Below, in pieces: positions 1-64,000 of a DNA stretch of 64,000 nt; within the stretch, counting starts at the first letter, position 1, and the number at the start of each line of letters is the position of its first letter. The translations under genes and the position numbers were made by a program. Source of the stretch: Candidatus Latescibacterota bacterium (GTDB lineage: Bacteria; Latescibacterota; UBA2968; UBA8231); NCBI GenBank assembly GCA_965203175.1, contig OZ241867.1:5216001-5280000 (forward strand). Direction: 5' to 3'. The notes under the pieces were generated by a model. That model ran no database searches, was not told the DNA's origin, and was given only the letters and a program-made list of their open reading frames with translations.

Positions 1-69
1 AACGGCCTTGGGCAGCCGCACCGCCTGGCTCTTGTTGCTCATAAAAACTTTCGTGTGTGCCGTCGCCAT
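1..69 (-). CDS. vapB: VapB/VagC-type (AbrB-fold) antitoxin, 5' part only (truncated by window edge)
   Basis: Not in ORF track. ATG at 69 reads MATAHTKVFMSNKSQAVRLPKAV, matching the VapB N-terminus (VFxSNxSQAVRLPKAV); GAGG RBS upstream. Confidence 0.85.
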   Translation of the reverse strand, partial: MATAHTKVFMSNKSQAVRLPKAV

Positions 70-95
70 ACTATGACCTCGCTTCAATTTGAATT

Positions 96-118
96 GGATA
101 TACAATAAGGATATACAA
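96..118 (-). promoter_or_regulatory. Probable vapBC operator/promoter: direct repeat GGATATACAA x2
   Basis: GGATATACAA at 96-105 and 109-118 in an AT-rich patch just upstream of the antitoxin; GTATAT-type boxes are typical of VapBC autoregulation. Confidence 0.55.
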
Positions 119-261
119 AAGTGGCAAAGGCGCAAATCTCTCGCCCGAGGTCGGCGAGGGATGCAGGGTCCCCTTACTGCGCCAAGGAATTTGTGCAACG
201 GTGCGTTGCACAATTGTGCGGTCCGGCGATGATAATAATTTTCCGGTCGGCGTCTCTCTCC

Positions 262-1734
262 TCACATCCCCACCGCAAACACCTTCGCCCGCCCTATGTG
301 CAGGCGAATGGCCACCTGTCTGCCGCGCAATGCCGACAAATCGCTGCTCCCCCGCCACGTCGCCACCCTAGCCAACTCGTCTCCAGCCAGTAAGTCGGCC
401 TCCTCTACCCCAAAGCCTTCTATAGCCTGCACCGGCGCGGCTGGCGAAGCAGGCGGCTCGACCAGCTCGGCCTTGATCCAACCGCCTTCCCTTTGCGTCT
501 GAAAATTGAGCGTCAGCTCGCGGCCCTCGCACTCGCGTTCGACCAGCGTTACGCGTCCCTCCACCGGCGCTTCAAGCGCTACCAGCCGATCCCGCTTCCA
601 AGTAGCCCAGCGCCATTCCGCGGGGCGGTCCGGATCGTACCGCTCTCCCCAGTCGTGCAAGTCGTACTGCCCAATGAACATCACGCCCCACGTCTCCGAG
701 TCGAGCGGGACCATTTCCGGGAAGGCAAACATCATGCCGTACCCTTCGGGATCAGGGGAGATAATGGGCTTGCGCTCGGGCCGACTCCACAGCAAGCCGT
801 CGCGGCTAGTCGCCAATTGCACATCTACCGTGGCCGTCCAGCGGTGGTACATGGCTGGGAACATCAGGTGGAAGCCACCGTGGGGATAGCGGCAATAACC
901 CGCCGCGTACACGTCGTCGTCTATGGGATCTTGCGGATCCGCGCCGAATACCGGACGCGGCGGCGACCACTTGCCAAACTCCGTGCCCTCGGTGCGACGC
1001 ACGATGCGGCGGCGGTCTTGATGGCCGCGCAAATAGGCCACGTACTGACCAGCTTCCGCGTCGTACGCAGCGATGTTGTGGCTGTCGAGTCCGGTGCGGC
1101 CCACGTTCAAAAGCGGCTCCTCCAAGAAGGTCCACTGCTTGCCATCGGGCGACACCGCACCTTTGAGCAAGCCGACAAAATACAAGGCTTCGGCCCGCTG
1201 CTCTGGCGTGTAGCCAGCCTCTTGCATGGCGCGGCGAATGGCCCACTTGCGCTCCCGCGTCATCGCGGGCACCGGCACGCCCTCGTGATAGGTAATAGAA
1301 TCGCGCGCCATGGCCTTGTAGCGAGCCTCCGGCGGGGCCACGGGATCCACAAACACGGATTGCAGCCCAAAATCGCCGAAGCGGAAGAGCAGGTTGTTGT
1401 CTGTGCTGCCATCGTACTCTTGCAAATGCAGGGCCGGTCGCTCCCAACAAAAACCGTCCGCGCTCTCGGCGTACGCAATGAAGGGAGGTTGGTTGTCGCC
1501 AACGCCGCGGGCGATGTACCACATCTTCAACACGCCACCGTCGCAAAGCACAGCTTGCGGCGTCAGACCGCCCTCCTCCCAAGGGTGCTCAGGCTTGATA
1601 AAGACCGGAGATTTACTCGCCTCCTGCACGGCCAAGCGCACGCCGACCGGTGGGTCTTGCACCCAAGCTTGGCCACCTTCGATACCAGCTTGGCCGGCCC
1701 ATACGCCATACCAATCGAGAAAGGGCTGCAGCAT
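262..1734 (-). CDS. Hypothetical protein, probable five-bladed beta-propeller (GH32/GH43-like fold)
   Basis: 490 aa; repeated AESADGxxW / AVSPDGxxW / ATSRDGxxW motifs and 'LKMWY'. Confidence 0.6.
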   Translation of the reverse strand: MLQPFLDWYGVWAGQAGIEGGQAWVQDPPVGVRLAVQEASKSPVFIKPEHPWEEGGLTPQAVLCDGGVLKMWYIARGVGDNQPPFIAYAESADGFCWERPALHLQEYDGSTDNNLLFRFGDFGLQSVFVDPVAPPEARYKAMARDSITYHEGVPVPAMTRERKWAIRRAMQEAGYTPEQRAEALYFVGLLKGAVSPDGKQWTFLEEPLLNVGRTGLDSHNIAAYDAEAGQYVAYLRGHQDRRRIVRRTEGTEFGKWSPPRPVFGADPQDPIDDDVYAAGYCRYPHGGFHLMFPAMYHRWTATVDVQLATSRDGLLWSRPERKPIISPDPEGYGMMFAFPEMVPLDSETWGVMFIGQYDLHDWGERYDPDRPAEWRWATWKRDRLVALEAPVEGRVTLVERECEGRELTLNFQTQREGGWIKAELVEPPASPAAPVQAIEGFGVEEADLLAGDELARVATWRGSSDLSALRGRQVAIRLHIGRAKVFAVGM

Positions 1735-1737
1735 GGC

Positions 1738-2400
1738 TTAGGTCGGCCAGTTTTGGTGGGCCAAAAGGCGCAAGCGGTCTGTTTCGCTCAGGTGCTGCTT
1801 GATTTCTCCTGCGAACTCCGCCAAGGTCTGCTCCACTGTGGCGTCGGACGTGTCGAGGGCAAATTTCTTGCGGATCAGCGAATCGCGGAACTCTTCCTCA
1901 AAGCGCTGCAACACGTGCTCGATGTCCTTTTCCTGCACCACCGGCCGTTCGTGCGGCTGCTCGCGCATGCGCTGGGCAATGACTTCGGGACGCGCGCGCA
2001 GCAGCACGAGTACTGTGTCGGGCGCGTGCTGCATAACCTCCTCGTCGAAGGAACGAGCCAGTGCGGCGCGGTCGCCGTATTCGCCCCGGCCCCCGTAGCC
2101 GTAGTACAGGGGCGCGTACACGGCCTCCTCAATGTGGAAACCCACCAAGTTGTGGTCCGGGTCGCTGTAAAAGGCGGAATGAAAGTGGTAGTTCATCATG
2201 TAGCGCTGGAACATCTCCTTCAGCCGCGGGCTGAGGGCCAGCAGTTGCTCCTGCTCCTCTACGGGGAACTCATTGCACGGCAGGCTGAAGTGATCGTGGA
2301 ACGTGCGCGACGAGCCAAAGGTGCGCTCGATCCAACCGACGATGGCGTTGGCCAAAGTCGTCTTGCCAGCGTATTCGCAACCTACGAGAATCAGTTTCAT
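1738..2400 (-). CDS. P-loop nucleotide kinase-like protein (thymidylate kinase-like)
   Basis: N-terminal Walker A GCEYAGKTT; 'VLLRARPEVIAQRM' lid region; 3 bp from the next gene. Confidence 0.65.
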   Translation of the reverse strand: MKLILVGCEYAGKTTLANAIVGWIERTFGSSRTFHDHFSLPCNEFPVEEQEQLLALSPRLKEMFQRYMMNYHFHSAFYSDPDHNLVGFHIEEAVYAPLYYGYGGRGEYGDRAALARSFDEEVMQHAPDTVLVLLRARPEVIAQRMREQPHERPVVQEKDIEHVLQRFEEEFRDSLIRKKFALDTSDATVEQTLAEFAGEIKQHLSETDRLRLLAHQNWPT

Positions 2401-2510
2401 ATTCCGTTCTCCTGCGCCTGAACGGCGCTAATTGAGGTCGTGGTTTCGCGTGATAATGCCATAATATAGCGCCAAGAACGGGTCGGACCTAAGAGCCCCG
2501 GTGGCGGGCG

Positions 2511-3848
2511 TTAGCCCTCAGCGCACGGCAAGTCGAGCACCAATTCTTTGCCCGCTTTGAATAAATCGTGCAGATGCACATAGCGGAACAGAGAGCTTCT
2601 GCCTGTCAGGTGGAGATTCTCAAAGGTCTGGAAGTAGGCAACGAGGCGTTCTACATGCTCGGCCAACCCCACTTCGAGCACGGGATAGGCAAAGGGCAAT
2701 TTGTAGGTTGCAAAACATACGACTTCGCCTTCCGCAATCGGCTTTACGCGCTGCAACGCTTCCCATACAGAGCGGCGCAACGCCTCTGCCGACATATTCC
2801 ACACGGCATCTTCGCGAAAACAGGGCAGTTCGAGCACAATGGCTGTTTGCCCCTCGGGTGCCATGTGGCGGCTGCGATTTTTGGGTTCGTACAGGCGCGT
2901 AAACGGGAACTCTGCGCCGGGAAAATAGAGCGAGGCATTGGGCGAAAAACAGGGGCGAGCCAAACCGAACACGCAAAGAATCAGATTGCGGTATTTAATC
3001 GCATTGGCCGAGGTCAACAATTCCGGCGGCGGCGGGGGATCCAGCATCTTCGCCGAAAGGGTCAGCGGCAGCGTATTGACGACAGTGGATACCTCCACTT
3101 CCGAGTCGTCGTTCAGGACGACGCGGTCCAATCGCCCGCGCGAATGCACCAGCCGACTCACCCGACTATTGAGCCGAATCCGCTTGCTGCCGATGAATTC
3201 GCTCATCTTATCGACGATCATGCCAATCCCGTACTTGGGGTACAGGAAAGAGCCGTCCAAATGGCCCGGACGGACGGCCTTGCCTAATAGAACCTCCCGC
3301 ACAAAACTGGCCAGATTCAGACCTTTCATCCGCCCTCCTGATACATCCGTGGAAAGTTGGTGCGGATCGGCCCCCCACAATTTTTTTGAATAGTTGAGCA
3401 AAAAGAGATTGGCCAGCGTCCGGCCGTACTGATTCAGGGCGAATTCCCCAAAATTCGCCGCTGGCTTGCGGGATTTTACGCGCAGGTTCTCGGCGGCAAT
3501 TTGCAACAGGATTTTGCGGTCAAGTCGTTTGACCAGATTGCCCATTTGCAGGGGAAAGCTGAAAAATTCGTCTCGAAAAAAAATCTCGCTCGGCGCTGCG
3601 ACATCAGAAAGCTCGTCGCCCAAAAGCCCCTTGATCTCGCAGGTGACCTCCGAGTCTTTATCGTGCAGGCGATGGGCACCGGTATCAAACAGAAACTCGC
3701 CCAAGCGCAGCGTGCGGCAATTGCCCCCTGGCTGAGCACCGGCTTCAAAAAGCAAAAAGTCCAAGCCGCGCTTTTTGGCGTAATACCCAGCAGCCAAGCC
3801 AGCCGGGCCACCTCCTAAGATGTGTATGTCGGCGTCGAGTGTTTTCAT
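2511..3848 (-). CDS. FAD-dependent oxidoreductase (protoporphyrinogen oxidase/UDP-galactopyranose mutase-like)
   Basis: GGGPAGLAAG dinucleotide-binding motif, GGNCRT...FDTGAH, C-terminal AYP...GR..LFRY. Confidence 0.8.
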   Translation of the reverse strand: MKTLDADIHILGGGPAGLAAGYYAKKRGLDFLLFEAGAQPGGNCRTLRLGEFLFDTGAHRLHDKDSEVTCEIKGLLGDELSDVAAPSEIFFRDEFFSFPLQMGNLVKRLDRKILLQIAAENLRVKSRKPAANFGEFALNQYGRTLANLFLLNYSKKLWGADPHQLSTDVSGGRMKGLNLASFVREVLLGKAVRPGHLDGSFLYPKYGIGMIVDKMSEFIGSKRIRLNSRVSRLVHSRGRLDRVVLNDDSEVEVSTVVNTLPLTLSAKMLDPPPPPELLTSANAIKYRNLILCVFGLARPCFSPNASLYFPGAEFPFTRLYEPKNRSRHMAPEGQTAIVLELPCFREDAVWNMSAEALRRSVWEALQRVKPIAEGEVVCFATYKLPFAYPVLEVGLAEHVERLVAYFQTFENLHLTGRSSLFRYVHLHDLFKAGKELVLDLPCAEG

Positions 3849-3866
3849 GCAGAGTGCGCAGGTGAA

Positions 3867-5291
3867 TTAATACTCGTACACTGTGAGTTCCGGCCACATG
3901 CGGTTGACATACGGGTTGTGGTAAAACGTCTTAGTCGCGCTCGGCGCTCGATCTTGCAATGGACTGCCGATGACCACTAACTCGGCTGTATCGTCGAGTG
4001 CGTCGAGCGCGTGCAAATCGCCCTGGGCTCTAATAGGCATATAGACGGCCCGCAGTGCTTGGGAGGCCAGATAGTATTTGATCAGAGGCACCGATGCAAT
4101 GTGCAAGGCGTCGCTTTTTTTTGCCGCGAGGTATTGGTGTATCTGGGCGATAGCCGTGGGCTTTTTGTGCTGGACGACTAAATGCAAGGTCACATAGCCA
4201 TAGCAGAAAAAAAAGGCGATTACAACTAAGCGAAAAAACCGATGGCCCTGGGTGGCGATCTGGGCACAGGCAAAAGCTGGGATGAGCGCCAAAAAGGGCA
4301 CTAGCGGCAAGACGTGCCGGCTTTTGTGCACCACATTTTGAAAGAGGAAAATCCAGCCCAAATAGAGGACGCAACCTATAAACGGCGCACTCAGCAATAC
4401 CGAGCGGTCCGCCCGCTGCACCAAGGCGCGCCAATTGGTCGCCAGAATACCGAGCAGCGCAACGGTAGTACAGACCGTCACTACATGGCGTCCCTCCCAA
4501 TAGAGTCCAAAACCATCGGCCCATATGCTCTCGAACAGTCCAAGCGACCGCAAGGCAAAATCGGACTCAGTGGCAACCGTGCCGCCAAAATCGGCGAAGT
4601 GGCCCTGCGTCTGCGTCTGCGCCGCCTTTGTCAACTCGCTCCAGCCGGTAATCGCAATTAAGGGGATCAGCCAGACGGCGACACCAGCCGCACCAGCAGC
4701 GACGAATTGCAATCGCGGTCCTCGTTCCTTCAACCTCAGCAACAAAGGCACCAACAACATGGGCGCATAAGAAAGGCGCACCCCGAGCGAGATCCCCGCA
4801 ATAAAAAATCCCAACCTCGCTTTGCCCGACCCTTGCTTGGTGGCAAAATAGCAACACGCCAAAACACAGGCGACGCCCATGGCATCGGGCATATAGCGAT
4901 TGCTCATCAGCCACAACAGCGGATTGAAGAATAGCAGCAAGACGGCAATAAGGCCCAAGGGCGTGGTGATTTTAACCTGAGCAATGCCGAGCGCGAAATA
5001 GATTATGCCGAAGGTCGCTACGCCGCCCAGCACTGCAAACGCCACAGCATAGCGGTCGGTGAGTGAGTACACCACCTTGGCGAAAAAGCAAAAGACTGGA
5101 TAGGCTGGGAAGTGAGGTTGTAATTTGGTTACGTCGTAATCGACTACCCCTAAGGCAAAGCGCAAACTGTCCAGGTCTTCTATATAGTACACGGCGCTCA
5201 TAAGCCGCGATCCCAGACAAAGGATCAGCACTGCACCCCATACCTTGCGCTCGGTCACGCTTCGCTTGCTCCTAAAAAGGGAATCTGCCAT
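3867..5291 (-). CDS. Polytopic membrane protein, GT-C/ArnT-like glycosyltransferase candidate
   Basis: About 11 hydrophobic segments; acidic first loop EDLDSLRFALG...QPHFPAYP; 'SRHVLPLVP'. Confidence 0.55.
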   Translation of the reverse strand: MADSLFRSKRSVTERKVWGAVLILCLGSRLMSAVYYIEDLDSLRFALGVVDYDVTKLQPHFPAYPVFCFFAKVVYSLTDRYAVAFAVLGGVATFGIIYFALGIAQVKITTPLGLIAVLLLFFNPLLWLMSNRYMPDAMGVACVLACCYFATKQGSGKARLGFFIAGISLGVRLSYAPMLLVPLLLRLKERGPRLQFVAAGAAGVAVWLIPLIAITGWSELTKAAQTQTQGHFADFGGTVATESDFALRSLGLFESIWADGFGLYWEGRHVVTVCTTVALLGILATNWRALVQRADRSVLLSAPFIGCVLYLGWIFLFQNVVHKSRHVLPLVPFLALIPAFACAQIATQGHRFFRLVVIAFFFCYGYVTLHLVVQHKKPTAIAQIHQYLAAKKSDALHIASVPLIKYYLASQALRAVYMPIRAQGDLHALDALDDTAELVVIGSPLQDRAPSATKTFYHNPYVNRMWPELTVYEY

Positions 5292-5338
5292 GACGAAATC
5301 TAATAAGCTAGCTGGAAATTCCGGTTGGCAAATACAAA

Positions 5339-5369
5339 CGCGGCGATTGGCTCAACGCCGACCGCCGCG
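5339..5369 (-). terminator. Stem-loop after the DUF4856 gene (probable intrinsic terminator or mRNA stabiliser)
   Basis: CGCGGCG...CGCCGCG stem with inner pairing, followed by TTTGTATTT on the minus strand. Confidence 0.55.
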
Positions 5370-5411
5370 CTTGCGGTTACACCGTCCCCGTGGGGTTTTG
5401 TAAATAACCGT

Positions 5412-6707
5412 TTACCAGTTGGCCATATTGTCAGCGGAAAAGCCGTACGCTTCTTGCAGCACGTCCTTGGCGCGCATGTAACTACTCACAATCCCATCGT
5501 ACGCGTCGCTGCCCGGCGCTTCGTAGGAGGGCGCTTCTCCCATAATGCCGTGCAATTCCTCGAGCTGACCTTGGCTGATCAGGCGGAAGGGACTGTACTG
5601 CAACGCAACGGTAAATCCCTTCATTTCCGCCCAGTGCTTGTTCAAGTTGACCCGATTTTCATCGTCCGTGCCCAGTGCAGCCATATCGCTCAAGGTGTCG
5701 TTGATATAGTGCACCACCGTTGCGGCGATGACCTTTTCCATGCCGTTGGCTGCCAATTCGCGCTGGGCGGCTATCTCGCTGGCCGAGCCTTGATTGACGA
5801 TCAGGGTGCGCCCGGCTAGGAACGCCGCAAAAATATCTCCGGTAAAATTGACTCCACTGCCGCCCTTGTCGCGCTTACCGGCGTTCCGCGACAGGCCAAA
5901 ATTGTATTCTGATTTGAAGTCAATTTGTCCGTCCCCATTGGAGTCGAAGGTGTAGTCGCCAACCGAGCCGGCTAATTGCGCGTCGGAGTAGCGGCTGTAG
6001 TCGCGGGCAGCGCCAAAATAACCGAAGGCCTCGTCCCAATGGTGCTCCATCTCCGTGTACGATTTGCCCTCTGCGGCACTGCCGTTTTCGTCCTCCAAAA
6101 GGCCGCCTAAATAGACTCCGGTGGCTTGGTAATAGGGAACGGCACCGATGAGCACTTTGTTGATCATCTGGGTCAGATCAACCCCGTCGTCGTCGGTGTA
6201 AACCGCCGGTGTGCCCAGTTTGTCGGTATCCTGCGAATTGGCGGCGATGATCTCAAACCACTCGCGCACCAGTTCGTCGGCCGTCTTGCCATAGCCGATG
6301 ACGACTTCACTCGAGATTTTGCCAGATAGGTTTTTGCCCGTCGAAATGGAGGAATAGCGATTTTCGACCACCGGCATGTCCCCGCCCGTGGTCAGCGATT
6401 CCAAGTCGTAGCCGTCGTCGTAGGCGTAGAGCCGGAGCAAGTCGTCCACTGAAGCAGGCTCAGCTCCCTCTTTGCCTAGATTGTCGATAAAGATCTTCAG
6501 GTCTTGCAGCAGCAAATTGCGCACCGTTTGACCGGAATAGGCGACGCTGCTTTCGCCGTCGTTGAAGCGGCTGTCGAAGACGTAAGCAGTGGGAATATCA
6601 AGGGTGGTGCCCCCACTACCGCTATCGACGGGATTGTCGTCGTCGCCACCGCCGCAGGCGATGAGCAGGGCGCTGGCGAGCAAAATACTGCATTTGAGGC
6701 TCCTCAT
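5412..6707 (-). CDS. DUF4856-like lipoprotein (iron-uptake associated)
   Basis: Lipobox LIAC; motifs SVAYSGQTVR, YTEMEHHWDEAFGYFG, AATVVHYIN; directly downstream of a TonB receptor. Confidence 0.8.
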   Translation of the reverse strand: MRSLKCSILLASALLIACGGGDDDNPVDSGSGGTTLDIPTAYVFDSRFNDGESSVAYSGQTVRNLLLQDLKIFIDNLGKEGAEPASVDDLLRLYAYDDGYDLESLTTGGDMPVVENRYSSISTGKNLSGKISSEVVIGYGKTADELVREWFEIIAANSQDTDKLGTPAVYTDDDGVDLTQMINKVLIGAVPYYQATGVYLGGLLEDENGSAAEGKSYTEMEHHWDEAFGYFGAARDYSRYSDAQLAGSVGDYTFDSNGDGQIDFKSEYNFGLSRNAGKRDKGGSGVNFTGDIFAAFLAGRTLIVNQGSASEIAAQRELAANGMEKVIAATVVHYINDTLSDMAALGTDDENRVNLNKHWAEMKGFTVALQYSPFRLISQGQLEELHGIMGEAPSYEAPGSDAYDGIVSSYMRAKDVLQEAYGFSADNMANW

Positions 6708-6764
6708 GGGTGCTCTCCTTTCTACAAGGTTGATGGAAGGATCGTTGTCGTCGTGTGGGAGGTT

Positions 6765-9242
6765 TTACAAGCCGCGCTTGATGCCGACGTTTATCTGTCG
6801 CCGCGGACCGACGAGGATGCCCGAGCTCAAGTGGGCTTCAGGCTGGCCGGCATTGGAGTGTAGCCTAGATCCAATGTAGATCTCGTCGAGTATATTCTTG
6901 GCCGCCACAAAAGCACTCCAGCGCGTGGACAACTTGTAGTCGGCGCTGGCGTTGACGATGGAATAGCTGGGGATCGGGCCAGTATCGCCGCGATTGAAGG
7001 TGCGCTCGATATTCTCGAAGTCGGTGAAGACCTCGTCCACAAAACGCACATCGGCCCGCAGGCGCAGTCCCTGCTTAGTCTGCTTGACCAAGCTCACCGT
7101 CAAAGTGTGCGGCGGCGCATAGGGCAACTGATTGCCGGTCAGATCCACTGCGACGTTGCCGGCCATCGTGGCCGAGGTGACGACGCCGCTCTTGATTTCG
7201 GTCTGCAAATAGGTATAAGCGAGGTTGACGTCGGGTAGGATCCAAGCCAAGCGCGAGGTCGCCAAACCTAGGGCTAATTCAAGGCCGTAGGTATCTACTT
7301 TGCCCAAGTTTTTAAACGCGGTCCCGCGCCCGGCGGCGACGAGATCCTCGATCTTGAGCAGAAAAGTAGACGCTTCTAAGCTCAGCTTCGGCCCCCAAGA
7401 GCGCACGCCGGCTTCCATATTCCAGCTTTTCTCCGCTTTAAGATCCAGCCCACCGGCACCGACGTCCTGTCCGAAACTGGTTATTTTCAGCGTGCCGCTC
7501 GAAGGCGGCGTATAGCCCCGGTGGACCCCGGCAAACGCATTGAAGCGGCCGAATTGGTAATTGACGCCCAAACCGGGCAGTAGCACCGCCGAGACTTTGT
7601 CGGCCAAGATGGAACCACGCAGGCGATCCACCCGGTCCTGTTTGAACACCTCAAAGCGCAGCCCTGGATCGAGCGTCAACCGGCCCCACTCGATCTGCTC
7701 CTTGGCGTAGAGGGCCAGCGCGGCGGTTTCGTAGTGGTGGCTCTGCCCCACGATTTTCACCGGGTCGTCCGGGTCGCCGGGGGTGCCGGTATAGTACACG
7801 CCGTCGCGCGCGTCCGGAGCATCGCCAATTTTCTTGTCGTCGATAAAGCGTTCCCAGTGGGCGCGGACTCCGGCCTCGACCTTTGCCGAATGACCGCCGA
7901 GGCTGTGTTTGAGCGAGTAGTCCTGGGCGATGCCCCCCACGTAAAAGGTCCGCAGAATACCGAAATTGCTGGCACCACCCCCTACCCGCACCAAGTCGCC
8001 ACTCTGGAAGTAGGGCACCGGCGTGAAGTCCCCCGTCTCCAAAGCCGAAGCGCGCACGAAGACGTCGTCTTCCCGCCACCAGCGGCGATCAAAGACATTC
8101 AGATAAGCCGTAGTATTGCCCACTAAATTCGCCGTGATCTTGCTGGTGTACATTAGGTCGAGAGAGGCCCGCAAAACCTTGAAATTGTCGTCTTCTTTGG
8201 GATTGAATTTGGGATTGGCGTAAAAGGAGTATTCCGTCAGACCCGTGTAAGTCGCATTGGAGTTTTCGAAATTGGCGTTGGCTTTCAAGTAGAGCACCTT
8301 TTTGTTGCTCAAGCGGAACTGCGTCTTTGTGGTTCCGTTGATTTGGTTGAAGGTGTTGTTGTCCCTGAAGCCGTTTCCGTGCTTGTAAAGCACCTGCATA
8401 TCGGACGTGATCCGTCTGCTGCTCAATCCCCGCAACTCTGCAAACGCGCTGTAGTAACCATTGCTACCTACGGTGAGCTGATTGACCATTCCCTTGGTGC
8501 CATCGGGTCTCCGCGTCGCATAATTGATGACGCCCCCCATAGTCTGAGGACCGAAGCGAATGGCCGAACTCCCCTTGATTACCTCCATCGCATCAATGCG
8601 CTCTGATGGCGGGTTGTAATAAGCATTGGGATAGATATAGACCGCCGGCTGGATCGGCACGCCGTCTTCCATAATCAGCACCCGCGAACTGCGGCGAGGG
8701 TTTAAGCCCCGGATGCCGATGCTCAACCGCGAATTGCCGAACCCATCGTCGGCGTAGCCGTTGATGCCGGGCACCAATTCGAGCAGTTCCTGCGTGCCAA
8801 CGGGCTTGATCAGTTCCACCGTCTGGGGTTTCAGCTTGGACGCGGTCCCAGTGCGCTTTTGGTTTATCAGCGGCGATTCGCCGATAATTTCGACCGGGGC
8901 CAATTGGATGGGATCGCTCAGCAGGGCGATATCCAAAACGAGCGTGGACCCAGGCGCTAGGGAAATTTCCTCGGCATGCGATTCGTAGCCGAGCAAACTC
9001 ACGGCAATGCGCTTTGGTCCAGGGGGCACTTGGGCGAGGAGAAAGGTCCCGTCCTGCCCGGTCGTGGCCCCTTTCAGGCTTTCCCCTGCCAGCCCAATCT
9101 TGACGACAGCCCCCAAAATCGGCTGTCCCGTTTCCTTGTCGACCACTTTGCCGCTGATGTCTGCCGGGGCCAACTCCAAGCTCAGAACAGGGCTGCCCAT
9201 CGACGCGATCAACACCATGGCCAAGCCCAAAAGCCTACGCAT
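6765..9242 (-). CDS. TonB-dependent receptor, FecA-like, with N-terminal carboxypeptidase-regulatory-like domain
   Basis: Signal peptide; plug motifs IGIRGLNPRRSSRVLIMEDGVP and MEVIKGSSAIRFGPQTMGGVINY; AEKSWNMEAG; C-terminal KNILDE...PRRQIN. Confidence 0.92.
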   Translation of the reverse strand: MRRLLGLAMVLIASMGSPVLSLELAPADISGKVVDKETGQPILGAVVKIGLAGESLKGATTGQDGTFLLAQVPPGPKRIAVSLLGYESHAEEISLAPGSTLVLDIALLSDPIQLAPVEIIGESPLINQKRTGTASKLKPQTVELIKPVGTQELLELVPGINGYADDGFGNSRLSIGIRGLNPRRSSRVLIMEDGVPIQPAVYIYPNAYYNPPSERIDAMEVIKGSSAIRFGPQTMGGVINYATRRPDGTKGMVNQLTVGSNGYYSAFAELRGLSSRRITSDMQVLYKHGNGFRDNNTFNQINGTTKTQFRLSNKKVLYLKANANFENSNATYTGLTEYSFYANPKFNPKEDDNFKVLRASLDLMYTSKITANLVGNTTAYLNVFDRRWWREDDVFVRASALETGDFTPVPYFQSGDLVRVGGGASNFGILRTFYVGGIAQDYSLKHSLGGHSAKVEAGVRAHWERFIDDKKIGDAPDARDGVYYTGTPGDPDDPVKIVGQSHHYETAALALYAKEQIEWGRLTLDPGLRFEVFKQDRVDRLRGSILADKVSAVLLPGLGVNYQFGRFNAFAGVHRGYTPPSSGTLKITSFGQDVGAGGLDLKAEKSWNMEAGVRSWGPKLSLEASTFLLKIEDLVAAGRGTAFKNLGKVDTYGLELALGLATSRLAWILPDVNLAYTYLQTEIKSGVVTSATMAGNVAVDLTGNQLPYAPPHTLTVSLVKQTKQGLRLRADVRFVDEVFTDFENIERTFNRGDTGPIPSYSIVNASADYKLSTRWSAFVAAKNILDEIYIGSRLHSNAGQPEAHLSSGILVGPRRQINVGIKRGL

Positions 9243-9262
9243 AATCTCGGTTCCCCTGCTTA

Positions 9263-9484
9263 TCAGAACAGTTCTGGATTGGATTGGCGATCTATGGCAG
9301 CAACTTCATCGCCGGGAAAGGTGCTCAAGCCGTAACTTCCCTCTTCTTCTTCCTCGGACTGCGGCGCTAGCAAAGGATCGCTCTCACAGCCGGAAAGCAG
9401 GCTCCAGCACAAAGCGCACAGTAAAAATGCTAGCCCGCCAGAGGCGACTAGCGTCTTCAGTTCAAAACGCTTCTTTTTTGCCAA
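9263..9484 (-). CDS. Small acidic lipoprotein (about 73 aa), first gene of the TonB operon
   Basis: TTG start at 9484 behind GGAG; basic N-region, hydrophobic core, lipobox LSGC, then ESDPLLAPQSEEEEEG. Confidence 0.55.
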   Translation of the reverse strand: MAKKKRFELKTLVASGGLAFLLCALCWSLLSGCESDPLLAPQSEEEEEGSYGLSTFPGDEVAAIDRQSNPELF

Positions 9485-9525
9485 AATGGACTCCGCGACA
9501 GGTATGTATCGCCAACCGATTGTTT

Positions 9526-9576
9526 GATTAATGAAACTATTGATTATCAAAATAAACTTATTTTTACTATCGTCAA
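9526..9576 (-). promoter_or_regulatory. Putative sigma70 promoter overlapped by a Fur-box-like site
   Basis: Minus strand TTGACG-16 nt-TATTTT followed immediately by GATAATCAATAGTTTCATTAATC (Fur-like hexamers) in a very AT-rich intergenic region upstream of a FecA-like receptor. Confidence 0.55.
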
Positions 9577-9803
9577 CACTTTTTTTCGCATACATACTTT
9601 TCTTTTTTAGCGACTAATTTTAAAAAATACATTGACTTACATCATTGATTGATCATACTCACAGATGTTTTTTATACTAAACAGTTCATTGCTTAACTAA
9701 ACTTTTGTTTTTTTCATCAATCCTATTTCGGCCATTAGAAGCCCGTGCGCTCTCGCCAGACGCGGGCAGCCTAGCATCCTCTTGTACAGGGAAGTGAAAT
9801 CGA

Positions 9804-10760
9804 GTGCAGATTGTGGTAACAGGTGCCGCAGGTTTTGTGGGATCGCATCTTTGCGAACGGCTAGCGGCCCTTAATTACAACGTGGTTGGCGTCGATTCTT
9901 TCAGCGACCATTACCCGGTCTGGATGAAGGAGCGCAACGCGCGCGAGCTTGCAGATGCGGGGGTGCGGGTCGAGCGGCTGGACTTAGCCTGCGACAAGTT
10001 GGAGGGAGCGCTTGCAGATGCCGAGATAGTATTCCATCTTGCGGCGCAACCCGGCATTGCCGCTCGCGTTCCCCCGGACGCGTACGTTCGCAACAATCTA
10101 GTCGCCACTCACGCATTACTCGAAGCCTGCGCTAGCTGCAAGCGACGGCCTTTCCTAGTCAACATCTCTACGTCTTCGGTATATGGACGTCGTGCCACCG
10201 CAGAAGAGACGGCCGAGCCCGAACCCATCTCCCACTACGGCGAGACAAAACTCGCCGCAGAGCAACTGGCATTGGCGTACTGGCGCGAGCGCAGATTGCC
10301 CGTGTGTTCCATGCGTCTGTTCTCTGTTTACGGCCCGCGCGAGCGCCCAGAAAAACTCTACATGAAATTGATAAGCAGCATCTTACAGGGCGAGGAATTT
10401 CCTCTATACGACGGCAGTCTGTACCACAAGCGCGCCTATACATTTGTGGACGACGCCGTAGCCGGACTCCTTGCTGTACTCGATCATCGAGACCACTGTG
10501 TAGGTGAAATCTTCAATATCGGAGCGGATATCGAGACGACGACAAGGCGCGGGATTGAAATCGTGGAAGAGATTTTGGGCCAGAAGGCTCGCCTGAGAAT
10601 TCTTCCTCCGCGCCCCGGTGATCAGACCCATACGCGGGCCAATATCGACAAGGCGCGAAGTATACTCGGCTTCGCCCCCAACACCGAACTGGAAGACGGC
10701 CTCAATACCCAAATCGCATGGTGTAAGCAACTGTTGGCGGACAGGCACAACGACATATAG
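9804..10760 (+). CDS. NAD-dependent epimerase/dehydratase (UDP-glucuronate 4-epimerase-like)
   Basis: TGAAGFVG, HLAAQPG, STSSVYG, YGETK (YxxxK), RLFSVYGP. Confidence 0.9.
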   Translation: MQIVVTGAAGFVGSHLCERLAALNYNVVGVDSFSDHYPVWMKERNARELADAGVRVERLDLACDKLEGALADAEIVFHLAAQPGIAARVPPDAYVRNNLVATHALLEACASCKRRPFLVNISTSSVYGRRATAEETAEPEPISHYGETKLAAEQLALAYWRERRLPVCSMRLFSVYGPRERPEKLYMKLISSILQGEEFPLYDGSLYHKRAYTFVDDAVAGLLAVLDHRDHCVGEIFNIGADIETTTRRGIEIVEEILGQKARLRILPPRPGDQTHTRANIDKARSILGFAPNTELEDGLNTQIAWCKQLLADRHNDI

Positions 10761-10836
10761 CCCTACGCTATCGAGCACCCCAGTTTTCTCAGGCATTCAC
10801 TATGTGAAGGATGACTTGCGTGTCTCGTGATAGATT

Positions 10837-10867
10837 AGTATGATTTTATAAATATGGAATTCATACT
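10837..10867 (+). promoter_or_regulatory. Inverted repeat operator of the AbrB/PIN toxin-antitoxin pair
   Basis: AGTATGA(10837-10843)...TCATACT(10861-10867) just upstream of the GAGG RBS. Confidence 0.6.
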
Positions 10868-10875
10868 GAGGTCAC

Positions 10876-11091
10876 ATGCGAATATCTGAACGAGGACAAA
10901 TCACCATCCCCAAGAAACTGAGAGACCGCTTCGGAATGAATCCCGACGTCGAGGTTGAGATCACTCCAACAGAGCACGGCCTACTCATTCAGAAACGGAC
11001 CGCATCGAGGCACCCGGTGGAGCGCGTGTACGCCATTCTAAACAAGGGCGGAAGCACAGACGACTACATTGAAGAAATCCGTGGGCGATGA
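10876..11091 (+). CDS. AbrB/MazE/SpoVT-family antitoxin
   Basis: MRISERGQITIPKKLRDRFGM signature; ATGA overlap with the PIN gene. Confidence 0.9.
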   Translation: MRISERGQITIPKKLRDRFGMNPDVEVEITPTEHGLLIQKRTASRHPVERVYAILNKGGSTDDYIEEIRGR

Positions 11092-11483
11092 TCACCGCCG
11101 TCGACACAAGCGTCCTATTGGACGTGTTTCTCCCCGACGAGCGTCACGGCCCCCGGTCGAAGGAGTTGCTGCGGCACGCCTATGACAGAGGGGCCGTTCT
11201 CGTCTGTGACGTGGTCTACGCGGAACTCGTTCCGGCGTTTGGTGACCGGGCCACGCTCGACGGAGCGCTGCGAGAGATTAGCGCGACAATCTCACCCATC
11301 GATACCGATATTGCTTACGAAGCCGGGCAACGCTGGTCGCGCTACCGGCAGGCCGGCGGACCCAGAGATCGGATCATTACCGACTTTTTGATCGGTGCCC
11401 ACGCCGTTGTTAAAGCCGAAACCTTTCTCACCCGGGATCGCGGCTTCTACTCGACCTACTTCCCGGAATTGCATAGCGGGTAA
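11088..11483 (+). CDS. vapC: PIN-domain (VapC) toxin
   Basis: VDTSVLLD, VYAEL, DFLIGAHA, LTRDRGFY acidic PIN motifs. Confidence 0.9.
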   Translation: MITAVDTSVLLDVFLPDERHGPRSKELLRHAYDRGAVLVCDVVYAELVPAFGDRATLDGALREISATISPIDTDIAYEAGQRWSRYRQAGGPRDRIITDFLIGAHAVVKAETFLTRDRGFYSTYFPELHSG

Positions 11484-11528
11484 GGTTCCACCCTCTATGG
11501 CGTTTTCAATCGCAGCACCACCCAAGTG

Positions 11529-13826
11529 CTAGTACGCCACCGCGACCACGCGCCGCCTGCTGTAGCTTTCCTCATCGCCTTCGACGCGCAATTCCGCCAC
11601 GTACAACCCTAGCGCGACCCGCGTATCCCAACGTCCCCTGCCATCCCAAACCCAAACCCGACCACCAGCCTCGCCCTCCTCTTCCCGCACCCACACCAAC
11701 CGCCCCGCAAGGTCGAAAATCCGCAGGCCGATCCGCCGCGCGGCCAAGACATTGACCAAGTCGAATCCCACTCGCAACGCGTCGTTGATCCCGTCGCCGT
11801 TGGGCGTCAACGCCAGCGGCCCTATCGCCACGTTGGCCAACAGCCGCGCTCCCACGGGTAAGCGCACGGCATTTGTGCTACTAGCGACCTCCGCGTACGC
11901 GTCGCCCGCATCCACCCGCTGCCGCAACAGCGAGTCAGCAGGGCCTTGGGCGATAAAGGCGTCAAAACGCGTGGCATCGACAAACACGGTTCCGGCAAAG
12001 CGCAATTCCACTAGCTGACGGCTCTTGACCGGCGCGGCCAAGGCGATGGCCACCCCCCCTTCCGTCGGTGTCGGCGTCGCCTCTACTACCTCGCCCTCCA
12101 CCAACACCGCCACAAACTCAATCGGCGCGGAACTCTCCACCTCCAAGTGGTCAAAGCCACGGCCCGCCACCCGCTGCGGACGAATGTAATAGGCAAACTC
12201 GGTCCGCTCCCCAGGCTGCACTTCGACCGGAAAGATCTCCCCCACCACTTCTTGCGCCACTGGATCGCCAAACTCGATCTCCAGCCAATCTAAGGCCGCC
12301 CCCACATCCGACCGCTCGGACACCAAGGCGACATCCAACTCGGCGTATTGTCGCGGCGAGGGAGACGCGAATGGCTCGCCCGGCTGCAAGTACAGCTTGC
12401 TCCACGGACTCCAATTGGCCCCCGGCGAAAGCGCGGTGTCGATCCGGCCCTTAAAGGACGGGATGAGCTTGTTGTACTTCCGCTCGGTGACGACCCGGCC
12501 ATTTTTGTCGTGATAGGTGATGTCCATTTGCAGGTCATTGCCCGTGCGGCTGCGCACCTCCACCCGCGTCCCAGCGGGCGCGTCGGCCCGCCAGCGAATC
12601 GCGTGTACCTGCTTGTCGCCGCCGAGGTCAATCAGGGGCGAGGATAGCATCACCCGCTGCGGATAGCCCTCGCCAAAGATCTGCAACTCGCGCGTGCCAC
12701 CCCAAAACTGACAGGGCGGCACAATGCCGCAGCCCACGCAAGCGGCCGCGCAGGCCGCATCCCAAAACACCCATTCGACCCGCACGTAGCGCGTCCTGAT
12801 CGGCGCAAAGTGGTGGTTGGCGATCCCCAGCCGACGATTGGATGCCGTAGCTTTACCCGCGAATTGCCGGTGCCAGATGCGCGTGCCATTCGGCGCCAGC
12901 GACCCATCCGAGGTCAGCACCTCGTAGCGGTCAAAGTTGAAGCGGAATTGCCCGGGCCGCGACAAAAAATTCCCCACGATGCGCACCAAATCCACCCAAT
13001 AGACCGCGCCCAAGTCCAAGGTCATGCGCGAGATCACATCAACCGGGCGATTGATGCGGCGATTCTCCGTCCACAGAGAGAACCGGCCGTCGGCCAGCGG
13101 CAGCGAGTTGGCAAACGACGCAGCATCGCCAAAACCGTCGATATCGACGATGATTTCCAAGTCCCCGCCCTTGGCCGCCAGATCCAAGGAGAGATTGTCG
13201 CCGATGGCTTCGACCTCCACTTCGGCCAGCGCGGCTCCGGCTCCACAGTCGAGCATTTCGACGCGGATAAATTGCACAAACGGATCGCGCACTGGGTCCA
13301 GATCCAACGCGATCTGCTGCCGCTGATTTTCCTTGAAGCGCTCCTTCACGCGGTACACGAGGCTGCCTTCAATGGGGTTGCCGACCACGTCAATGGCTGG
13401 CTCGCCAGTGGAAAGCAACACGTCGAACAGCGCGCACGGCGGCGCACTCGCCAAAAAACTCAGCGCTACCCGGCGCGCGGCTACGGCTCGTCCCAAGTCG
13501 ACCTCGATCCACCAATCGTCGGGATCGTCGGCCAAGTCGGGACTCCAACCGGTCAGCCGATCCCCGTCAATGGCCCGCGCCGCAGCTAGCGCATTGGAGC
13601 CAGCCGCGCGAATCCCGCCGCCAAAGGCCGCGGCATCGCGCACTGGATCGACGTTTTTGCGGATTTCGACCGGACGGATGATCCCAGCGTCGTCGAGCGC
13701 AACTATCCCCAGCGGCAAGCGCCAAGTCCGCCACTCATCAGCCGCGTCAAAGCGGAGTTGCTCGGCGGCCAGCGAACCGGCTAGCCATAGCACAGCGACG
13801 GCGTGGAGGAATACTTTGCAACCCAT
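11529..13826 (-). CDS. Exported discoidin-like + C-terminal FlgD-Ig domain protein (subtype A)
   Basis: Real start ATG 13826 (AGGAGA RBS, signal peptide MGCKVFLHAVAVLWLAGSLAA); AIDGD...WIEVDLG; WSPWS; TPNGDGIND...WDGR...VVAVAY. Confidence 0.75.
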   Translation of the reverse strand: MGCKVFLHAVAVLWLAGSLAAEQLRFDAADEWRTWRLPLGIVALDDAGIIRPVEIRKNVDPVRDAAAFGGGIRAAGSNALAAARAIDGDRLTGWSPDLADDPDDWWIEVDLGRAVAARRVALSFLASAPPCALFDVLLSTGEPAIDVVGNPIEGSLVYRVKERFKENQRQQIALDLDPVRDPFVQFIRVEMLDCGAGAALAEVEVEAIGDNLSLDLAAKGGDLEIIVDIDGFGDAASFANSLPLADGRFSLWTENRRINRPVDVISRMTLDLGAVYWVDLVRIVGNFLSRPGQFRFNFDRYEVLTSDGSLAPNGTRIWHRQFAGKATASNRRLGIANHHFAPIRTRYVRVEWVFWDAACAAACVGCGIVPPCQFWGGTRELQIFGEGYPQRVMLSSPLIDLGGDKQVHAIRWRADAPAGTRVEVRSRTGNDLQMDITYHDKNGRVVTERKYNKLIPSFKGRIDTALSPGANWSPWSKLYLQPGEPFASPSPRQYAELDVALVSERSDVGAALDWLEIEFGDPVAQEVVGEIFPVEVQPGERTEFAYYIRPQRVAGRGFDHLEVESSAPIEFVAVLVEGEVVEATPTPTEGGVAIALAAPVKSRQLVELRFAGTVFVDATRFDAFIAQGPADSLLRQRVDAGDAYAEVASSTNAVRLPVGARLLANVAIGPLALTPNGDGINDALRVGFDLVNVLAARRIGLRIFDLAGRLVWVREEEGEAGGRVWVWDGRGRWDTRVALGLYVAELRVEGDEESYSRRRVVAVAY

Positions 13827-14006
13827 GGTGTCTCCTATGGCATCGGTCGCCTCGGCTGGCGTTTCCCCCCGCAAGCGACGCGAAGCCATAGTATATCGAA
13901 TCGCACTTCTCCCTCCAATCTGCGCTTGCCTCTTATACATGGCCCTTGTTATTGTAGAGACAACACTGCGTCGTCCACCAACCGCGCACCCATTGGAGGA
14001 AAAACC

Positions 14007-15020
14007 ATGCCCGCGCTCACCCCCAGCCAACTCGACCACTTTGCCAGCGAAGGCTACGTCGTCGTCAAAGGCGTCCTCGACCCAGTCACCACCCTCGACC
14101 CAGTCATCGACGAATACGCCACGGTCCTCGACAGCTTGGCCGACGATCTCTACGCTCAAGGTGAAATTACCTCGCGCTACGAAGAGCTCGAGTTTGGCGA
14201 CCGCTACATCCAGATCTGCGTTGAAACCGGCCGCATCCACAGCCAGTACTTCGACTTCTCACTGCCCTTCCAAAACGTCCAGCCCGACACTCCCTTCTGG
14301 GCCGGGCCAGCCGTCTTCCGCGCCTTCACCGACCCGAACCTGCTCGACGTCGTCGAGTCGCTGATTGGCCCGGAAATCTACTCCAACCCCGTCCAGCACG
14401 TGCGCATCAAACCACCCGAGCACTACCTGCCCAAAAACCAACACGGCAACCCCATCCTCGGCGCGACCCAATGGCACCAAGACCACGGCGTCGTCACCGA
14501 AGAGGCGGACGATACGCAGATGCTGACCATATGGTTCTCGCTCCAAGACACGCCCATCGAGAAAGGGCCACTGATGGTCGCGCCCGGCTCGCACAAAAGC
14601 GGACTGCTGCCGCACTGCTCCAACTACATGGACAACGCACCCCAATTCGCAGGTGCGACCCAAGTGCCGGAAAAGCTCTTTGCGGCCGAGCGGGCCATCC
14701 CCGTGCCGGTCGAGCGCGGCGACGTCATCTGCGTCCACAAGCAGACCGTCCACGGCTCCTATCCCAACGTCAGCGACGAGGTCCGCTGGAGCTTTGACCT
14801 GCGTTACAATCCCACCGACCAGCCCACCGGACGCATCGCCTTCCCCGGGTTTGTCGCGCGCAGCCGCCGCGATCCAGACAGTGAGTTGCGCGACCCAGCC
14901 GAGTGGCACCGACTGTGGCTGGAGGCGCGGGCCAAAATGGCGACCGTCAACCAAGACGGCCAGATCGACGTCCCCTTCCGCCGCGAGCAAATGGAAATGG
15001 CGCATCCCCTATGTGCCTAA
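14007..15020 (+). CDS. Phytanoyl-CoA dioxygenase (PhyH) family Fe/2OG oxygenase
   Basis: Start ATG 14007 after GGAGG; TQWHQD, PGSHK, VHGS, RWSFDLRY. Confidence 0.88.
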   Translation: MPALTPSQLDHFASEGYVVVKGVLDPVTTLDPVIDEYATVLDSLADDLYAQGEITSRYEELEFGDRYIQICVETGRIHSQYFDFSLPFQNVQPDTPFWAGPAVFRAFTDPNLLDVVESLIGPEIYSNPVQHVRIKPPEHYLPKNQHGNPILGATQWHQDHGVVTEEADDTQMLTIWFSLQDTPIEKGPLMVAPGSHKSGLLPHCSNYMDNAPQFAGATQVPEKLFAAERAIPVPVERGDVICVHKQTVHGSYPNVSDEVRWSFDLRYNPTDQPTGRIAFPGFVARSRRDPDSELRDPAEWHRLWLEARAKMATVNQDGQIDVPFRREQMEMAHPLCA

Positions 15021-15025
15021 ACGCC

Positions 15026-16054
15026 ATGCAGCCATTCGACAGCTACGCCGACTTACTCACCTGTATCCAAGACAACGGCCACACTCCACAAATCCTCGGC
15101 CGCGCGCCCGACGGCCAGCCCATTGTCGCAGTCAAGAGCGGCGGCGACAAAACACCGGCCATTTTCATCAGCGCCGGTAGCCACTCCACCGAACAAGCTG
15201 GCGTCAGCGCGGCCTACGCCCTCATCGACGAGATCGAGACCGAGCACCAGCTCTACACCATTCCCAGCCGCGACCCCATCGGCATGAACGGCCTCGCCTA
15301 CGCGCTCAGCCTGAGCCTAGACGAAGCCCCGAATCTCGGCGGCCTCGACGACGTCGCTCCCTTGCTCAGAAAGCGCGGCGAAGCCCTCTATGAAGAAGGC
15401 GATACCGTGGTCGCCCTGATCGGCGAGTACGGCTACGCAACAAGCAACCTGTACAACCATCCAGTCGGGGACTGGATCGAAGCGCTCAAGGGCCGTCGGC
15501 TCTACTTTCCCGCCAGCAATCCCGGCATCGAACGCGCGTACACGCTGGTAATTGACCCCGCCGGCGAAGTCCTCCACCTCAACCGCTTCCACGACACCTC
15601 TTGGGCACCCGTCGAATCGCGCTGCACCCGCGACCTAATGGCCGCCATACAGCCCGGTTTGACGCTGGACCTCCACGAGCACGGCGGCGATTTCTTCTGG
15701 TTTTCGGCGCGGCACCAGCGCACTCCCAGCGACCAACAGTGGGAGGAGACCATGTCCAGCGAGATGATCGCCGCGGTCGCGGCCTCTGGCGCGCCCCTCG
15801 CCCCAGACAATTATTTGCCCGGATCTTTTTTCACCAAGGGGCCGCGCAGCGTCTTCTGGCTCAATCCCCAGCAGCGCGGCGAGGGCCTCAACCTCGCCGA
15901 CTTTGCCGCGCACACCTACGGCTTGGCCTTCACCATTGAGACCGGCATGGAACTGCCCTTTGCCGAGCGGGTCCACACCGCAAAGATCGTCGTGCAAAAG
16001 GCCGTCGAGGTCTTTGCAAGACGCCACGCCGGATGCCCGTCGGCCACGCCCTAA
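15026..16054 (+). CDS. M14-family zinc carboxypeptidase/desuccinylase-like hydrolase
   Basis: GSHSTE (HxxE), LNR, LDLHEH, FTIET; start inferred at 15026. Confidence 0.7.
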   Translation: MQPFDSYADLLTCIQDNGHTPQILGRAPDGQPIVAVKSGGDKTPAIFISAGSHSTEQAGVSAAYALIDEIETEHQLYTIPSRDPIGMNGLAYALSLSLDEAPNLGGLDDVAPLLRKRGEALYEEGDTVVALIGEYGYATSNLYNHPVGDWIEALKGRRLYFPASNPGIERAYTLVIDPAGEVLHLNRFHDTSWAPVESRCTRDLMAAIQPGLTLDLHEHGGDFFWFSARHQRTPSDQQWEETMSSEMIAAVAASGAPLAPDNYLPGSFFTKGPRSVFWLNPQQRGEGLNLADFAAHTYGLAFTIETGMELPFAERVHTAKIVVQKAVEVFARRHAGCPSATP

Positions 16055-17289
16055 GCCGCTTTCGGCTGCGGGAGTTCAACCGCAATGTCCGGCTGTTTTT
16101 CGCTTTTGGCACCTCGATCAACGCCGGCATGGCGCTTTTTTCCCTGCTGTACAACCTCTATCTACTGCGCCTGAGCTATCAAGAGGACTTCATCGGCCAA
16201 GTCGCCAGCATGGCACCGTTGGCGAGCGGCCTATTGGCGATACCCACCGGCATCCTGAGCGACCGCCTCGGCCGTAAGCCCTTTCTCATAGCCTCGGGCC
16301 TGCTGCTGGCCATCTCCCAGTTGGGGCTGTGCTTGACCACGTCGCCGGGCGCGCTGCTGGCGTTCTCATTTGTCGGCGGCGTGGCCATGGCTTTCGTCTG
16401 GGTCAACCACGTACCCTTCCTCTCGGATAACGCCCACCCCGCGCGCCGCGCCGAAGCCCTCGCCATCTGGTCGGCCTTGCAAATAATCGTCCGCATGCTC
16501 TTGAGCCTAATCGGCGGATTCATGCCCGGGGTCATGGGCTACTTCCTCGGCCTTTCCACCGAGGTTCCTGACCCCTTCCGCTATGCGCTGTTCTTCGGCG
16601 CGGCTTTTTCGCTCATCGCCGTCGTGCCGCTGCTGTACGCATCTGGTCAAACCCGCCGCGAAAGAGCACCCGCGCCAACCCAGTCGCCGGATGAGAACGA
16701 GCCAACGACCTCGCCGTGGCGCGTCTTTGCCGCCATTACCGCCCTGAGCGGCACGCGCGGTTTCTCCATGGGGCTGACGTACCCGTTCTTCAACGTGTTC
16801 TTCGAGGCCGAGCTGGGCGTCGGGCCGGCTGCGATCGGCGCAATCTTCTTCCTCAGCCAACTCGCCGGCCTACCAGCGACCTTTGCCGCGCCAACGCTAG
16901 TGCGCCGCTTCGGGCCGACCTTGACCATTCTCCCAGCCCGCACCATGGGCGGCAGTGCCCTCGGGATCATGGGAGCCTTTATTAGTCTGCCGGTGGCCGT
17001 GCCCATGTTCCTACTCGCGCGCATCGGCGAAGTCATCGACAACCCGTCCGACCAGCACTTCTCTACCCAAGTGCTGCCTCGGCGCTTCTGGGCCCGGATC
17101 CAAGGTCTCCGCGTCTGCGGCTTCCAGATTTTGAGTTTCTTCGGCAGCCTCATCGGCGGCACGCTCATCCTCGACTATGGCTACGGGGCCGTCTTTGGCT
17201 TGGCCTGCGCGTCGCGGGTTGCCAGCGGCCTGATCATGGCGGCTTTTTTCGGGCTGCGGCCAGCGCGGTCTCTTGCAGGCGAGCGCTAG
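16033..17289 (+). CDS. MFS transporter
   Basis: 12 hydrophobic segments; GILSDRLGRK MFS motif A. Confidence 0.9.
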   Translation: MPVGHALSRFRLREFNRNVRLFFAFGTSINAGMALFSLLYNLYLLRLSYQEDFIGQVASMAPLASGLLAIPTGILSDRLGRKPFLIASGLLLAISQLGLCLTTSPGALLAFSFVGGVAMAFVWVNHVPFLSDNAHPARRAEALAIWSALQIIVRMLLSLIGGFMPGVMGYFLGLSTEVPDPFRYALFFGAAFSLIAVVPLLYASGQTRRERAPAPTQSPDENEPTTSPWRVFAAITALSGTRGFSMGLTYPFFNVFFEAELGVGPAAIGAIFFLSQLAGLPATFAAPTLVRRFGPTLTILPARTMGGSALGIMGAFISLPVAVPMFLLARIGEVIDNPSDQHFSTQVLPRRFWARIQGLRVCGFQILSFFGSLIGGTLILDYGYGAVFGLACASRVASGLIMAAFFGLRPARSLAGER

Positions 17290-17373
17290 TACAGAAATCT
17301 AATCACCCACAACTCGCTAGAGTGCTTCCCGCACAACGACGAAGTTTCTATTGACACAGGCGCTCGGTTCTGG

Positions 17374-17442
17374 TAGTGGTTAGTGATTAGCAATCAGAGG
17401 TTAATAGGAGAGTGCTGTTGGCGACTAACCACTAACTGCTGA
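17374..17442. repeat. Heptamer-based inverted repeat (hairpin element)
   Basis: TAGTGGTTAGT (17374-17384) and its perfect complement ACTAACCACTA (17424-17434), embedded in degenerate 7-mer runs. Confidence 0.55.
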
Positions 17443-17467
17443 TGAAAATCCCCACAAGAGGTCCCCC

Positions 17468-19432
17468 ATGCGATATGCGTTCGCTCTTGCATTAGTGCTA
17501 AGCGGTCTATCGGCGCGCTCATGGGCAGTAGATGAGTTTCGCCTCGGCGACACAGAGCCGTGGGCGACGTGGACCGGGCAACTGCGGATGATGGACGACG
17601 CTACCGACCCATCCGCACTCCAGCCGCGAGAACTCAAGCCCGGCGAAAACTTGCTCCCCCAATTGGGGCCTTGGTATCGCTGGCGCTCCCCCGGAGAATC
17701 CACGTATCGCTCGGGCGATGTCCGCATCTGGCGCGGCATCAACTACCTTCGCCCACGCGCCGAGCCACGCGACTTTATCGATGGCGACCCCGCGACCTTC
17801 TTTGCGGCGCAATCCTACTCCGAGTACAACGAATTCTACACCATTGACCTCGGCGTATCCGCGCCAGTGGATCGCTTTGCGTTCTATCCACCCGAGGGCC
17901 GCGACGCGCTCACCCAAGAGCCGTATCGCCCCAACTTCGCCTTTGCCAAATACGAACTCTCCGGCAGCCTCGATCCAGTCGGTGTCGCAAAGGAAGAAGG
18001 TACCCACTACCGGCCTTTGGACATCCTGCTAGCCAGCGTCGATCTGAACACCGAAGCCGTCGTAAATATCGAGTTCCCACTGCAATACCTGCGCTTTCTG
18101 CGCATTTACTTCTTACCAGACAGCGGCTCGTTCTACGCCAAGTTCGCCTTGGCCGAGCTAGAGGTGTCCGGCCGGGGATTCCCGCCGCAGGCCGTGTGGA
18201 CGTCGCAAGTGATCGATTTAGGGCAAACAGTCAACATTGGGCACGTGCGCTTTGGCGCGAGCAAGTGGCGGCGCGAAGGCGACCAACTCGCGGCTGCGCC
18301 CGATGCACCCACATCCGCGCAAGTAGAAATCAAAACCGGCCTAGACCCCACCCCCACTGGCTATCACGGATACGACGACATCGGCCAGCTCGTGGAAGTA
18401 ACGCAAAGCGCATACGAACGGCTCAAGCAGCGCACCTGGCCTTGGGATCCCCCGGCCGTGGGCTGGCGCGGCCCCATCATCGACGACGCGGACAACTGGA
18501 GCTTTTGGTCGCCGCCGCTGCGCCGTTCCGGCGAGTCGCCCCGAGTGCCGAGCGGCCGCTACCTGCAGTTGCGCGTGACCTTAGCAACCGAAACACTGTG
18601 GGATTTTACGCGCTTGGATTCGCTGGCGATTGCGCATTCTCCACTGCTGGCCGAGCGGGTGGTAGGCGAGATAGCTGCGGCCAGCAACCTACAGCCCATA
18701 GGCCATATCGCCGAGGTGCCAGCCGGGCAAAAGATCGAGTTGGTCTGCGACCTGCGGGCCGAGTTCACGGCGGAACAAGCCGGTTTTGACGCGGTGCGTT
18801 TAGCCCTGCCCAGCGCGGGTGCCCTGCTCGGCTTGGAGATGGGCGATCCCCTGCAGTCAGTGAGTGCCGACAGCGTAATCACCGAACCCGAGGGCCTAGC
18901 GATCTACTTGCCCGAACCCATTCACGACGGAGGCGCACAGACGCTGCGCTTGCACTTGGAAACCGTCATGTACACGGCCTCAAACACTGTGCAAGCCGAG
19001 GTGTTTTCACGCTCCGGGCAGATTCTGCCGCAGCAAGTAGAAGGAGGGGACGCCAGCGACGCCTTGGGCACGGATCAACTGCGCATGGTCGCCATCGGCC
19101 GGGCGTTGGATGAGGTGTTGGGCGCGATAGAGGTGCAGCCGACCGCGTTCACCCCGCAGGGCGACGGCATCAACGACCACGTAACGATCCAGTACAACTT
19201 GTTCCGCTTGCTAGCTCCCGCCGAGGTAGAGTTAGAAATCTACGCGCTCGACGGCCGCTCCACGTGGCGGCAAGCCCTCGGTGTACAGCTCAACGGGCAC
19301 CATCGTGCAATGTGGAATGGGCGCGACGCAGAAGACCAACTCGTCGCACCCGGGATATACGTCGTGCAAGTGCGCGCCCAAACGGACCAAGGGCAATGGA
19401 CGCAGGAACGCAGCCTCGCCGTGGTCTATTGA
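17468..19432 (+). CDS. Exported discoidin-like + C-terminal FlgD-Ig domain protein (subtype B)
   Basis: Signal peptide; FIDGD, TIDLG, NWSFWS, RYLQ; TPQGDGIND...WNGRD...LAVVY. Confidence 0.75.
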   Translation: MRYAFALALVLSGLSARSWAVDEFRLGDTEPWATWTGQLRMMDDATDPSALQPRELKPGENLLPQLGPWYRWRSPGESTYRSGDVRIWRGINYLRPRAEPRDFIDGDPATFFAAQSYSEYNEFYTIDLGVSAPVDRFAFYPPEGRDALTQEPYRPNFAFAKYELSGSLDPVGVAKEEGTHYRPLDILLASVDLNTEAVVNIEFPLQYLRFLRIYFLPDSGSFYAKFALAELEVSGRGFPPQAVWTSQVIDLGQTVNIGHVRFGASKWRREGDQLAAAPDAPTSAQVEIKTGLDPTPTGYHGYDDIGQLVEVTQSAYERLKQRTWPWDPPAVGWRGPIIDDADNWSFWSPPLRRSGESPRVPSGRYLQLRVTLATETLWDFTRLDSLAIAHSPLLAERVVGEIAAASNLQPIGHIAEVPAGQKIELVCDLRAEFTAEQAGFDAVRLALPSAGALLGLEMGDPLQSVSADSVITEPEGLAIYLPEPIHDGGAQTLRLHLETVMYTASNTVQAEVFSRSGQILPQQVEGGDASDALGTDQLRMVAIGRALDEVLGAIEVQPTAFTPQGDGINDHVTIQYNLFRLLAPAEVELEIYALDGRSTWRQALGVQLNGHHRAMWNGRDAEDQLVAPGIYVVQVRAQTDQGQWTQERSLAVVY

Positions 19433-19462
19433 AACGCGCTTTTTACCTCGCAATCACCAAGT

Positions 19463-21034
19463 TCATCGACGGCGACGGGAAGCTCTGCGCTGCTGCGGAC
19501 AGTCACTGAAGTCCCGGCGCGGGTCCTGGCTGACCACATCTGGAAAATCGAGCGGCTGGTCCGCTTCTACCAGCATCCCGTCCCCACGCATGATCTGGTT
19601 AGACGTTCGAGGCTTTACCCGACTCGGATACTGCTTGCGATATTGCGCGCTTTCCCGCCTAGTCGACTCGATGGATTCCGCAAAATCAAAGCTATCGAAG
19701 AGCACGGACTTGAGTTCCTTCAGTTCGGCGGCCGTTCCCCCGGCGGCGCAGCCTACCAGATTGCGCTGCTCGTCCGGATCGTCTATCAGGTCGAAGGCCA
19801 GGTCCTCGTAGGTGTGGCAGGCAATGTACTTGTAGCGCTGCGAGCGGATCATGCGGTATCCTTTGCCCAAGTTTTCGACGATGACGCCGGGACGTGCTGC
19901 CAGAGCCGGGCAGACATCGCCCCGCACCGCCGGCGTCAAGTCAATGCCGTCCAGATCGTCGAGCAGGGGCGAGTCGGTCAGGCCGCAGAGCGTGGGAAAG
20001 ATATCGGCTAGGCTCACCGGTGCGGCGATTTCAGCCGACGAGAGCTGACCCCTGCGGTGCTCTGGCAGGGAGACGATCAGCGGCACCCGCGCAGAAGCTT
20101 CGTGCCAAGTCTGTTTCCACCACAGGCCATGCTCCCCAGCCAGTTCGCCATGGTCCGAGGTATAGACGATGACGGTGTTGTCGAGCAGCCCATCGCGCTC
20201 CAGAACCGCTAAAAAATCCCCTATGATTTCGTCCAACTGGTCTACGCAGGCAGCGTATGCCGCCCGGGCGCGCTGGGTCTGTTCTGCCGTGATCTCTTCG
20301 GCGGGATGCCCCTGGGACGCGCCGCTATCCGACCTCAGAGCCTCCAAGGTCACGGGGTGGTTCTGGGCGTCCCCGTTGCGACCCACCTTCGGTGGGGTAA
20401 CTCCCTCGGGATAGTAGCGCTCAAAAAAGCGCCGGGGTGCGTTCATCGGGAAGTGCGGGTGGACGAACGAGGTGTACATCAACCAGGGCTGGTCCGGGTG
20501 GGCATGGCGGTGCTCGCGCAGCCACGCCGTGGCTTCGCGCACGACAACCTGTTCCTGAAGCAGGGATTCGGGGATATCGCTAAGACCGGCATCCTCGATG
20601 ATGGAGGGCATGAAGATGTGATCTTGGATCCCAGGCAGAAAAAGTGGGTCTTTCTGATGGCCTGGCGAAGGCGCGTCAAAGTCGCCGTAGGGGCGGGCCC
20701 CGAAGCCGGCGTACTGACGGGAGCCCTGCAGATGCATCTTGCCGACGGCGGCCGTGGCGTAGCCGTGCTGCCCCAAGTGCGAAGCAAAGGTCGGGGTGTC
20801 GGGCCACAGGACCGGGCAGCGGTGCGGGTGTCGGCCGGACAGCATCGACATGCGGCTGGGCGTGCACAAGGGCATCTGGCAATAGGCGGTTTCGAAGTGG
20901 ACACCCTGCTGGATGAGGCGGTCAAGCGTCGGCGTGCGGCAGGGTTCGCCGCCGCGCTCCGGAGGGCGAGCCGAGAGGAAGCGGAAACTGTGTTCATCAC
21001 TGAGAAGGAAGAGAATATTAGGGCGATTGGGCAT
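19463..21034 (-). CDS. Sulfatase (choline-sulfatase-like, formylglycine-dependent)
   Basis: PNILFLLSDEH, CTPSR (CxPxR), GKMH, TSDHGE. Confidence 0.92.
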   Translation of the reverse strand: MPNRPNILFLLSDEHSFRFLSARPPERGGEPCRTPTLDRLIQQGVHFETAYCQMPLCTPSRMSMLSGRHPHRCPVLWPDTPTFASHLGQHGYATAAVGKMHLQGSRQYAGFGARPYGDFDAPSPGHQKDPLFLPGIQDHIFMPSIIEDAGLSDIPESLLQEQVVVREATAWLREHRHAHPDQPWLMYTSFVHPHFPMNAPRRFFERYYPEGVTPPKVGRNGDAQNHPVTLEALRSDSGASQGHPAEEITAEQTQRARAAYAACVDQLDEIIGDFLAVLERDGLLDNTVIVYTSDHGELAGEHGLWWKQTWHEASARVPLIVSLPEHRRGQLSSAEIAAPVSLADIFPTLCGLTDSPLLDDLDGIDLTPAVRGDVCPALAARPGVIVENLGKGYRMIRSQRYKYIACHTYEDLAFDLIDDPDEQRNLVGCAAGGTAAELKELKSVLFDSFDFAESIESTRRESAQYRKQYPSRVKPRTSNQIMRGDGMLVEADQPLDFPDVVSQDPRRDFSDCPQQRRASRRRR

Positions 21035-21082
21035 GGGTATAGCTCCTGTAGAAGTTAGATCATCACTTGGGCAAAGCTCTAC

Positions 21083-21111
21083 AAAAAAAGCCCCTGATTA
21101 CTCAGGGGCTT
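21083..21111 (-). terminator. Intrinsic terminator of tRNA-Val
   Basis: Minus strand AAGCCCCTGA-GTAA-TCAGGGGC followed by T7. Confidence 0.85.
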
Positions 21112-21117
21112 GTAGAG

Positions 21118-21194
21118 TGGTGGGCGATCCCAGACTCGAACTGGGGACATCCTGCTTGTAAGGCAGGCGCTCTGACCAACTGAGCTAACCGCCC
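21118..21194 (-). tRNA. tRNA-Val (anticodon TAC)
   Basis: GGGCGGTTAGCTCAGTTGGTCAGAGCG-CCTGC-CTTACAA-GCAGG-ATGTC-CCCAGTTCGAGTCTGGG-ATCGCCCACCA; cloverleaf with encoded CCA. Confidence 0.97.
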
Positions 21195-21202
21195 GGCTTT
21201 TA

Positions 21203-21231
21203 AGCATAGTTATTCCAGCCCTTATACGCAA
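21203..21231 (-). promoter_or_regulatory. Putative sigma70 promoter of tRNA-Val
   Basis: TTGCGT-17 nt-TATGCT ending 8 nt before the tRNA. Confidence 0.6.
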
Positions 21232-21247
21232 AGCGAGCGACGTCCAT

Positions 21248-22651
21248 TTACTGCTCATCAGCCGCGGTGATTTGTTCATACCGGGCAATGGCCTCCCCCG
21301 CCTCAGCGTGCAGCCCCTGTTCCCTATAAACCATAGCCAGCCCGTAATACGCATCGGCATAGTCCGGGCGAATCCGCAACGCGCGTTGGTAGCACGCCAG
21401 CGCCTCGTGCGGTTGGCCATTGAGTAGCTGGGCACTTCCCAAATTGTTGTAGGCTAGCGCGTACGCCGTGTCAATGCGGACGGCGACTTCGTACATTGCG
21501 ATGGCTTCCCCGGTATCTCCCATGCGCAAATACGCATTGCCAAGATTGTTGTACGCCGGCGCGTAATCCGGCCGCACAGCGAGACAGCTTCTCAGGGCAC
21601 TGATTGCCAAGGAGGGCATATTCAGTTTGGCGTAAATCCCGGCCAAGGCGTAATGGGCCAAGGCGTTATCCGGCTCTCGCCGCAGTCGGTCTCTGAGTTG
21701 AGCTAGATCGTCAGCATGGGGTGCCAACTCTTCAAAGCGGCTCAAGTACTGTTGAGCTTCCTCCTTTCTTCCCTGTCTGACGTAGAGCGTACCTAACTTG
21801 AAATAGGTCCGCGCCCGCACCGGATCCAAGGAGATGGCGCGCAGATAATGCGCCTCGGCGAGCGTCTCGGCGCGTCGTCGCTCCTCGGCCAACCCCAAGC
21901 CTACATGGGCTTGGGCCGCGCTCGGATCGAGGGCGAGGGCCGCGCCAAAAGCCGTTGTGGCCGCATCTACTTGGCCAGCTTGCAGCAGGGCGTAGCCTAG
22001 GCCTATCCGCGCGCTAGGCCAATCCGCTCTCAGCGCCACTGCTCGCCTAAACGCCGCGATACCTTCTTGGTACTCGCCGAGACGCTCGGCGTAGATCTGG
22101 CCTAGGGCGTAAAATGCCAAACTGTACCCCGTATCAATGCGAGTAGCCTGCCGCAGGGCTGTAATCGCCTCGTAGTACGCCTTGAGCTTGATGTAAGCCA
22201 AGCCAAGATTGTAGAACGCCCCGGCATTTTCTGGATCGAGTGCCAGCGCCTGTCGATACAAATCGCGGCTGTGGGCGTATTCCTCTTGTTCCAAGGCCAA
22301 ACTGGCCAAGCTACACAACGCACCCATGTGCTCGTCGTCCAGCGAGAGGGCACTGCGAAAATGGCTTTCGGCCTGCTCGTATAGACCCTGTTTGCAGGAG
22401 ATATTCCCCAGCCCGACCCAAGCGTCCGCAGTCATCGGATTGATGCTCAGAGCCGTGCGGTAGTGGTGGTCTGCCCCTTGGTAGTCGCGCTCGCGCAAGA
22501 GTAGATCGGCCAGTTGCCAATGGGCTTCGCCATCCTGCGGATGCCGTTCCAGCCACATTTGGTAGTCGGTCTTGGTCGTGGGGGGACGCTCGCACGCGAT
22601 CAGCATAGCCAGCGCGGTCCCCAAGAGAACAGATGGACGGGTCCTGCCCAT
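21248..22651 (-). CDS. Tetratricopeptide-repeat lipoprotein
   Basis: Lipobox LIAC; about 11 TPR units (AYNNLGNAY, AFYNLGLAY, ALALDP). Confidence 0.9.
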   Translation of the reverse strand: MGRTRPSVLLGTALAMLIACERPPTTKTDYQMWLERHPQDGEAHWQLADLLLRERDYQGADHHYRTALSINPMTADAWVGLGNISCKQGLYEQAESHFRSALSLDDEHMGALCSLASLALEQEEYAHSRDLYRQALALDPENAGAFYNLGLAYIKLKAYYEAITALRQATRIDTGYSLAFYALGQIYAERLGEYQEGIAAFRRAVALRADWPSARIGLGYALLQAGQVDAATTAFGAALALDPSAAQAHVGLGLAEERRRAETLAEAHYLRAISLDPVRARTYFKLGTLYVRQGRKEEAQQYLSRFEELAPHADDLAQLRDRLRREPDNALAHYALAGIYAKLNMPSLAISALRSCLAVRPDYAPAYNNLGNAYLRMGDTGEAIAMYEVAVRIDTAYALAYNNLGSAQLLNGQPHEALACYQRALRIRPDYADAYYGLAMVYREQGLHAEAGEAIARYEQITAADEQ

Positions 22652-22658
22652 CGCCCTG

Positions 22659-25295
22659 TTAGCGCAATCCGGCGAAGATGGTTACAAACGTGAGGAAATT
22701 GGTTTCATCGCCTTGTTGCAACGCCCGGCGTTGCCAGCGCACACCAACCTTGGTGGATAGTGCGTAGCCCTGATACTCAGAGTTATTAGTAAACTGAGTG
22801 GCCAAGGTTAGGGTAGTAAAATCCTCGACAAAGGCCGGAGGCAGTGGATCGGGCTCTTGTCGCAGATTCCTAAAGACTTCCCATTCAATCCCCGATTCCG
22901 AGATGAGCTGGCCGGGTATGAGATCGTACGTCCCGATTAAGAAGAAAATCTCCGACAGCTCATTGCGTTGCAGAGCCAAAGGATCTGTGGGGACTTGGCG
23001 GGCGTACTGCTGCTTCCACTTCGGCGAAATGGTGATTCCCGCGAACGGCTCGTAGTAGTACTCAGCTCTCAGTATGACACCTAAGAAACTCTCGTTGCGC
23101 TTTTCCTCGGACTGATTCTCGCGCTGAAAATAATGGTCCCATTTGACTTTACCAGACACGTTCAGCGGCTGCAGACGATGAATAGCGAAGTCGAGATACG
23201 AAGTGTTGATCATCGTATTCTGGGCTATCAGGCGGTCCTGCACATCCTGCAAACCCCCTGCCGAAAAGGGAGACTGGACCCACTGAATCAGCGCGTCGGG
23301 AATATCGTCGCGGGCAACGCGCAAAAATTCCATGAAGCGAAACTTAAAGCCGCGCAATGGCAGGTCTTCCTGCCAAGTAAAAAGCCCATAGCTCGTCTGG
23401 TTCCGCCGGGCACTACCGATCAACCACTCGCGTAGATGCCCGACCATGAGCTTAGAACCGGGCTGCATTTCAGCGCCCACATAGAAGTTGTAACCCCGGT
23501 GGTCGCGCTTGTAGGGATAATCGGGTTCGGTATCGTTTTCGAGGCGGTCTATGACGGTGTTGTTGTTCATGTCGGTGCCGAAGAGAAATTCGGGCGGATC
23601 GACATTGTAGCGCAGAAAGGGTTCGACGTAATCGGGCTGCAAATTGTCGTTCTGGTTAAAATCGTTGACCAAGTCGTTGTTCTCGTCGAGGCCGGGGAAC
23701 ACCTCGACATCCGCGGCGCGGGTCGTCTGCTGCCCCGGCACAAAACCGCCTCCGGTAACGCGCCGCCGCCAGTCGGGGAAGCGATCTTGGTCGTCGTTGT
23801 CATCGACAAACTCATAGGTGAAGTTGAGCTCATCTTCGTAGTCGATAAAACCGCGCTGATCGGGAATGACCATAGAGGTGCCGTAGTTCGGATCCATGGA
23901 AAAGGCCTCGCCATAGGCGAACCAAGGATAGGTCAAGCGCGAGGCAGTGACGTAAAAAGCCTCGGCGCGGTCGGACGCTAGTGCCTGCCTCTTGACGATA
24001 TTCTGATTGGGAAACTTGCGGTGGTGGCGATTGACGTTGAATTCGGAGCGAAGATTGAATCCGGCCAGCTCGGAAACTTCAAACGTAAAACCCATGATTT
24101 CGTTGGCCGTCGGCAGGCCGTACTGGAAGCGGACGACCTGCTGATTGGAGCCATCGCTGATATTGCCGTTGCTCCGCTTGACCGGCAGGAAGACCGTCTC
24201 TCCCGTGAAATTGGTCTGCATATTGGAGGTTACTTCTATGCGAAAATCATTGGCCACCACCAACTCGATATCGATCTTGCGGGCTTCTTTGAAATCGCTG
24301 ATTTGGTCCTTTACGCCCGGAACGAAATCGCGTTCGACATCGTAACTAAGCGTCAGCACATCGCCGCCGTTAGCTTCGAGCAGACCCTGGCGTCGCGTTC
24401 CTCCGTCAATCGAAGGTTTTATTTCCGGATGCTCGACATCGTCGATGAAGATCCGTTCGCGGAACAGCAGCGCTCCTCCGGTATTATCTTCGGGCGAATC
24501 GTCGCTGAGGCGGACGACGATGCGGCGGACATTCTCCGCATTCAAACGCCCGCCGAGAATGCCCTTGAGGGAATTCTCTTCGACGCTCAAGCGGCTATTC
24601 CCGTGGTTGGCATTGACGTACGTCAATCCGAGTGTGGCGAAATCGCCGACTTGGGCAACTCCACGCAATCCGTACAAATTGGTGAAGACCGTCTCTCTAG
24701 CTTCGGAGATTTCGCTGTCGAGGCGTTGGACGGCCGGATTGTCAATGCGCGAAGCAATGAAGGTCAAGGCGTATTTGTCGGACTGCATATCCCACTGGAT
24801 GCCGTCGAAGAGAGGCTTCGAGAAGGTCATCGGCGTAAGCGTGGTCCGCAGTTGTTCGCCCACGGTCAGTGCAGTGTAGAATTGCCCTTTGGAAGCAGAG
24901 GATATCAGGACGCGGTTGAACCAACTATTGAAGCGGGGGTTTTTGAAAATGCTGCTGCCAAAATCGAGCGGGTGCTCCTGGCGCCAGTCGTAGATGCGCC
25001 AACCACGGGTGATATAGTTGCCATACAGGTCGTAATAGCGATCTCCTTCCAAGAAGAGATTGACGTAGCGTTGGTAGTTGTCCCGGGCGTAGTTGGTATA
25101 CTCGTAGGTCTTCCAGCCATAGAGGTAAAGCAGCGTCTGGGGCACGTACCATTTCCGCATAACCGGACTTAGGGACTCAAAATCGACGGGCGTTCCGGTT
25201 GCTTTGTACGGATTGAAGAACCCGCTTTGCAAATCGGCCTTGAGTTCCAGTGGCAAGAGGGCGAGCAAGACAAAGGACCAAATGGCTTTATTCAT
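22659..25295 (-). CDS. Large exported hypothetical protein (878 aa), probable outer-membrane protein with acidic Ca-binding-like loops
   Basis: Signal peptide; DDNDDQDRFPD, GLDENNDLVNDFNQNDN, DMNNNTVIDR; C-terminal third made of alternating aromatic/polar strands. Confidence 0.6.
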   Translation of the reverse strand: MNKAIWSFVLLALLPLELKADLQSGFFNPYKATGTPVDFESLSPVMRKWYVPQTLLYLYGWKTYEYTNYARDNYQRYVNLFLEGDRYYDLYGNYITRGWRIYDWRQEHPLDFGSSIFKNPRFNSWFNRVLISSASKGQFYTALTVGEQLRTTLTPMTFSKPLFDGIQWDMQSDKYALTFIASRIDNPAVQRLDSEISEARETVFTNLYGLRGVAQVGDFATLGLTYVNANHGNSRLSVEENSLKGILGGRLNAENVRRIVVRLSDDSPEDNTGGALLFRERIFIDDVEHPEIKPSIDGGTRRQGLLEANGGDVLTLSYDVERDFVPGVKDQISDFKEARKIDIELVVANDFRIEVTSNMQTNFTGETVFLPVKRSNGNISDGSNQQVVRFQYGLPTANEIMGFTFEVSELAGFNLRSEFNVNRHHRKFPNQNIVKRQALASDRAEAFYVTASRLTYPWFAYGEAFSMDPNYGTSMVIPDQRGFIDYEDELNFTYEFVDDNDDQDRFPDWRRRVTGGGFVPGQQTTRAADVEVFPGLDENNDLVNDFNQNDNLQPDYVEPFLRYNVDPPEFLFGTDMNNNTVIDRLENDTEPDYPYKRDHRGYNFYVGAEMQPGSKLMVGHLREWLIGSARRNQTSYGLFTWQEDLPLRGFKFRFMEFLRVARDDIPDALIQWVQSPFSAGGLQDVQDRLIAQNTMINTSYLDFAIHRLQPLNVSGKVKWDHYFQRENQSEEKRNESFLGVILRAEYYYEPFAGITISPKWKQQYARQVPTDPLALQRNELSEIFFLIGTYDLIPGQLISESGIEWEVFRNLRQEPDPLPPAFVEDFTTLTLATQFTNNSEYQGYALSTKVGVRWQRRALQQGDETNFLTFVTIFAGLR

Positions 25296-25340
25296 CGCGC
25301 TAGTTTCCCATCTCGATAGTGGCTCCGCATTGCGGCCCGA

Positions 25341-27668
25341 CTAATAGACCACATGGACGATGCGCTGTCGCCGCTCCGTTCTAGTATCGGTCTCTACCTT
25401 GGCATCCAAAATGTAGATACCAGGAGGCAACAATAAATCATTCTCATCCCGACCATCCCACACATAGTGCGTCTGGTCCACCTGTTCCGTGCTAGCAACC
25501 AGAGCGCCACTTAGATCGTAAATATCGACCTGGGGTTGAGCAGTGGTTTTTACCACCAGCAAGCGTAGCTGTAGTCTGTCGTTGATGCCGTCTCCGTTGG
25601 GCGTGACAATCGCCGGAGTCAACTCCAAGGCGCGGATGATGTGGTCCTCTTGGGCGATCTCGGGCACGAACACCGTCAAAGCCCCCTGGTCTTCCGGCTG
25701 GATCCCCTGACGGATATCGGGCTGCGTCGTAGAGCTTACCCAAGCGTCAAAAGCAGCGGCATCAGCCAACAGGCGCAGCGGCAAGTTGACTTCGATGCTG
25801 TCCCCGCGGACCTGTTCGGGCAAGTCGATTACAACCGAATCTCCTTCGGCCTCCACCTGCAACGGTTCAACCCGGCGATCCCCTATCCGCAATTGGACCT
25901 TACCTTCGAGGGGATTCGGCAAATCGAATAAGAGGCGGTTGAAACCCCGATCGGTCGGCCTAGTGCGACCTCCGAGGCGGAAGGTAAAAACCGTCAGCGA
26001 ATCGAGGGCTGCTTCACGTGGGGAGACGCTGGCGAAAACCCCGCCGCCGATGAGCGGATCGTCGAAGTCGAGGGCAATCTCGCGCAGCGTCGGTGCCACC
26101 TCGGGATCTTCGGTCTGCAGGCGCATCTCCATTTGGACGAACTTTCTCGGTGTGGGCGAGCGGAAGACTTCCCCTGACTCCTTGTAGGCCGAACTCCACG
26201 CACTCCAGTCAGCACCGGCTTTCGCCACTTTTACTTCGGGCAATTTCTGGCTAGCCGGCAGTTTGTTCCAGCGTCCTTGGGGAATTTCGCGCCCGTTCTT
26301 GTCGTAATAGAATATCTCTTCGTCTAGCGTATTGCCGGTGCGCGTGCGAATTTCTATGCGCGTCTCGGCGGTTGTCTCCGCCTCCCAGCGCATTCGGCGC
26401 AGGCTTTTGGCTCCTACCAGATCGATGAAATTCGAGGTCATCACCACCTCGGCCGGATGGCCCGCGCCGTAGAGGAAAATCTCGAACAAATGGAAGACGG
26501 TTTGCCTGTTGAGGGGAGCTTCGTGATGATAGAACAGATAGCGCACCTTGCGGGCGGGAAAGCGGAAATCAAAATTGCGGTTTCTCGTGCCCGCACTGCT
26601 CAACGTTTCATTATTGACGAAGCTAAGCAACTGGTAATCGACGGGACTCTGAAGCCGCTCTTCCCCTTGCGTGGGGATCGGCGTACCGTCCGAGGTCAAC
26701 AGTTCAAAACTGGACTGATTCCTGTACGCATTCACCCCTAGGGTGGCAAATCCCGGCGGCGGCTCCACCATCGTTAGCTGGTCAATCCAGAAGGTGGCTC
26801 CCAAATCCCATTCAAACCAATCGCCTTTATCGCGCCAGTCGAGGTCGCCCCGCGAGGTCAGGGTCCACCACGTGGCTGCGGTTCCGTCCATGATATTGGC
26901 GATGGTACGCGGATCGCGCCCAGTCCGTACGACGCCTCCTCGCTCGATGGTCCCCGGAGCAATATTGTCGCCTATGGCCTCGACCTCGACGGCTGCCAGC
27001 GCCGCATCCAGACTCTTGGCGTGGGCGACGACGCGGACGTACTGGATGGACATATACTCCAAGGTATCGCTGGTCGCCAAATGCTCGCCGGTAGCGTTGC
27101 CCAATTCCGGCGTCGCAAGGTCGTATTCTATCACCGTCTCCCAGCTAGGCTGGGTCGTGCCGCCCACCCGGTCGTAGCGGAAAACGTCCTGGCCAGTGAG
27201 GAAGGGCGTTCCTTCGGTGACGAAAACGGAAAACTCCCGCAGCGGTCGCGCCCCCTCGATATCGGGAAAGGTCAGCCGTATCTTTTTCGCTTGGACAAGA
27301 CGGCCTAAATCGATCTCGACCCACCAATCGTCGAGTGGGGCCTCTTGGCTGGGTTGCCACCAAGTGGCAGCCGCGCCATCGAGGATATGGGCGGCTTGGT
27401 CAATGTGGGTGCCCGCACCGCGAATCCCTCCCTGCACCTCTTTCCCCTTGGCGTTGAGATGGAAGAATTCGGCCGCGTTGGCAACGGCGTCTATATTGCG
27501 CCGAAAGCGTCTCAGGGCCACGCTGCCGTCTGTTGCCAATGACAACACTCCTTGCGGGAAAGTCCATTGCTGCCACTGCTCTCGGCTATTTATGAGCAGC
27601 GTTCCGGCGCTTGTTTCCCCGAGTGGGAAAAACACCAACAGTGTTAGCAAATATATCCGTCGCAACAT
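25341..27668 (-). CDS. Exported discoidin-like + C-terminal FlgD-Ig domain protein (subtype A)
   Basis: Start ATG 27668 (GAGG RBS; MLRRIYLLTLLVFF); ILDG...WVEIDLG; WSAWS; TPNGDGIND...WDGRD...VHVVY. Confidence 0.75.
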   Translation of the reverse strand: MLRRIYLLTLLVFFPLGETSAGTLLINSREQWQQWTFPQGVLSLATDGSVALRRFRRNIDAVANAAEFFHLNAKGKEVQGGIRGAGTHIDQAAHILDGAAATWWQPSQEAPLDDWWVEIDLGRLVQAKKIRLTFPDIEGARPLREFSVFVTEGTPFLTGQDVFRYDRVGGTTQPSWETVIEYDLATPELGNATGEHLATSDTLEYMSIQYVRVVAHAKSLDAALAAVEVEAIGDNIAPGTIERGGVVRTGRDPRTIANIMDGTAATWWTLTSRGDLDWRDKGDWFEWDLGATFWIDQLTMVEPPPGFATLGVNAYRNQSSFELLTSDGTPIPTQGEERLQSPVDYQLLSFVNNETLSSAGTRNRNFDFRFPARKVRYLFYHHEAPLNRQTVFHLFEIFLYGAGHPAEVVMTSNFIDLVGAKSLRRMRWEAETTAETRIEIRTRTGNTLDEEIFYYDKNGREIPQGRWNKLPASQKLPEVKVAKAGADWSAWSSAYKESGEVFRSPTPRKFVQMEMRLQTEDPEVAPTLREIALDFDDPLIGGGVFASVSPREAALDSLTVFTFRLGGRTRPTDRGFNRLLFDLPNPLEGKVQLRIGDRRVEPLQVEAEGDSVVIDLPEQVRGDSIEVNLPLRLLADAAAFDAWVSSTTQPDIRQGIQPEDQGALTVFVPEIAQEDHIIRALELTPAIVTPNGDGINDRLQLRLLVVKTTAQPQVDIYDLSGALVASTEQVDQTHYVWDGRDENDLLLPPGIYILDAKVETDTRTERRQRIVHVVY

Positions 27669-27682
27669 GCTATCCTCGGATA

Positions 27683-29695
27683 TCAATATGCTACCGAGAC
27701 CGAATGAAATTGCTCTGATACTTCTTTGTCCGCATCTACCTTTATATGCAAAAAGTAAATGCCCGGAGGGACCAGCCCCCCTTGGTCGTCGCGCCCGTCC
27801 CATTGCTCAGTGTAAAAACCCTTGTTCAATTTCCCGCGCACCAAGGTTCTGATCTGCTGACCTGCAAGGGTATAGACACCGATCTCAGTGGCGATATTCT
27901 CCACGCCCAATAGCGAGAACGCGATGTCGAGTTCGTCGTTGATGCGGTCGCCATTGGGAGTCAGGACCGACGGTGCCAACGCAATCTCGGACAGCGCTTC
28001 TATGGAGGTTCCCGTGGCGAAAACGCGGATGTCGTCGCTATTGAGATCCGCACTCGCGTCGCCAGGGTCAATCGACTGGGGCAGATTTTCCCCCTCCAGT
28101 TCCAACACCTCGCCGAGGAAGTAGGTAGTAAAATCCAACAAGGCCGTGCGAAAGGTCAGCCGCAGATGCTCCTCGCCATCGGCGCGCACTACTTTATGCG
28201 AGGGAAAATACACGGCTAAAACCCCATCGGCGAAGCGGACGCTGTCGGGGACTACCTCCTCCAGTGGCTGGCCGATTTCCAGCTTGACGAGCTCGGCCTC
28301 AGCTACAGTATTGAGTTTGATCGCATCAAAGCCTAGCTGGCCGTCGGAGCCGAAGCTAGCCAAAAGGTCGTAAATGAATATCGTGTCCTGACCAACCGGC
28401 GCTTCGGGCACCCGACTTCCCCCCCCGGCCAACCCCACCTCGCCGACGAGGGACTCCACGAGGAGCGGCGAGTACTCAATCGCCACGGATTTCACCCGAC
28501 CAAAAATGTGGAAATCCTCAGCTGCCATGTTGAACTGAAGCTGCATATAACGCCGCGCATCCGGCGAGCGGAGCAATTGGCCGGAAAGGTCGTAGGGCGT
28601 TGACCAGAAACTCCAGTTTTGCTCGTCGAGCTTAATCGACGACTTGTCGCCGGGGCGGTCTCCCCGGACAAAGGGCGATTTCTCCAACGCCTTGTTGTAA
28701 ACCGCTTCATCTACTTGCCGTTCCGTACCTATGTCGCTGATGATGTAATACGCCTTCGGAGTATCGTCCTTGCCGGTGCGCGTTTCCAGCACCAAGTTGA
28801 TCGGTGCGTCCGGAGACGAGATGGGTTCTGGTTCGCCCGGCGTTTTGCGAAACTTTTCGAACTCCCAGAAAATGCGCCCGAAATTCACCGGCGCTCCCAA
28901 GTCGATAACCGCTGTGCGATAACTAGTCTCCGGCGCAAAACCCTCGCCGTACACCTCAATCTCGCTCAGCATGTACACCTGTGCGATCAGATTGAAGGCA
29001 ATGCGCAAAAAACGCAGAGTCTGCGCGGGAAAGCGGACATCTATAACGCGGTCGGAGTTGACGAAGGTGCGGGACAATACCTGTTCTAATGTGTGAGGTC
29101 TGTCCTCTTCGCTGAGCAGGAGAAAATCCACTGGTTCGCTGGCACCCGATATTTCATACGCCCGGGGGAAGCGCTGCTTTCTCAAGCCCCCGCCTTCGTC
29201 CAGTCCGGTAGCTGGAGGATAGAATACCACGCGGTTTATGGGAATGGGAAACGCAAAATCGAAAGTATATATATCTTCCCGGCGACCCCCACCCACTACA
29301 GACCAGCGCAGCTTGGTCACTGTAGCGAGGTCGCCATCGATGACCTGAAAGGGTGCCGTGTGGTATAGAGGCAAGATACTAGTCCAGAAACGAGGCGTTA
29401 CCCCCAGTTCAAAATCGTCCCTTTTGGGCTGTTTGCCTAGCTGCCAAGTGCTGCCCAAAATCGTGGTATATTCACCACTCTCCGTGCGAGGCCCCGCGAT
29501 GATATTCTGCTGCGGCAAGAGTTCAAGGGGCTGCAGAGCACCATTGACCGGGACCGTCTCCAAGCCGACGACTCGCTCACCTAGTTCGTCCCATGGGATC
29601 CCACCCTGTCCGAGAACCAAGGTGTGGGTCTCGGACCACAGCGGCTCAACGCCGCTCAACAACACCGCAGCAACGGCAATGAAAGTAATCTTCAT
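27683..29695 (-). CDS. Exported discoidin-like + C-terminal FlgD-Ig domain protein (subtype B)
   Basis: Start ATG 29695 (MKITFIAVAAVLL); VIDGD; NWSFWS; TPNGDRIND...WDGRD...VSVAY. Confidence 0.75.
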   Translation of the reverse strand: MKITFIAVAAVLLSGVEPLWSETHTLVLGQGGIPWDELGERVVGLETVPVNGALQPLELLPQQNIIAGPRTESGEYTTILGSTWQLGKQPKRDDFELGVTPRFWTSILPLYHTAPFQVIDGDLATVTKLRWSVVGGGRREDIYTFDFAFPIPINRVVFYPPATGLDEGGGLRKQRFPRAYEISGASEPVDFLLLSEEDRPHTLEQVLSRTFVNSDRVIDVRFPAQTLRFLRIAFNLIAQVYMLSEIEVYGEGFAPETSYRTAVIDLGAPVNFGRIFWEFEKFRKTPGEPEPISSPDAPINLVLETRTGKDDTPKAYYIISDIGTERQVDEAVYNKALEKSPFVRGDRPGDKSSIKLDEQNWSFWSTPYDLSGQLLRSPDARRYMQLQFNMAAEDFHIFGRVKSVAIEYSPLLVESLVGEVGLAGGGSRVPEAPVGQDTIFIYDLLASFGSDGQLGFDAIKLNTVAEAELVKLEIGQPLEEVVPDSVRFADGVLAVYFPSHKVVRADGEEHLRLTFRTALLDFTTYFLGEVLELEGENLPQSIDPGDASADLNSDDIRVFATGTSIEALSEIALAPSVLTPNGDRINDELDIAFSLLGVENIATEIGVYTLAGQQIRTLVRGKLNKGFYTEQWDGRDDQGGLVPPGIYFLHIKVDADKEVSEQFHSVSVAY

Positions 29696-29920
29696 TCGTC
29701 CGAATTCTGGGTTACAATCCCCGCACTTTAGACGGGTCCCCTGTCTCGCTGAATCAACAAATGAGTGGCTTATGTTGAGATGTAGGTGACAGAAGATACG
29801 GCAGAACAACGGCGATACAAACCCCTCGCCGCTGGACGAGAAACCGCTTGGCACTGTTGCCCTTCTGCCCTAGAATTAAAATTTTCGCCAATGTCCGACG
29901 TAGATTAGCGATAACGCGAT

Positions 29921-31477
29921 ATGACCAACGCCACGCACTCCTTACTGCTTCCCAACCAAGTCGACGAGGCCCTCGCCGCGCACTTTGCCGCGCTCGGCGT
30001 CGGCACAATCGCCGCCTACAAGCTCTGGTGCCATCGGCACGGCCTGAGCACAGCGTTAGAGAAGACGCCGCAAGAGCGGTCTGAGGAACGAGCGCTTTTC
30101 GCCGCGTTACAGCCCTCGGTAGATCCAGCAGCCAGCAAAGGGCACGATCCGCGCCGCGCCGCACTAATCGACCGGCTTTTCAACGGCGAGTTGGAGAACG
30201 AAAAGCTCAACGACCTGCTCTCGCGGCTGCGCATCGAACGCAATGCGCTAGCCAGCGACCCAGACGCCCAAAAGGCCCTGGGACGGCTGGTGCTGCACGT
30301 CGAAAAATACGGCCACTTGTTGCGGCCCATGCCCGTACTCAAGCGCCTCGGTGCCAACCGCGCCAACACCTACATCGCCGCCCTCGGGCAGCTCGCACGG
30401 CACCACCGCGACTGGCTGCGTCCGGTAGAGGCGTGGCGGCCCGATACGGCCAAGGAGCGGCTGCAGTTCCAGTCGCTGGCACGACACCTGCTTGCCCGCT
30501 ACGAGGTCCCCGCGCCCATGGACACCGCTTGGCTCCAAGGGCATACCGCGGAAGCCTACCAACAACAAGAATGGTTCAAGCACGTAGCTGGCGGTCAAAA
30601 CCTGCGCACTGCGGGTGTGCCCATGAAAGTCACCAAGCGCATGGCCCATATCTTCATGCAGATGAACCATCCACACCATACCCTGCTTCAGGCGCTGCGC
30701 ATGGCCCAGGTGGAAGCACTCGACGGCGATTCCCACGTCTCTTGGTACGTGGCCGCCACGCCGCTGGGCGACTCGTTGGAAAACGAGGACTTCTGGATCT
30801 CAGTCGTCCACTTTTATGTCAACAACTACCCCATGCTACACCGCACCTACTTCCTGCCGGTCTACGACTTCATCCGTCACCAGAAGTACCTGCCCCAGCA
30901 GATTGCGCAGCCCGACGGCACCCAAATCACCGGACCGCCGCCGCAACCCAACTTCTGCATGAAGGGCCGCAGCGCCGCCAAGCTGCTCAACCAAGTGGAT
31001 CAATGGCACGAGACGTTGTCGGGAGAAGAAGACGTGCCGCTCAAGACATGGGCGGCTACGGGCTTGGCAGGTTTTCGTCTCGAAGAATACGACGCGCAAC
31101 TCAAGTGCAACCTCGTCTGGACTATCTACGAACTCTGCACCTCGCAGCAGCTCCAAGCCGAGGGCCGAATCATGGGCCACTGTGTCTTTTCTTACACCGA
31201 CCAGTGCCTTGCTGGCGACACTTCGATCTGGTCGCTGCGGGCGCTCAACGCCGACGCCGAAGAGGCCCTCGAAAAGCGCGTCCTCACCATCGCCGTTGAC
31301 AATCGCCAGCGGGCCGTCACCCAAGCCCGAGGCAAATTCAACATGGCGCTCAATCAGCGGGAACGGCTAGAAAAGAGGCGTCGGGCGGGATCCTTATACG
31401 TGCATTTGTTGCGCGAGTCAGCGCGGATTTTGCGCTTGTGGAACAATAAGGTGGGATTGGTGCAGAAGGGGACGTAG
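29921..31477 (+). CDS. PcfJ-domain protein
   Basis: C-terminal ELCTSQQLQAEGRIMGHCVFSY...SIWSL...LTI...QARGKFN matches the PcfJ-like motif (EG..M.HCV). Confidence 0.8.
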   Translation: MTNATHSLLLPNQVDEALAAHFAALGVGTIAAYKLWCHRHGLSTALEKTPQERSEERALFAALQPSVDPAASKGHDPRRAALIDRLFNGELENEKLNDLLSRLRIERNALASDPDAQKALGRLVLHVEKYGHLLRPMPVLKRLGANRANTYIAALGQLARHHRDWLRPVEAWRPDTAKERLQFQSLARHLLARYEVPAPMDTAWLQGHTAEAYQQQEWFKHVAGGQNLRTAGVPMKVTKRMAHIFMQMNHPHHTLLQALRMAQVEALDGDSHVSWYVAATPLGDSLENEDFWISVVHFYVNNYPMLHRTYFLPVYDFIRHQKYLPQQIAQPDGTQITGPPPQPNFCMKGRSAAKLLNQVDQWHETLSGEEDVPLKTWAATGLAGFRLEEYDAQLKCNLVWTIYELCTSQQLQAEGRIMGHCVFSYTDQCLAGDTSIWSLRALNADAEEALEKRVLTIAVDNRQRAVTQARGKFNMALNQRERLEKRRRAGSLYVHLLRESARILRLWNNKVGLVQKGT

Positions 31478-31507
31478 GGGCGGTGCGGAGCGCAAGCCGT
31501 CCCTACG
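31473..31507. repeat. GTAG-type REP-like palindrome between convergent genes
   Basis: CGTAGGGGCGGT-GCGGAGCGCAA-GCCGTCCCTACG; its TAG provides the PcfJ stop codon. Confidence 0.65.
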
Positions 31508-31519
31508 AACGAGGCGCGA

Positions 31520-32494
31520 TTAATGAGTGCCTATTGAAAGCAGCGATTTGATCTGTCCCCACGAGGTCTTGGCCACAGCCGTCGGCTCCCCGCTGGTATA
31601 AGACGCGATGTCCATCACGTAAATCTCAGCGTTGCCGTCGCGGTCGGAGGTGAAGGCGATGGAACGACCGTCCGGAGACCACGAAGGAGACCCATCCGAG
31701 CCATTGTGATAGGTCAGGCGACGCACGTTGCCTCCATTCGCATCCATTACGTAAATCTCAGAGTCACCGGCGCGGTCGGAGGTAAAAGCGATGGTCTGGC
31801 CATCTGGAGACCACGAAGGAGACCCGTCATAGCTACTGGCATCGGTCAGGTTGCGTCGGTTTTTTCCATTCGCATCCATCACGTAAATATCATGGTCATG
31901 GTGAGAATGAAAGGCGATGGAGCGACCATTCGGAGACCACGAAGGATCTAGGTCTTGGCCCCAGCCGCCGCTCAGATTCCGCAGGTTTTCCCCAGACAAA
32001 TCTACCACGTAAATCTTTCTGGCGGACCTAACTCGGTAGGAAATGAACGCGACAGATTGCCCATCCGGAGACCACGAAGGAGACCTGTCAGCCTGAAAGT
32101 GATCGGTTAGGCGGCGCAGGTTGTCCCCATTGGCATCCATCACGTAAATCTCATAGTTGCCGGCGCGGTCGGAGAAAAAGGCGATAGAGCGACCGTCTGG
32201 AGACCACGAAGGTTGCCCGTCCTGGCCGCTGTCATTGGTTAGGTTCCGCAGGTTGTCTCCATTGGCATCCATCACGTAAATCTCATGGTTGCCGGCGCGG
32301 TCGGAGGTAAAAGCGATAGAGCGACCATCTGGAGACCACGAAGGGGACCTGTCAACGCCACTGGCATCGGTCAGGCGGCGTACGGCCTCCGTGACCCAAG
32401 CCTCCCCATCACTGCTCGTCACCGTTTGCCCCCAGCCAGCGACGGCCAACCCCAGCGTTGCCAAGCAGACGATCAGTATCGACCGATAGTTCAC
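31520..32494 (-). CDS. Exported TolB-like PD40-repeat beta-propeller with SWGxIK tail
   Basis: GTG start after AGGAGG; six PSWSPDG/PSWSPNG repeats; ends TAVAKTSWGQIKSLLSIGTH. Confidence 0.85.
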   Translation of the reverse strand: MNYRSILIVCLATLGLAVAGWGQTVTSSDGEAWVTEAVRRLTDASGVDRSPSWSPDGRSIAFTSDRAGNHEIYVMDANGDNLRNLTNDSGQDGQPSWSPDGRSIAFFSDRAGNYEIYVMDANGDNLRRLTDHFQADRSPSWSPDGQSVAFISYRVRSARKIYVVDLSGENLRNLSGGWGQDLDPSWSPNGRSIAFHSHHDHDIYVMDANGKNRRNLTDASSYDGSPSWSPDGQTIAFTSDRAGDSEIYVMDANGGNVRRLTYHNGSDGSPSWSPDGRSIAFTSDRDGNAEIYVMDIASYTSGEPTAVAKTSWGQIKSLLSIGTH

Positions 32495-32539
32495 AACGTA
32501 CCTCCTTTTAGAAGGATGAATGAGAAGGTTAGAGGTGTG

Positions 32540-33355
32540 TCATGGAGTTGAAAGCAGCGATTTAATCCGTGCCCACGATTGGGCTTCGACGCTTGTAGCG
32601 GCAGGGGAGGCTGGCCGCCAAGCGGGCCAGCTTCCGCCCAAGCCGTTGGTCAGATTAACCAAGTTGCTCCCGTCTATATCAACTACCCAAATATCCAACG
32701 GGCCGCCCATACTGGGACCAGAAGCGAAGGCTATTTTCATGCTGTCGGGTGACCAAGTGGGGTTTATATCGACGTTGGGGCTGTCGGTCAGACGAGTAGT
32801 CGTGCGCTCGTCGCCACTGTTATCGACGATGTAGATGTCAGTCTGGTCTCCATCTCTCAAGACGACCATGCTTTTGGTTCCGTCTGGAGAACGAGGCCAC
32901 ATTCGAGCGATGGCCCCCTCCTCGGAGTCCACGGGTAGGGAACCACTTCCGTCTTCTAACCCTATGACAAACGACTTCGTGCCATCCTTCGGATGCCCAG
33001 TGGGCAGCGCGTCGTAGTAGATTCTACTTCCATCTTCAGACCATACAAGCCCCACTTTATGGACTCCATCGTTAGTCACCTGTTGCTGATTGCCACCGCT
33101 GGCGTCCATCAACCAGATTTCACCATTGCCGATATAGGCGATCGTCATGCCATCCGGAGACCAAGCCGGATGAACGCAATCCCCCCGTCCCTTGGTTAGA
33201 TTTACAGGATCGCTCCCATCCGCACTCATAATCCAAATGTTGGGGAGCCCATCGCGGTTGGAGATAAACGCTATTTTATCCCAACCCTGTCCCCAGCCAT
33301 CAACGGCCAGTCCCAGCATTGCCAAGCAGACGATCAATATAGATCGATAGTTCAT
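32540..33355 (-). CDS. Exported TolB-like PD40-repeat protein with SWxxIK tail (tandem paralogue)
   Basis: Near-identical signal peptide to the neighbour; PAWSPDG, PTWSPDS; ends TSVEAQSWARIKSLLSTP. Confidence 0.85.
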   Translation of the reverse strand: MNYRSILIVCLAMLGLAVDGWGQGWDKIAFISNRDGLPNIWIMSADGSDPVNLTKGRGDCVHPAWSPDGMTIAYIGNGEIWLMDASGGNQQQVTNDGVHKVGLVWSEDGSRIYYDALPTGHPKDGTKSFVIGLEDGSGSLPVDSEEGAIARMWPRSPDGTKSMVVLRDGDQTDIYIVDNSGDERTTTRLTDSPNVDINPTWSPDSMKIAFASGPSMGGPLDIWVVDIDGSNLVNLTNGLGGSWPAWRPASPAATSVEAQSWARIKSLLSTP

Positions 33356-33409
33356 AACGTGGCTCCCTACAAATTTGCAAATTGGGCAAAATGTTACTCG
33401 TCGCTAGAT

Positions 33410-33438
33410 ATTTTACCATAAACCACGATTGACTTCAA
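33410..33438 (-). promoter_or_regulatory. Putative sigma70 promoter for the PD40 pair
   Basis: TTGAAG-17 nt-TAAAAT with extended TG; 12-bp palindrome AATTTGCAAATT (33372-33383) downstream. Confidence 0.45.
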
Positions 33439-33466
33439 CCACGGCGAACATCGGCAGCCGTCGAAT

Positions 33467-35371
33467 TCAATATGCCACACTGAGCGTCCTAGCCAACACC
33501 TCTTCCCCCGATTCAGTCTCAGCCGCAATGCGCGCGATATAAGCCCCCGGAGGCACCAGCTCACCGGTCGCATCGCGGCCATCCCAAGTGTGCTCGTAGG
33601 CTCCGGCAGACAAGGCGTCGAAAAATAGCTGACGCACCCGGCGTCCAGCCAAATCGTAGATGCCGATGGAAAAATCGACTTCCTGCACCAGACGCAGGAC
33701 TTGGAAAACAATGCGACTCTCTTCGTTGACGCCGTCCCCATTGGGCGTACATACCGCCGGTACGACCTGCATCGCGGATAAAATCCCACCCCTTGCGGCA
33801 TTGGAGAAAAAGACCCGGTTGGTGTTGGTGCCAACACCCGAACTGGCATCGCCGGCAGCGACGGGCTGGGGCAAACGGCCCCCAGAGTCGATTAAGTGGC
33901 TCACCAAATCAGTGGCATAGACCAGAATAGCCGTGCGAAAGGTAACGCGCAGCGGCTGATTGTTGCTCGGCGTGACCCGATTCGATGGGAAGTACAGCAT
34001 CAGCCCCTGTGCATCCGCGTGGACGCTGTCGGGCACTACCTCGACAAGCGGCTCTCCCATCTCGAATTTGAACAACGTCGGTTCGGTTTGGGTTGCAATG
34101 TGCAAGCCATCGAACCCAACCTGCGCGTCGCTGCCAAATTCCGCCCGGATGTCATAGGTAAAAAGGGTGTCTCGGCCGGCCGGCACCGCAACCACACCAC
34201 CAGGAGGGAACGGATCTGCGAGAACGGCCACCTCGCCTACGGCGCGGTCGGCCAGCGGCAGAGAGTAGCTGATAGCCAAGCTATCTATCTGGACGAGATC
34301 GGTAGAAGTGCCCCGAAAAAAAAGCTGGAAGTCGAAATACTGCCTTGGACCGGGCAGTTCGAGGGGATAGGTAAAAGTCCCCGTCGAATCAATGCGGATC
34401 GGATTCTTCCAAGTCCAGTTTTCAGCATCGTCGAGGATGGAACCGCGGAAATCCTCCGCCAGCTTGGCATAGGCGGCCGCGGCCGTGGGCTGCTCCGAAC
34501 CCGTTTCGCGATCGACGATTTCAAAATGGACCAGAGGAGTTTCGTCAGTGCCGTTGCGCAGGGTCAGGTCCACGGATGCGGCGGCGGCCGCTGTCGGGAG
34601 CAGGACGCCGTCCGGCTGTCGGCGCAACTTGGTGGTTTTGACAGAGAGTTCGCCGAGAATCGCTGCTGTGGGCAATTCAATGAGCTTGGAAAGATAAGTA
34701 CCCTTGGGCACGAAACCCGTGCCAAAGGCTTGGATCTCCGCTATTTCAAATGGATTGGGCGACAGGATGCGCAGCCTGATAAAGCGGATTAGCTGCACTG
34801 GAAAGTCGATTACCGTCCTCGGCTCGGTCTGCAAATCAACGCGTTTCAAAACCTGATAGCGCGGCTCGCCTTGCTGGGTATAGTCGCGGCCATCATTCAC
34901 GGAAAGTTCAAAGGCCCTGGGGAAGTCGTCGGGAAAGGACGGACTGGGGAAGTAGATCAGCCGATTGACCGGAAAAGAAGCCCCCAAATCCAAGAAAAAA
35001 ATGCGACCCGTCTGATCGGTGCCTAGCCCTTTGAAGCGGTCGCCGGAAGAAGTCTGCTCATCGCCGTCGACCAAAGTAGCGGCAGAGCCTTCGATCGCAG
35101 CATTGTCCCAGATATGGGCTCTGCCTTCGGCGACAAAGTCCAAGGTAGGCGAGTCGCTCCAGTCGAGCGAGCGGAGGATATTGTCGGTTTCTGCCAAGCC
35201 GATGGGACGGATCAGAGCTGGGTTTTGCAGATCTACTCCTCCGGCAACCGCGGCCTGAGAATCCCAAGAAAGCCCGTCCCCACCGACCCTATAGCTTTCG
35301 ACCTGTGCTTCGAGCGGCGCACTCAGCCCGCATACTCCGCACAAAACGAGGCTGCCCGCCAGCAGTCTCAT
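33467..35371 (-). CDS. Exported discoidin-like + C-terminal FlgD-Ig domain protein (subtype B)
   Basis: ATG 35371 in ATGA overlap with the upstream lipoprotein; LVDGD, FLDLG; TPNGDGVNE...WDGRD...LSVAY. Confidence 0.75.
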   Translation of the reverse strand: MRLLAGSLVLCGVCGLSAPLEAQVESYRVGGDGLSWDSQAAVAGGVDLQNPALIRPIGLAETDNILRSLDWSDSPTLDFVAEGRAHIWDNAAIEGSAATLVDGDEQTSSGDRFKGLGTDQTGRIFFLDLGASFPVNRLIYFPSPSFPDDFPRAFELSVNDGRDYTQQGEPRYQVLKRVDLQTEPRTVIDFPVQLIRFIRLRILSPNPFEIAEIQAFGTGFVPKGTYLSKLIELPTAAILGELSVKTTKLRRQPDGVLLPTAAAAASVDLTLRNGTDETPLVHFEIVDRETGSEQPTAAAAYAKLAEDFRGSILDDAENWTWKNPIRIDSTGTFTYPLELPGPRQYFDFQLFFRGTSTDLVQIDSLAISYSLPLADRAVGEVAVLADPFPPGGVVAVPAGRDTLFTYDIRAEFGSDAQVGFDGLHIATQTEPTLFKFEMGEPLVEVVPDSVHADAQGLMLYFPSNRVTPSNNQPLRVTFRTAILVYATDLVSHLIDSGGRLPQPVAAGDASSGVGTNTNRVFFSNAARGGILSAMQVVPAVCTPNGDGVNEESRIVFQVLRLVQEVDFSIGIYDLAGRRVRQLFFDALSAGAYEHTWDGRDATGELVPPGAYIARIAAETESGEEVLARTLSVAY

Positions 35372-36093
35372 TCCTGCGCCCAATCTGCCGGCGGCTGATA
35401 CCCCCTGAACACCTCGCGCTGAAAGCGGTACGCCAGATCTATGGTCTCGACGGGTTGCTGCCTGAAGTCGAAGCGAATCGCCACGTCGCTGAGGTGAATG
35501 GTAAACTCATTGATATCGTGGGGTAACGCGGGAAACACCACATATCCCTCGACTTCCTGGCCGCTGAAAACGTCTTCGTCTGGATACATGGTGCGAGTCA
35601 GAATCTCCCTGCGCTCCTGGAAGACACTGTAGGCATTACCCGCATAACCAGGAATCATAGAAGCATAGAATTCGAGGATATCTCTTCTATTGAGCGGATC
35701 GTACTCGCGGCCAGCCTGCTGGGAGATGAGAGTTATGCGGGTGGGGTCTAGGTGCACCTTGGGATACTCATAGTTTTTCACCTGGACTGAAAAGACAGTG
35801 TACTTTGGCGGCGTATAGGTATCGCCCAGCGGCTTCCAGTTGCCAAAGGTATATGGATTCTTGGAATTGGCACCCGCCGCAGAGTAGTCGGCGAATTGCC
35901 GGTTCAACTCTTCGTCCGTCATGGGACGCAGGGAAACTTCGAGGCGGTTGAAAACGGCGATAATGGTTCCGTCGTCCTCGACCGAAGCATAGACTTCCTG
36001 GCGATTTTCAGGCGCGGGTTCGATCGGCCCTGGGAAATAGCGACCACAACCGACCAACACCAGCAGCACTAAGGCACCCAAGCATGGACTCAT
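35368..36093 (-). CDS. Hypothetical lipoprotein
   Basis: Lipobox LVGC; beta-rich body (GQEVEGYVVFP). Confidence 0.7.
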   Translation of the reverse strand: MSPCLGALVLLVLVGCGRYFPGPIEPAPENRQEVYASVEDDGTIIAVFNRLEVSLRPMTDEELNRQFADYSAAGANSKNPYTFGNWKPLGDTYTPPKYTVFSVQVKNYEYPKVHLDPTRITLISQQAGREYDPLNRRDILEFYASMIPGYAGNAYSVFQERREILTRTMYPDEDVFSGQEVEGYVVFPALPHDINEFTIHLSDVAIRFDFRQQPVETIDLAYRFQREVFRGYQPPADWAQE

Positions 36094-36129
36094 GGCAAAG
36101 CGCTTCCCAAACGTCCTACAAAACGCGAA

Positions 36130-36169
36130 AGCGGGGGAGTAGAGATAGTCACACCTCTCCTCCCCCGCT
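36130..36169 (-). terminator. Strong intra-operon hairpin after the first gene of the cluster
   Basis: AGCGGGGGAG(36130-36139)...CTCCCCCGCT(36160-36169); followed by TTCGCGTTTT on the minus strand. Confidence 0.65.
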
Positions 36170-36189
36170 GTACATAGAATGAAGAAGTT

Positions 36190-37098
36190 TTACTCGTCGA
36201 AAGTCGCCTTAATTTTTCCCCAGGCGCTGCCTTCGACCGCAGTGCCAGTATCGCTGCCCCGGGTGTACTCACCTACGGTCAATAGGGTAAAATCAGAAGC
36301 GAAATCCTGATCTCTATGCGCCCCGTTGACGTCCCCAGTGACTAGCTGATGCGTCCGGGCGGCACCCTCAGAAGGCGTCGTATCGGCCTCGTTGAGTTGA
36401 TAGGTGAGACCAACCGTCATTCCCGGCTGCAGGACCACGCGTTCTGTAGAGGCCTCGTCGTTTTCCAAGTTGACCCACAGCGGCATGGCGTACTCATAGC
36501 CGAGGGTGACATTCGTCGATCCGTGCGTAGCGCCAGGAGGGCTGAGACTGACATCGGCCTCAATATAGGCCGTGGCCCACTGCTTGGCCGGATCGGCGTC
36601 TTTGCGCAGCCAGGTCGTGCCGTTGCCATAGGGAGTCGAATATCCGCCGGGCACCTGCACGTGCATGGTCCACTGCTGCGCGTTCACTTGGTTCGGATCG
36701 CGGTACGGGCCACCGCTGTGGTCGCCGTCGGTAATAATTTCGAGATCGTCCTCAAACCACCCGTTCTCAGGATCCGTTTCGGCCGCGTGCAGCGAATCGT
36801 CCGTCACCCGCACAAAGCCATAGATGCGGTTGTCGGGGGCCTGCGTCCAAGCGGTCCTGATGGAAACATCGATATCGCTCTTATCTGGAATTACCTGCTG
36901 TACGACCTCGCCCATTTCGTCGGGCGTGATGATGAAATTGGGATCGTACCACGCCCAATCCCCGTCATCGCCATCGGCGACGTACGTCACATCCGCGGGC
37001 CATTCCAAAGCAAAATACCCAAAACCATTGGCGTTGCTGTGCGCAAAGCACGTGCTCGCAGCCAATAGCAGAACGCCAAAAACAGCACAGACTCTCAT
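36190..37098 (-). CDS. Exported CBM9/DOMON-like sugar-binding protein with SWGxIK-type tail
   Basis: ATG 37098 after AGGAGG; DGDDGDW, IYGFVRVTDD, DDLEIITDGD, YEYAMP; ends TAVEGSAWGKIKATFDE. Confidence 0.65.
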   Translation of the reverse strand: MRVCAVFGVLLLAASTCFAHSNANGFGYFALEWPADVTYVADGDDGDWAWYDPNFIITPDEMGEVVQQVIPDKSDIDVSIRTAWTQAPDNRIYGFVRVTDDSLHAAETDPENGWFEDDLEIITDGDHSGGPYRDPNQVNAQQWTMHVQVPGGYSTPYGNGTTWLRKDADPAKQWATAYIEADVSLSPPGATHGSTNVTLGYEYAMPLWVNLENDEASTERVVLQPGMTVGLTYQLNEADTTPSEGAARTHQLVTGDVNGAHRDQDFASDFTLLTVGEYTRGSDTGTAVEGSAWGKIKATFDE

Positions 37099-37277
37099 GG
37101 TTAGCCTCCTTTTAGAGATTAAATTGGCTGTTTTGTTTGTCAGATATGCTCTTTCTGCTAACAACTAAAACCTCCTTTTTGAATGGTTAGAACATACACC
37201 CTTTTGCCCGTTCAAGCTATTTAATAGCATAGTGGAAGTCAACTTTTACGACGATTAGTGTATGGAGGCTGTACCCC

Positions 37278-39011
37278 ATGTTTAACTGCGTGCTGAGCGG
37301 CTTGCTCGCCTGCTGTCTGCTCTTTGCCTGTGGCGACGATGTCAACGACGAAACGGACGTCCCCCGCAACCGCTCGCTCATAATGAACTGCACGCCGCCC
37401 AACACCTGCGCCGGCCAGATCCAGGACTACGATTCCTTCAACCCTTTTCTCCCCGGCAGCATCTCCAGCACCGGCCACAACTTCCTCTACGAACCGCTCT
37501 ATTTCTACAACCCCTATGGCAAAGAACAAAACCTCATACCTTGGATCGCCACCGGACACGAGTACAACGACGACTTCACTGAAGTGACCATATACCTCAG
37601 AGAGGGAGTAACGTGGAGTGACGGCACACCTTGGACTGCGGCGGATCTGGTATTCACAATCGACATGCTCAAAAAGAACGCTCCCGTCCTCAACGCCTCG
37701 GTCGATATGGAACTATGGGTTGCAGAGGCCAGCGCCGTGGACGACCTACAGGCGAAAATCGCGCTAAAATCGCCGAATCCGCGCTTCGTATTCGAGTATT
37801 TAACTAACAATTTCGGCAACGGCATCCCCATTGTCCCCAAGCATATCTGGGAGGGGAAAGACGCGAAAACCTTTGCCAACCTAGATCTCCAACGCGGCTG
37901 GCCCGTAGTCAGCGGCCCCTACCAGCTCGTCCGTTCCGAGCCTCAGCAGCGAATCTGGGATTTGCGGCAAGACTGGTGGGCAGCCGAGACGGGCTTTCGT
38001 CGGCTCCCCCGCGTAGAACGCCTGATCTATCTGCCCTATATGGACGAAGACAAAAGAGTGCAACTGCTGATCAGCAACCAAATGGACACCTGTCTGGATC
38101 TGCGCCCGTCCAATATCAAGACCATTCTCGACCAGAATCCCGATGTATCTACTTGGACCGGCCGCGAACCACCCTACGGCTACCTCGATTGGTGGCCCAT
38201 CGCCTTGGGCTTTAACAATCTCGAAGCGCCATTTGCAGATGCGGAAATCCGCTGGGCCATCAACTACGCCATTGACCGGCAGCAACTCGTCGAGGTCGGT
38301 TGGCAGGGTGCGGGCACCTATTCCCTGCTGCCCTTTCCAGACTTCCCACCCCTGCGCCGTTTCATGGACCAGATCGAAGATTTGCTCGCCCGCTATCCAG
38401 TCGGCACGCACGACCCAGCCAAGACCGCAGAGATCATGCAACGTCGGGGTTGGTCCCTAGAAAAAGGCATCTGGACCAAGGAAGGCACGCCGTGCAAAAT
38501 CACCATCGACCTGCATCCGAATCTCCACGACATCGTCCCCGTGTTGGTCGAACAGCTGCGCCGCGCCGGCTTTGATGCCGGTTTCAGAATGACTTCCGAT
38601 TATTACACCCGCATGACCGTGGGCGACGCCCGGGCCTTTCTGATCGGCAATGCCGGCAGCGTGCGCGACCCGTACTTCACCCTCAGACTCTATCACAGCC
38701 GCTACGTGCAACCTACCGGCACGGCCGCCATCTACTTCTGGCGCTGGCAAAACGACCACTTCGACCAAATCATCGATCGCATGGCCGGCACGGCCCCCGA
38801 CGATCCGCAACTGCTCAAACACTTTCGCCAAGCCATGGAAATCTGGCTGCGCGAGCTGCCCTCCATCCCGCTACTCCAGTGGTACCACAGAATCCCCCAC
38901 AACGAAACCTACTGGCAGAACTGGCCCACCGCGGAGACTCCTTATATCAACAGCGCCTATTGGGCGCGCACTTGGCTGCTGGTTCTCCTCGAACTCGAAC
39001 CTACACAGTAG
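37278..39011 (+). CDS. ABC transporter substrate-binding lipoprotein, family 5 (peptide/oligosaccharide)
   Basis: Lipobox LFAC; LYEPL, LREGVTWSDGTPWTAADLVFT, IRWAINYAIDR. Confidence 0.9.
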   Translation: MFNCVLSGLLACCLLFACGDDVNDETDVPRNRSLIMNCTPPNTCAGQIQDYDSFNPFLPGSISSTGHNFLYEPLYFYNPYGKEQNLIPWIATGHEYNDDFTEVTIYLREGVTWSDGTPWTAADLVFTIDMLKKNAPVLNASVDMELWVAEASAVDDLQAKIALKSPNPRFVFEYLTNNFGNGIPIVPKHIWEGKDAKTFANLDLQRGWPVVSGPYQLVRSEPQQRIWDLRQDWWAAETGFRRLPRVERLIYLPYMDEDKRVQLLISNQMDTCLDLRPSNIKTILDQNPDVSTWTGREPPYGYLDWWPIALGFNNLEAPFADAEIRWAINYAIDRQQLVEVGWQGAGTYSLLPFPDFPPLRRFMDQIEDLLARYPVGTHDPAKTAEIMQRRGWSLEKGIWTKEGTPCKITIDLHPNLHDIVPVLVEQLRRAGFDAGFRMTSDYYTRMTVGDARAFLIGNAGSVRDPYFTLRLYHSRYVQPTGTAAIYFWRWQNDHFDQIIDRMAGTAPDDPQLLKHFRQAMEIWLRELPSIPLLQWYHRIPHNETYWQNWPTAETPYINSAYWARTWLLVLLELEPTQ

Positions 39012-39017
39012 CGACCC

Positions 39018-40700
39018 ATGGCAATAGCAGCGATAGTCCTTTTCCTCTTGGGATGCGCGGAAAACCATTCTGTAGCAGCGCGGATCGCCGATCGCACCAT
39101 CGCGATCGATCAGGTGGAACGGGTCTGGGACAAGCTGCCGCAAGAGCAAAAAAAATCAAAGCAAGATGTCCTAGAGACACTTATCAATCGCGAGTTGCTG
39201 TTCATAGAAGCCGAGAATAGGGAACTAGATAAGAGCGCACGGGTCCTATCCGACTTAGAACGCGTGCGCCGACAACGAGCCGTAGAACGCCTCATCGAAA
39301 GAGAGGTTAAAAGCCACATAACAGTCTCCGACACAGAGATCAGAACCTATTACGAAAACAGCGACCTGCGCACCAAGCGCGAGGTGCGGGGACGGCATCT
39401 CATGGTGAAAACAGCGGCAGAAGCGCAAACGCTCTACCAAGCGCTTCTAGACGGCGAAGATTTCGCCGAGCTAGCCCGTCGCTTTTCCCTAGACCAACAG
39501 ACCGCTGATAAAGGAGGAGACCTAGGCTACTGGGACGAGTCCTTGATGATCGGCCCCGTCAGCAAGGTGCTCTTTTCCATGCAACTCGGCGAGCTGTCTG
39601 AGCCTTTCCAAGGCAGAGAGGGCTACTTCCACATCGTGCGCGTGGAGGACGAGCGCCCACTGCCCTATGAGTCCTTAAGAAAGAGGATCAAAGACCGGCT
39701 CTACGCAGACCGCCTTGCCGTGCGCACAGCGGAGTTTCGCACGAACATCAGAAAGCAGTTCAATCTACAGCTAGTCGAAGAAACCTGGTTGCAGCTAGTC
39801 AAGCTGGGCAAAACCGCCTCTCATGGCATCCCCGAGTTCGACGAGGACGAGCAGTCAGCAAAACAGCTAATACTCTATGAAGGAGGACAGGTCGCGCTTG
39901 GGCAGTACCTGCAATGGCTCCTAGCAACCCCATCCCAACGGCGTCCCGTAACCGTAGATACCGCGAGCATCGCTCGGTACGCCAGACGCACGGCAGTAGA
40001 TTCCGTGCTGCTGCCGCTAGCTGCCCAACAGGCCGGGCTAGCCGACGACGACGCGATGAAGCGCTATGTAGAAAAGCGCCGAACGGTGCTAATGATCGAA
40101 GAACTACGCCGCCTAGAAGCAGAAGCGCCGATTGTCAATGAAGCTACTATGCGGACCTATTACGAGGAGCATCTATCCTGGTTTACCGATCCCGATCTAC
40201 TCATCTACGAAGCCATCCTGCTCCACCACGAATCAGATGCACTCGATGTCGCCGAAAAAGTGCGCCAAGGAGCCGACATGTGGACTTTGGCCCAAGCTTA
40301 TCCGCGCTTTCACGACGCTTGGTTCCACTACAACATTTACCACATCCACCGCGAGGAAGACGAACAACACGCCCACTCCCCGCACACCATGTCGGCAGTG
40401 TTAGCAGCCGTCCGCAAAACTCCGGTGGGAAAAGTCGGCGGGCCTTTCTTGGTGCACTTCCAGCCACGCGAAAAAATCTGGCCGGGATACATCGTGTTTC
40501 GCACGCTGGAGCAACGCCCTGCCCGATTGCTACCTTTTGCCCATCCCGAGGTTCAGCAAACCGTAAAAAAGATGGTGCGCTCGGCAAATGGCCAGCGCAT
40601 TGAGGAGCGCTTTGAAGCTTTTCTAAGCCAACTGCGGGAGCAGTACGCAGAGCAAATTGAAATATACCCCGAAAATCTCGCATCCGAACCGGCCTTATAA
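39018..40700 (+). CDS. PpiC/parvulin-type peptidyl-prolyl isomerase lipoprotein (SurA/PrsA-like)
   Basis: Lipobox LLGC; RHLMV, GEDFAELARRFSLD...KGGDLG, GELSEP...GYFHI. Confidence 0.85.
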   Translation: MAIAAIVLFLLGCAENHSVAARIADRTIAIDQVERVWDKLPQEQKKSKQDVLETLINRELLFIEAENRELDKSARVLSDLERVRRQRAVERLIEREVKSHITVSDTEIRTYYENSDLRTKREVRGRHLMVKTAAEAQTLYQALLDGEDFAELARRFSLDQQTADKGGDLGYWDESLMIGPVSKVLFSMQLGELSEPFQGREGYFHIVRVEDERPLPYESLRKRIKDRLYADRLAVRTAEFRTNIRKQFNLQLVEETWLQLVKLGKTASHGIPEFDEDEQSAKQLILYEGGQVALGQYLQWLLATPSQRRPVTVDTASIARYARRTAVDSVLLPLAAQQAGLADDDAMKRYVEKRRTVLMIEELRRLEAEAPIVNEATMRTYYEEHLSWFTDPDLLIYEAILLHHESDALDVAEKVRQGADMWTLAQAYPRFHDAWFHYNIYHIHREEDEQHAHSPHTMSAVLAAVRKTPVGKVGGPFLVHFQPREKIWPGYIVFRTLEQRPARLLPFAHPEVQQTVKKMVRSANGQRIEERFEAFLSQLREQYAEQIEIYPENLASEPAL

Positions 40701-40724
40701 ATTCATTCCTACGAAAGGCATTCC

Positions 40725-41837
40725 ATGCACATCACCAAAGTCGAAATACGCACCGTAGCTCCACCAGTTGACCGCTTCACTTGGTCGGACGATCTACCGG
40801 ACCAGTACTCGACCAACACAGTCGTCCGCATCTATACAGACGAGGGCGTCGAGGGCGTAGCCGGCGTCTGGAACGCGACCTCCTTTGACTTCGAACGCTA
40901 TACTGCCGAATCCATACGCCACCTAGCCCCCATCCTGCTGGGCCAGGACCCGCTCTTGCGGGAGCATATATGGCACGAGATCAGGCCGCGCGTCTTTCCG
41001 CTGCCACCCCAGTCGCTGGCCGCCATCGACATCGCCCTGTGGGACCTAGCGGGCAAGGTGGCGGGCCTGCCGCTCTACCGCCTTTTGGGCGGAGCGCGCG
41101 ACAAAATCCCCGCCTACGCCAGCACCCCGCTCTTTGAAGATGTCGAATCCTATCTGAAGAACGCCGAGGAGTTCATCGTCCAAGGCTTCAAGGCCATCAA
41201 GTTCCACACTTGGTGCATTCCCGAACTGGACCTCGAACTCGCCCGCGCCGTCCGGAAGCAGTACCCCGGCAACGACGTCGCCTTCATGCTCGACGCCGAG
41301 AATAACTACGACCGCGACGGCGCTCTGCGCGTCGCCCAAGAACTCGAAGCAATGGGTTTCACGTGGTTTGAAGCCCCATTGCACGACTCAGACCTCGACG
41401 GCTACCGGGAGCTGACGAGCCGGGTAACCATTCCCATCCTTCCATCCGGCAACTGGTTCCAGGACCTCCACACCTTTGCCGAAGCCCTTCATTCAAAGGC
41501 GTGGGGCCGCGCCCGCACCGACGCGGCCATGATGGGCGGAATCACACAGACCAACAAAGCAATCGCCCTCACCGAAGCGGCTGGCATGAAATGCGAGATC
41601 ATGTCGTGGGGATACAGCTTAGTGTCGGCCGCTAACCTGCACCTGATGCTGGCTCACGACAACTGCTCCTATTTCGAGCAATCGGTCCCCTGCGAACCCT
41701 ACGAATACGGAATGCAAGACGTCATCCGCGCCCAACCCGACGGCTATGCTTATGCGCCCGCTGGGCCGGGCCTCGGCCTCACCGTGGACTGGGAAGCCAT
41801 GGCGGCGGCCACGATCCATTCGATTGTCGTCGAGTAG
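40725..41837 (+). CDS. Mandelate racemase/muconate lactonizing enzyme family protein
   Basis: AAIDIALWDLAGK, KAIKFH, MLDAE, WFEAP, PAGPGLG. Confidence 0.9.
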   Translation: MHITKVEIRTVAPPVDRFTWSDDLPDQYSTNTVVRIYTDEGVEGVAGVWNATSFDFERYTAESIRHLAPILLGQDPLLREHIWHEIRPRVFPLPPQSLAAIDIALWDLAGKVAGLPLYRLLGGARDKIPAYASTPLFEDVESYLKNAEEFIVQGFKAIKFHTWCIPELDLELARAVRKQYPGNDVAFMLDAENNYDRDGALRVAQELEAMGFTWFEAPLHDSDLDGYRELTSRVTIPILPSGNWFQDLHTFAEALHSKAWGRARTDAAMMGGITQTNKAIALTEAAGMKCEIMSWGYSLVSAANLHLMLAHDNCSYFEQSVPCEPYEYGMQDVIRAQPDGYAYAPAGPGLGLTVDWEAMAAATIHSIVVE

Positions 41838-41852
41838 GACATCCCCACCCAT

Positions 41853-42854
41853 CTATTTTTCGCAGACGGCGACTCCGATGTGGCGGTAAATACCGTCTTG
41901 ATCAACCTGTATTGTGCCATCGCCCGCGCCGTAGATATTGCCTTGGTCGCGGGCCGAATAATAGAGCAAATAGCGGTCGCCATCTGCGAGGACGCACGGC
42001 GTTGAAGTGTAGCGGCCGTCAAAGTGATTGGGATGGCGTGTGGCTGGGAAGGCCGAGCGCTCAAAATGGTGCTTCCAGTGCAGGCCGTCGGCCGAGGTCG
42101 AGGCGTAAATTTCGAAAATGCCGTCCGCTATGTGGCAGCCGTACCACATGGTATAGGCACCGTTGTTTTCTAGGACATAGGGATAGACGATACTCCTGTG
42201 GGTTTCATTGGCCACGACCGCTGGTTCTGCATCGCGGCTCCAGTGCAGACCATCTTCTGAGGTGAAGCGGTAGATGTGGCGAGCCATGGCGCGAAAATCA
42301 TCGTCTGCCGCCGGCGCAGAATTCATCCACATACGGTAACGGCCCGGACCATCCTTGAGCACACAGGGGCGGCGACCGCTCGGGTAGAGCGGCTCGGGGT
42401 GAACTTCCCAGCGCCGGCCATCCGGACTGATGGCATAACCAAGCATCTGCCGCATAAGAGGACCTTTACTGGTGGTGCCGAGGCGCTGACTCATCACGAA
42501 CCACATCTTGTACAGACCTTCGTCAGCATCAAAGAGGACGTGCGGTGTCTGCCACGCTTGGCCCACAGGGGTCTCGCCCGTGCGCAGAATGGGATTGTCG
42601 GGGAAGGCCGTCCAGTGCAGGCCGTCCTCTGATTCGGCATAGCCCAGATCCATGTCGTCGTTGCGCGTGGCACTGCTGTTGCCCAGATACCACATCTCGT
42701 ACCGGCCATCGACTTTGATCACCGTGGGATTGTAGAGCGTCACCCGGCACCAAGTCTGCTCTGTCGTCATAGTCGAGAGCACGGGCTGGGACGACCGCTG
42801 CCAAGCTAATTCGTTGAGAAATGCATCCGCCATTTTACCGTCCAGAATCGTCAC
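41853..42854 (-). CDS. Hypothetical five-bladed beta-propeller (GH32/GH43/GH130-like)
   Basis: YNPTVI, YEMWY/YKMWF/YRMWM/YTMWY and repeated SEDGLHW; GTGA overlap with the upstream gene. Confidence 0.65.
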   Translation of the reverse strand: MTILDGKMADAFLNELAWQRSSQPVLSTMTTEQTWCRVTLYNPTVIKVDGRYEMWYLGNSSATRNDDMDLGYAESEDGLHWTAFPDNPILRTGETPVGQAWQTPHVLFDADEGLYKMWFVMSQRLGTTSKGPLMRQMLGYAISPDGRRWEVHPEPLYPSGRRPCVLKDGPGRYRMWMNSAPAADDDFRAMARHIYRFTSEDGLHWSRDAEPAVVANETHRSIVYPYVLENNGAYTMWYGCHIADGIFEIYASTSADGLHWKHHFERSAFPATRHPNHFDGRYTSTPCVLADGDRYLLYYSARDQGNIYGAGDGTIQVDQDGIYRHIGVAVCEK

Positions 42855-43843
42855 TCGCCGATCATGGCAGCAGTAAGACGATCTATGAGCGCATCGTCGG
42901 CTGGCAGCAGACCAGAGGCCGGCAAACGCCGCAGTAAGTCGGCCCAGCGGTCGTACTGCGCCTGCGCCCGTTGCAGATAGGGCACCGCTTCTTCTTCGCG
43001 GCCCTCAGAAGCCAAGGTCACCCCCACCCAAAACGGAGCCTCGCCGCCCGTTGCCTCATCGGGCACCAGTTCGGTCGCTGCGCGGTAGGCATCCATGGCC
43101 GCCTCCATGTCCCCCGCAGTCACCCATTCGTCGCCCTCGTTGAGCTTGTGATAGGCCCGCGCCAGACGCACCAAGCGGCGCAGTTCCTCCACCGGCTCGG
43201 GATGATCTTCCACGCGCAGGTCGAACACGCGATCAACCCACGGCCTACCCGTATCTTCGGCAGAAACCACGAGGATGGCCGCCGATTGCCGACCGCGCAG
43301 GTCGCCTCCCTCGGCCTCAGCAACTTCCAAGGCCACGAGCAGCCGCTCTGCCAGATCGCCTGCGGCATTTTCATAGGCGTGTGCCATAGCCGGCCACACG
43401 CTGTCTTGGTCCATCAGGTTCGCCTGAACGCTGTACTGGGCACCGGTCTGATGGCCAGCAGCGACAATGGCCCGCTCGCCCGTATGGACGGCCACGTTCC
43501 CCTCGGCATCTACCATGGCCACTTGCCGCACCACAGCGTCGGCATCCCCTGCGAGCAGAGCGGTGAGCGACGCCTGGGCTGTCTTGCCCATGGCCATCAA
43601 TTCAAGGCCAAGCGGACCGTAAGCCGGATCAACAAGAGATTGAGTGGCCACAGCGCCGACGCCGGGATGGGCCCAAGGAACGATGGGACCAACGGAAAAC
43701 CAGTGGGACTGAACGGCGACGCCGAGTTGACCGCTGAGGGAGTCGCGGGCGACGATGGAATAGGTGGCCACAGGTCGCCGCCAGTCAGGTGCGTCGGCCG
43801 CGACTAGCTGTGCCGTAGTGAAAATTAGGATGAGTAGGCGCAT
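42851..43843 (-). CDS. DUF1028-domain (Ntn-hydrolase-like) exported protein with TPR-like C-terminus
   Basis: TYSIVARD...GVAVQS, GAVATQS, GGDLRGRQSAA, DLRVEDHPEP. Confidence 0.88.
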   Translation of the reverse strand: MRLLILIFTTAQLVAADAPDWRRPVATYSIVARDSLSGQLGVAVQSHWFSVGPIVPWAHPGVGAVATQSLVDPAYGPLGLELMAMGKTAQASLTALLAGDADAVVRQVAMVDAEGNVAVHTGERAIVAAGHQTGAQYSVQANLMDQDSVWPAMAHAYENAAGDLAERLLVALEVAEAEGGDLRGRQSAAILVVSAEDTGRPWVDRVFDLRVEDHPEPVEELRRLVRLARAYHKLNEGDEWVTAGDMEAAMDAYRAATELVPDEATGGEAPFWVGVTLASEGREEEAVPYLQRAQAQYDRWADLLRRLPASGLLPADDALIDRLTAAMIGE

Positions 43844-43872
43844 GATTCCTCCCAAGTGTCGATGGATGGGAA

Positions 43873-45609
43873 TTAACCTTTCTTGTCCTTTGCCAACGGC
43901 CCGGTCGGTGCTTCCTTGCTGTAGAGCGTTGACCCGCGTTCGTACGACACTCTCACCTCGCCATTGGCCACGTCCAGTCGCGGCACGTTACTGTTGAACA
44001 CATCGCGGTCCGGGCCGCGCATCACCGCCAACTGGGCATCGCTCATCCCCTCGACCAATTCGCCCCAGCGGTTTTCCGGGTGGGCCATCTCGCCGCCGCT
44101 GCGGTTGAAGTTGCGCGACGAATACTTGATCAGGATGCCTCGCCGCGCAATCTCGCTCTTCCAAGCCAACGCTCCGTGCGTCGTACCGCCGTCGCCGAAG
44201 AACAGCACGTCGCCGGCCTGCATTTCAACGTGTTTAACCAGCCCCATATCGCGGTCGCAGGTCCGCACGCCGGGGGGCAATTTGTAGTACGCCTTGTGGC
44301 TGCCCGGCACACAGGCAAAACCCCCGTCGCCCGCCCGCACATCCCTGAGCTGCCAAGTCACGGTAATCGCCTCGCAATAGCTGCGGCCGTTGTGGTACAC
44401 ATAGCCGCGACCGGGGTTGAGCGGCTCGTTGGCGTCGTGCAGCGCGTGGCCGCTGGTTCCCTTGACCGAGACAAAACCCGTCGCTCCGCCCATCCGCCCA
44501 CCACTGCCACCCATCCAATTCAGCCGGTGCTCGACCGCCGGATGCGCGACCATCCGCCGGAACGGTTCGCAATACGGCTGGGGCAAGTCCAGCAGTCCAT
44601 TCAACAGAGGCCGCCCAGTTCCCGCCAGACTTTTAGACCCCCGCGCTAACTCTTCGCCGACTACGATCCGTTCCTCAAAACGGTCCACTGCCTCGTTGGC
44701 TGCGGCCAACCACTCCTCGTCCATCACCCCACGCAAGACCAGATAGCCGTTGAGATCCCAAAAGTAAAACTCCCGGTAGTCAATGTCGCTGTCGGGATCT
44801 ACCTGCAAAAGCGACGGATGAAAGACCCCGGAATCCATCCGCGTCGTCTTGCCATCGGTCACAATCGTCGGCGGCGGAGTCGTGGCTTGGTAGCCCGGCT
44901 TGTAGAGCGAGGCCCGCTGCACCTCACTCAATTCGGCGTGCCACTCCGGGCGCGGCTCTGCTTCGGTCTTCGGCCCCGTCCCCGCGCTGCGGATCACGCC
45001 GCGTCCTGCGAATTCGTAACTCAACAGCCTCCCCTGCCACGGTCGCATCCCCTGCACTGTCGCCAGCGCCACAATCAGCAAATCCCCCGCCTTGAGCGCC
45101 GGCTGCAAGGTAAGCCCCATATCGTCGGCCCCTGTCGCCACCTCCTCTGGCGTCGCCACATTGCCCTTGTGGCTGCACGGCACCAGCACAAAACCGCCGT
45201 CCCCCTCCTCCACATCCTCCAGCGCCCACAGCACCCGCACCCCCTCGCTGAAGCGCCGCCCGTTCTGGAAGTAGTACGCAATGGCAGGGTCCCGAGGCTC
45301 GTTGCCGCCGACCAGCGGCGCACTCGTATCGCAGGTCTCTTCACACCAGACTTCTGGTGCGCGGTCGAGGATAAACCCCTGGCCGACGAGCTGGTTGAGA
45401 TACCACACCAGCGCCGGATGCACCAACAGGTCGCGGAATGGCTCCCGCGCCTTTCCCGGCCAACCCAACATCCCCTCCGTCGCCCCCATGGCGTCGATCT
45501 CCCTATTGAGCCGCTCGACCTCCGGCCGAGTCAACGTCCCCGGCACGTGCAAATACCCAGCCACGTCGAAACAGTAATTCTCTTCATTGGTCATCACTTC
45601 ACGGTCCAT
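43873..45609 (-). CDS. Tandem two-domain PhyH-family dioxygenase
   Basis: Two repeats: FDVAGYL...GGFVLVPCSHK and WDLNGYL...GGFACVPGSHK...THG. Confidence 0.85.
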   Translation of the reverse strand: MDREVMTNEENYCFDVAGYLHVPGTLTRPEVERLNREIDAMGATEGMLGWPGKAREPFRDLLVHPALVWYLNQLVGQGFILDRAPEVWCEETCDTSAPLVGGNEPRDPAIAYYFQNGRRFSEGVRVLWALEDVEEGDGGFVLVPCSHKGNVATPEEVATGADDMGLTLQPALKAGDLLIVALATVQGMRPWQGRLLSYEFAGRGVIRSAGTGPKTEAEPRPEWHAELSEVQRASLYKPGYQATTPPPTIVTDGKTTRMDSGVFHPSLLQVDPDSDIDYREFYFWDLNGYLVLRGVMDEEWLAAANEAVDRFEERIVVGEELARGSKSLAGTGRPLLNGLLDLPQPYCEPFRRMVAHPAVEHRLNWMGGSGGRMGGATGFVSVKGTSGHALHDANEPLNPGRGYVYHNGRSYCEAITVTWQLRDVRAGDGGFACVPGSHKAYYKLPPGVRTCDRDMGLVKHVEMQAGDVLFFGDGGTTHGALAWKSEIARRGILIKYSSRNFNRSGGEMAHPENRWGELVEGMSDAQLAVMRGPDRDVFNSNVPRLDVANGEVRVSYERGSTLYSKEAPTGPLAKDKKG

Positions 45610-45637
45610 TGGACACCTCCTTTGTCCGATGTGGTGT

Positions 45638-45943
45638 TTAGGCGGCTACGGAATCGCTGACCTCAACTGCAAGGCGCAACCCCAACTCGCGAAGAACTGC
45701 GGTCAGACTTAAGAGTTGGGGATTACCTTGGTCGGACAGCATTCGATACATCGACTCGCGATTGAGCTGAGCGCCCTCTGCGAGTCGCTTCATGCCGTGG
45801 GCTTCGGCTACATCACGCAGCGCAAGGAGAAACACATCAGGGGAGCCATCCTCAAGAGCAGCAGTCAAATACGCAGCCGCTTCGCTGGGATCTCTGAGAT
45901 CCTCAAGTAGCCCTTCTTTATATGGGCGAGATGCTTTGCTCAT
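45638..45943 (-). CDS. Addiction-module antidote protein (HI1420-type HTH antitoxin)
   Basis: AAAYLTAALEDG...FLLALRDVAEAHGM...LNRESMYRMLSDQGNP. Confidence 0.88.
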   Translation of the reverse strand: MSKASRPYKEGLLEDLRDPSEAAAYLTAALEDGSPDVFLLALRDVAEAHGMKRLAEGAQLNRESMYRMLSDQGNPQLLSLTAVLRELGLRLAVEVSDSVAA

Positions 45944-45956
45944 AATGACCTTTTTC

Positions 45957-45995
45957 TTTAGTGCCACCGCAAAGCAACGGTAGCCGAAAAGCTAC
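45957..45995 (-). pseudogene. Remnant of the cognate HI1419/RelE-type toxin fused to an operator palindrome
   Basis: 45957-45977 reads LLCGGTK (toxin C-terminal LLCGGxK motif) with no start codon, directly after GTAGC-6 nt-GCTAC (45980-45995). Confidence 0.55.
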
Positions 45996-46081
45996 AACGC
46001 CGCAAGGATAGCTAATGACAATAATGGACGCTACCCTACCGACGCGATATATTGCCCTGTCCATCAACAGGAGAACACGCC

Positions 46082-47425
46082 ATGGCTCTGACCCCTTGGA
46101 TCCGCATCGGCCAGCCCTTAGAGGCGGTCATGTCCGACTACGAGCGCATCTTTGACGCCTGGGAACAAGGCGGCATTCGCGGCCTTGTCTTTGGCCGCCT
46201 GGTCTTTGCCGACGAGCAGGGCCAGTCTACCATCCCCGCGTTCAAGGGCGATCCCGCGCCCTACCAAAAGCGCGGCCTCAAAGCCGAACTGCGCGACGTA
46301 CCCCTGCAACCCGACAAGGAAAAGCTCCTACACGCCATGCTGGCCGACGCCAAAAATCGCGGCTGGACCGTGATGATCTTCGCGCCCGCCTCCGGCACCA
46401 TTGCCGCCGAGGGTCTGCCGCTGGAGGAGGACCCCTACGGCACTCAGGCACACGCCGCATCTTGGGAGGACATCTTCGCGGCTTTCCCAGAAGCCGACGG
46501 CGGTATTGTCGATGGCTGGACCGAGTCGCCCTACGAGCTGACGTACCACCACGGCAACGCGGTTTTCCGCCCGCTCAACGACGGCCAGCGCCGAGAGGCA
46601 ACGGCTAGAGGCTACGACGCTGAACGCTTGGAGCAGGGCCGCCAGCACTTGCACCAGCGCTTCCAGAGCTTCACGCCCGCCGAAGTGGACTACTATGGCG
46701 ATTACGGCGTACTCTCGGAGATGAACCTCTTCGACATCAACGAAGACGCGCTCTACTGGCTGCGCTGGCGCCGCGAAGACGGCATCCGCCAAGGCCGCGC
46801 CTTCCGCCAAGCCATAGACGAGTTGCCGCGCCAACTGCTCTTGGGCAATGGCCCGCGCTCGGCTGTGTTTTCCGGCATGACTGCGCTCGACTTCCACGCC
46901 TGGGGTCAGATCGTGGATTTGCTCCTAGTCAAGCACTACTTCTGGCATCGCGGCTTTGACGGGATGTACGGCACAGTCGCCCGCTGGGTACAGCAGATTC
47001 AGGAGTGGAATCCGGTGTTGAGCGAGGCGCGGTGCTGGACGGTGCTTCGCGCTTGGCTCGGCATCCGCCTGCCCGAGGTGGAGTGTCTAGCCGATATGGA
47101 GTTGGGATTTCCGCAGGCGTTTTTCGACGAGGTGGTACAGGAAGAGACGCGCCGCGCCATTGCCGCAGTCGGCGACCCGCAAAAGATCCTGCCCTGGGTC
47201 GATACCGGGCGCATGCCCCACGGCGGCGACCCCATGACCTCCGGCGATCTCTACCGCATCCTCCAAGCTTCAGAAGAAGTCGGACTACAGCGCTTCCTCT
47301 TCCACAACCACGCCCACCTGACCGCAGCCGAATGGGCAGTCATCTCGCGGATGTGCGGCACGGCGTGGGACGAAAATCCGGACGGCTACTGGCCCCCGGC
47401 GACGCCCAAACCTTCGACGTTCTGA
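46082..47425 (+). CDS. Hypothetical protein (possible TIM-barrel)
   Basis: ATG 46082 after AGGAGA; 447 aa with strong codon bias; no recognised family motif. Confidence 0.65.
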   Translation: MALTPWIRIGQPLEAVMSDYERIFDAWEQGGIRGLVFGRLVFADEQGQSTIPAFKGDPAPYQKRGLKAELRDVPLQPDKEKLLHAMLADAKNRGWTVMIFAPASGTIAAEGLPLEEDPYGTQAHAASWEDIFAAFPEADGGIVDGWTESPYELTYHHGNAVFRPLNDGQRREATARGYDAERLEQGRQHLHQRFQSFTPAEVDYYGDYGVLSEMNLFDINEDALYWLRWRREDGIRQGRAFRQAIDELPRQLLLGNGPRSAVFSGMTALDFHAWGQIVDLLLVKHYFWHRGFDGMYGTVARWVQQIQEWNPVLSEARCWTVLRAWLGIRLPEVECLADMELGFPQAFFDEVVQEETRRAIAAVGDPQKILPWVDTGRMPHGGDPMTSGDLYRILQASEEVGLQRFLFHNHAHLTAAEWAVISRMCGTAWDENPDGYWPPATPKPSTF

Positions 47426-47470
47426 GCATCATATAGTGCCTCAGAGACCTTCATCGTCAGATCGTACGCG

Positions 47471-48901
47471 TTACTCTTCCAAACACCATTCATACGGACC
47501 GGGCCCCGTATAGCTAATCATCTCGGCGATCTGCCCGCGCATTGACGCAATCCGCTCCTGACAATCAGGACGGCCAGCCACGTTTTTCATTTCACCCGGA
47601 TCGGCATCCAAGTCGTACAGTTCGTCGATATCGAACCGATTCCAGATATATTTCCAGTTCCCATCGCGGACCATCACATGAGCAGCGAGCTGTTCCGGCT
47701 CTTGCGCGTTGTGATAAATCGCGTCGAGGCTGGCAATCTCGGCGAAGATAGGCCGACGATCAGGTTCCCGTCTGTTCAGAATTGCCTCCGCTACGGAACG
47801 TCCATCAATCGGTGCCGGCGGACTTTCATTTGCGAGGTTGAGTAACGTCGGCATCAGATCGACGCCGGCGAATGGTGCTGCTACCCGGAATCCGCGCGGC
47901 AATTGTTCGGGCCATGAGATCAAACAGGGCACCCGTGCCGACGCTTCGTACATCAAGCATTTCTCCACATAGCCATGATCGCCCAGCAATTCCCCGTGAT
48001 CACTCATGAAGACGACAATCGTATTGTCGAGCAGATCTCGTTCTTCAAGGGCTTTGAGGATGCGCCCGACTTGCGTGTCGATGTGTGTAATGAGGGCGTA
48101 ATAGTACGCCACCATTCGGCGAAATTCCTCGTCAGTTACCTCAGGACGAATGCGGAACTTCCCTCGCGTCTGAAAGTCGGGCTTGCCTTCCAGTGGATCT
48201 CGCAAGGAGTCAGGAAGCGGAATCTGTTCTTCTGGATAGCTCGCCAGAAGCTCCGGTGGCACCAAAATTCTAGGATGCGGATCCTTGACACTCGCAAACA
48301 GAAAGAACGGATCATCATCTTCCTGCCGAATAAATTCCAGACTGCGGTCAACGGTCCAAGTCGTCCGTTGCTGCCGAGGATCCTCAATGGTACCAAACTC
48401 CAAGGTATTTTCGTACAGGGTCATCCCAGGCGCGTCTGAAAGATACAGGTTGGGAACCCCTTCTCGTTTAAAATAATCAAACAGCGGATCTGGATATTCA
48501 CCCAAATAACGATAGGTGCACCAGAAATCCGTGAACCCGTGTTGCGGCAGGTGATCATCGCCCAGATGCCACGGTCCGACAATGCCACAGCGATATCCGG
48601 CCGCTTGCAGCACATCGCCGATTGTAATGCAGTTATCCGGCAGGCAGGAACCGAACTCGCCCTTCCTGCCGGGACCGTAATTCCGCAGTTGCAGGTGGGC
48701 ATGCGGATAAAGACCCGTCAACCAACTCGCGCGCGCCGGCGAACACACCGGAGAAGCGCAGTACGCGTTCTCAAAACAAACGCCATTCGCCGCCAACTGA
48801 TCGAGGTGCGGCGTCTGCACCGTAGGACTACCCGCGAATCCAGCCGCGTCCCATCGCATCTGATCGCACATAATCAGCACTATATTCGGGCGTGAGCTCA
48901 T
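47471..48901 (-). CDS. Sulfatase (formylglycine-dependent)
   Basis: PNIVLIMCDQ, CSPAR (CxPxR), DPHP, MSDHGE. Confidence 0.92.
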   Translation of the reverse strand: MSSRPNIVLIMCDQMRWDAAGFAGSPTVQTPHLDQLAANGVCFENAYCASPVCSPARASWLTGLYPHAHLQLRNYGPGRKGEFGSCLPDNCITIGDVLQAAGYRCGIVGPWHLGDDHLPQHGFTDFWCTYRYLGEYPDPLFDYFKREGVPNLYLSDAPGMTLYENTLEFGTIEDPRQQRTTWTVDRSLEFIRQEDDDPFFLFASVKDPHPRILVPPELLASYPEEQIPLPDSLRDPLEGKPDFQTRGKFRIRPEVTDEEFRRMVAYYYALITHIDTQVGRILKALEERDLLDNTIVVFMSDHGELLGDHGYVEKCLMYEASARVPCLISWPEQLPRGFRVAAPFAGVDLMPTLLNLANESPPAPIDGRSVAEAILNRREPDRRPIFAEIASLDAIYHNAQEPEQLAAHVMVRDGNWKYIWNRFDIDELYDLDADPGEMKNVAGRPDCQERIASMRGQIAEMISYTGPGPYEWCLEE

Positions 48902-49006
48902 TATCATCCTCCGAGTCTCTGGCGTTTACCGGTGCGTATTAGGTATAATAAGGCCGCTCCACGCGGCTAGCGAATCTTCCTCTACACCAATACACAGGAT
49001 CGAATC

Positions 49007-50266
49007 ATGGCCAAAAAACGCGGCAAACAACCTCCCATCCGCGTCGGCGTAGTCGGCGTCTGTCGCGGCCGTTCCTTCATGCAGGCGGCTGCGGCGACCG
49101 GCATGGAACTGGTCGCCATTTGCGACATTTGGGAGGAGCGCCTCATTGCAGAAGGCAAGGCGCTCAACGTGTCCACATTCGTCGATTACGAAGAATTCCT
49201 CGGCTGCGACATGGATGCGGTCGTGCTAGCCAACTACTTCCACCAGCACGCGCCGTTTGCCATCAAAGCGCTCAAAGCCGACAAACACGTAATGAGCGAA
49301 ACCGCAGCCTGCCACACCTTGGGCGAAGGCGTGGCGCTAGCGCGGGCGGTCGAGAAAAGCGGCAAGATTTACATGTTCGCCGAGAACTACCCCTACATGG
49401 TCTTCAATCAAGAGATGAAGCGGCTCTACCAACAGGGCCGCGTCGGCGACTTCAAATACGGCGAAGGCGAGTACGTCCACCCCGACCCACCCGAAGTGAA
49501 ACTGGCGCGCAGTTGCGGGCGCGACCACTGGCGCAACTGGATCCCCGCCACGTACTACTGCACCCATTCCATCGCCCCAGTCATGTACATCACCGACACT
49601 CGGCCCGTAAAAGTAAACGGCTTTGTCATCCCCTTTGACTTCGCGGACCCCACCCAAACGCTGCACATGAACCGCAGTGACACCGCTGCGGTAATCATCT
49701 GCCGGATGGACAACGACGCAGTGATGAAGTCGCTACACGGCGCACTGCGCGGCCACGGCAACTACGTCCGCATCCACGGTAACAAGGGGGTGATGGAAAA
49801 CTGCCGCCACGGCGACAAACAGCGGCTGCGCGTGTGGTACGAGCCGTGGGAAAAGCGCAAGAGCGATCCAGTCGAAACCGTGTACAGTCCCAACTTCCCC
49901 GTGCATCATGGCCTAGCGGTGCGCGCTGGCCACGGCGGCGGCGACTTTTTCACCAGCTACCACTTTGCCGAGGCCATCCGCACCGGCGAGCAACCCTATC
50001 TCGACGTGTACCGCGGCATCGACATGAGCATCGCCGGGATCCAAGCGTGGCGTTCGGCGCTGAACGACTCGGCACCAATGGAAATACCCGACTTCCGCCG
50101 CGAGTCAGTGCGCAAAAAATACGCCAAAGACGACTGGTCGCCCGATCCCGAGCGCAAAAAGAAAGGCCAGCCGCCGAGCAGTATCTTAGGAGCAATCGAA
50201 CCAGACCCCAAGGCGCAAAAACTGGCTCGTAAAGTCTGGGCAGACCAAGGCTATCTGGGCGATTGA
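49007..50266 (+). CDS. Gfo/Idh/MocA family oxidoreductase
   Basis: VGVVG Rossmann fold, HVMSE, AENY, GEGEYVH, YCTHS, GHGGGD. Confidence 0.88.
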   Translation: MAKKRGKQPPIRVGVVGVCRGRSFMQAAAATGMELVAICDIWEERLIAEGKALNVSTFVDYEEFLGCDMDAVVLANYFHQHAPFAIKALKADKHVMSETAACHTLGEGVALARAVEKSGKIYMFAENYPYMVFNQEMKRLYQQGRVGDFKYGEGEYVHPDPPEVKLARSCGRDHWRNWIPATYYCTHSIAPVMYITDTRPVKVNGFVIPFDFADPTQTLHMNRSDTAAVIICRMDNDAVMKSLHGALRGHGNYVRIHGNKGVMENCRHGDKQRLRVWYEPWEKRKSDPVETVYSPNFPVHHGLAVRAGHGGGDFFTSYHFAEAIRTGEQPYLDVYRGIDMSIAGIQAWRSALNDSAPMEIPDFRRESVRKKYAKDDWSPDPERKKKGQPPSSILGAIEPDPKAQKLARKVWADQGYLGD

Positions 50267-50270
50267 TTTT

Positions 50271-51512
50271 TCACAAAGCGCTCTTGGGACGCTCTTTGGT
50301 TGGATCAAAGAACGGCACCCGTACCACCTCAGCATCTACAATGCCGTCCTTTGGCAACTGAACCTTCACTTGAGTGCCTCTTCTCCAGTGCGACCGAGGC
50401 ATGACGGCCAGCGCTATGTTCGACTCCACATTCGGCGACCAGAAAGCACTGGTCACGTAGCCTACGTCATCGTCCGAATCGCGGTCCTTAACTAAGTAAA
50501 AGTCCTCGTTGTACCAAGTAATCGGCTCACCGCCGACCTTCAGGCCGACCAGTCGCTGCCCAACCCCTTCTTCCTTAATTCTGGCCAGCGCCTCTTTGCC
50601 AATGAAGTCCCCTTTATCCAAGTCCACCTGCCAGCCAAGCCGGACTTCAAATGGATTATTCTCTATATCCATGTCCTGGCCGTAAGACAAAATTCCCGCC
50701 TCTAGACGACGGACGTGACTGGGGGCGATCACACCCAAGTTGAACTCCTCTCCCTGTTCCAAGATATGCGGCCAAACATCGTCGGCATGGAGCATGGCCC
50801 CGTGCAGGTATATCTCAAACCCAACTTCGGCGGAGAAGCCCGTGCGCGAAATCGTGACCGCATGGCCGTTCAGCGTGTCGTGAATCAGGTGGTAGTATGG
50901 AATTTCCCTGATGTGGGAGCCGAACATCTTCTCCATCAGCAACACGGACTTGGGCCCCTGTATCTGGACTGGAGATACATCAATCTCGTGAATGTCAACG
51001 TCGAACTTGCCTGATGAGTTGACTCCCTGCGCCCAAAGCAGGAGATCCGAGTCGGAAATACTAAACCAGAAGTCATCGTCAGCCACCCGCAGCAACACCG
51101 GATCGTTTATGACGCCGCCGTACTGGTTACACAGAATCACATAACGGGCTTGCATGGTCGGCACTATGGTGTGTACATCGCGGGTGATGAGCATGTTCAC
51201 AAAATCCGCGGCGTCGGGACCCTTGATCTGGATCTGACGCTCGACTGCCACATCCCACATGCTGACATGTTCAGTCAGGTACTTGTACTCCGCAAACAGT
51301 CCTCCATCCTCAGGTTTGACGTACGCGCGCGGATGATACATGTGATTGTACGTCGTATATGCCCAGCAGCCTGCAGCCTTTGACAGATGCCACCACGGAG
51401 ACTTCCTGATGCGGGCAGATATTAACATCTGGGCATCGCTGTTGCCGCTCTGCCGGAGGTTAATCGGCAAGGTACGCCGCTTGAGACCGTCGATTACCAG
51501 AGTTTGTGCCAT
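50271..51512 (-). CDS. GcvT-family THF-dependent demethylase, DmdA-like
   Basis: ATG 51512 after GGAGG; YNHM, WDVAVERQIQIKGPDA, NDPV...ISDSDLLLW, SRTGFS..GFEIY, RRLEAGILSYGQD. Confidence 0.8.
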   Translation of the reverse strand: MAQTLVIDGLKRRTLPINLRQSGNSDAQMLISARIRKSPWWHLSKAAGCWAYTTYNHMYHPRAYVKPEDGGLFAEYKYLTEHVSMWDVAVERQIQIKGPDAADFVNMLITRDVHTIVPTMQARYVILCNQYGGVINDPVLLRVADDDFWFSISDSDLLLWAQGVNSSGKFDVDIHEIDVSPVQIQGPKSVLLMEKMFGSHIREIPYYHLIHDTLNGHAVTISRTGFSAEVGFEIYLHGAMLHADDVWPHILEQGEEFNLGVIAPSHVRRLEAGILSYGQDMDIENNPFEVRLGWQVDLDKGDFIGKEALARIKEEGVGQRLVGLKVGGEPITWYNEDFYLVKDRDSDDDVGYVTSAFWSPNVESNIALAVMPRSHWRRGTQVKVQLPKDGIVDAEVVRVPFFDPTKERPKSAL

Positions 51513-51574
51513 CTGAGAACCTCCAGTTGTTTGGATTTCTATATCAATTCGACGCGACGCAACAAGCAGGGGTT

Positions 51575-54043
51575 TCACGCCTTCATCTTCTTGCCTTCCG
51601 GGTCGTACAAAGGCTCTTGCTCAACTGTTGCTTGCAGACGCTCGCCAAAGTAGAGGATGTCAACGCTGGTCCCCACTTCAGTGTAGTTCATCGGCAGATA
51701 ACCATACGCAATGCCAAGGCCGATCGAGTGGCCGTAGTTGGCGCTCGTCACGTAGCCCAACACGCAGTCACCGTCCAAGATTAGCTCCTTGCCCATAACG
51801 ACGGCGTTAGGATCGTCCAGCGTCATACAGCACAGCTTGCGCGTCAGTCCTTGGGCGAGAATTTTCCGCAACGCGTCCCGGCCCAAGAAATCGCCCTTCC
51901 CCATCCTCACCGCGAAACCTATACCAGCCTCGTAAGGATTGTACTCAGTGTGGATGTCATTCCCCCACAGTCGGTAGCCTTTTTCCAAGCGCAGCGAATC
52001 GAAGGCACCTCCACCTGCTGCAACGACTCCGAACGGCTGACCCGCCTCCCACAGAACATCCCACAACCGCAAGCCCTGCTCGGCGGGCGCGTAGATCTCC
52101 CAGCCGAGTTCACCCACGTATGAGATTCGCAGCGCCAGTGCGGAAACCTCGGCTATCCGTATAGGCTTTCCGGTCAAGTAAGGAAAACCCTCGTTGCTCA
52201 CATCGTCCTCACAGACCCGGCTTAACAAGTCGCGCGCGCTTGGCCCCCATAAACCTATACAGCACAGCCCCGACGAAATGTCAGCTACCCCAACCGATCC
52301 GTCGTCCGCTAGCTGCTTCTGAATCCAGCCCAGATCGTGGTGTCCCATAGCTCCACCCGTGACCACCATAAAGCGCTTCTCACCCAGCCGCGTCACGGTC
52401 AGGTCGCACTTAATTCCGCCCCGAGGTGTGAGCATAGACGTGTATGTGATAGTCCCGACGGGCTTGTCCATCTGATTGGTCGCAAGGCGCTGGAGCGCAG
52501 CGAGCGATTCTTCTCCAGTCACCTCGAACTTGGCAAAGGGAGTAAGGTCGAACAGGGCTACTCGCTTGCGAGTGGCGACGTGTTCCGCTGCAATCGTCGG
52601 CGACCATTCTCGCGCCTCCCAGCCAGTTCGCGCTGCGCCGGTAACCGTGAGGGAGTCGAGCAGGCTCTCGTTTGCGGCGTACCACTGGGGACGCTCCCAT
52701 CCCGCGTTCTCAAAGAAGACGGCACCCAATTCCCGCTGTCGCGTATAGAACGGCGTCAGGCGGAGGTTGCGCGGGTTGGCTATCTGCTGGCGCGGGTGGA
52801 TGATGTCGTACACCTCGCGGTACTGTTGTGCAGCTCGGGCGCGGACGTAGGAGCGGCTGTACGCGTGCGGATGAAAGCGCCTTATGTCGCACTCCCGCAG
52901 ATCGCTGGTCGGCTCGCCATTTGCAATCCACTCAGCAACCGCCTTGCCAACGCCTCCAGCGTGTGTAATCCAGACGGCCTGCGCCGACCAAAAACCGCGC
53001 ACCTGGGGCGATTCGCCGAGTACGGGAAACCCATCGGTGGTAAAAGAAAAGAGGCCGTTGAACTTGCGCGTCAATCCCACGCCTTTGAGGCTCGGCAGCA
53101 CCTCTCCCGCCGCGGCCATCGCCTTCTCAAAGTGAGGCGGCGTAAACGGCATCTCGGCCGGAGCAACCGGCGCTTCCTCGTGGTCGAGAATGTCATTGGC
53201 ATCCACTAAAAGAGGTTCATGCTGATACGAGCCAATGCCGTAGCACTCGCCGACCTGCCGGAAGTACATAGCCTCGTCTTGGTGCCGCAAGAACGGCTGC
53301 GATATATCCTCAGCCGCACCAGCGAGTTCCCGCAGTGGCGTCGTAACTGCGTAGAGATGTTGCATCGGCGACAGCGGGATGGGCACGTCGGCAAGCCCGC
53401 CAACCTTTGGAGCCCAGATGCCGGTAGCAGCGACTACCAGGTCCGTCTGGATGTCGCCGCACGTAGTATGGACCGCCTTAATTCGTCCGTCCGCAATAGC
53501 AAAGCCAGTAACCTTGACGTTACTGTAAAACGTGGCACCATTCCGTTCTGCCTCTCGCGCCATCGCTTCAGCCGGCCTCGTCGCCTTCGTCTGGATGTCG
53601 GAAGGAACGTACAGCGCACCCAAAATGCGATCGGACAGCATTGGAATCCGGCTGCGAGCCTCGTCGGCGCTGAGGAGGTGGGCCTCCACGCCCCAACTCA
53701 TGCCATACCCGGCCTTGCGTTTCAGATCGGTGAGGCGCTCCTGCGTCCAAGCCACTTCAAGGCTGCCCACGCTCTTGGCGCACGGCTCGCCATCAAGTTC
53801 CAACTGGCTCCACAGGTCAACCGTATAGCGCGCGAAACCCGTCATGGTCTTCGACGGGTTGAGCTGAAAAACGAGGCCCGGGGCGTGCGAGGTCGAGCCG
53901 CCAGTCTCAAACAGCGGCCCTTGCTCGACGACGACGACATCCCGCCAGCCGAGTTTCGTCAGATGGTATGCGACGCTGCAACCTACGATGCCTGCGCCAA
54001 TGATGACGCCCTTAGCTTGCTGCGGCACTGTGGTATCAGACAT
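51575..54043 (-). CDS. Dimethylglycine oxidase/dehydrogenase (FAD + GcvT domains)
   Basis: IIGAGIVG, GGSTSHAPGLVFQ (covalent-FAD His), LRHQD, AVWITH, GWERP, SYVGELGWEIY, SLRLEKGYR; 822 aa. Confidence 0.88.
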   Translation of the reverse strand: MSDTTVPQQAKGVIIGAGIVGCSVAYHLTKLGWRDVVVVEQGPLFETGGSTSHAPGLVFQLNPSKTMTGFARYTVDLWSQLELDGEPCAKSVGSLEVAWTQERLTDLKRKAGYGMSWGVEAHLLSADEARSRIPMLSDRILGALYVPSDIQTKATRPAEAMAREAERNGATFYSNVKVTGFAIADGRIKAVHTTCGDIQTDLVVAATGIWAPKVGGLADVPIPLSPMQHLYAVTTPLRELAGAAEDISQPFLRHQDEAMYFRQVGECYGIGSYQHEPLLVDANDILDHEEAPVAPAEMPFTPPHFEKAMAAAGEVLPSLKGVGLTRKFNGLFSFTTDGFPVLGESPQVRGFWSAQAVWITHAGGVGKAVAEWIANGEPTSDLRECDIRRFHPHAYSRSYVRARAAQQYREVYDIIHPRQQIANPRNLRLTPFYTRQRELGAVFFENAGWERPQWYAANESLLDSLTVTGAARTGWEAREWSPTIAAEHVATRKRVALFDLTPFAKFEVTGEESLAALQRLATNQMDKPVGTITYTSMLTPRGGIKCDLTVTRLGEKRFMVVTGGAMGHHDLGWIQKQLADDGSVGVADISSGLCCIGLWGPSARDLLSRVCEDDVSNEGFPYLTGKPIRIAEVSALALRISYVGELGWEIYAPAEQGLRLWDVLWEAGQPFGVVAAGGGAFDSLRLEKGYRLWGNDIHTEYNPYEAGIGFAVRMGKGDFLGRDALRKILAQGLTRKLCCMTLDDPNAVVMGKELILDGDCVLGYVTSANYGHSIGLGIAYGYLPMNYTEVGTSVDILYFGERLQATVEQEPLYDPEGKKMKA

Positions 54044-54093
54044 CTCCTATGTCTCCCGAGTCAGCTCATCGGTTGCGATGCGGGCGTTTCCCC

Positions 54094-55185
54094 TCAGACA
54101 TCCATCGCCGGCGGTCCATCGTAGCCAATGCTCTGCCACCCGGCGACATCACCGCCCCTGAGGCGATAGGGATGCGGATACAGCTTGAGCGTGCGGTCCG
54201 CAAACGGCAGAGATACCCGCTCGTGTCCCCGATGAGCCGAGCGCACTAAGGCGATGGCCACTTCGAGCGAGTGGCGGTAGTCGTCTCCACTGCTATACGG
54301 CTCTGTGCCATCCCGATGGGCGCGCATCAGGCGCTCGATCGTATAGGTGAAGGCGTCGGCCACTGGCTGATCCAAAAAGTCGGGATATACCGGAGAAGCC
54401 GCCGCGCCGGTCCCCTCAATCAGCACGGGCCGTGGACGCGCCAAAAAGACCTGCCCGCACTCGCCAGTGACCGAGATAAAGGTCGGCACGCGACCATCCG
54501 GCTCAGGAGCGACGACCTCGCAGACGATGCCGCCGCTCAGCCCCAAGCGGCCGTACGCAGGCACATCCCCCTCCTCACTAGGAGTGCCTTCCGCCACGTA
54601 CCCCGGCACCGCCGGCAAGGTGTACCCTTCCACCCATTCCACGTCCATCCCAGTGAGGATGCGCAAAGCCGCAATCTGCACGCAACCACCGCCCGACACC
54701 TCAGTCGGCAACCCGCCCGGAATCGCCGCCGCCGTCAGCCGACCAATGTGCCCCTGCCGTACCCACTCGACCACATCGGGCATATACGGCGTCGCCCATC
54801 CAGCCTGAGCGCAGCCGAACAACGTGCCGTGCTCCCGGCAGATGCGGATTATTTCGTCGGCCTCGTGCAGTTCGTGAGAAATCGGCTTCTCGCAGGAAAC
54901 CACCCGCACGCCAGCGCGGGCGCATGCGGTGACACACGGGTAATTCTGGCCCACTGGAACCACTGCGGAGACAATGTCGGGCACTTCGGCCGCGAAAAGA
55001 CCATCGAGATCGTCGTACACCTTCTCCACGCCGTAGCGCTGGGCAATGGCATCCCGCCGCTCTCTAGCGCGATCGACGAGGCCGACAATCTCACAGTTGG
55101 GATGGGCGGCGTACGCGCGCGTATAATAGCGGCCCCACGTGCCGGCCGCACCGACGACGGCCACTCGGTATTGTCCATTAGTCAT
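54094..55185 (-). CDS. Gfo/Idh/MocA family oxidoreductase
   Basis: VAVVGAAGTWG, PDIVS, CEKP. Confidence 0.85.
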   Translation of the reverse strand: MTNGQYRVAVVGAAGTWGRYYTRAYAAHPNCEIVGLVDRARERRDAIAQRYGVEKVYDDLDGLFAAEVPDIVSAVVPVGQNYPCVTACARAGVRVVSCEKPISHELHEADEIIRICREHGTLFGCAQAGWATPYMPDVVEWVRQGHIGRLTAAAIPGGLPTEVSGGGCVQIAALRILTGMDVEWVEGYTLPAVPGYVAEGTPSEEGDVPAYGRLGLSGGIVCEVVAPEPDGRVPTFISVTGECGQVFLARPRPVLIEGTGAAASPVYPDFLDQPVADAFTYTIERLMRAHRDGTEPYSSGDDYRHSLEVAIALVRSAHRGHERVSLPFADRTLKLYPHPYRLRGGDVAGWQSIGYDGPPAMDV

Positions 55186-55199
55186 TGTTAGTCTCCTAA

Positions 55200-55228
55200 T
55201 TGACGAGAATAGAGGTCACAGTTATATT
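55200..55228 (+). promoter_or_regulatory. sigma70 promoter of the tyr leader-tyrS unit
   Basis: TTGACG(55200-55205)-17 nt-TATATT(55223-55228). Confidence 0.75.
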
Positions 55229-55244
55229 TTTGCGCGGAGAATAA

Positions 55245-55310
55245 ATGATGCAGAACCTACGCGCCGAACGCTACTACTACTATTACACCTCGCTTCATAG
55301 ACAGGGGTAA
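55245..55310 (+). CDS. Tyrosine-rich leader peptide MMQNLRAERYYYYYTSLHRQG
   Basis: GGAGA RBS at 55236-55240; ATG ATG; TAC TAC TAC TAT TAC at 55272-55286; TAA at 55308-55310; 79 nt upstream of tyrS. Confidence 0.88.
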   Translation: MMQNLRAERYYYYYTSLHRQG

Positions 55311-55342
55311 TGCGTTCGCTTTATCGTCTCAACCGCGTTTAC

Positions 55343-55370
55343 AAGCCCCTGATTACAGGGGCTTTTTTTT
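55343..55370 (+). terminator. Attenuator terminator (3:4 hairpin) upstream of tyrS
   Basis: AAGCCCCTG-ATTA-CAGGGGC followed by T8; its 5' arm can alternatively pair with CAGGGGT at 55302-55308. Confidence 0.88.
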
Positions 55371-55389
55371 ATGCCCATAAGGAAATGCG

Positions 55390-56637
55390 ATGAACATCAT
55401 ACCCGATCTTGAATTTCGCGGCTTGATCTACCAAGTCACCGACCTCGACGGCCTCGCCGAACGCCTCGCTGCCGGTCCGATCGTGCTCTACAATGGCTTC
55501 GACCCAACCGCCGACAGCCTGACGGTGGGCAACCTCGTGCCGATCCTACTCCTGCGCCGCTTCCAGCTCGCCGGCCACAAGGTCATCGCCTTGGCTGGCG
55601 GCGGCACCGGCCTGATCGGCGACCCAGGCGGCAAGACCGAGGAGCGCCAGCTCAATGCCGCCGACGTCGTGGCCAAGTGGACACAGCAGGTCAAAGCCCA
55701 GCTAGAGCGCTTCCTCGAATTCGACGGCCCCAACCCCGCGATCATGGTCGATAACCACGACTGGCTCGGCCAACTCGCGGCCATCGACTTTATGCGCGAC
55801 GTCGGCAAGCACTTTCCCGTCCCCTACATGCTGGCCAAGGACTCGGTCGCCTCGCGCCTGGAAACGGGCATTTCCTACACCGAGTTCAGCTACATGGCGC
55901 TACAGGCGTACGACTTTTTGGTCCTCAACGAAAAATACGGCTGCGAGCTGCAGACCGGCGGCTCTGACCAGTGGGGCAATATCACCGCCGGCACCGATCT
56001 GATCCGCCGCTCCGCCGGCAGCCGGGCCTTTGGCCTGACTTGCCCGCTAGTAACCAAAGCAGACGGCACCAAGTTCGGCAAGACCGAGGCCGGCACAGTC
56101 TGGCTCGACGCTGTTAAGACCTCGCCTTACCAGTTTTACCAGTTCTGGATCAACGCCGAGGACCAGAAGGTCGTCGCTCTCCTGAAAACGTACACCTTCT
56201 TGGAGCAGGACGCGATCCTCCAGCTCGCCGAGACCGTCCGCGACCAGCCCGAACGGCGCGAGGCCCAGCGCACCCTCGCCGCTGAGGCAACGACCATTGT
56301 GCACGGAGCCGACGCTGCTCGCCGGGCCGAACGCATCTCGCACGCGCTCTTTTACGGGGAATTTCAGGACCTATCCGAGGAGGAAATCCTCGAAGGCTTT
56401 GACGACGTGCCAACGCACGCGATGGGTCAGGAGGAATTAGGACTGGTCGATCTGCTCGTCGCAGCCGGCGTCTCACCCTCCAAGCGCCAAGCCCGCCAAG
56501 ACGTGCAAAACGGCTCGATCTACATCAACGGCGAGCGCTGCACGGACATGGCGCGGAGCATGCGGTGCCAAGAGGGCTTACACGGCAAATACCTAATCGT
56601 GCGCCGTGGCAAGAAGCAGTACACCCTCGTCTGCTAG
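55390..56637 (+). CDS. tyrS: Tyrosine--tRNA ligase
   Basis: YNGFDPTADSL, GGGTGLIGDP, EFSYMALQAYDF, QTGGSDQWGNI, KFGKT, C-terminal S4 domain RRGKK. Confidence 0.97.
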   Translation: MNIIPDLEFRGLIYQVTDLDGLAERLAAGPIVLYNGFDPTADSLTVGNLVPILLLRRFQLAGHKVIALAGGGTGLIGDPGGKTEERQLNAADVVAKWTQQVKAQLERFLEFDGPNPAIMVDNHDWLGQLAAIDFMRDVGKHFPVPYMLAKDSVASRLETGISYTEFSYMALQAYDFLVLNEKYGCELQTGGSDQWGNITAGTDLIRRSAGSRAFGLTCPLVTKADGTKFGKTEAGTVWLDAVKTSPYQFYQFWINAEDQKVVALLKTYTFLEQDAILQLAETVRDQPERREAQRTLAAEATTIVHGADAARRAERISHALFYGEFQDLSEEEILEGFDDVPTHAMGQEELGLVDLLVAAGVSPSKRQARQDVQNGSIYINGERCTDMARSMRCQEGLHGKYLIVRRGKKQYTLVC

Positions 56638-57101
56638 CTCTCAGGCTGCAAGAGCGATAAGAACTGCTCAAAGTCCTGCGCAAAATCGCGTTGGATGCAC
56701 ACGACTTTGGCCGCCAGACTCGCCACCTTGTCGGAATCCAAATCCGCGGTGTATGCGTGGCGAAACAGATGGCGGAATCGCCGCAATTCATCTAGGTCGG
56801 AAGCAGTTTCTGCGGACAGGAGCGCTGGGCGGATACCCTCGATCTCTAGCTGCATCCGCCTAATCATATCCGCGTGATATCTTGCTTCGTCGATTTGGTT
56901 CTCAAAGAATCGCGCTACTTCCTCGAACAACTGCTCAAACGCGCCATAAAGGTTGTGGAGCTGGTACCCCATGCTGTCCACCCCCTCGGCACTACGAGCA
57001 AACGTGCCTAGGCGTTCCTCGATGCGACCGCCGATGCGACTGATGTCTCGGACACGCGCTCGCAACCCCGCTTCGAGAACCGCGAAGGCCCCTTTATCCA
57101 T
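56634..57101 (-). CDS. HEPN-domain ribonuclease toxin (HepT-like)
   Basis: LHNLYGAFE and RFRHLFRHAY (RX4HxY). Confidence 0.85.
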   Translation of the reverse strand: MDKGAFAVLEAGLRARVRDISRIGGRIEERLGTFARSAEGVDSMGYQLHNLYGAFEQLFEEVARFFENQIDEARYHADMIRRMQLEIEGIRPALLSAETASDLDELRRFRHLFRHAYTADLDSDKVASLAAKVVCIQRDFAQDFEQFLSLLQPES

Positions 57102-57432
57102 ACACTTTGACTCCAGACTGAGTAAAGGATTGAGGGGAAGGATGCCGGTCGAGGTCGATTACGTCCACCTCTCTGCCGGTAACATCCTCCAGCGCTTTCA
57201 TTACTTCGAGCACAACAGGTGAGCAGCCTCCCACAGCCACGTCAATGTCGGACGACTCCCGCCAAGAATCGGGCGACCGCAGCGAGCCCACGATGTACGC
57301 GGCCTCAATTCCGAGAGGTTCCCGTAGCTCCAACAGGGTACAACGAACACAGTCGAGCAACTCGGCTTGCTCTGCCGCTAGCCGCTGGCGTCGCGCTCTT
57401 ATGGCCTCGTCGAGGATGCTGGTGTCGAACAT
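57094..57432 (-). CDS. Minimal nucleotidyltransferase antitoxin (MntA-like)
   Basis: VGSL...SDIDVAV (GSx10DxD), VDVIDL; overlaps the HEPN gene. Confidence 0.88.
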   Translation of the reverse strand: MFDTSILDEAIRARRQRLAAEQAELLDCVRCTLLELREPLGIEAAYIVGSLRSPDSWRESSDIDVAVGGCSPVVLEVMKALEDVTGREVDVIDLDRHPSPQSFTQSGVKVYG

Positions 57433-57450
57433 ACTTTCGCCGCTTGGGCT

Positions 57451-59256
57451 TTATTCCCACTCCACCGTACCCGGCGGCTTGTGGGTAATGTCGTAGAAGA
57501 CCGCCTCAATGCCCGCTAGCGCCAACAGCCGCTCGCACACATCGTCCAAAAACGCCTGCGGCAATGGGCAAAAGCGCGCGGTCATAAAGTCGGAAGTCGC
57601 AATCGGCCGCAGCACCACGCTCTCTTGCACTCCATCCGACGACAGCGGCAAAAGCACCGTCGGCATCTGGGTCACTTCCTCCATCAGCCCGTGGCGCTCC
57701 AGCGCCTCCATGCTGATGGCATCGGCCCGGCGCAGCAGATCGAGCCGGTCGCGGGTCAAATACCCCGCTTTGATGTTTTGCTGTGGCCGCGGCGTCGGCC
57801 CCAGCAGGTAGATCACCCGATTGATTGACGGGAAGTTATTGGTCAGTTCGGTGGACAGCGCCTCTAAGGTCTTCCACTCGCGCTGGCCGGAAACCACCGC
57901 AGGATGCGCGTAGGTCCGCGAATCGCCCTGCACGCCGACGCTGCGCAACGGCAGCACATCCAGCGCCAGCCCGAATGTCGCCGCCACCTTCTGCGCCTCG
58001 GCGACTGTTTCGTGAGCCAAACCCGAGTCTGCATCCTCTGCGTCTGGCCCATCGCTACACAAAGCCCGCACCGCCAGCCCCGGCCCTGGGAACGGATGCC
58101 GCCAGACTAAGTGATGCGGCAAGCCGAGCGTCTCGCCCAAGGTGCGCGCCTCGTCCTTGTAGAGCTGGTCCAGCGGCTCGACGACCTTGCCCTCGGCCAA
58201 GAGTTGATCGATGACGCCGACGCGATTGTGATGGGTCTTGATAACCGCTGCGTTTTCCGTGCCACCGGATTCGATGGTATCTGTGTAGAGCGTCCCCTGG
58301 CCCAACAGCCATTCGTCCGGGTCCAGCGCCAATGCCGCCAGCGCTCGGTCGCGGACGCGGATGAACTCCTCGCCAATCCGCCGCCGCTTTTCCTCGGGGT
58401 CGGCAATCCCCTTCGTGGCAGCGAGGAATTCAGCGCTGGCATCGACGACTTCCAGATTGTCCAAGCCGGCTCCCTTCATCAGCCGCTCGACCATCGCAGT
58501 CTCGCCCTCGCGCATAAAGCCGTTGTCAATGTGCAACCCCAGCACCCGCTCTGCGCCCAAAGCGCGGTTGAGCAGGAGAAACGCCACCGACGAATCGACT
58601 CCGCCGCTGACGAACAAAAAGACGTTGCGCCCCTTCGCCTGCTCTTGGAGCCGCTCTATCGTCTCCTCGGTGTAGCGCTCCATCGTCCAGTTCCGCTCTG
58701 CGCCACACAGTGCGGCGAAGTTATCGAGGATCTCCATACCCCGGACGGTGTGCGTCACTTCTGGATGAAACTGCAAGCCGTATATCTTGCGCTCGGCGTC
58801 GCCCATCGCCGCCACCGGGCAGTCCTCGGTCGCGCCCAAGACGGCAAATCCGGGTGGCAGAGCTGCAACGTGGTCGCGATGGCTCATCCACACCCGCTCG
58901 CGCGCGTCCAATCCGGCCAACACGCCCTCTGCCTTGTGGACATGCAGATAGGCCGCGCCAAACTCGTGAGTCTCCCCCATTTCGACTTGGCCGCCCAAGC
59001 GATGGCAGAGCAGTTGGTGGCCATAGCACAAACCCAGCATCGGCTTGCCCATCGCCAAAATCTCGGAATTGTACACCGGGGCTTCCGGGTCATAGACGCT
59101 GGCCGGGCCGCCCGACAGAATCAGCCCGTCGGCGTCTTGCAAATCGGCAACCGCAGTCTCTGGCGAGCGGATCTCAGCATGAACGCGGAGGCGGCGAATG
59201 CGGTTGGCGATCAGGTGGGCGTACTGCCCGCCGAAGTCGAGGACGACGATGCTCAA
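57451..59256 (-). CDS. guaA: Glutamine-hydrolysing GMP synthase, long form
   Basis: LDFGGQY, GLCYGHQ, QFHPEV, SGGVDS, IKTHHN, RHPFPGPGL, KPPGTVEWE; TTG start. Confidence 0.96.
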   Translation of the reverse strand: MSIVVLDFGGQYAHLIANRIRRLRVHAEIRSPETAVADLQDADGLILSGGPASVYDPEAPVYNSEILAMGKPMLGLCYGHQLLCHRLGGQVEMGETHEFGAAYLHVHKAEGVLAGLDARERVWMSHRDHVAALPPGFAVLGATEDCPVAAMGDAERKIYGLQFHPEVTHTVRGMEILDNFAALCGAERNWTMERYTEETIERLQEQAKGRNVFLFVSGGVDSSVAFLLLNRALGAERVLGLHIDNGFMREGETAMVERLMKGAGLDNLEVVDASAEFLAATKGIADPEEKRRRIGEEFIRVRDRALAALALDPDEWLLGQGTLYTDTIESGGTENAAVIKTHHNRVGVIDQLLAEGKVVEPLDQLYKDEARTLGETLGLPHHLVWRHPFPGPGLAVRALCSDGPDAEDADSGLAHETVAEAQKVAATFGLALDVLPLRSVGVQGDSRTYAHPAVVSGQREWKTLEALSTELTNNFPSINRVIYLLGPTPRPQQNIKAGYLTRDRLDLLRRADAISMEALERHGLMEEVTQMPTVLLPLSSDGVQESVVLRPIATSDFMTARFCPLPQAFLDDVCERLLALAGIEAVFYDITHKPPGTVEWE

Positions 59257-59259
59257 AGT

Positions 59260-59805
59260 TTACACCTGACCTTTCAAGCTACCCCACGAAATGGGCGCGA
59301 CATTTGTCTGCGCCGAATCGAGATACAACCCCGCGCCAATGTAATAGGATGCACCCTCAATCTCGATGGGGGCCACGTAGCTTACCTTGGTGGACTCGTC
59401 CTCTCCTTCGATCGCCGGATTATCAAAGAGATATTCCGTGAATCCGCCCCCGGCTTGTGCCGCCGCGATATTCTGCTGTACGATCTTAACGCCATTGCTG
59501 TCTTCTGAGTCGATATTATTGACCCCTTCGCGATCAGGTTGGGTCGCGTGGAAGAAGCCCACGCCTTCGTAACTGGTGATGAAGATATAAATCGGTCCGT
59601 GTCGCCATTCTTCGTCGATCCTGAAGGTCTCCAAAATGGCCGTCCGTTCCGCCTCGTCTTGTGCAGATTCCAGCAGACTCTTCGCTTCCAGCACGAAATT
59701 CTTCAGCGTCTCTCGATCTACTACACCCCTTGCATCAGCAGCGGCTTTCTCTGCTCCGCCGAGCAGCCCTATCGCAACTAGGACAAATGACAATATTCGG
59801 ATCAT
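59260..59805 (-). CDS. Exported stand-alone Cache-domain protein with SWGxLK tail
   Basis: Signal peptide; YIFI, DSNGVKIV, GGGFTEYLFDNP, KVSYV, IGAGLY; ends TNVAPISWGSLKGQV. Confidence 0.8.
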   Translation of the reverse strand: MIRILSFVLVAIGLLGGAEKAAADARGVVDRETLKNFVLEAKSLLESAQDEAERTAILETFRIDEEWRHGPIYIFITSYEGVGFFHATQPDREGVNNIDSEDSNGVKIVQQNIAAAQAGGGFTEYLFDNPAIEGEDESTKVSYVAPIEIEGASYYIGAGLYLDSAQTNVAPISWGSLKGQV

Positions 59806-59948
59806 GATTTTCTCCCCATGATTGGTTAATGAGTGGTAAATAGTACGTAAAGGGGCTTTAGGTATATAGTCAAGGAGCGTCGGCTCTTTTCGCTTTTAGT
59901 AAATGGACTGATAGGACGCGAGCGCACCGCCAGACTATATTTGCTCGC

Positions 59949-61238
59949 ATGACCTCCGCACCCACCCCATCCGAACGCCTGCGTCCCGAGCTTGGGCTAA
60001 TCGGCACCATCGCCCTCGGCTTGGGTTCGATCGTCGGCACTGGCGTCTTTGTCAGCATTGGCATCGGCGCTGGCATCGCTGGACCGGCGGTCCTGGTCGC
60101 CATCGCCATTGGGGCACTGGTCGCCCTCTGCAACGGCCTGTCTAGCGCCCAACTAGCCGCCAACCATCCGCTCAGCGGCGGCACGTACCAATACGGCTAT
60201 GAATACGCCTCGCCAGCCATCGGCTTTACCGCCGGGTGGATGTTCATCTGCGCCAAGAGCGCGACCGCAGCCACCGCGGCGATGGGACTGGCCGGCTACC
60301 TGCTCAACGCACTGGATCAGACCGCATCTATCACCCCAGTCGCCTTGGCTGCCGTGCTAGTACTCACCCTCATCTCCCTCCTAGGCATCAACCGCACCAA
60401 CAAGGTCAACATCGCCATCGTCGCCGCGACGCTTTGCTCGCTGATCGCCTTTATCGTCGCTGGTGCTCCCAGCGCCCTGAGCAACCTGCACCTGACCCCT
60501 TTCTTGGGAGAACAAGGCTGGTCGGCCCTATTGCATGCCAGCGCCCTGATGTTCGTCGCCTATACGGGCTACGGTCGCATCGCCACACTTGGCGAAGAAG
60601 TGCGCCAACCCCGCAAGACGATTCCCCGCGCCATCGTCGCCGTGCTGCTGATCTCCATGATGCTCTACATCGGCGTTGGTGCCGTCGCCATAGCCGCCGT
60701 AGGATCAGAGGCGTTTTACGCGGCCACCATGGAGAAAGCCGCTCCCCTAAAGGTCATCGCCCACACTTTTGATGCGCCCGGCATCTCTTGGCTCCTAGCC
60801 TTGGGAGCGATCACCGCTATGGCCGGGGTACTGCTCAACCTAATCCTCGGTCTGTCGCGAGTCCTGCTGGCTATGGGCCGCCGTGGGGATATGCCCCAAG
60901 CACTTGCCCGTCTCAATCGGGATCAGACTACGCCTTCTATTGCCGTGGTGGTCGTCGGACTAGCCATAGCCGGACTAGTCCTCGCAGGTAACATCAAGAC
61001 CACTTGGTCCTTTAGCGCCTTCACTATTCTGGTCTATTACGCCATCACCAACTTCTGCGCCCTGCGCTTGCCAGCCGACCAGCGGCTTTACCCCCGATGG
61101 ATAGCCATAGTGGGCCTAGTCGCCTGTCTGGGATTGGCGTTTTTCGTCGAGCGCACGATCTGGCTCAGCGGCTTGGGGCTGCTCTTGCTCGGCTGGTGTT
61201 GGCACCGCGTGGCGCAGCAGCACAGGGAGAAAGACTAG
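59949..61238 (+). CDS. APC-family amino acid permease
   Basis: GSIVGTGVF, SGGTYQYG, FVAYTGY...GEEVRQPRKTIPRA. Confidence 0.9.
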   Translation: MTSAPTPSERLRPELGLIGTIALGLGSIVGTGVFVSIGIGAGIAGPAVLVAIAIGALVALCNGLSSAQLAANHPLSGGTYQYGYEYASPAIGFTAGWMFICAKSATAATAAMGLAGYLLNALDQTASITPVALAAVLVLTLISLLGINRTNKVNIAIVAATLCSLIAFIVAGAPSALSNLHLTPFLGEQGWSALLHASALMFVAYTGYGRIATLGEEVRQPRKTIPRAIVAVLLISMMLYIGVGAVAIAAVGSEAFYAATMEKAAPLKVIAHTFDAPGISWLLALGAITAMAGVLLNLILGLSRVLLAMGRRGDMPQALARLNRDQTTPSIAVVVVGLAIAGLVLAGNIKTTWSFSAFTILVYYAITNFCALRLPADQRLYPRWIAIVGLVACLGLAFFVERTIWLSGLGLLLLGWCWHRVAQQHREKD

Positions 61239-61307
61239 GTAGCCAATCAACGCATGGAACTAACGGACGCACTTGATCGTCTATATTATTTACAGGTATT
61301 GCAACCT

Positions 61308-61346
61308 TGTCATGCTGAGCGCGGCGCAGCGGAGTAGAAGCATCTC
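61308..61346. repeat. REP-like short palindromic element
   Basis: TGTCATGCTGAGCGCGGCGCAGCGGAGTAGAAGCATCTC resembles widespread GTCATxCTGAGCG...GAAGxATCT intergenic repeats; single copy in window. Confidence 0.4.
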
Positions 61347-61395
61347 GCTGGACGATGCGTAACGCCAGCTAATCAGTGCTCTAGGAGAAGCTCCT

Positions 61396-61995
61396 ATGTC
61401 TATCTCCCGTTTGATCTGGATCAGCCTACTGACGAGCGGCATCGCCGCCGCCGACCAAGGCCCCTTGGCCGACCGAGGCGACTGGGCGTTGGGCGTGGCC
61501 CTGCCCTCCAACAGCGGAAGCAGCTTCAGCCTGTGGAAGATCCGCTCTCCCACCACCGCCGTGGGCTTGGAAGTAGGTGTTTCGTGGAACTACGCCGATT
61601 CCACCGCCAACGCCGATACCCCCTACCCGACCGCCCTCCAAGATCATTACCTATCGCTACAACTAGATCCTACTATCAAGCACTACCGTCCGCTGCACGA
61701 CCGAATCGCCCCTTTTACGTACGGTCAAGTGACAGCTGGTTTTCGGGGCTATAAACGAGATATCGATGTGTATAGGCAGCGCGGCAGCAGCTCAGGCAAT
61801 ATAGGGCTAGCACTGGGATTAGGGGTTGAATGGTTCCCATTCCAACGCATCAGCTTAGGCGGCCAGACCGGACTGAGCCTAGGCTACCGCTACGGGCAGT
61901 ACGATACTAGGGGCGATAATAACAGATCTAGTACCAATTGGTCCCTATACCTAAGAACCTTCCAATCGGAGGTGAAGGCACTGATGTATTTTTGA
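61396..61995 (+). CDS. Small outer-membrane beta-barrel protein
   Basis: Signal peptide, about 8 amphipathic strands, LGLGVEWFPFQRISLGGQ, terminal YF. Confidence 0.75.
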   Translation: MSISRLIWISLLTSGIAAADQGPLADRGDWALGVALPSNSGSSFSLWKIRSPTTAVGLEVGVSWNYADSTANADTPYPTALQDHYLSLQLDPTIKHYRPLHDRIAPFTYGQVTAGFRGYKRDIDVYRQRGSSSGNIGLALGLGVEWFPFQRISLGGQTGLSLGYRYGQYDTRGDNNRSSTNWSLYLRTFQSEVKALMYF

Positions 61996-62004
61996 TGAAA
62001 GACC

Positions 62005-62910
62005 ATGCCGCCCCTTATCACTCTCCACTATTTGAGCGATGCGATGTCTTTTTTAATTCTTACTTTGCTGCTAGCCATCCAGATAACGGCGTGCGACTAT
62101 TGGAGCCCGACACAGTCCTTTGAATCATCCAATGTTCCCAGGTGGCCGGAACGTGTTTTTCTTGGCGACGATACCCGCTTCAGTGAGAGTCGTCATTTCA
62201 CTCTACCTATCAGGAATTGGCCAGCAGGTGACGTAGATGCCATTTATTTTTTAGCGATTAACGAGGCCACCAGTTATGGTCAAGACTCTCCCGATCACAG
62301 GATCTACGTTTTTGTGCGGCCATCCGAGGTCGAGCCAGCGATGCTGTGCCGCGACGACGGACAAACCATTGATGGGTTTCAGCCGAACCCCGCCTTCACA
62401 GAAGTCTGTATTGTCGATGGCCAAATAACCTTGCGCAAAAAGCAAGACTATTCTTTTAAGGATAATCCCGTCTCTCTAAGGATCATTCCCATAATAGAAG
62501 AACCCTACCGACGCTCGGAATACCTCGTGACGACCGGAATGCGTCTCACGAGCGATACTTCTTTGTGGCTCGACGAAGATGGTTTTATTCGAGGTCCCGT
62601 AGCAAGTTGGCCGGCGAGTGCCGTAGATAAAATCTATCTTGTACCGCTTAACGAGGCCACAAATTATGGTCATGGATATAGCCCTGATCAACGAATATAC
62701 ATTTTCGTGCGACCGTCTGAGCCAGCGGTGCTGTGCCGCGACGATGGACAAGCCATTGATGGGTTTCAGCCGAACCCCGCCTTCGCAGAAGTCTGTATTG
62801 TCGATGGCCGAATAACCTTACGTAAAAAACAAGACTACTCCTTCAAGGATAATCCCGCCTTTTTATGGGTGGATCCAGTACCGAATACCCCAAGACTAAC
62901 CGACGACTAG
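62005..62910 (+). CDS. Hypothetical lipoprotein with an internal duplicated domain (start may be 62044)
   Basis: Lipobox ITAC; two copies of WPA..VD.IY...NEAT.YG..SPD.RIY.FVRPSE...CRDDGQ.IDGFQPNPAF.EVCIVDG.ITLRKKQDYSFKDNP. Confidence 0.65.
   Translation: MPPLITLHYLSDAMSFLILTLLLAIQITACDYWSPTQSFESSNVPRWPERVFLGDDTRFSESRHFTLPIRNWPAGDVDAIYFLAINEATSYGQDSPDHRIYVFVRPSEVEPAMLCRDDGQTIDGFQPNPAFTEVCIVDGQITLRKKQDYSFKDNPVSLRIIPIIEEPYRRSEYLVTTGMRLTSDTSLWLDEDGFIRGPVASWPASAVDKIYLVPLNEATNYGHGYSPDQRIYIFVRPSEPAVLCRDDGQAIDGFQPNPAFAEVCIVDGRITLRKKQDYSFKDNPAFLWVDPVPNTPRLTDD
62332..62857 (+). repeat. 139-bp intragenic direct repeat (62332-62470 and 62719-62857)
   Basis: 11 mismatches in 139 bp by manual alignment, all transitions; offset 387 bp (129 codons). 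Confidence 0.85.
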
Positions 62911-62962
62911 GCGGGAATGTTCTACGCTCTAGATGAGACCTAATTTTTTTGAGAAGAAAGCC

Positions 62963-63550
62963 ATGCTTATTTTCCCTCTGATCGGTATCGTCCTGTTGAT
63001 AAGCACCGCCGCCGCGGACCAAGACCCCTTGGCCGACCGAGGCAACTGGGCGTTGGGTGTAGCCCTGCCTTCTAGCAACGGACTCAACCTCAGCCTGTGG
63101 AAAGTACGCTCTCCCGTCACTGCCCTCGGCTTAGAAATAGATGTTTCGTCGTACTACAGCGAGTACACTTCCGACTACCGCGACAACCCCGACCGACGAT
63201 CCCAGTATCGTTCTCTAAGGCTGCAACTACGTCCCACCATCAAGCACTACCGTCCCATGCACGACCAAGTCGCCCCTTTTGTTTTTTATCAAGCCCACGC
63301 GGATCTTTCCGCTTTTTGGAGTCGCCTACTAGGTATAAATCCGGAGAGACAACGCACCAGAACCAAGTACGATCTGGGGCTGGCACTGGGGCTGGGTGCC
63401 GACTGGTTTCCGTTTCAACGCATCAGCTTGAGCGCCCAGATCGGACTGGACCTGAGCTACCTCTACGACAAACGCCCCTCTGACCGTCGCATGTGGGAGT
63501 GGTCCCTCAAGACCTTTCAAACGGAGGTGGCGGCGCTAGTGTACTTTTGA
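62963..63550 (+). CDS. Small outer-membrane beta-barrel protein (paralogue of 61396-61995)
   Basis: Shares ADQ.PLADRG.WALGVALPS, PTIKHYRP.HD, LALGLG..WFPFQRISL, TFQ.EV.AL.YF. Confidence 0.75.
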   Translation: MLIFPLIGIVLLISTAAADQDPLADRGNWALGVALPSSNGLNLSLWKVRSPVTALGLEIDVSSYYSEYTSDYRDNPDRRSQYRSLRLQLRPTIKHYRPMHDQVAPFVFYQAHADLSAFWSRLLGINPERQRTRTKYDLGLALGLGADWFPFQRISLSAQIGLDLSYLYDKRPSDRRMWEWSLKTFQTEVAALVYF

Positions 63551-64000
63551 CGCCGCTACCCGATCCTTCACCAGTAGCGTCGGCTGCTGCCAGTGAGCAT
63601 CGTCGCGCGTGGGATGATCGCAGTTGTAGTGGACGCCGCGGCTTTCCAAGCGCTGCCGCGCCGAGCGGGCAATGAGCTGGGCTACAGTCGCCAAGCTGCG
63701 TAGCTGGACTAGCTCAGCGTCGAGCCGGTGCTCGCTGTGCAAAGCTTCAATTTCTCGCGCCATCCGCTCCGTCTCTTCACAAGCCCGCTGCAAGCCGCAG
63801 TCGCTGCGCACGATCCCCACTTCGTCCCACATCAAGCGCCGCAGCAACTCCCGCCGCTCCTCCAGCGCATCAGGTGCAACAGCATCGCCCGCATGCGTCA
63901 TCTCGAACCGGCCCTCAGTCACGGGCGCAACTGTCCTGGCATGCTCGACAGCGCGCCGCGCAAAAACCAACCCCTCCAACAGCGAATTACTCGCCAGCCG
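63536..64000 (-). CDS. nadB: L-aspartate oxidase, 3' part (truncated by window edge)
   Basis: RLASNSLLEGLVFARRA, LMWDEVGIVRS, ESRGVHY. Confidence 0.88.
   Translation of the reverse strand, partial: RLASNSLLEGLVFARRAVEHARTVAPVTEGRFEMTHAGDAVAPDALEERRELLRRLMWDEVGIVRSDCGLQRACEETERMAREIEALHSEHRLDAELVQLRSLATVAQLIARSARQRLESRGVHYNCDHPTRDDAHWQQPTLLVKDRVAASKVH

Follow-up and report, generated by a model that had tools for sequence, protein, structure and literature searches.

A candidate tyrosine-responsive leader-peptide attenuator upstream of tyrS in Candidatus Latescibacterota

Layout of the tyrS leader region

The tyrS gene, encoding a tyrosine–tRNA ligase of 415 codons, lies at positions 55390-56637 on the forward strand of the window, by which we mean the whole stretch of 64,000 nucleotides analysed here. 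Its product matches TIGR00234 with 394.5 bits (cut-off 113.8), and since this is the only match above cut-off in the 6.58-Mb genome, tyrS is a single-copy gene. The upstream gene (54094-55185) is encoded on the opposite strand and shows weak likeness to Gfo/Idh/MocA-type dehydrogenases. The segment between the two genes, 55200-55389, holds a set of forward-strand elements through which we consider tyrS to be putatively regulated. A first-pass annotation, made from the letters of the window, had listed here a promoter, a ribosome-binding site, an ORF with Tyr codons and a terminator with a T8 tract, followed by tyrS. Reading the letters again, translation and motif scans placed all of them where they had been claimed.

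A consensus scan revealed a sigma-70-like promoter site (10/12 matches) at 55200-55228, composed of the -35 box TTGACG (55200-55205), a 17-nt spacer and the -10 box TATATT (55223-55228). The leader ORF at 55245-55310, MMQNLRAERYYYYYTSLHRQG, ends with a stop codon at 55308-55310. It had been described as a 21-codon ORF and is present as such, but relatives keep only its second ATG (55248), so that 20 codons are more likely than 21. The Shine-Dalgarno sequence GGAGA (55236-55240), 7 nt upstream of this ATG, is kept throughout the genus (alignment A1). Its putative regulatory codons are five consecutive Tyr codons, TAC TAC TAC TAT TAC, at 55272-55286. Downstream of the ORF follows a predicted intrinsic terminator (55343-55370), which consists of a 9-bp GC-rich stem formed by AAGCCCCTG and CAGGGGCTT (55343-55364), a 4-nt ATTA loop and the T8 tract (55363-55370), with a stem energy of about -15.5 to -16.1 kcal/mol. 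The Shine-Dalgarno-like sequence AAGGAAA of tyrS (55379-55385) lies 3' of the terminator and is left free by its hairpin.

Three further segments were defined by folding. Segment 1 (55281-55290) pairs with 55303-55312 in the minimum-free-energy fold and would do so if no ribosome is on top of it. Segment 2 (55302-55316), seen in the fold of the nascent transcript, is a G-run that overlaps the leader stop codon and represents the 5' strand of the putative antiterminator. The 3' strand of the antiterminator is segment 3 (55334-55351), the last 9 nt of which are the 5' arm of the terminator.

Long Tyr-codon runs are exceptional in this genome. Among all six frames of its 6,579,469 bases there is one run of at least five Tyr codons, the YYYYY of the leader, where trinucleotide frequencies predict 0.016 such runs. 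There are five runs of four in the six frames, compared to about one expected. The arrangement of the leader elements is beyond chance. Two other readings of the region were rejected. A second ORF (55310-55393), which begins in the TAATG overlap and runs to the start of tyrS, is not shared by most genus members, which have TAG and no ATG. The repeat could also be read as Leu codons (CTA four times, then TTA), but no start codon is found in that frame after the promoter, and the sole ORF of the frame (55139-55300) has a GTG start upstream of the -35 box.

Distribution and conservation of the leader

We searched for tyrS in 168 genomes of the phylum and examined 300-400 nt upstream of the gene in 113 loci. 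Close relatives are represented in public records by metagenome-assembled genomes, under the labels Candidatus Latescibacterota or Gemmatimonadetes. The expectation that relatives would carry conserved Tyr-codon runs before tyrS was borne out, as a short Tyr-containing ORF together with a terminator was found upstream of the gene in 61 of the 68 loci of the window's own family. These include all loci of the window's genus (29/29) and 32 of 39 loci in 17 other genera. In the family loci, the leader ORF ends 22-40 nt upstream of the intrinsic terminator. Three family loci outside the 61 retain parts of the element: L116, in which a contig end cuts the leader, still has the G-run and the terminator; L135 has a homologous leader with no canonical start codon; and L148 combines a Tyr ORF with a hairpin that lacks the T-run. 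In L134, L138, L139, and L149 we found no leader element upstream of tyrS.

Four other families of the phylum (f2, f3, f4, and f10), examined at 45 loci, yielded no convincing Tyr leader. Two loci flagged by the pipeline in these families were rejected: the candidate in L159 belongs to the upstream gene, of which it forms the 3' end, and that in L182 is an AT-rich ORF lying 208 nt off with a hairpin of -9.5 kcal/mol. In family f2, tyrS lies downstream of trpC and trpF on the same strand, and in sister families the gene stands behind trpC-trpF and has no leader.

Within the genus, the element stays with tyrS when the surroundings change. L010, L015, L017, and L018 have another upstream neighbor or other upstream DNA, yet promoter, leader and tyrS remain linked. 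A covariance model built from 30 leaders (R1) gave one match each in the genome of the window and in 28 of the 30 genus relatives, always adjoining tyrS. Of the two relatives with no match, one is 58% complete and has no tyrS match, and the other contains only the 3' half of tyrS. A single extra match, weak at an E-value of 0.009, was obtained in one genome (G024). With one match per genome, each beside tyrS, the element is a single-copy companion of tyrS and not a repeat. R1 recovers the element mainly in the window's genus and sporadically elsewhere in the family.

The region from the -35 box to the T-run is more conserved (0.835) than the four-fold degenerate sites of tyrS (0.779), with higher conservation in 218 of 231 pairs. 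In 49 of the 61 family leaders, a promoter-like site of the form TTGAC-N17-19-TANANT lies no more than 90 nt upstream of the leader start, and a Shine-Dalgarno-like motif is found in just 33 of them. The terminator helix is well maintained: 96.3% of cells are paired among 30 family sequences, and compensatory changes at 2 of 8 pairs provide the covariation that had been anticipated for the 3:4 stem. We infer that the terminator is functional.

Several features of the ORF suggest that it is read by ribosomes. Among 25 distinct leaders of the genus, ATG and stop are 54, 57, 60 or 63 nt apart, in every case a multiple of three. The Tyr codons of genus leaders alternate between TAT (62) and TAC (24). 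A three-periodicity of substitutions was not seen in the ORF, the first, second, and third codon positions having 12, 14, and 14 variable columns, respectively, and its absence fits a peptide whose sequence is of little importance. With indirect support that we regard as moderate, the leader ORF is probably translated.

A search for RNA runs listed seventeen, with small shares (0.05-0.13) and all as contigs. At 90% likeness, four RNA runs were compared and gave contigs of related strains over tyrS. One RNA-run contig spans 55327-55540 across the terminator and another begins at 55366; such contigs show no RNA ends and may include DNA carry-over, so we base no conclusion on them, and none about habitat on the small shares.

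Alternative pairings and the proposed switch

The first-pass annotation had claimed a 1:2 pairing of 55281-55290 with 55303-55312 and a 2:3 pairing of 55302-55308 with 55345-55351. The former is found in the minimum-free-energy fold of the free leader, in which the terminator is also formed. For the stalled-ribosome fold, the RNA was masked to 14 nt past a Tyr codon and the transcript was ended at the terminator loop. In this nascent RNA, 55302-55316 pairs with 55331-55351 at -16.3 kcal/mol, compared to -16.1 kcal/mol for the terminator; the claimed 2:3 pairing forms and is extended by 55309-55314 with 55334-55339. These calculations show that the alternative pairings are thermodynamically feasible. 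At equilibrium, the full-length leader retains the terminator even when the Tyr region is masked. This means that the switch must rest on co-transcriptional kinetics, as in the trp paradigm.

We then asked how the position of a ribosome affects the 61 family leaders in simulation. At least two thirds of the terminator 5' arm were sequestered in 52/61 leaders with the ribosome at the first Tyr codon and in 46/61 with the ribosome at the last Tyr codon, compared to only 2/61 with the ribosome at the stop codon. The mean pairing of the arm was 0.71 in stalled leaders and 0.31 at the stop; leaders with shuffled spacers gave 0.49, which is still about half of the arm. In the model, the simulated ribosome positions thus switch arm pairing as the classical mechanism requires. 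When no ribosome was placed, the same degree of sequestration was reached in 28/61 leaders overall, and in many other genera the antiterminator forms in this simulation. The 1:2 hairpin is present in the window and its genus, where mean arm sequestration with no ribosome is 0.31, and is not evident across the whole family in the no-ribosome simulation.

The 2:3 pairing was assessed with alignment-free duplex tests, because MAFFT (alignment A2) shifts the registers of the G-runs or misaligns them in genera g18-g22. In all 61 leaders, the start of the best partner of the terminator arm falls between 25 nt upstream and 3 nt downstream of the stop codon's first nucleotide. This partner beats shuffled sequences at p ≤ 0.05 in 28/61 and at p ≤ 0.01 in 20/61 leaders. 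The G-run strand tracks the terminator sequence between genera: CAGGGG faces CCCCTG in the window's genus, CACCGGGGG pairs with CCCCCGGTG in part of g22, and TCGGGGGCTG pairs with CAGCCCCTGA in g8. In a swap test on 31 representatives, leaders paired better with their own arm (-16.16) than with a swapped one (-14.45), a difference reached by none of 5000 permutations. With one leader per genus (n = 15) the result was marginal, as 241 of 5000 permutations reached the observed value. Since a GGGG/CCCC core is common to all members, most of the pairing cannot show covariation. Regarding the covarying 2:3 stem that had been predicted, the G-run does pair with the terminator 5' arm in nearly all members, but support from covariation is modest.

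These data also bear on the idea that the element is an independent unit, encoding a small protein or a small RNA with its own terminator, while tyrS is expressed by constitutive leak-through or from another start. The genome does hold other promoter-plus-terminator islands that resemble small RNA genes; L188 and L189, two Tyr-rich short ORFs with terminators that we rejected as leader candidates, are AT-rich islands of this kind with no adjacent same-strand downstream gene in the ORF lists. A weak promoter-like site (9/12) is moreover located inside the leader at 55298-55327. This site lies upstream of the terminator, however, and the 19 nt between the T-run and the tyrS start leave no room for a promoter. 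Outside the Tyr codons and the G-run the peptide is poorly conserved, the element occurs next to tyrS only, and the G-run at its stop codon pairs with the terminator arm; an independent gene does not explain these features. We therefore regard an independent unit as very unlikely.

The best explanation, and in our view a probable one, is that ribosome-mediated transcription attenuation of the classical type adjusts tyrS to the amount of charged tRNA-Tyr available. The region has the features by which attenuators are recognized in sequences, namely a short ORF preceded by a ribosome-binding site, a cluster of cognate codons, an intrinsic terminator before the gene, and an antiterminator strand that a ribosome at the stop codon would cover. 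The earlier reading as a Tyr leader-peptide attenuator thus gains support from conservation, linkage to tyrS, the kept reading frame of the ORF and the feasible alternative pairings. In the proposed mechanism, transcription would start just 3' of the TTGACG/TATATT promoter, and a ribosome would load at GGAGA-ATG and read the 20-codon leader as RNA polymerase proceeds. When charged tRNA-Tyr is ample, the ribosome would get to the stop codon (55308-55310) and cover the G-run of segment 2; the terminator hairpin (55343-55364) with its T8 tract would then form and transcription would stop before tyrS. When charged tRNA-Tyr is short, the ribosome would stall at 55272-55286 and cover segment 1, leaving segment 2 free to pair with 55334-55351 before the 3' arm of the terminator exists, and polymerase would continue into tyrS. 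On a leader with no ribosome, segments 1 and 2 would pair with each other and the terminator would form.

Tyrosine specificity and comparison with known systems

Family leaders contain one to six Tyr codons at the regulatory place (61 leaders). A single Tyr codon is found in nine of them, eight from genus g22 and one from g20, and in g22 one or two Tyr codons are set among Arg codons (RRYRR). Such leaders, with their RRYRR-like contexts, raise the possibility of a translation-coupled attenuator that is not specific for Tyr and senses general translation speed, or Arg in addition to Tyr codons. Of the leader residues, 16.2% are Arg compared to 7.1% in the proteome (2.3-fold), most genera have an Arg codon next to a Tyr codon, and adjacent Arg pairs occur in 51/61 loci. 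Tyr is nevertheless the most enriched residue, with 14.4% in leaders compared to 3.1% in long ORFs (4.7-fold), a value biased by the selection of the most Tyr-rich ORF. Likewise, all 61 leaders have at least one Tyr codon, although the pipeline retained Tyr-containing ORFs only. When no ORF was chosen, clusters of three Tyr codons within six were present in 39/61 loci and 10/15 genera. Clusters for Leu (42/61 loci), Ile (34), and Arg (28) were obtained in the same way, and we attribute those of Leu and Ile to other reading frames of the same TAY repeats. Tyr is specified by two AT-rich codons and the genome has 59% G+C, so that Tyr runs are far less expected than runs of CGN. Finally, a non-specific sensor leaves the constant link unexplained, as the regulated gene is always tyrS. 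We consider such a sensor unlikely, and read-through into the tyrS gene of the window would probably respond to Tyr.

A different kind of switch would be set by a trans-acting factor, either uncharged tRNA-Tyr acting in a T-box-like manner or TyrRS bound to the leader of its own gene. Outside the phylum, the most similar tyrS proteins (58-61% identity) belong to genes of which 6 of 8 Firmicutes loci tested have T-box leaders above the Rfam gathering score, and the UAC/UAU repeats could in principle pair with the GUA anticodon. However, the T-box model (RF00230) gave no match at E ≤ 10 in 54800-55800 and none in five leader-bearing loci of other genera. None was found in the whole genome either, in a search of limited sensitivity whose control detected T-boxes over cut-off in only 2 of 14 known genomes. 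The leader measures about 110 nt from its start to the terminator, which is too short for the 219-position T-box, and an untranslated RNA does not account for indels that keep the frame or for the conservation of ATG and stop codon. A trans-acting factor hence appears highly improbable. An Rfam scan, which had been recommended to exclude known leaders, matched no leader family in the window region and 17 related loci. In the window region, Phe_leader (RF01859, the pheA leader) scored 22 bits against a gathering score of 55, and Trp_leader (RF00513) 16.4 bits against 41.

In the literature searched we found no leader peptide for tyrS or for Tyr sensing, a statement that the survey of attenuation in amino-acid and aminoacyl-tRNA operons by Lopatovskaya et al. 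(2010; cited in PMC4833913) could amend. This part of the earlier novelty claim stands, but synthetase-gene leader peptides as such had already been described. In the parts of the sources available to us, leader-peptide control is described or predicted for pheST, Streptomyces trpS and leuS, and hisS paralogues of bacilli (PMC1262725, PMC2965389, PMC11802643). The tyrS case is thus an addition to a known kind rather than a new kind. The closest counterpart is pheST of Escherichia coli with its pheM leader, which, according to the portions consulted, likewise combines a leader ORF of cognate codons, a terminator/antiterminator and a synthetase gene (PMC11802643, PMC1262725); it differs from the element in the window in amino acid (Phe, not Tyr), gene and phylum and has no sequence likeness to it, Phe_leader being the one related Rfam model. 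The Streptomyces trpS and leuS leaders and the His leader of bacilli hisS are, in the passages seen, predicted classical attenuators before synthetase genes outside Proteobacteria, where they replace the T-box of other lineages (PMC1262725, PMC2965389), whereas their amino-acid specificities and lineages are other than here. For tyrosine genes of Actinobacteria, the section consulted reports that no conserved RNA structures were seen (PMC1262725).

The Firmicutes tyrS T-box (RF00230) acts on the same gene, raises TyrRS in response to uncharged tRNA-Tyr and has a terminator versus antiterminator output, but its sensor is uncharged tRNA on a structured RNA of about 220 nt and involves no translating ribosome. 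The Corynebacterium glutamicum aroR leader (Phe-Tyr-Phe) before aroF also carries a Tyr codon in an aromatic context; as far as the excerpt goes, it responds to limitation for Phe and not Tyr, and it precedes a biosynthetic operon and not tyrS (PMC11802643).

With a ribosome-mediated attenuator as the preferred reading, tyrosine and tyrS would join the short list of amino acids and genes under such control, and the mechanism would be placed in a phylum known only from metagenomes. The gene itself appears to have moved between three arrangements, since the nearest tyrS outside the phylum has a T-box and sister families have the gene behind trpC-trpF with no leader, as opposed to the leader attenuator described here. 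The interest thus lies in a new amino acid and gene, in an uncultured phylum, and in the variant forms found in other genera. Annotators gain a defined single-copy element. The practical weight is modest, as the mechanism is a textbook one and the organism is uncultured.

The variant forms are most evident in genera g22 and g21, in which the leader ATG lies exactly 7 nt after the -10 box. A more far-reaching reading can be built on them, which we consider speculative and rather doubtful. It holds that a Tyr-specific tyrS attenuator, the first for Tyr and tyrS, is used throughout the lineage; that g22 and g21 represent a leaderless sub-type; that in g22 the codon or nascent-peptide context sets sensitivity; and that the lineage uses attenuation for synthetases where Firmicutes use T-boxes. 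If this were true, the leader peptide in g22 and g21 would be read from leaderless mRNA, and in g22 the RRYRR context, and not the number of codons, would set sensitivity.

To look for related elements in the same genome, we scanned it for short ORFs with residue runs followed by a terminator and a downstream gene. The scan returned 56 raw matches, which were mostly noise, and the clean matches besides tyrS were two, trpE(G) and aspS. The presence of several such loci in one genome makes the tyrS case more credible, and the lineage thus probably uses leader-peptide attenuation at several loci. A leader with a WW pair and a terminator precedes the fused trpE(G) gene (TIGR01815, 939 bits). Its known counterpart is the trpL attenuator of trpE(G) in Sinorhizobium meliloti, which, in the part of the source consulted, has the same architecture as the tyrS leader of the window but carries Trp codons before a biosynthetic gene. 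The aspS gene (NF001750, 809 bits) is preceded by two tandem leaders with runs of Asn codons, each with a terminator of its own.

Leader ORFs before trpE(G) and aspS

Besides tyrS, two amino-acid-related genes in the window's own genome are preceded by short ORFs with runs of Trp or Asn codons. Upstream of trpE(G), on the minus strand of the contig (G000:C1 ~5895360-5895500; L191:2347-2500), a short ORF encodes the peptide MKSSPHIRRWWRAWYSPSRERGASIC (followed by a stop) with two adjacent Trp residues, and a strong hairpin with T8 separates it from trpE(G), which lies directly downstream and encodes a fused anthranilate synthase (TIGR01815, 939 bits). This Trp-codon element looks like a classical trp attenuator.

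Two tandem short ORFs precede aspS, also on the minus strand (G000:C1 ~2041820-2042240; L190:1920-2340). Their peptides, MITRQNDRTQNNNPLAPLRVF and MTFRYNHTAYAFANNNDNNPAIRARWRWP (each followed by a stop), both derive from ORFs with runs of Asn codons, and downstream of each ORF there is a GC-rich hairpin with a T-run after it. The second leader ends 27 nt upstream of the start of aspS, whose identity is given by a match to NF001750 (809 bits). The same genome also contains asnS, with a match over cut-off.

Leaders and gene order at tyrS in relatives

In eight loci of g22, another genus of the family (L129, L132, L136, L137, L140, L141, L143, and L145), the ATG of the tyrS leader is located exactly 7 nt 3' of the -10 hexamer, and a Shine-Dalgarno sequence is absent from these leaders. 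As judged by eye, two loci of the genus g21 (L130 and L133) have a similar arrangement, with the ATG 7 nt after the -10 and no Shine-Dalgarno. The g22 and g21 leader peptides may therefore be translated from leaderless transcripts. Except for L132 and L137, the listed g22 leaders carry a single Tyr codon in an RRYRR-like context, i.e., flanked by Arg codons.

Several other genera of the family have a divergent tRNA-Val(TAC) gene upstream of the tyrS leader (L058:425-501, L061:348-424, L079:617-693, and L090:286-362, all minus strand); it is absent at the locus of the window's genome (L001). In a sister family, tyrS lies downstream of trpC and trpF in the same orientation (L026:90-1476, plus), and inspection by eye revealed the same trpC-trpF-tyrS order in the remaining loci of the sister families f2 and f4. 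In these loci no leader or terminator separates trpC and trpF from tyrS, which appears to be the final gene of a trp cluster there.

Other terminators, AT-rich islands and a neighbouring ORF

At ~6227050 of the contig (plus strand), a Gfo/Idh/MocA-like gene is preceded by a terminator whose stem, AAGCCCCTG ... CAGGGGCTT, is identical to that of the tyrS terminator and whose loop is different. Terminators with this stem may be common in the genome.

Two AT-rich islands (L188:330-460, plus, near G000:C1 2679640; L189:2950-3070, minus, near G000:C1 3636200) each have a promoter-like site and a strong terminator, with only a very short transcript between the two. These islands may represent small RNA genes, and the Tyr codons within them look incidental.

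Within the window, an 822-aa ORF on the minus strand (51575-54043) contains both an FAD oxidoreductase part and a GcvT-like aminomethyltransferase part, an arrangement as in dimethylglycine or sarcosine oxidases/dehydrogenases. The NCBIfam matches of this ORF are all under the curated cut-offs.
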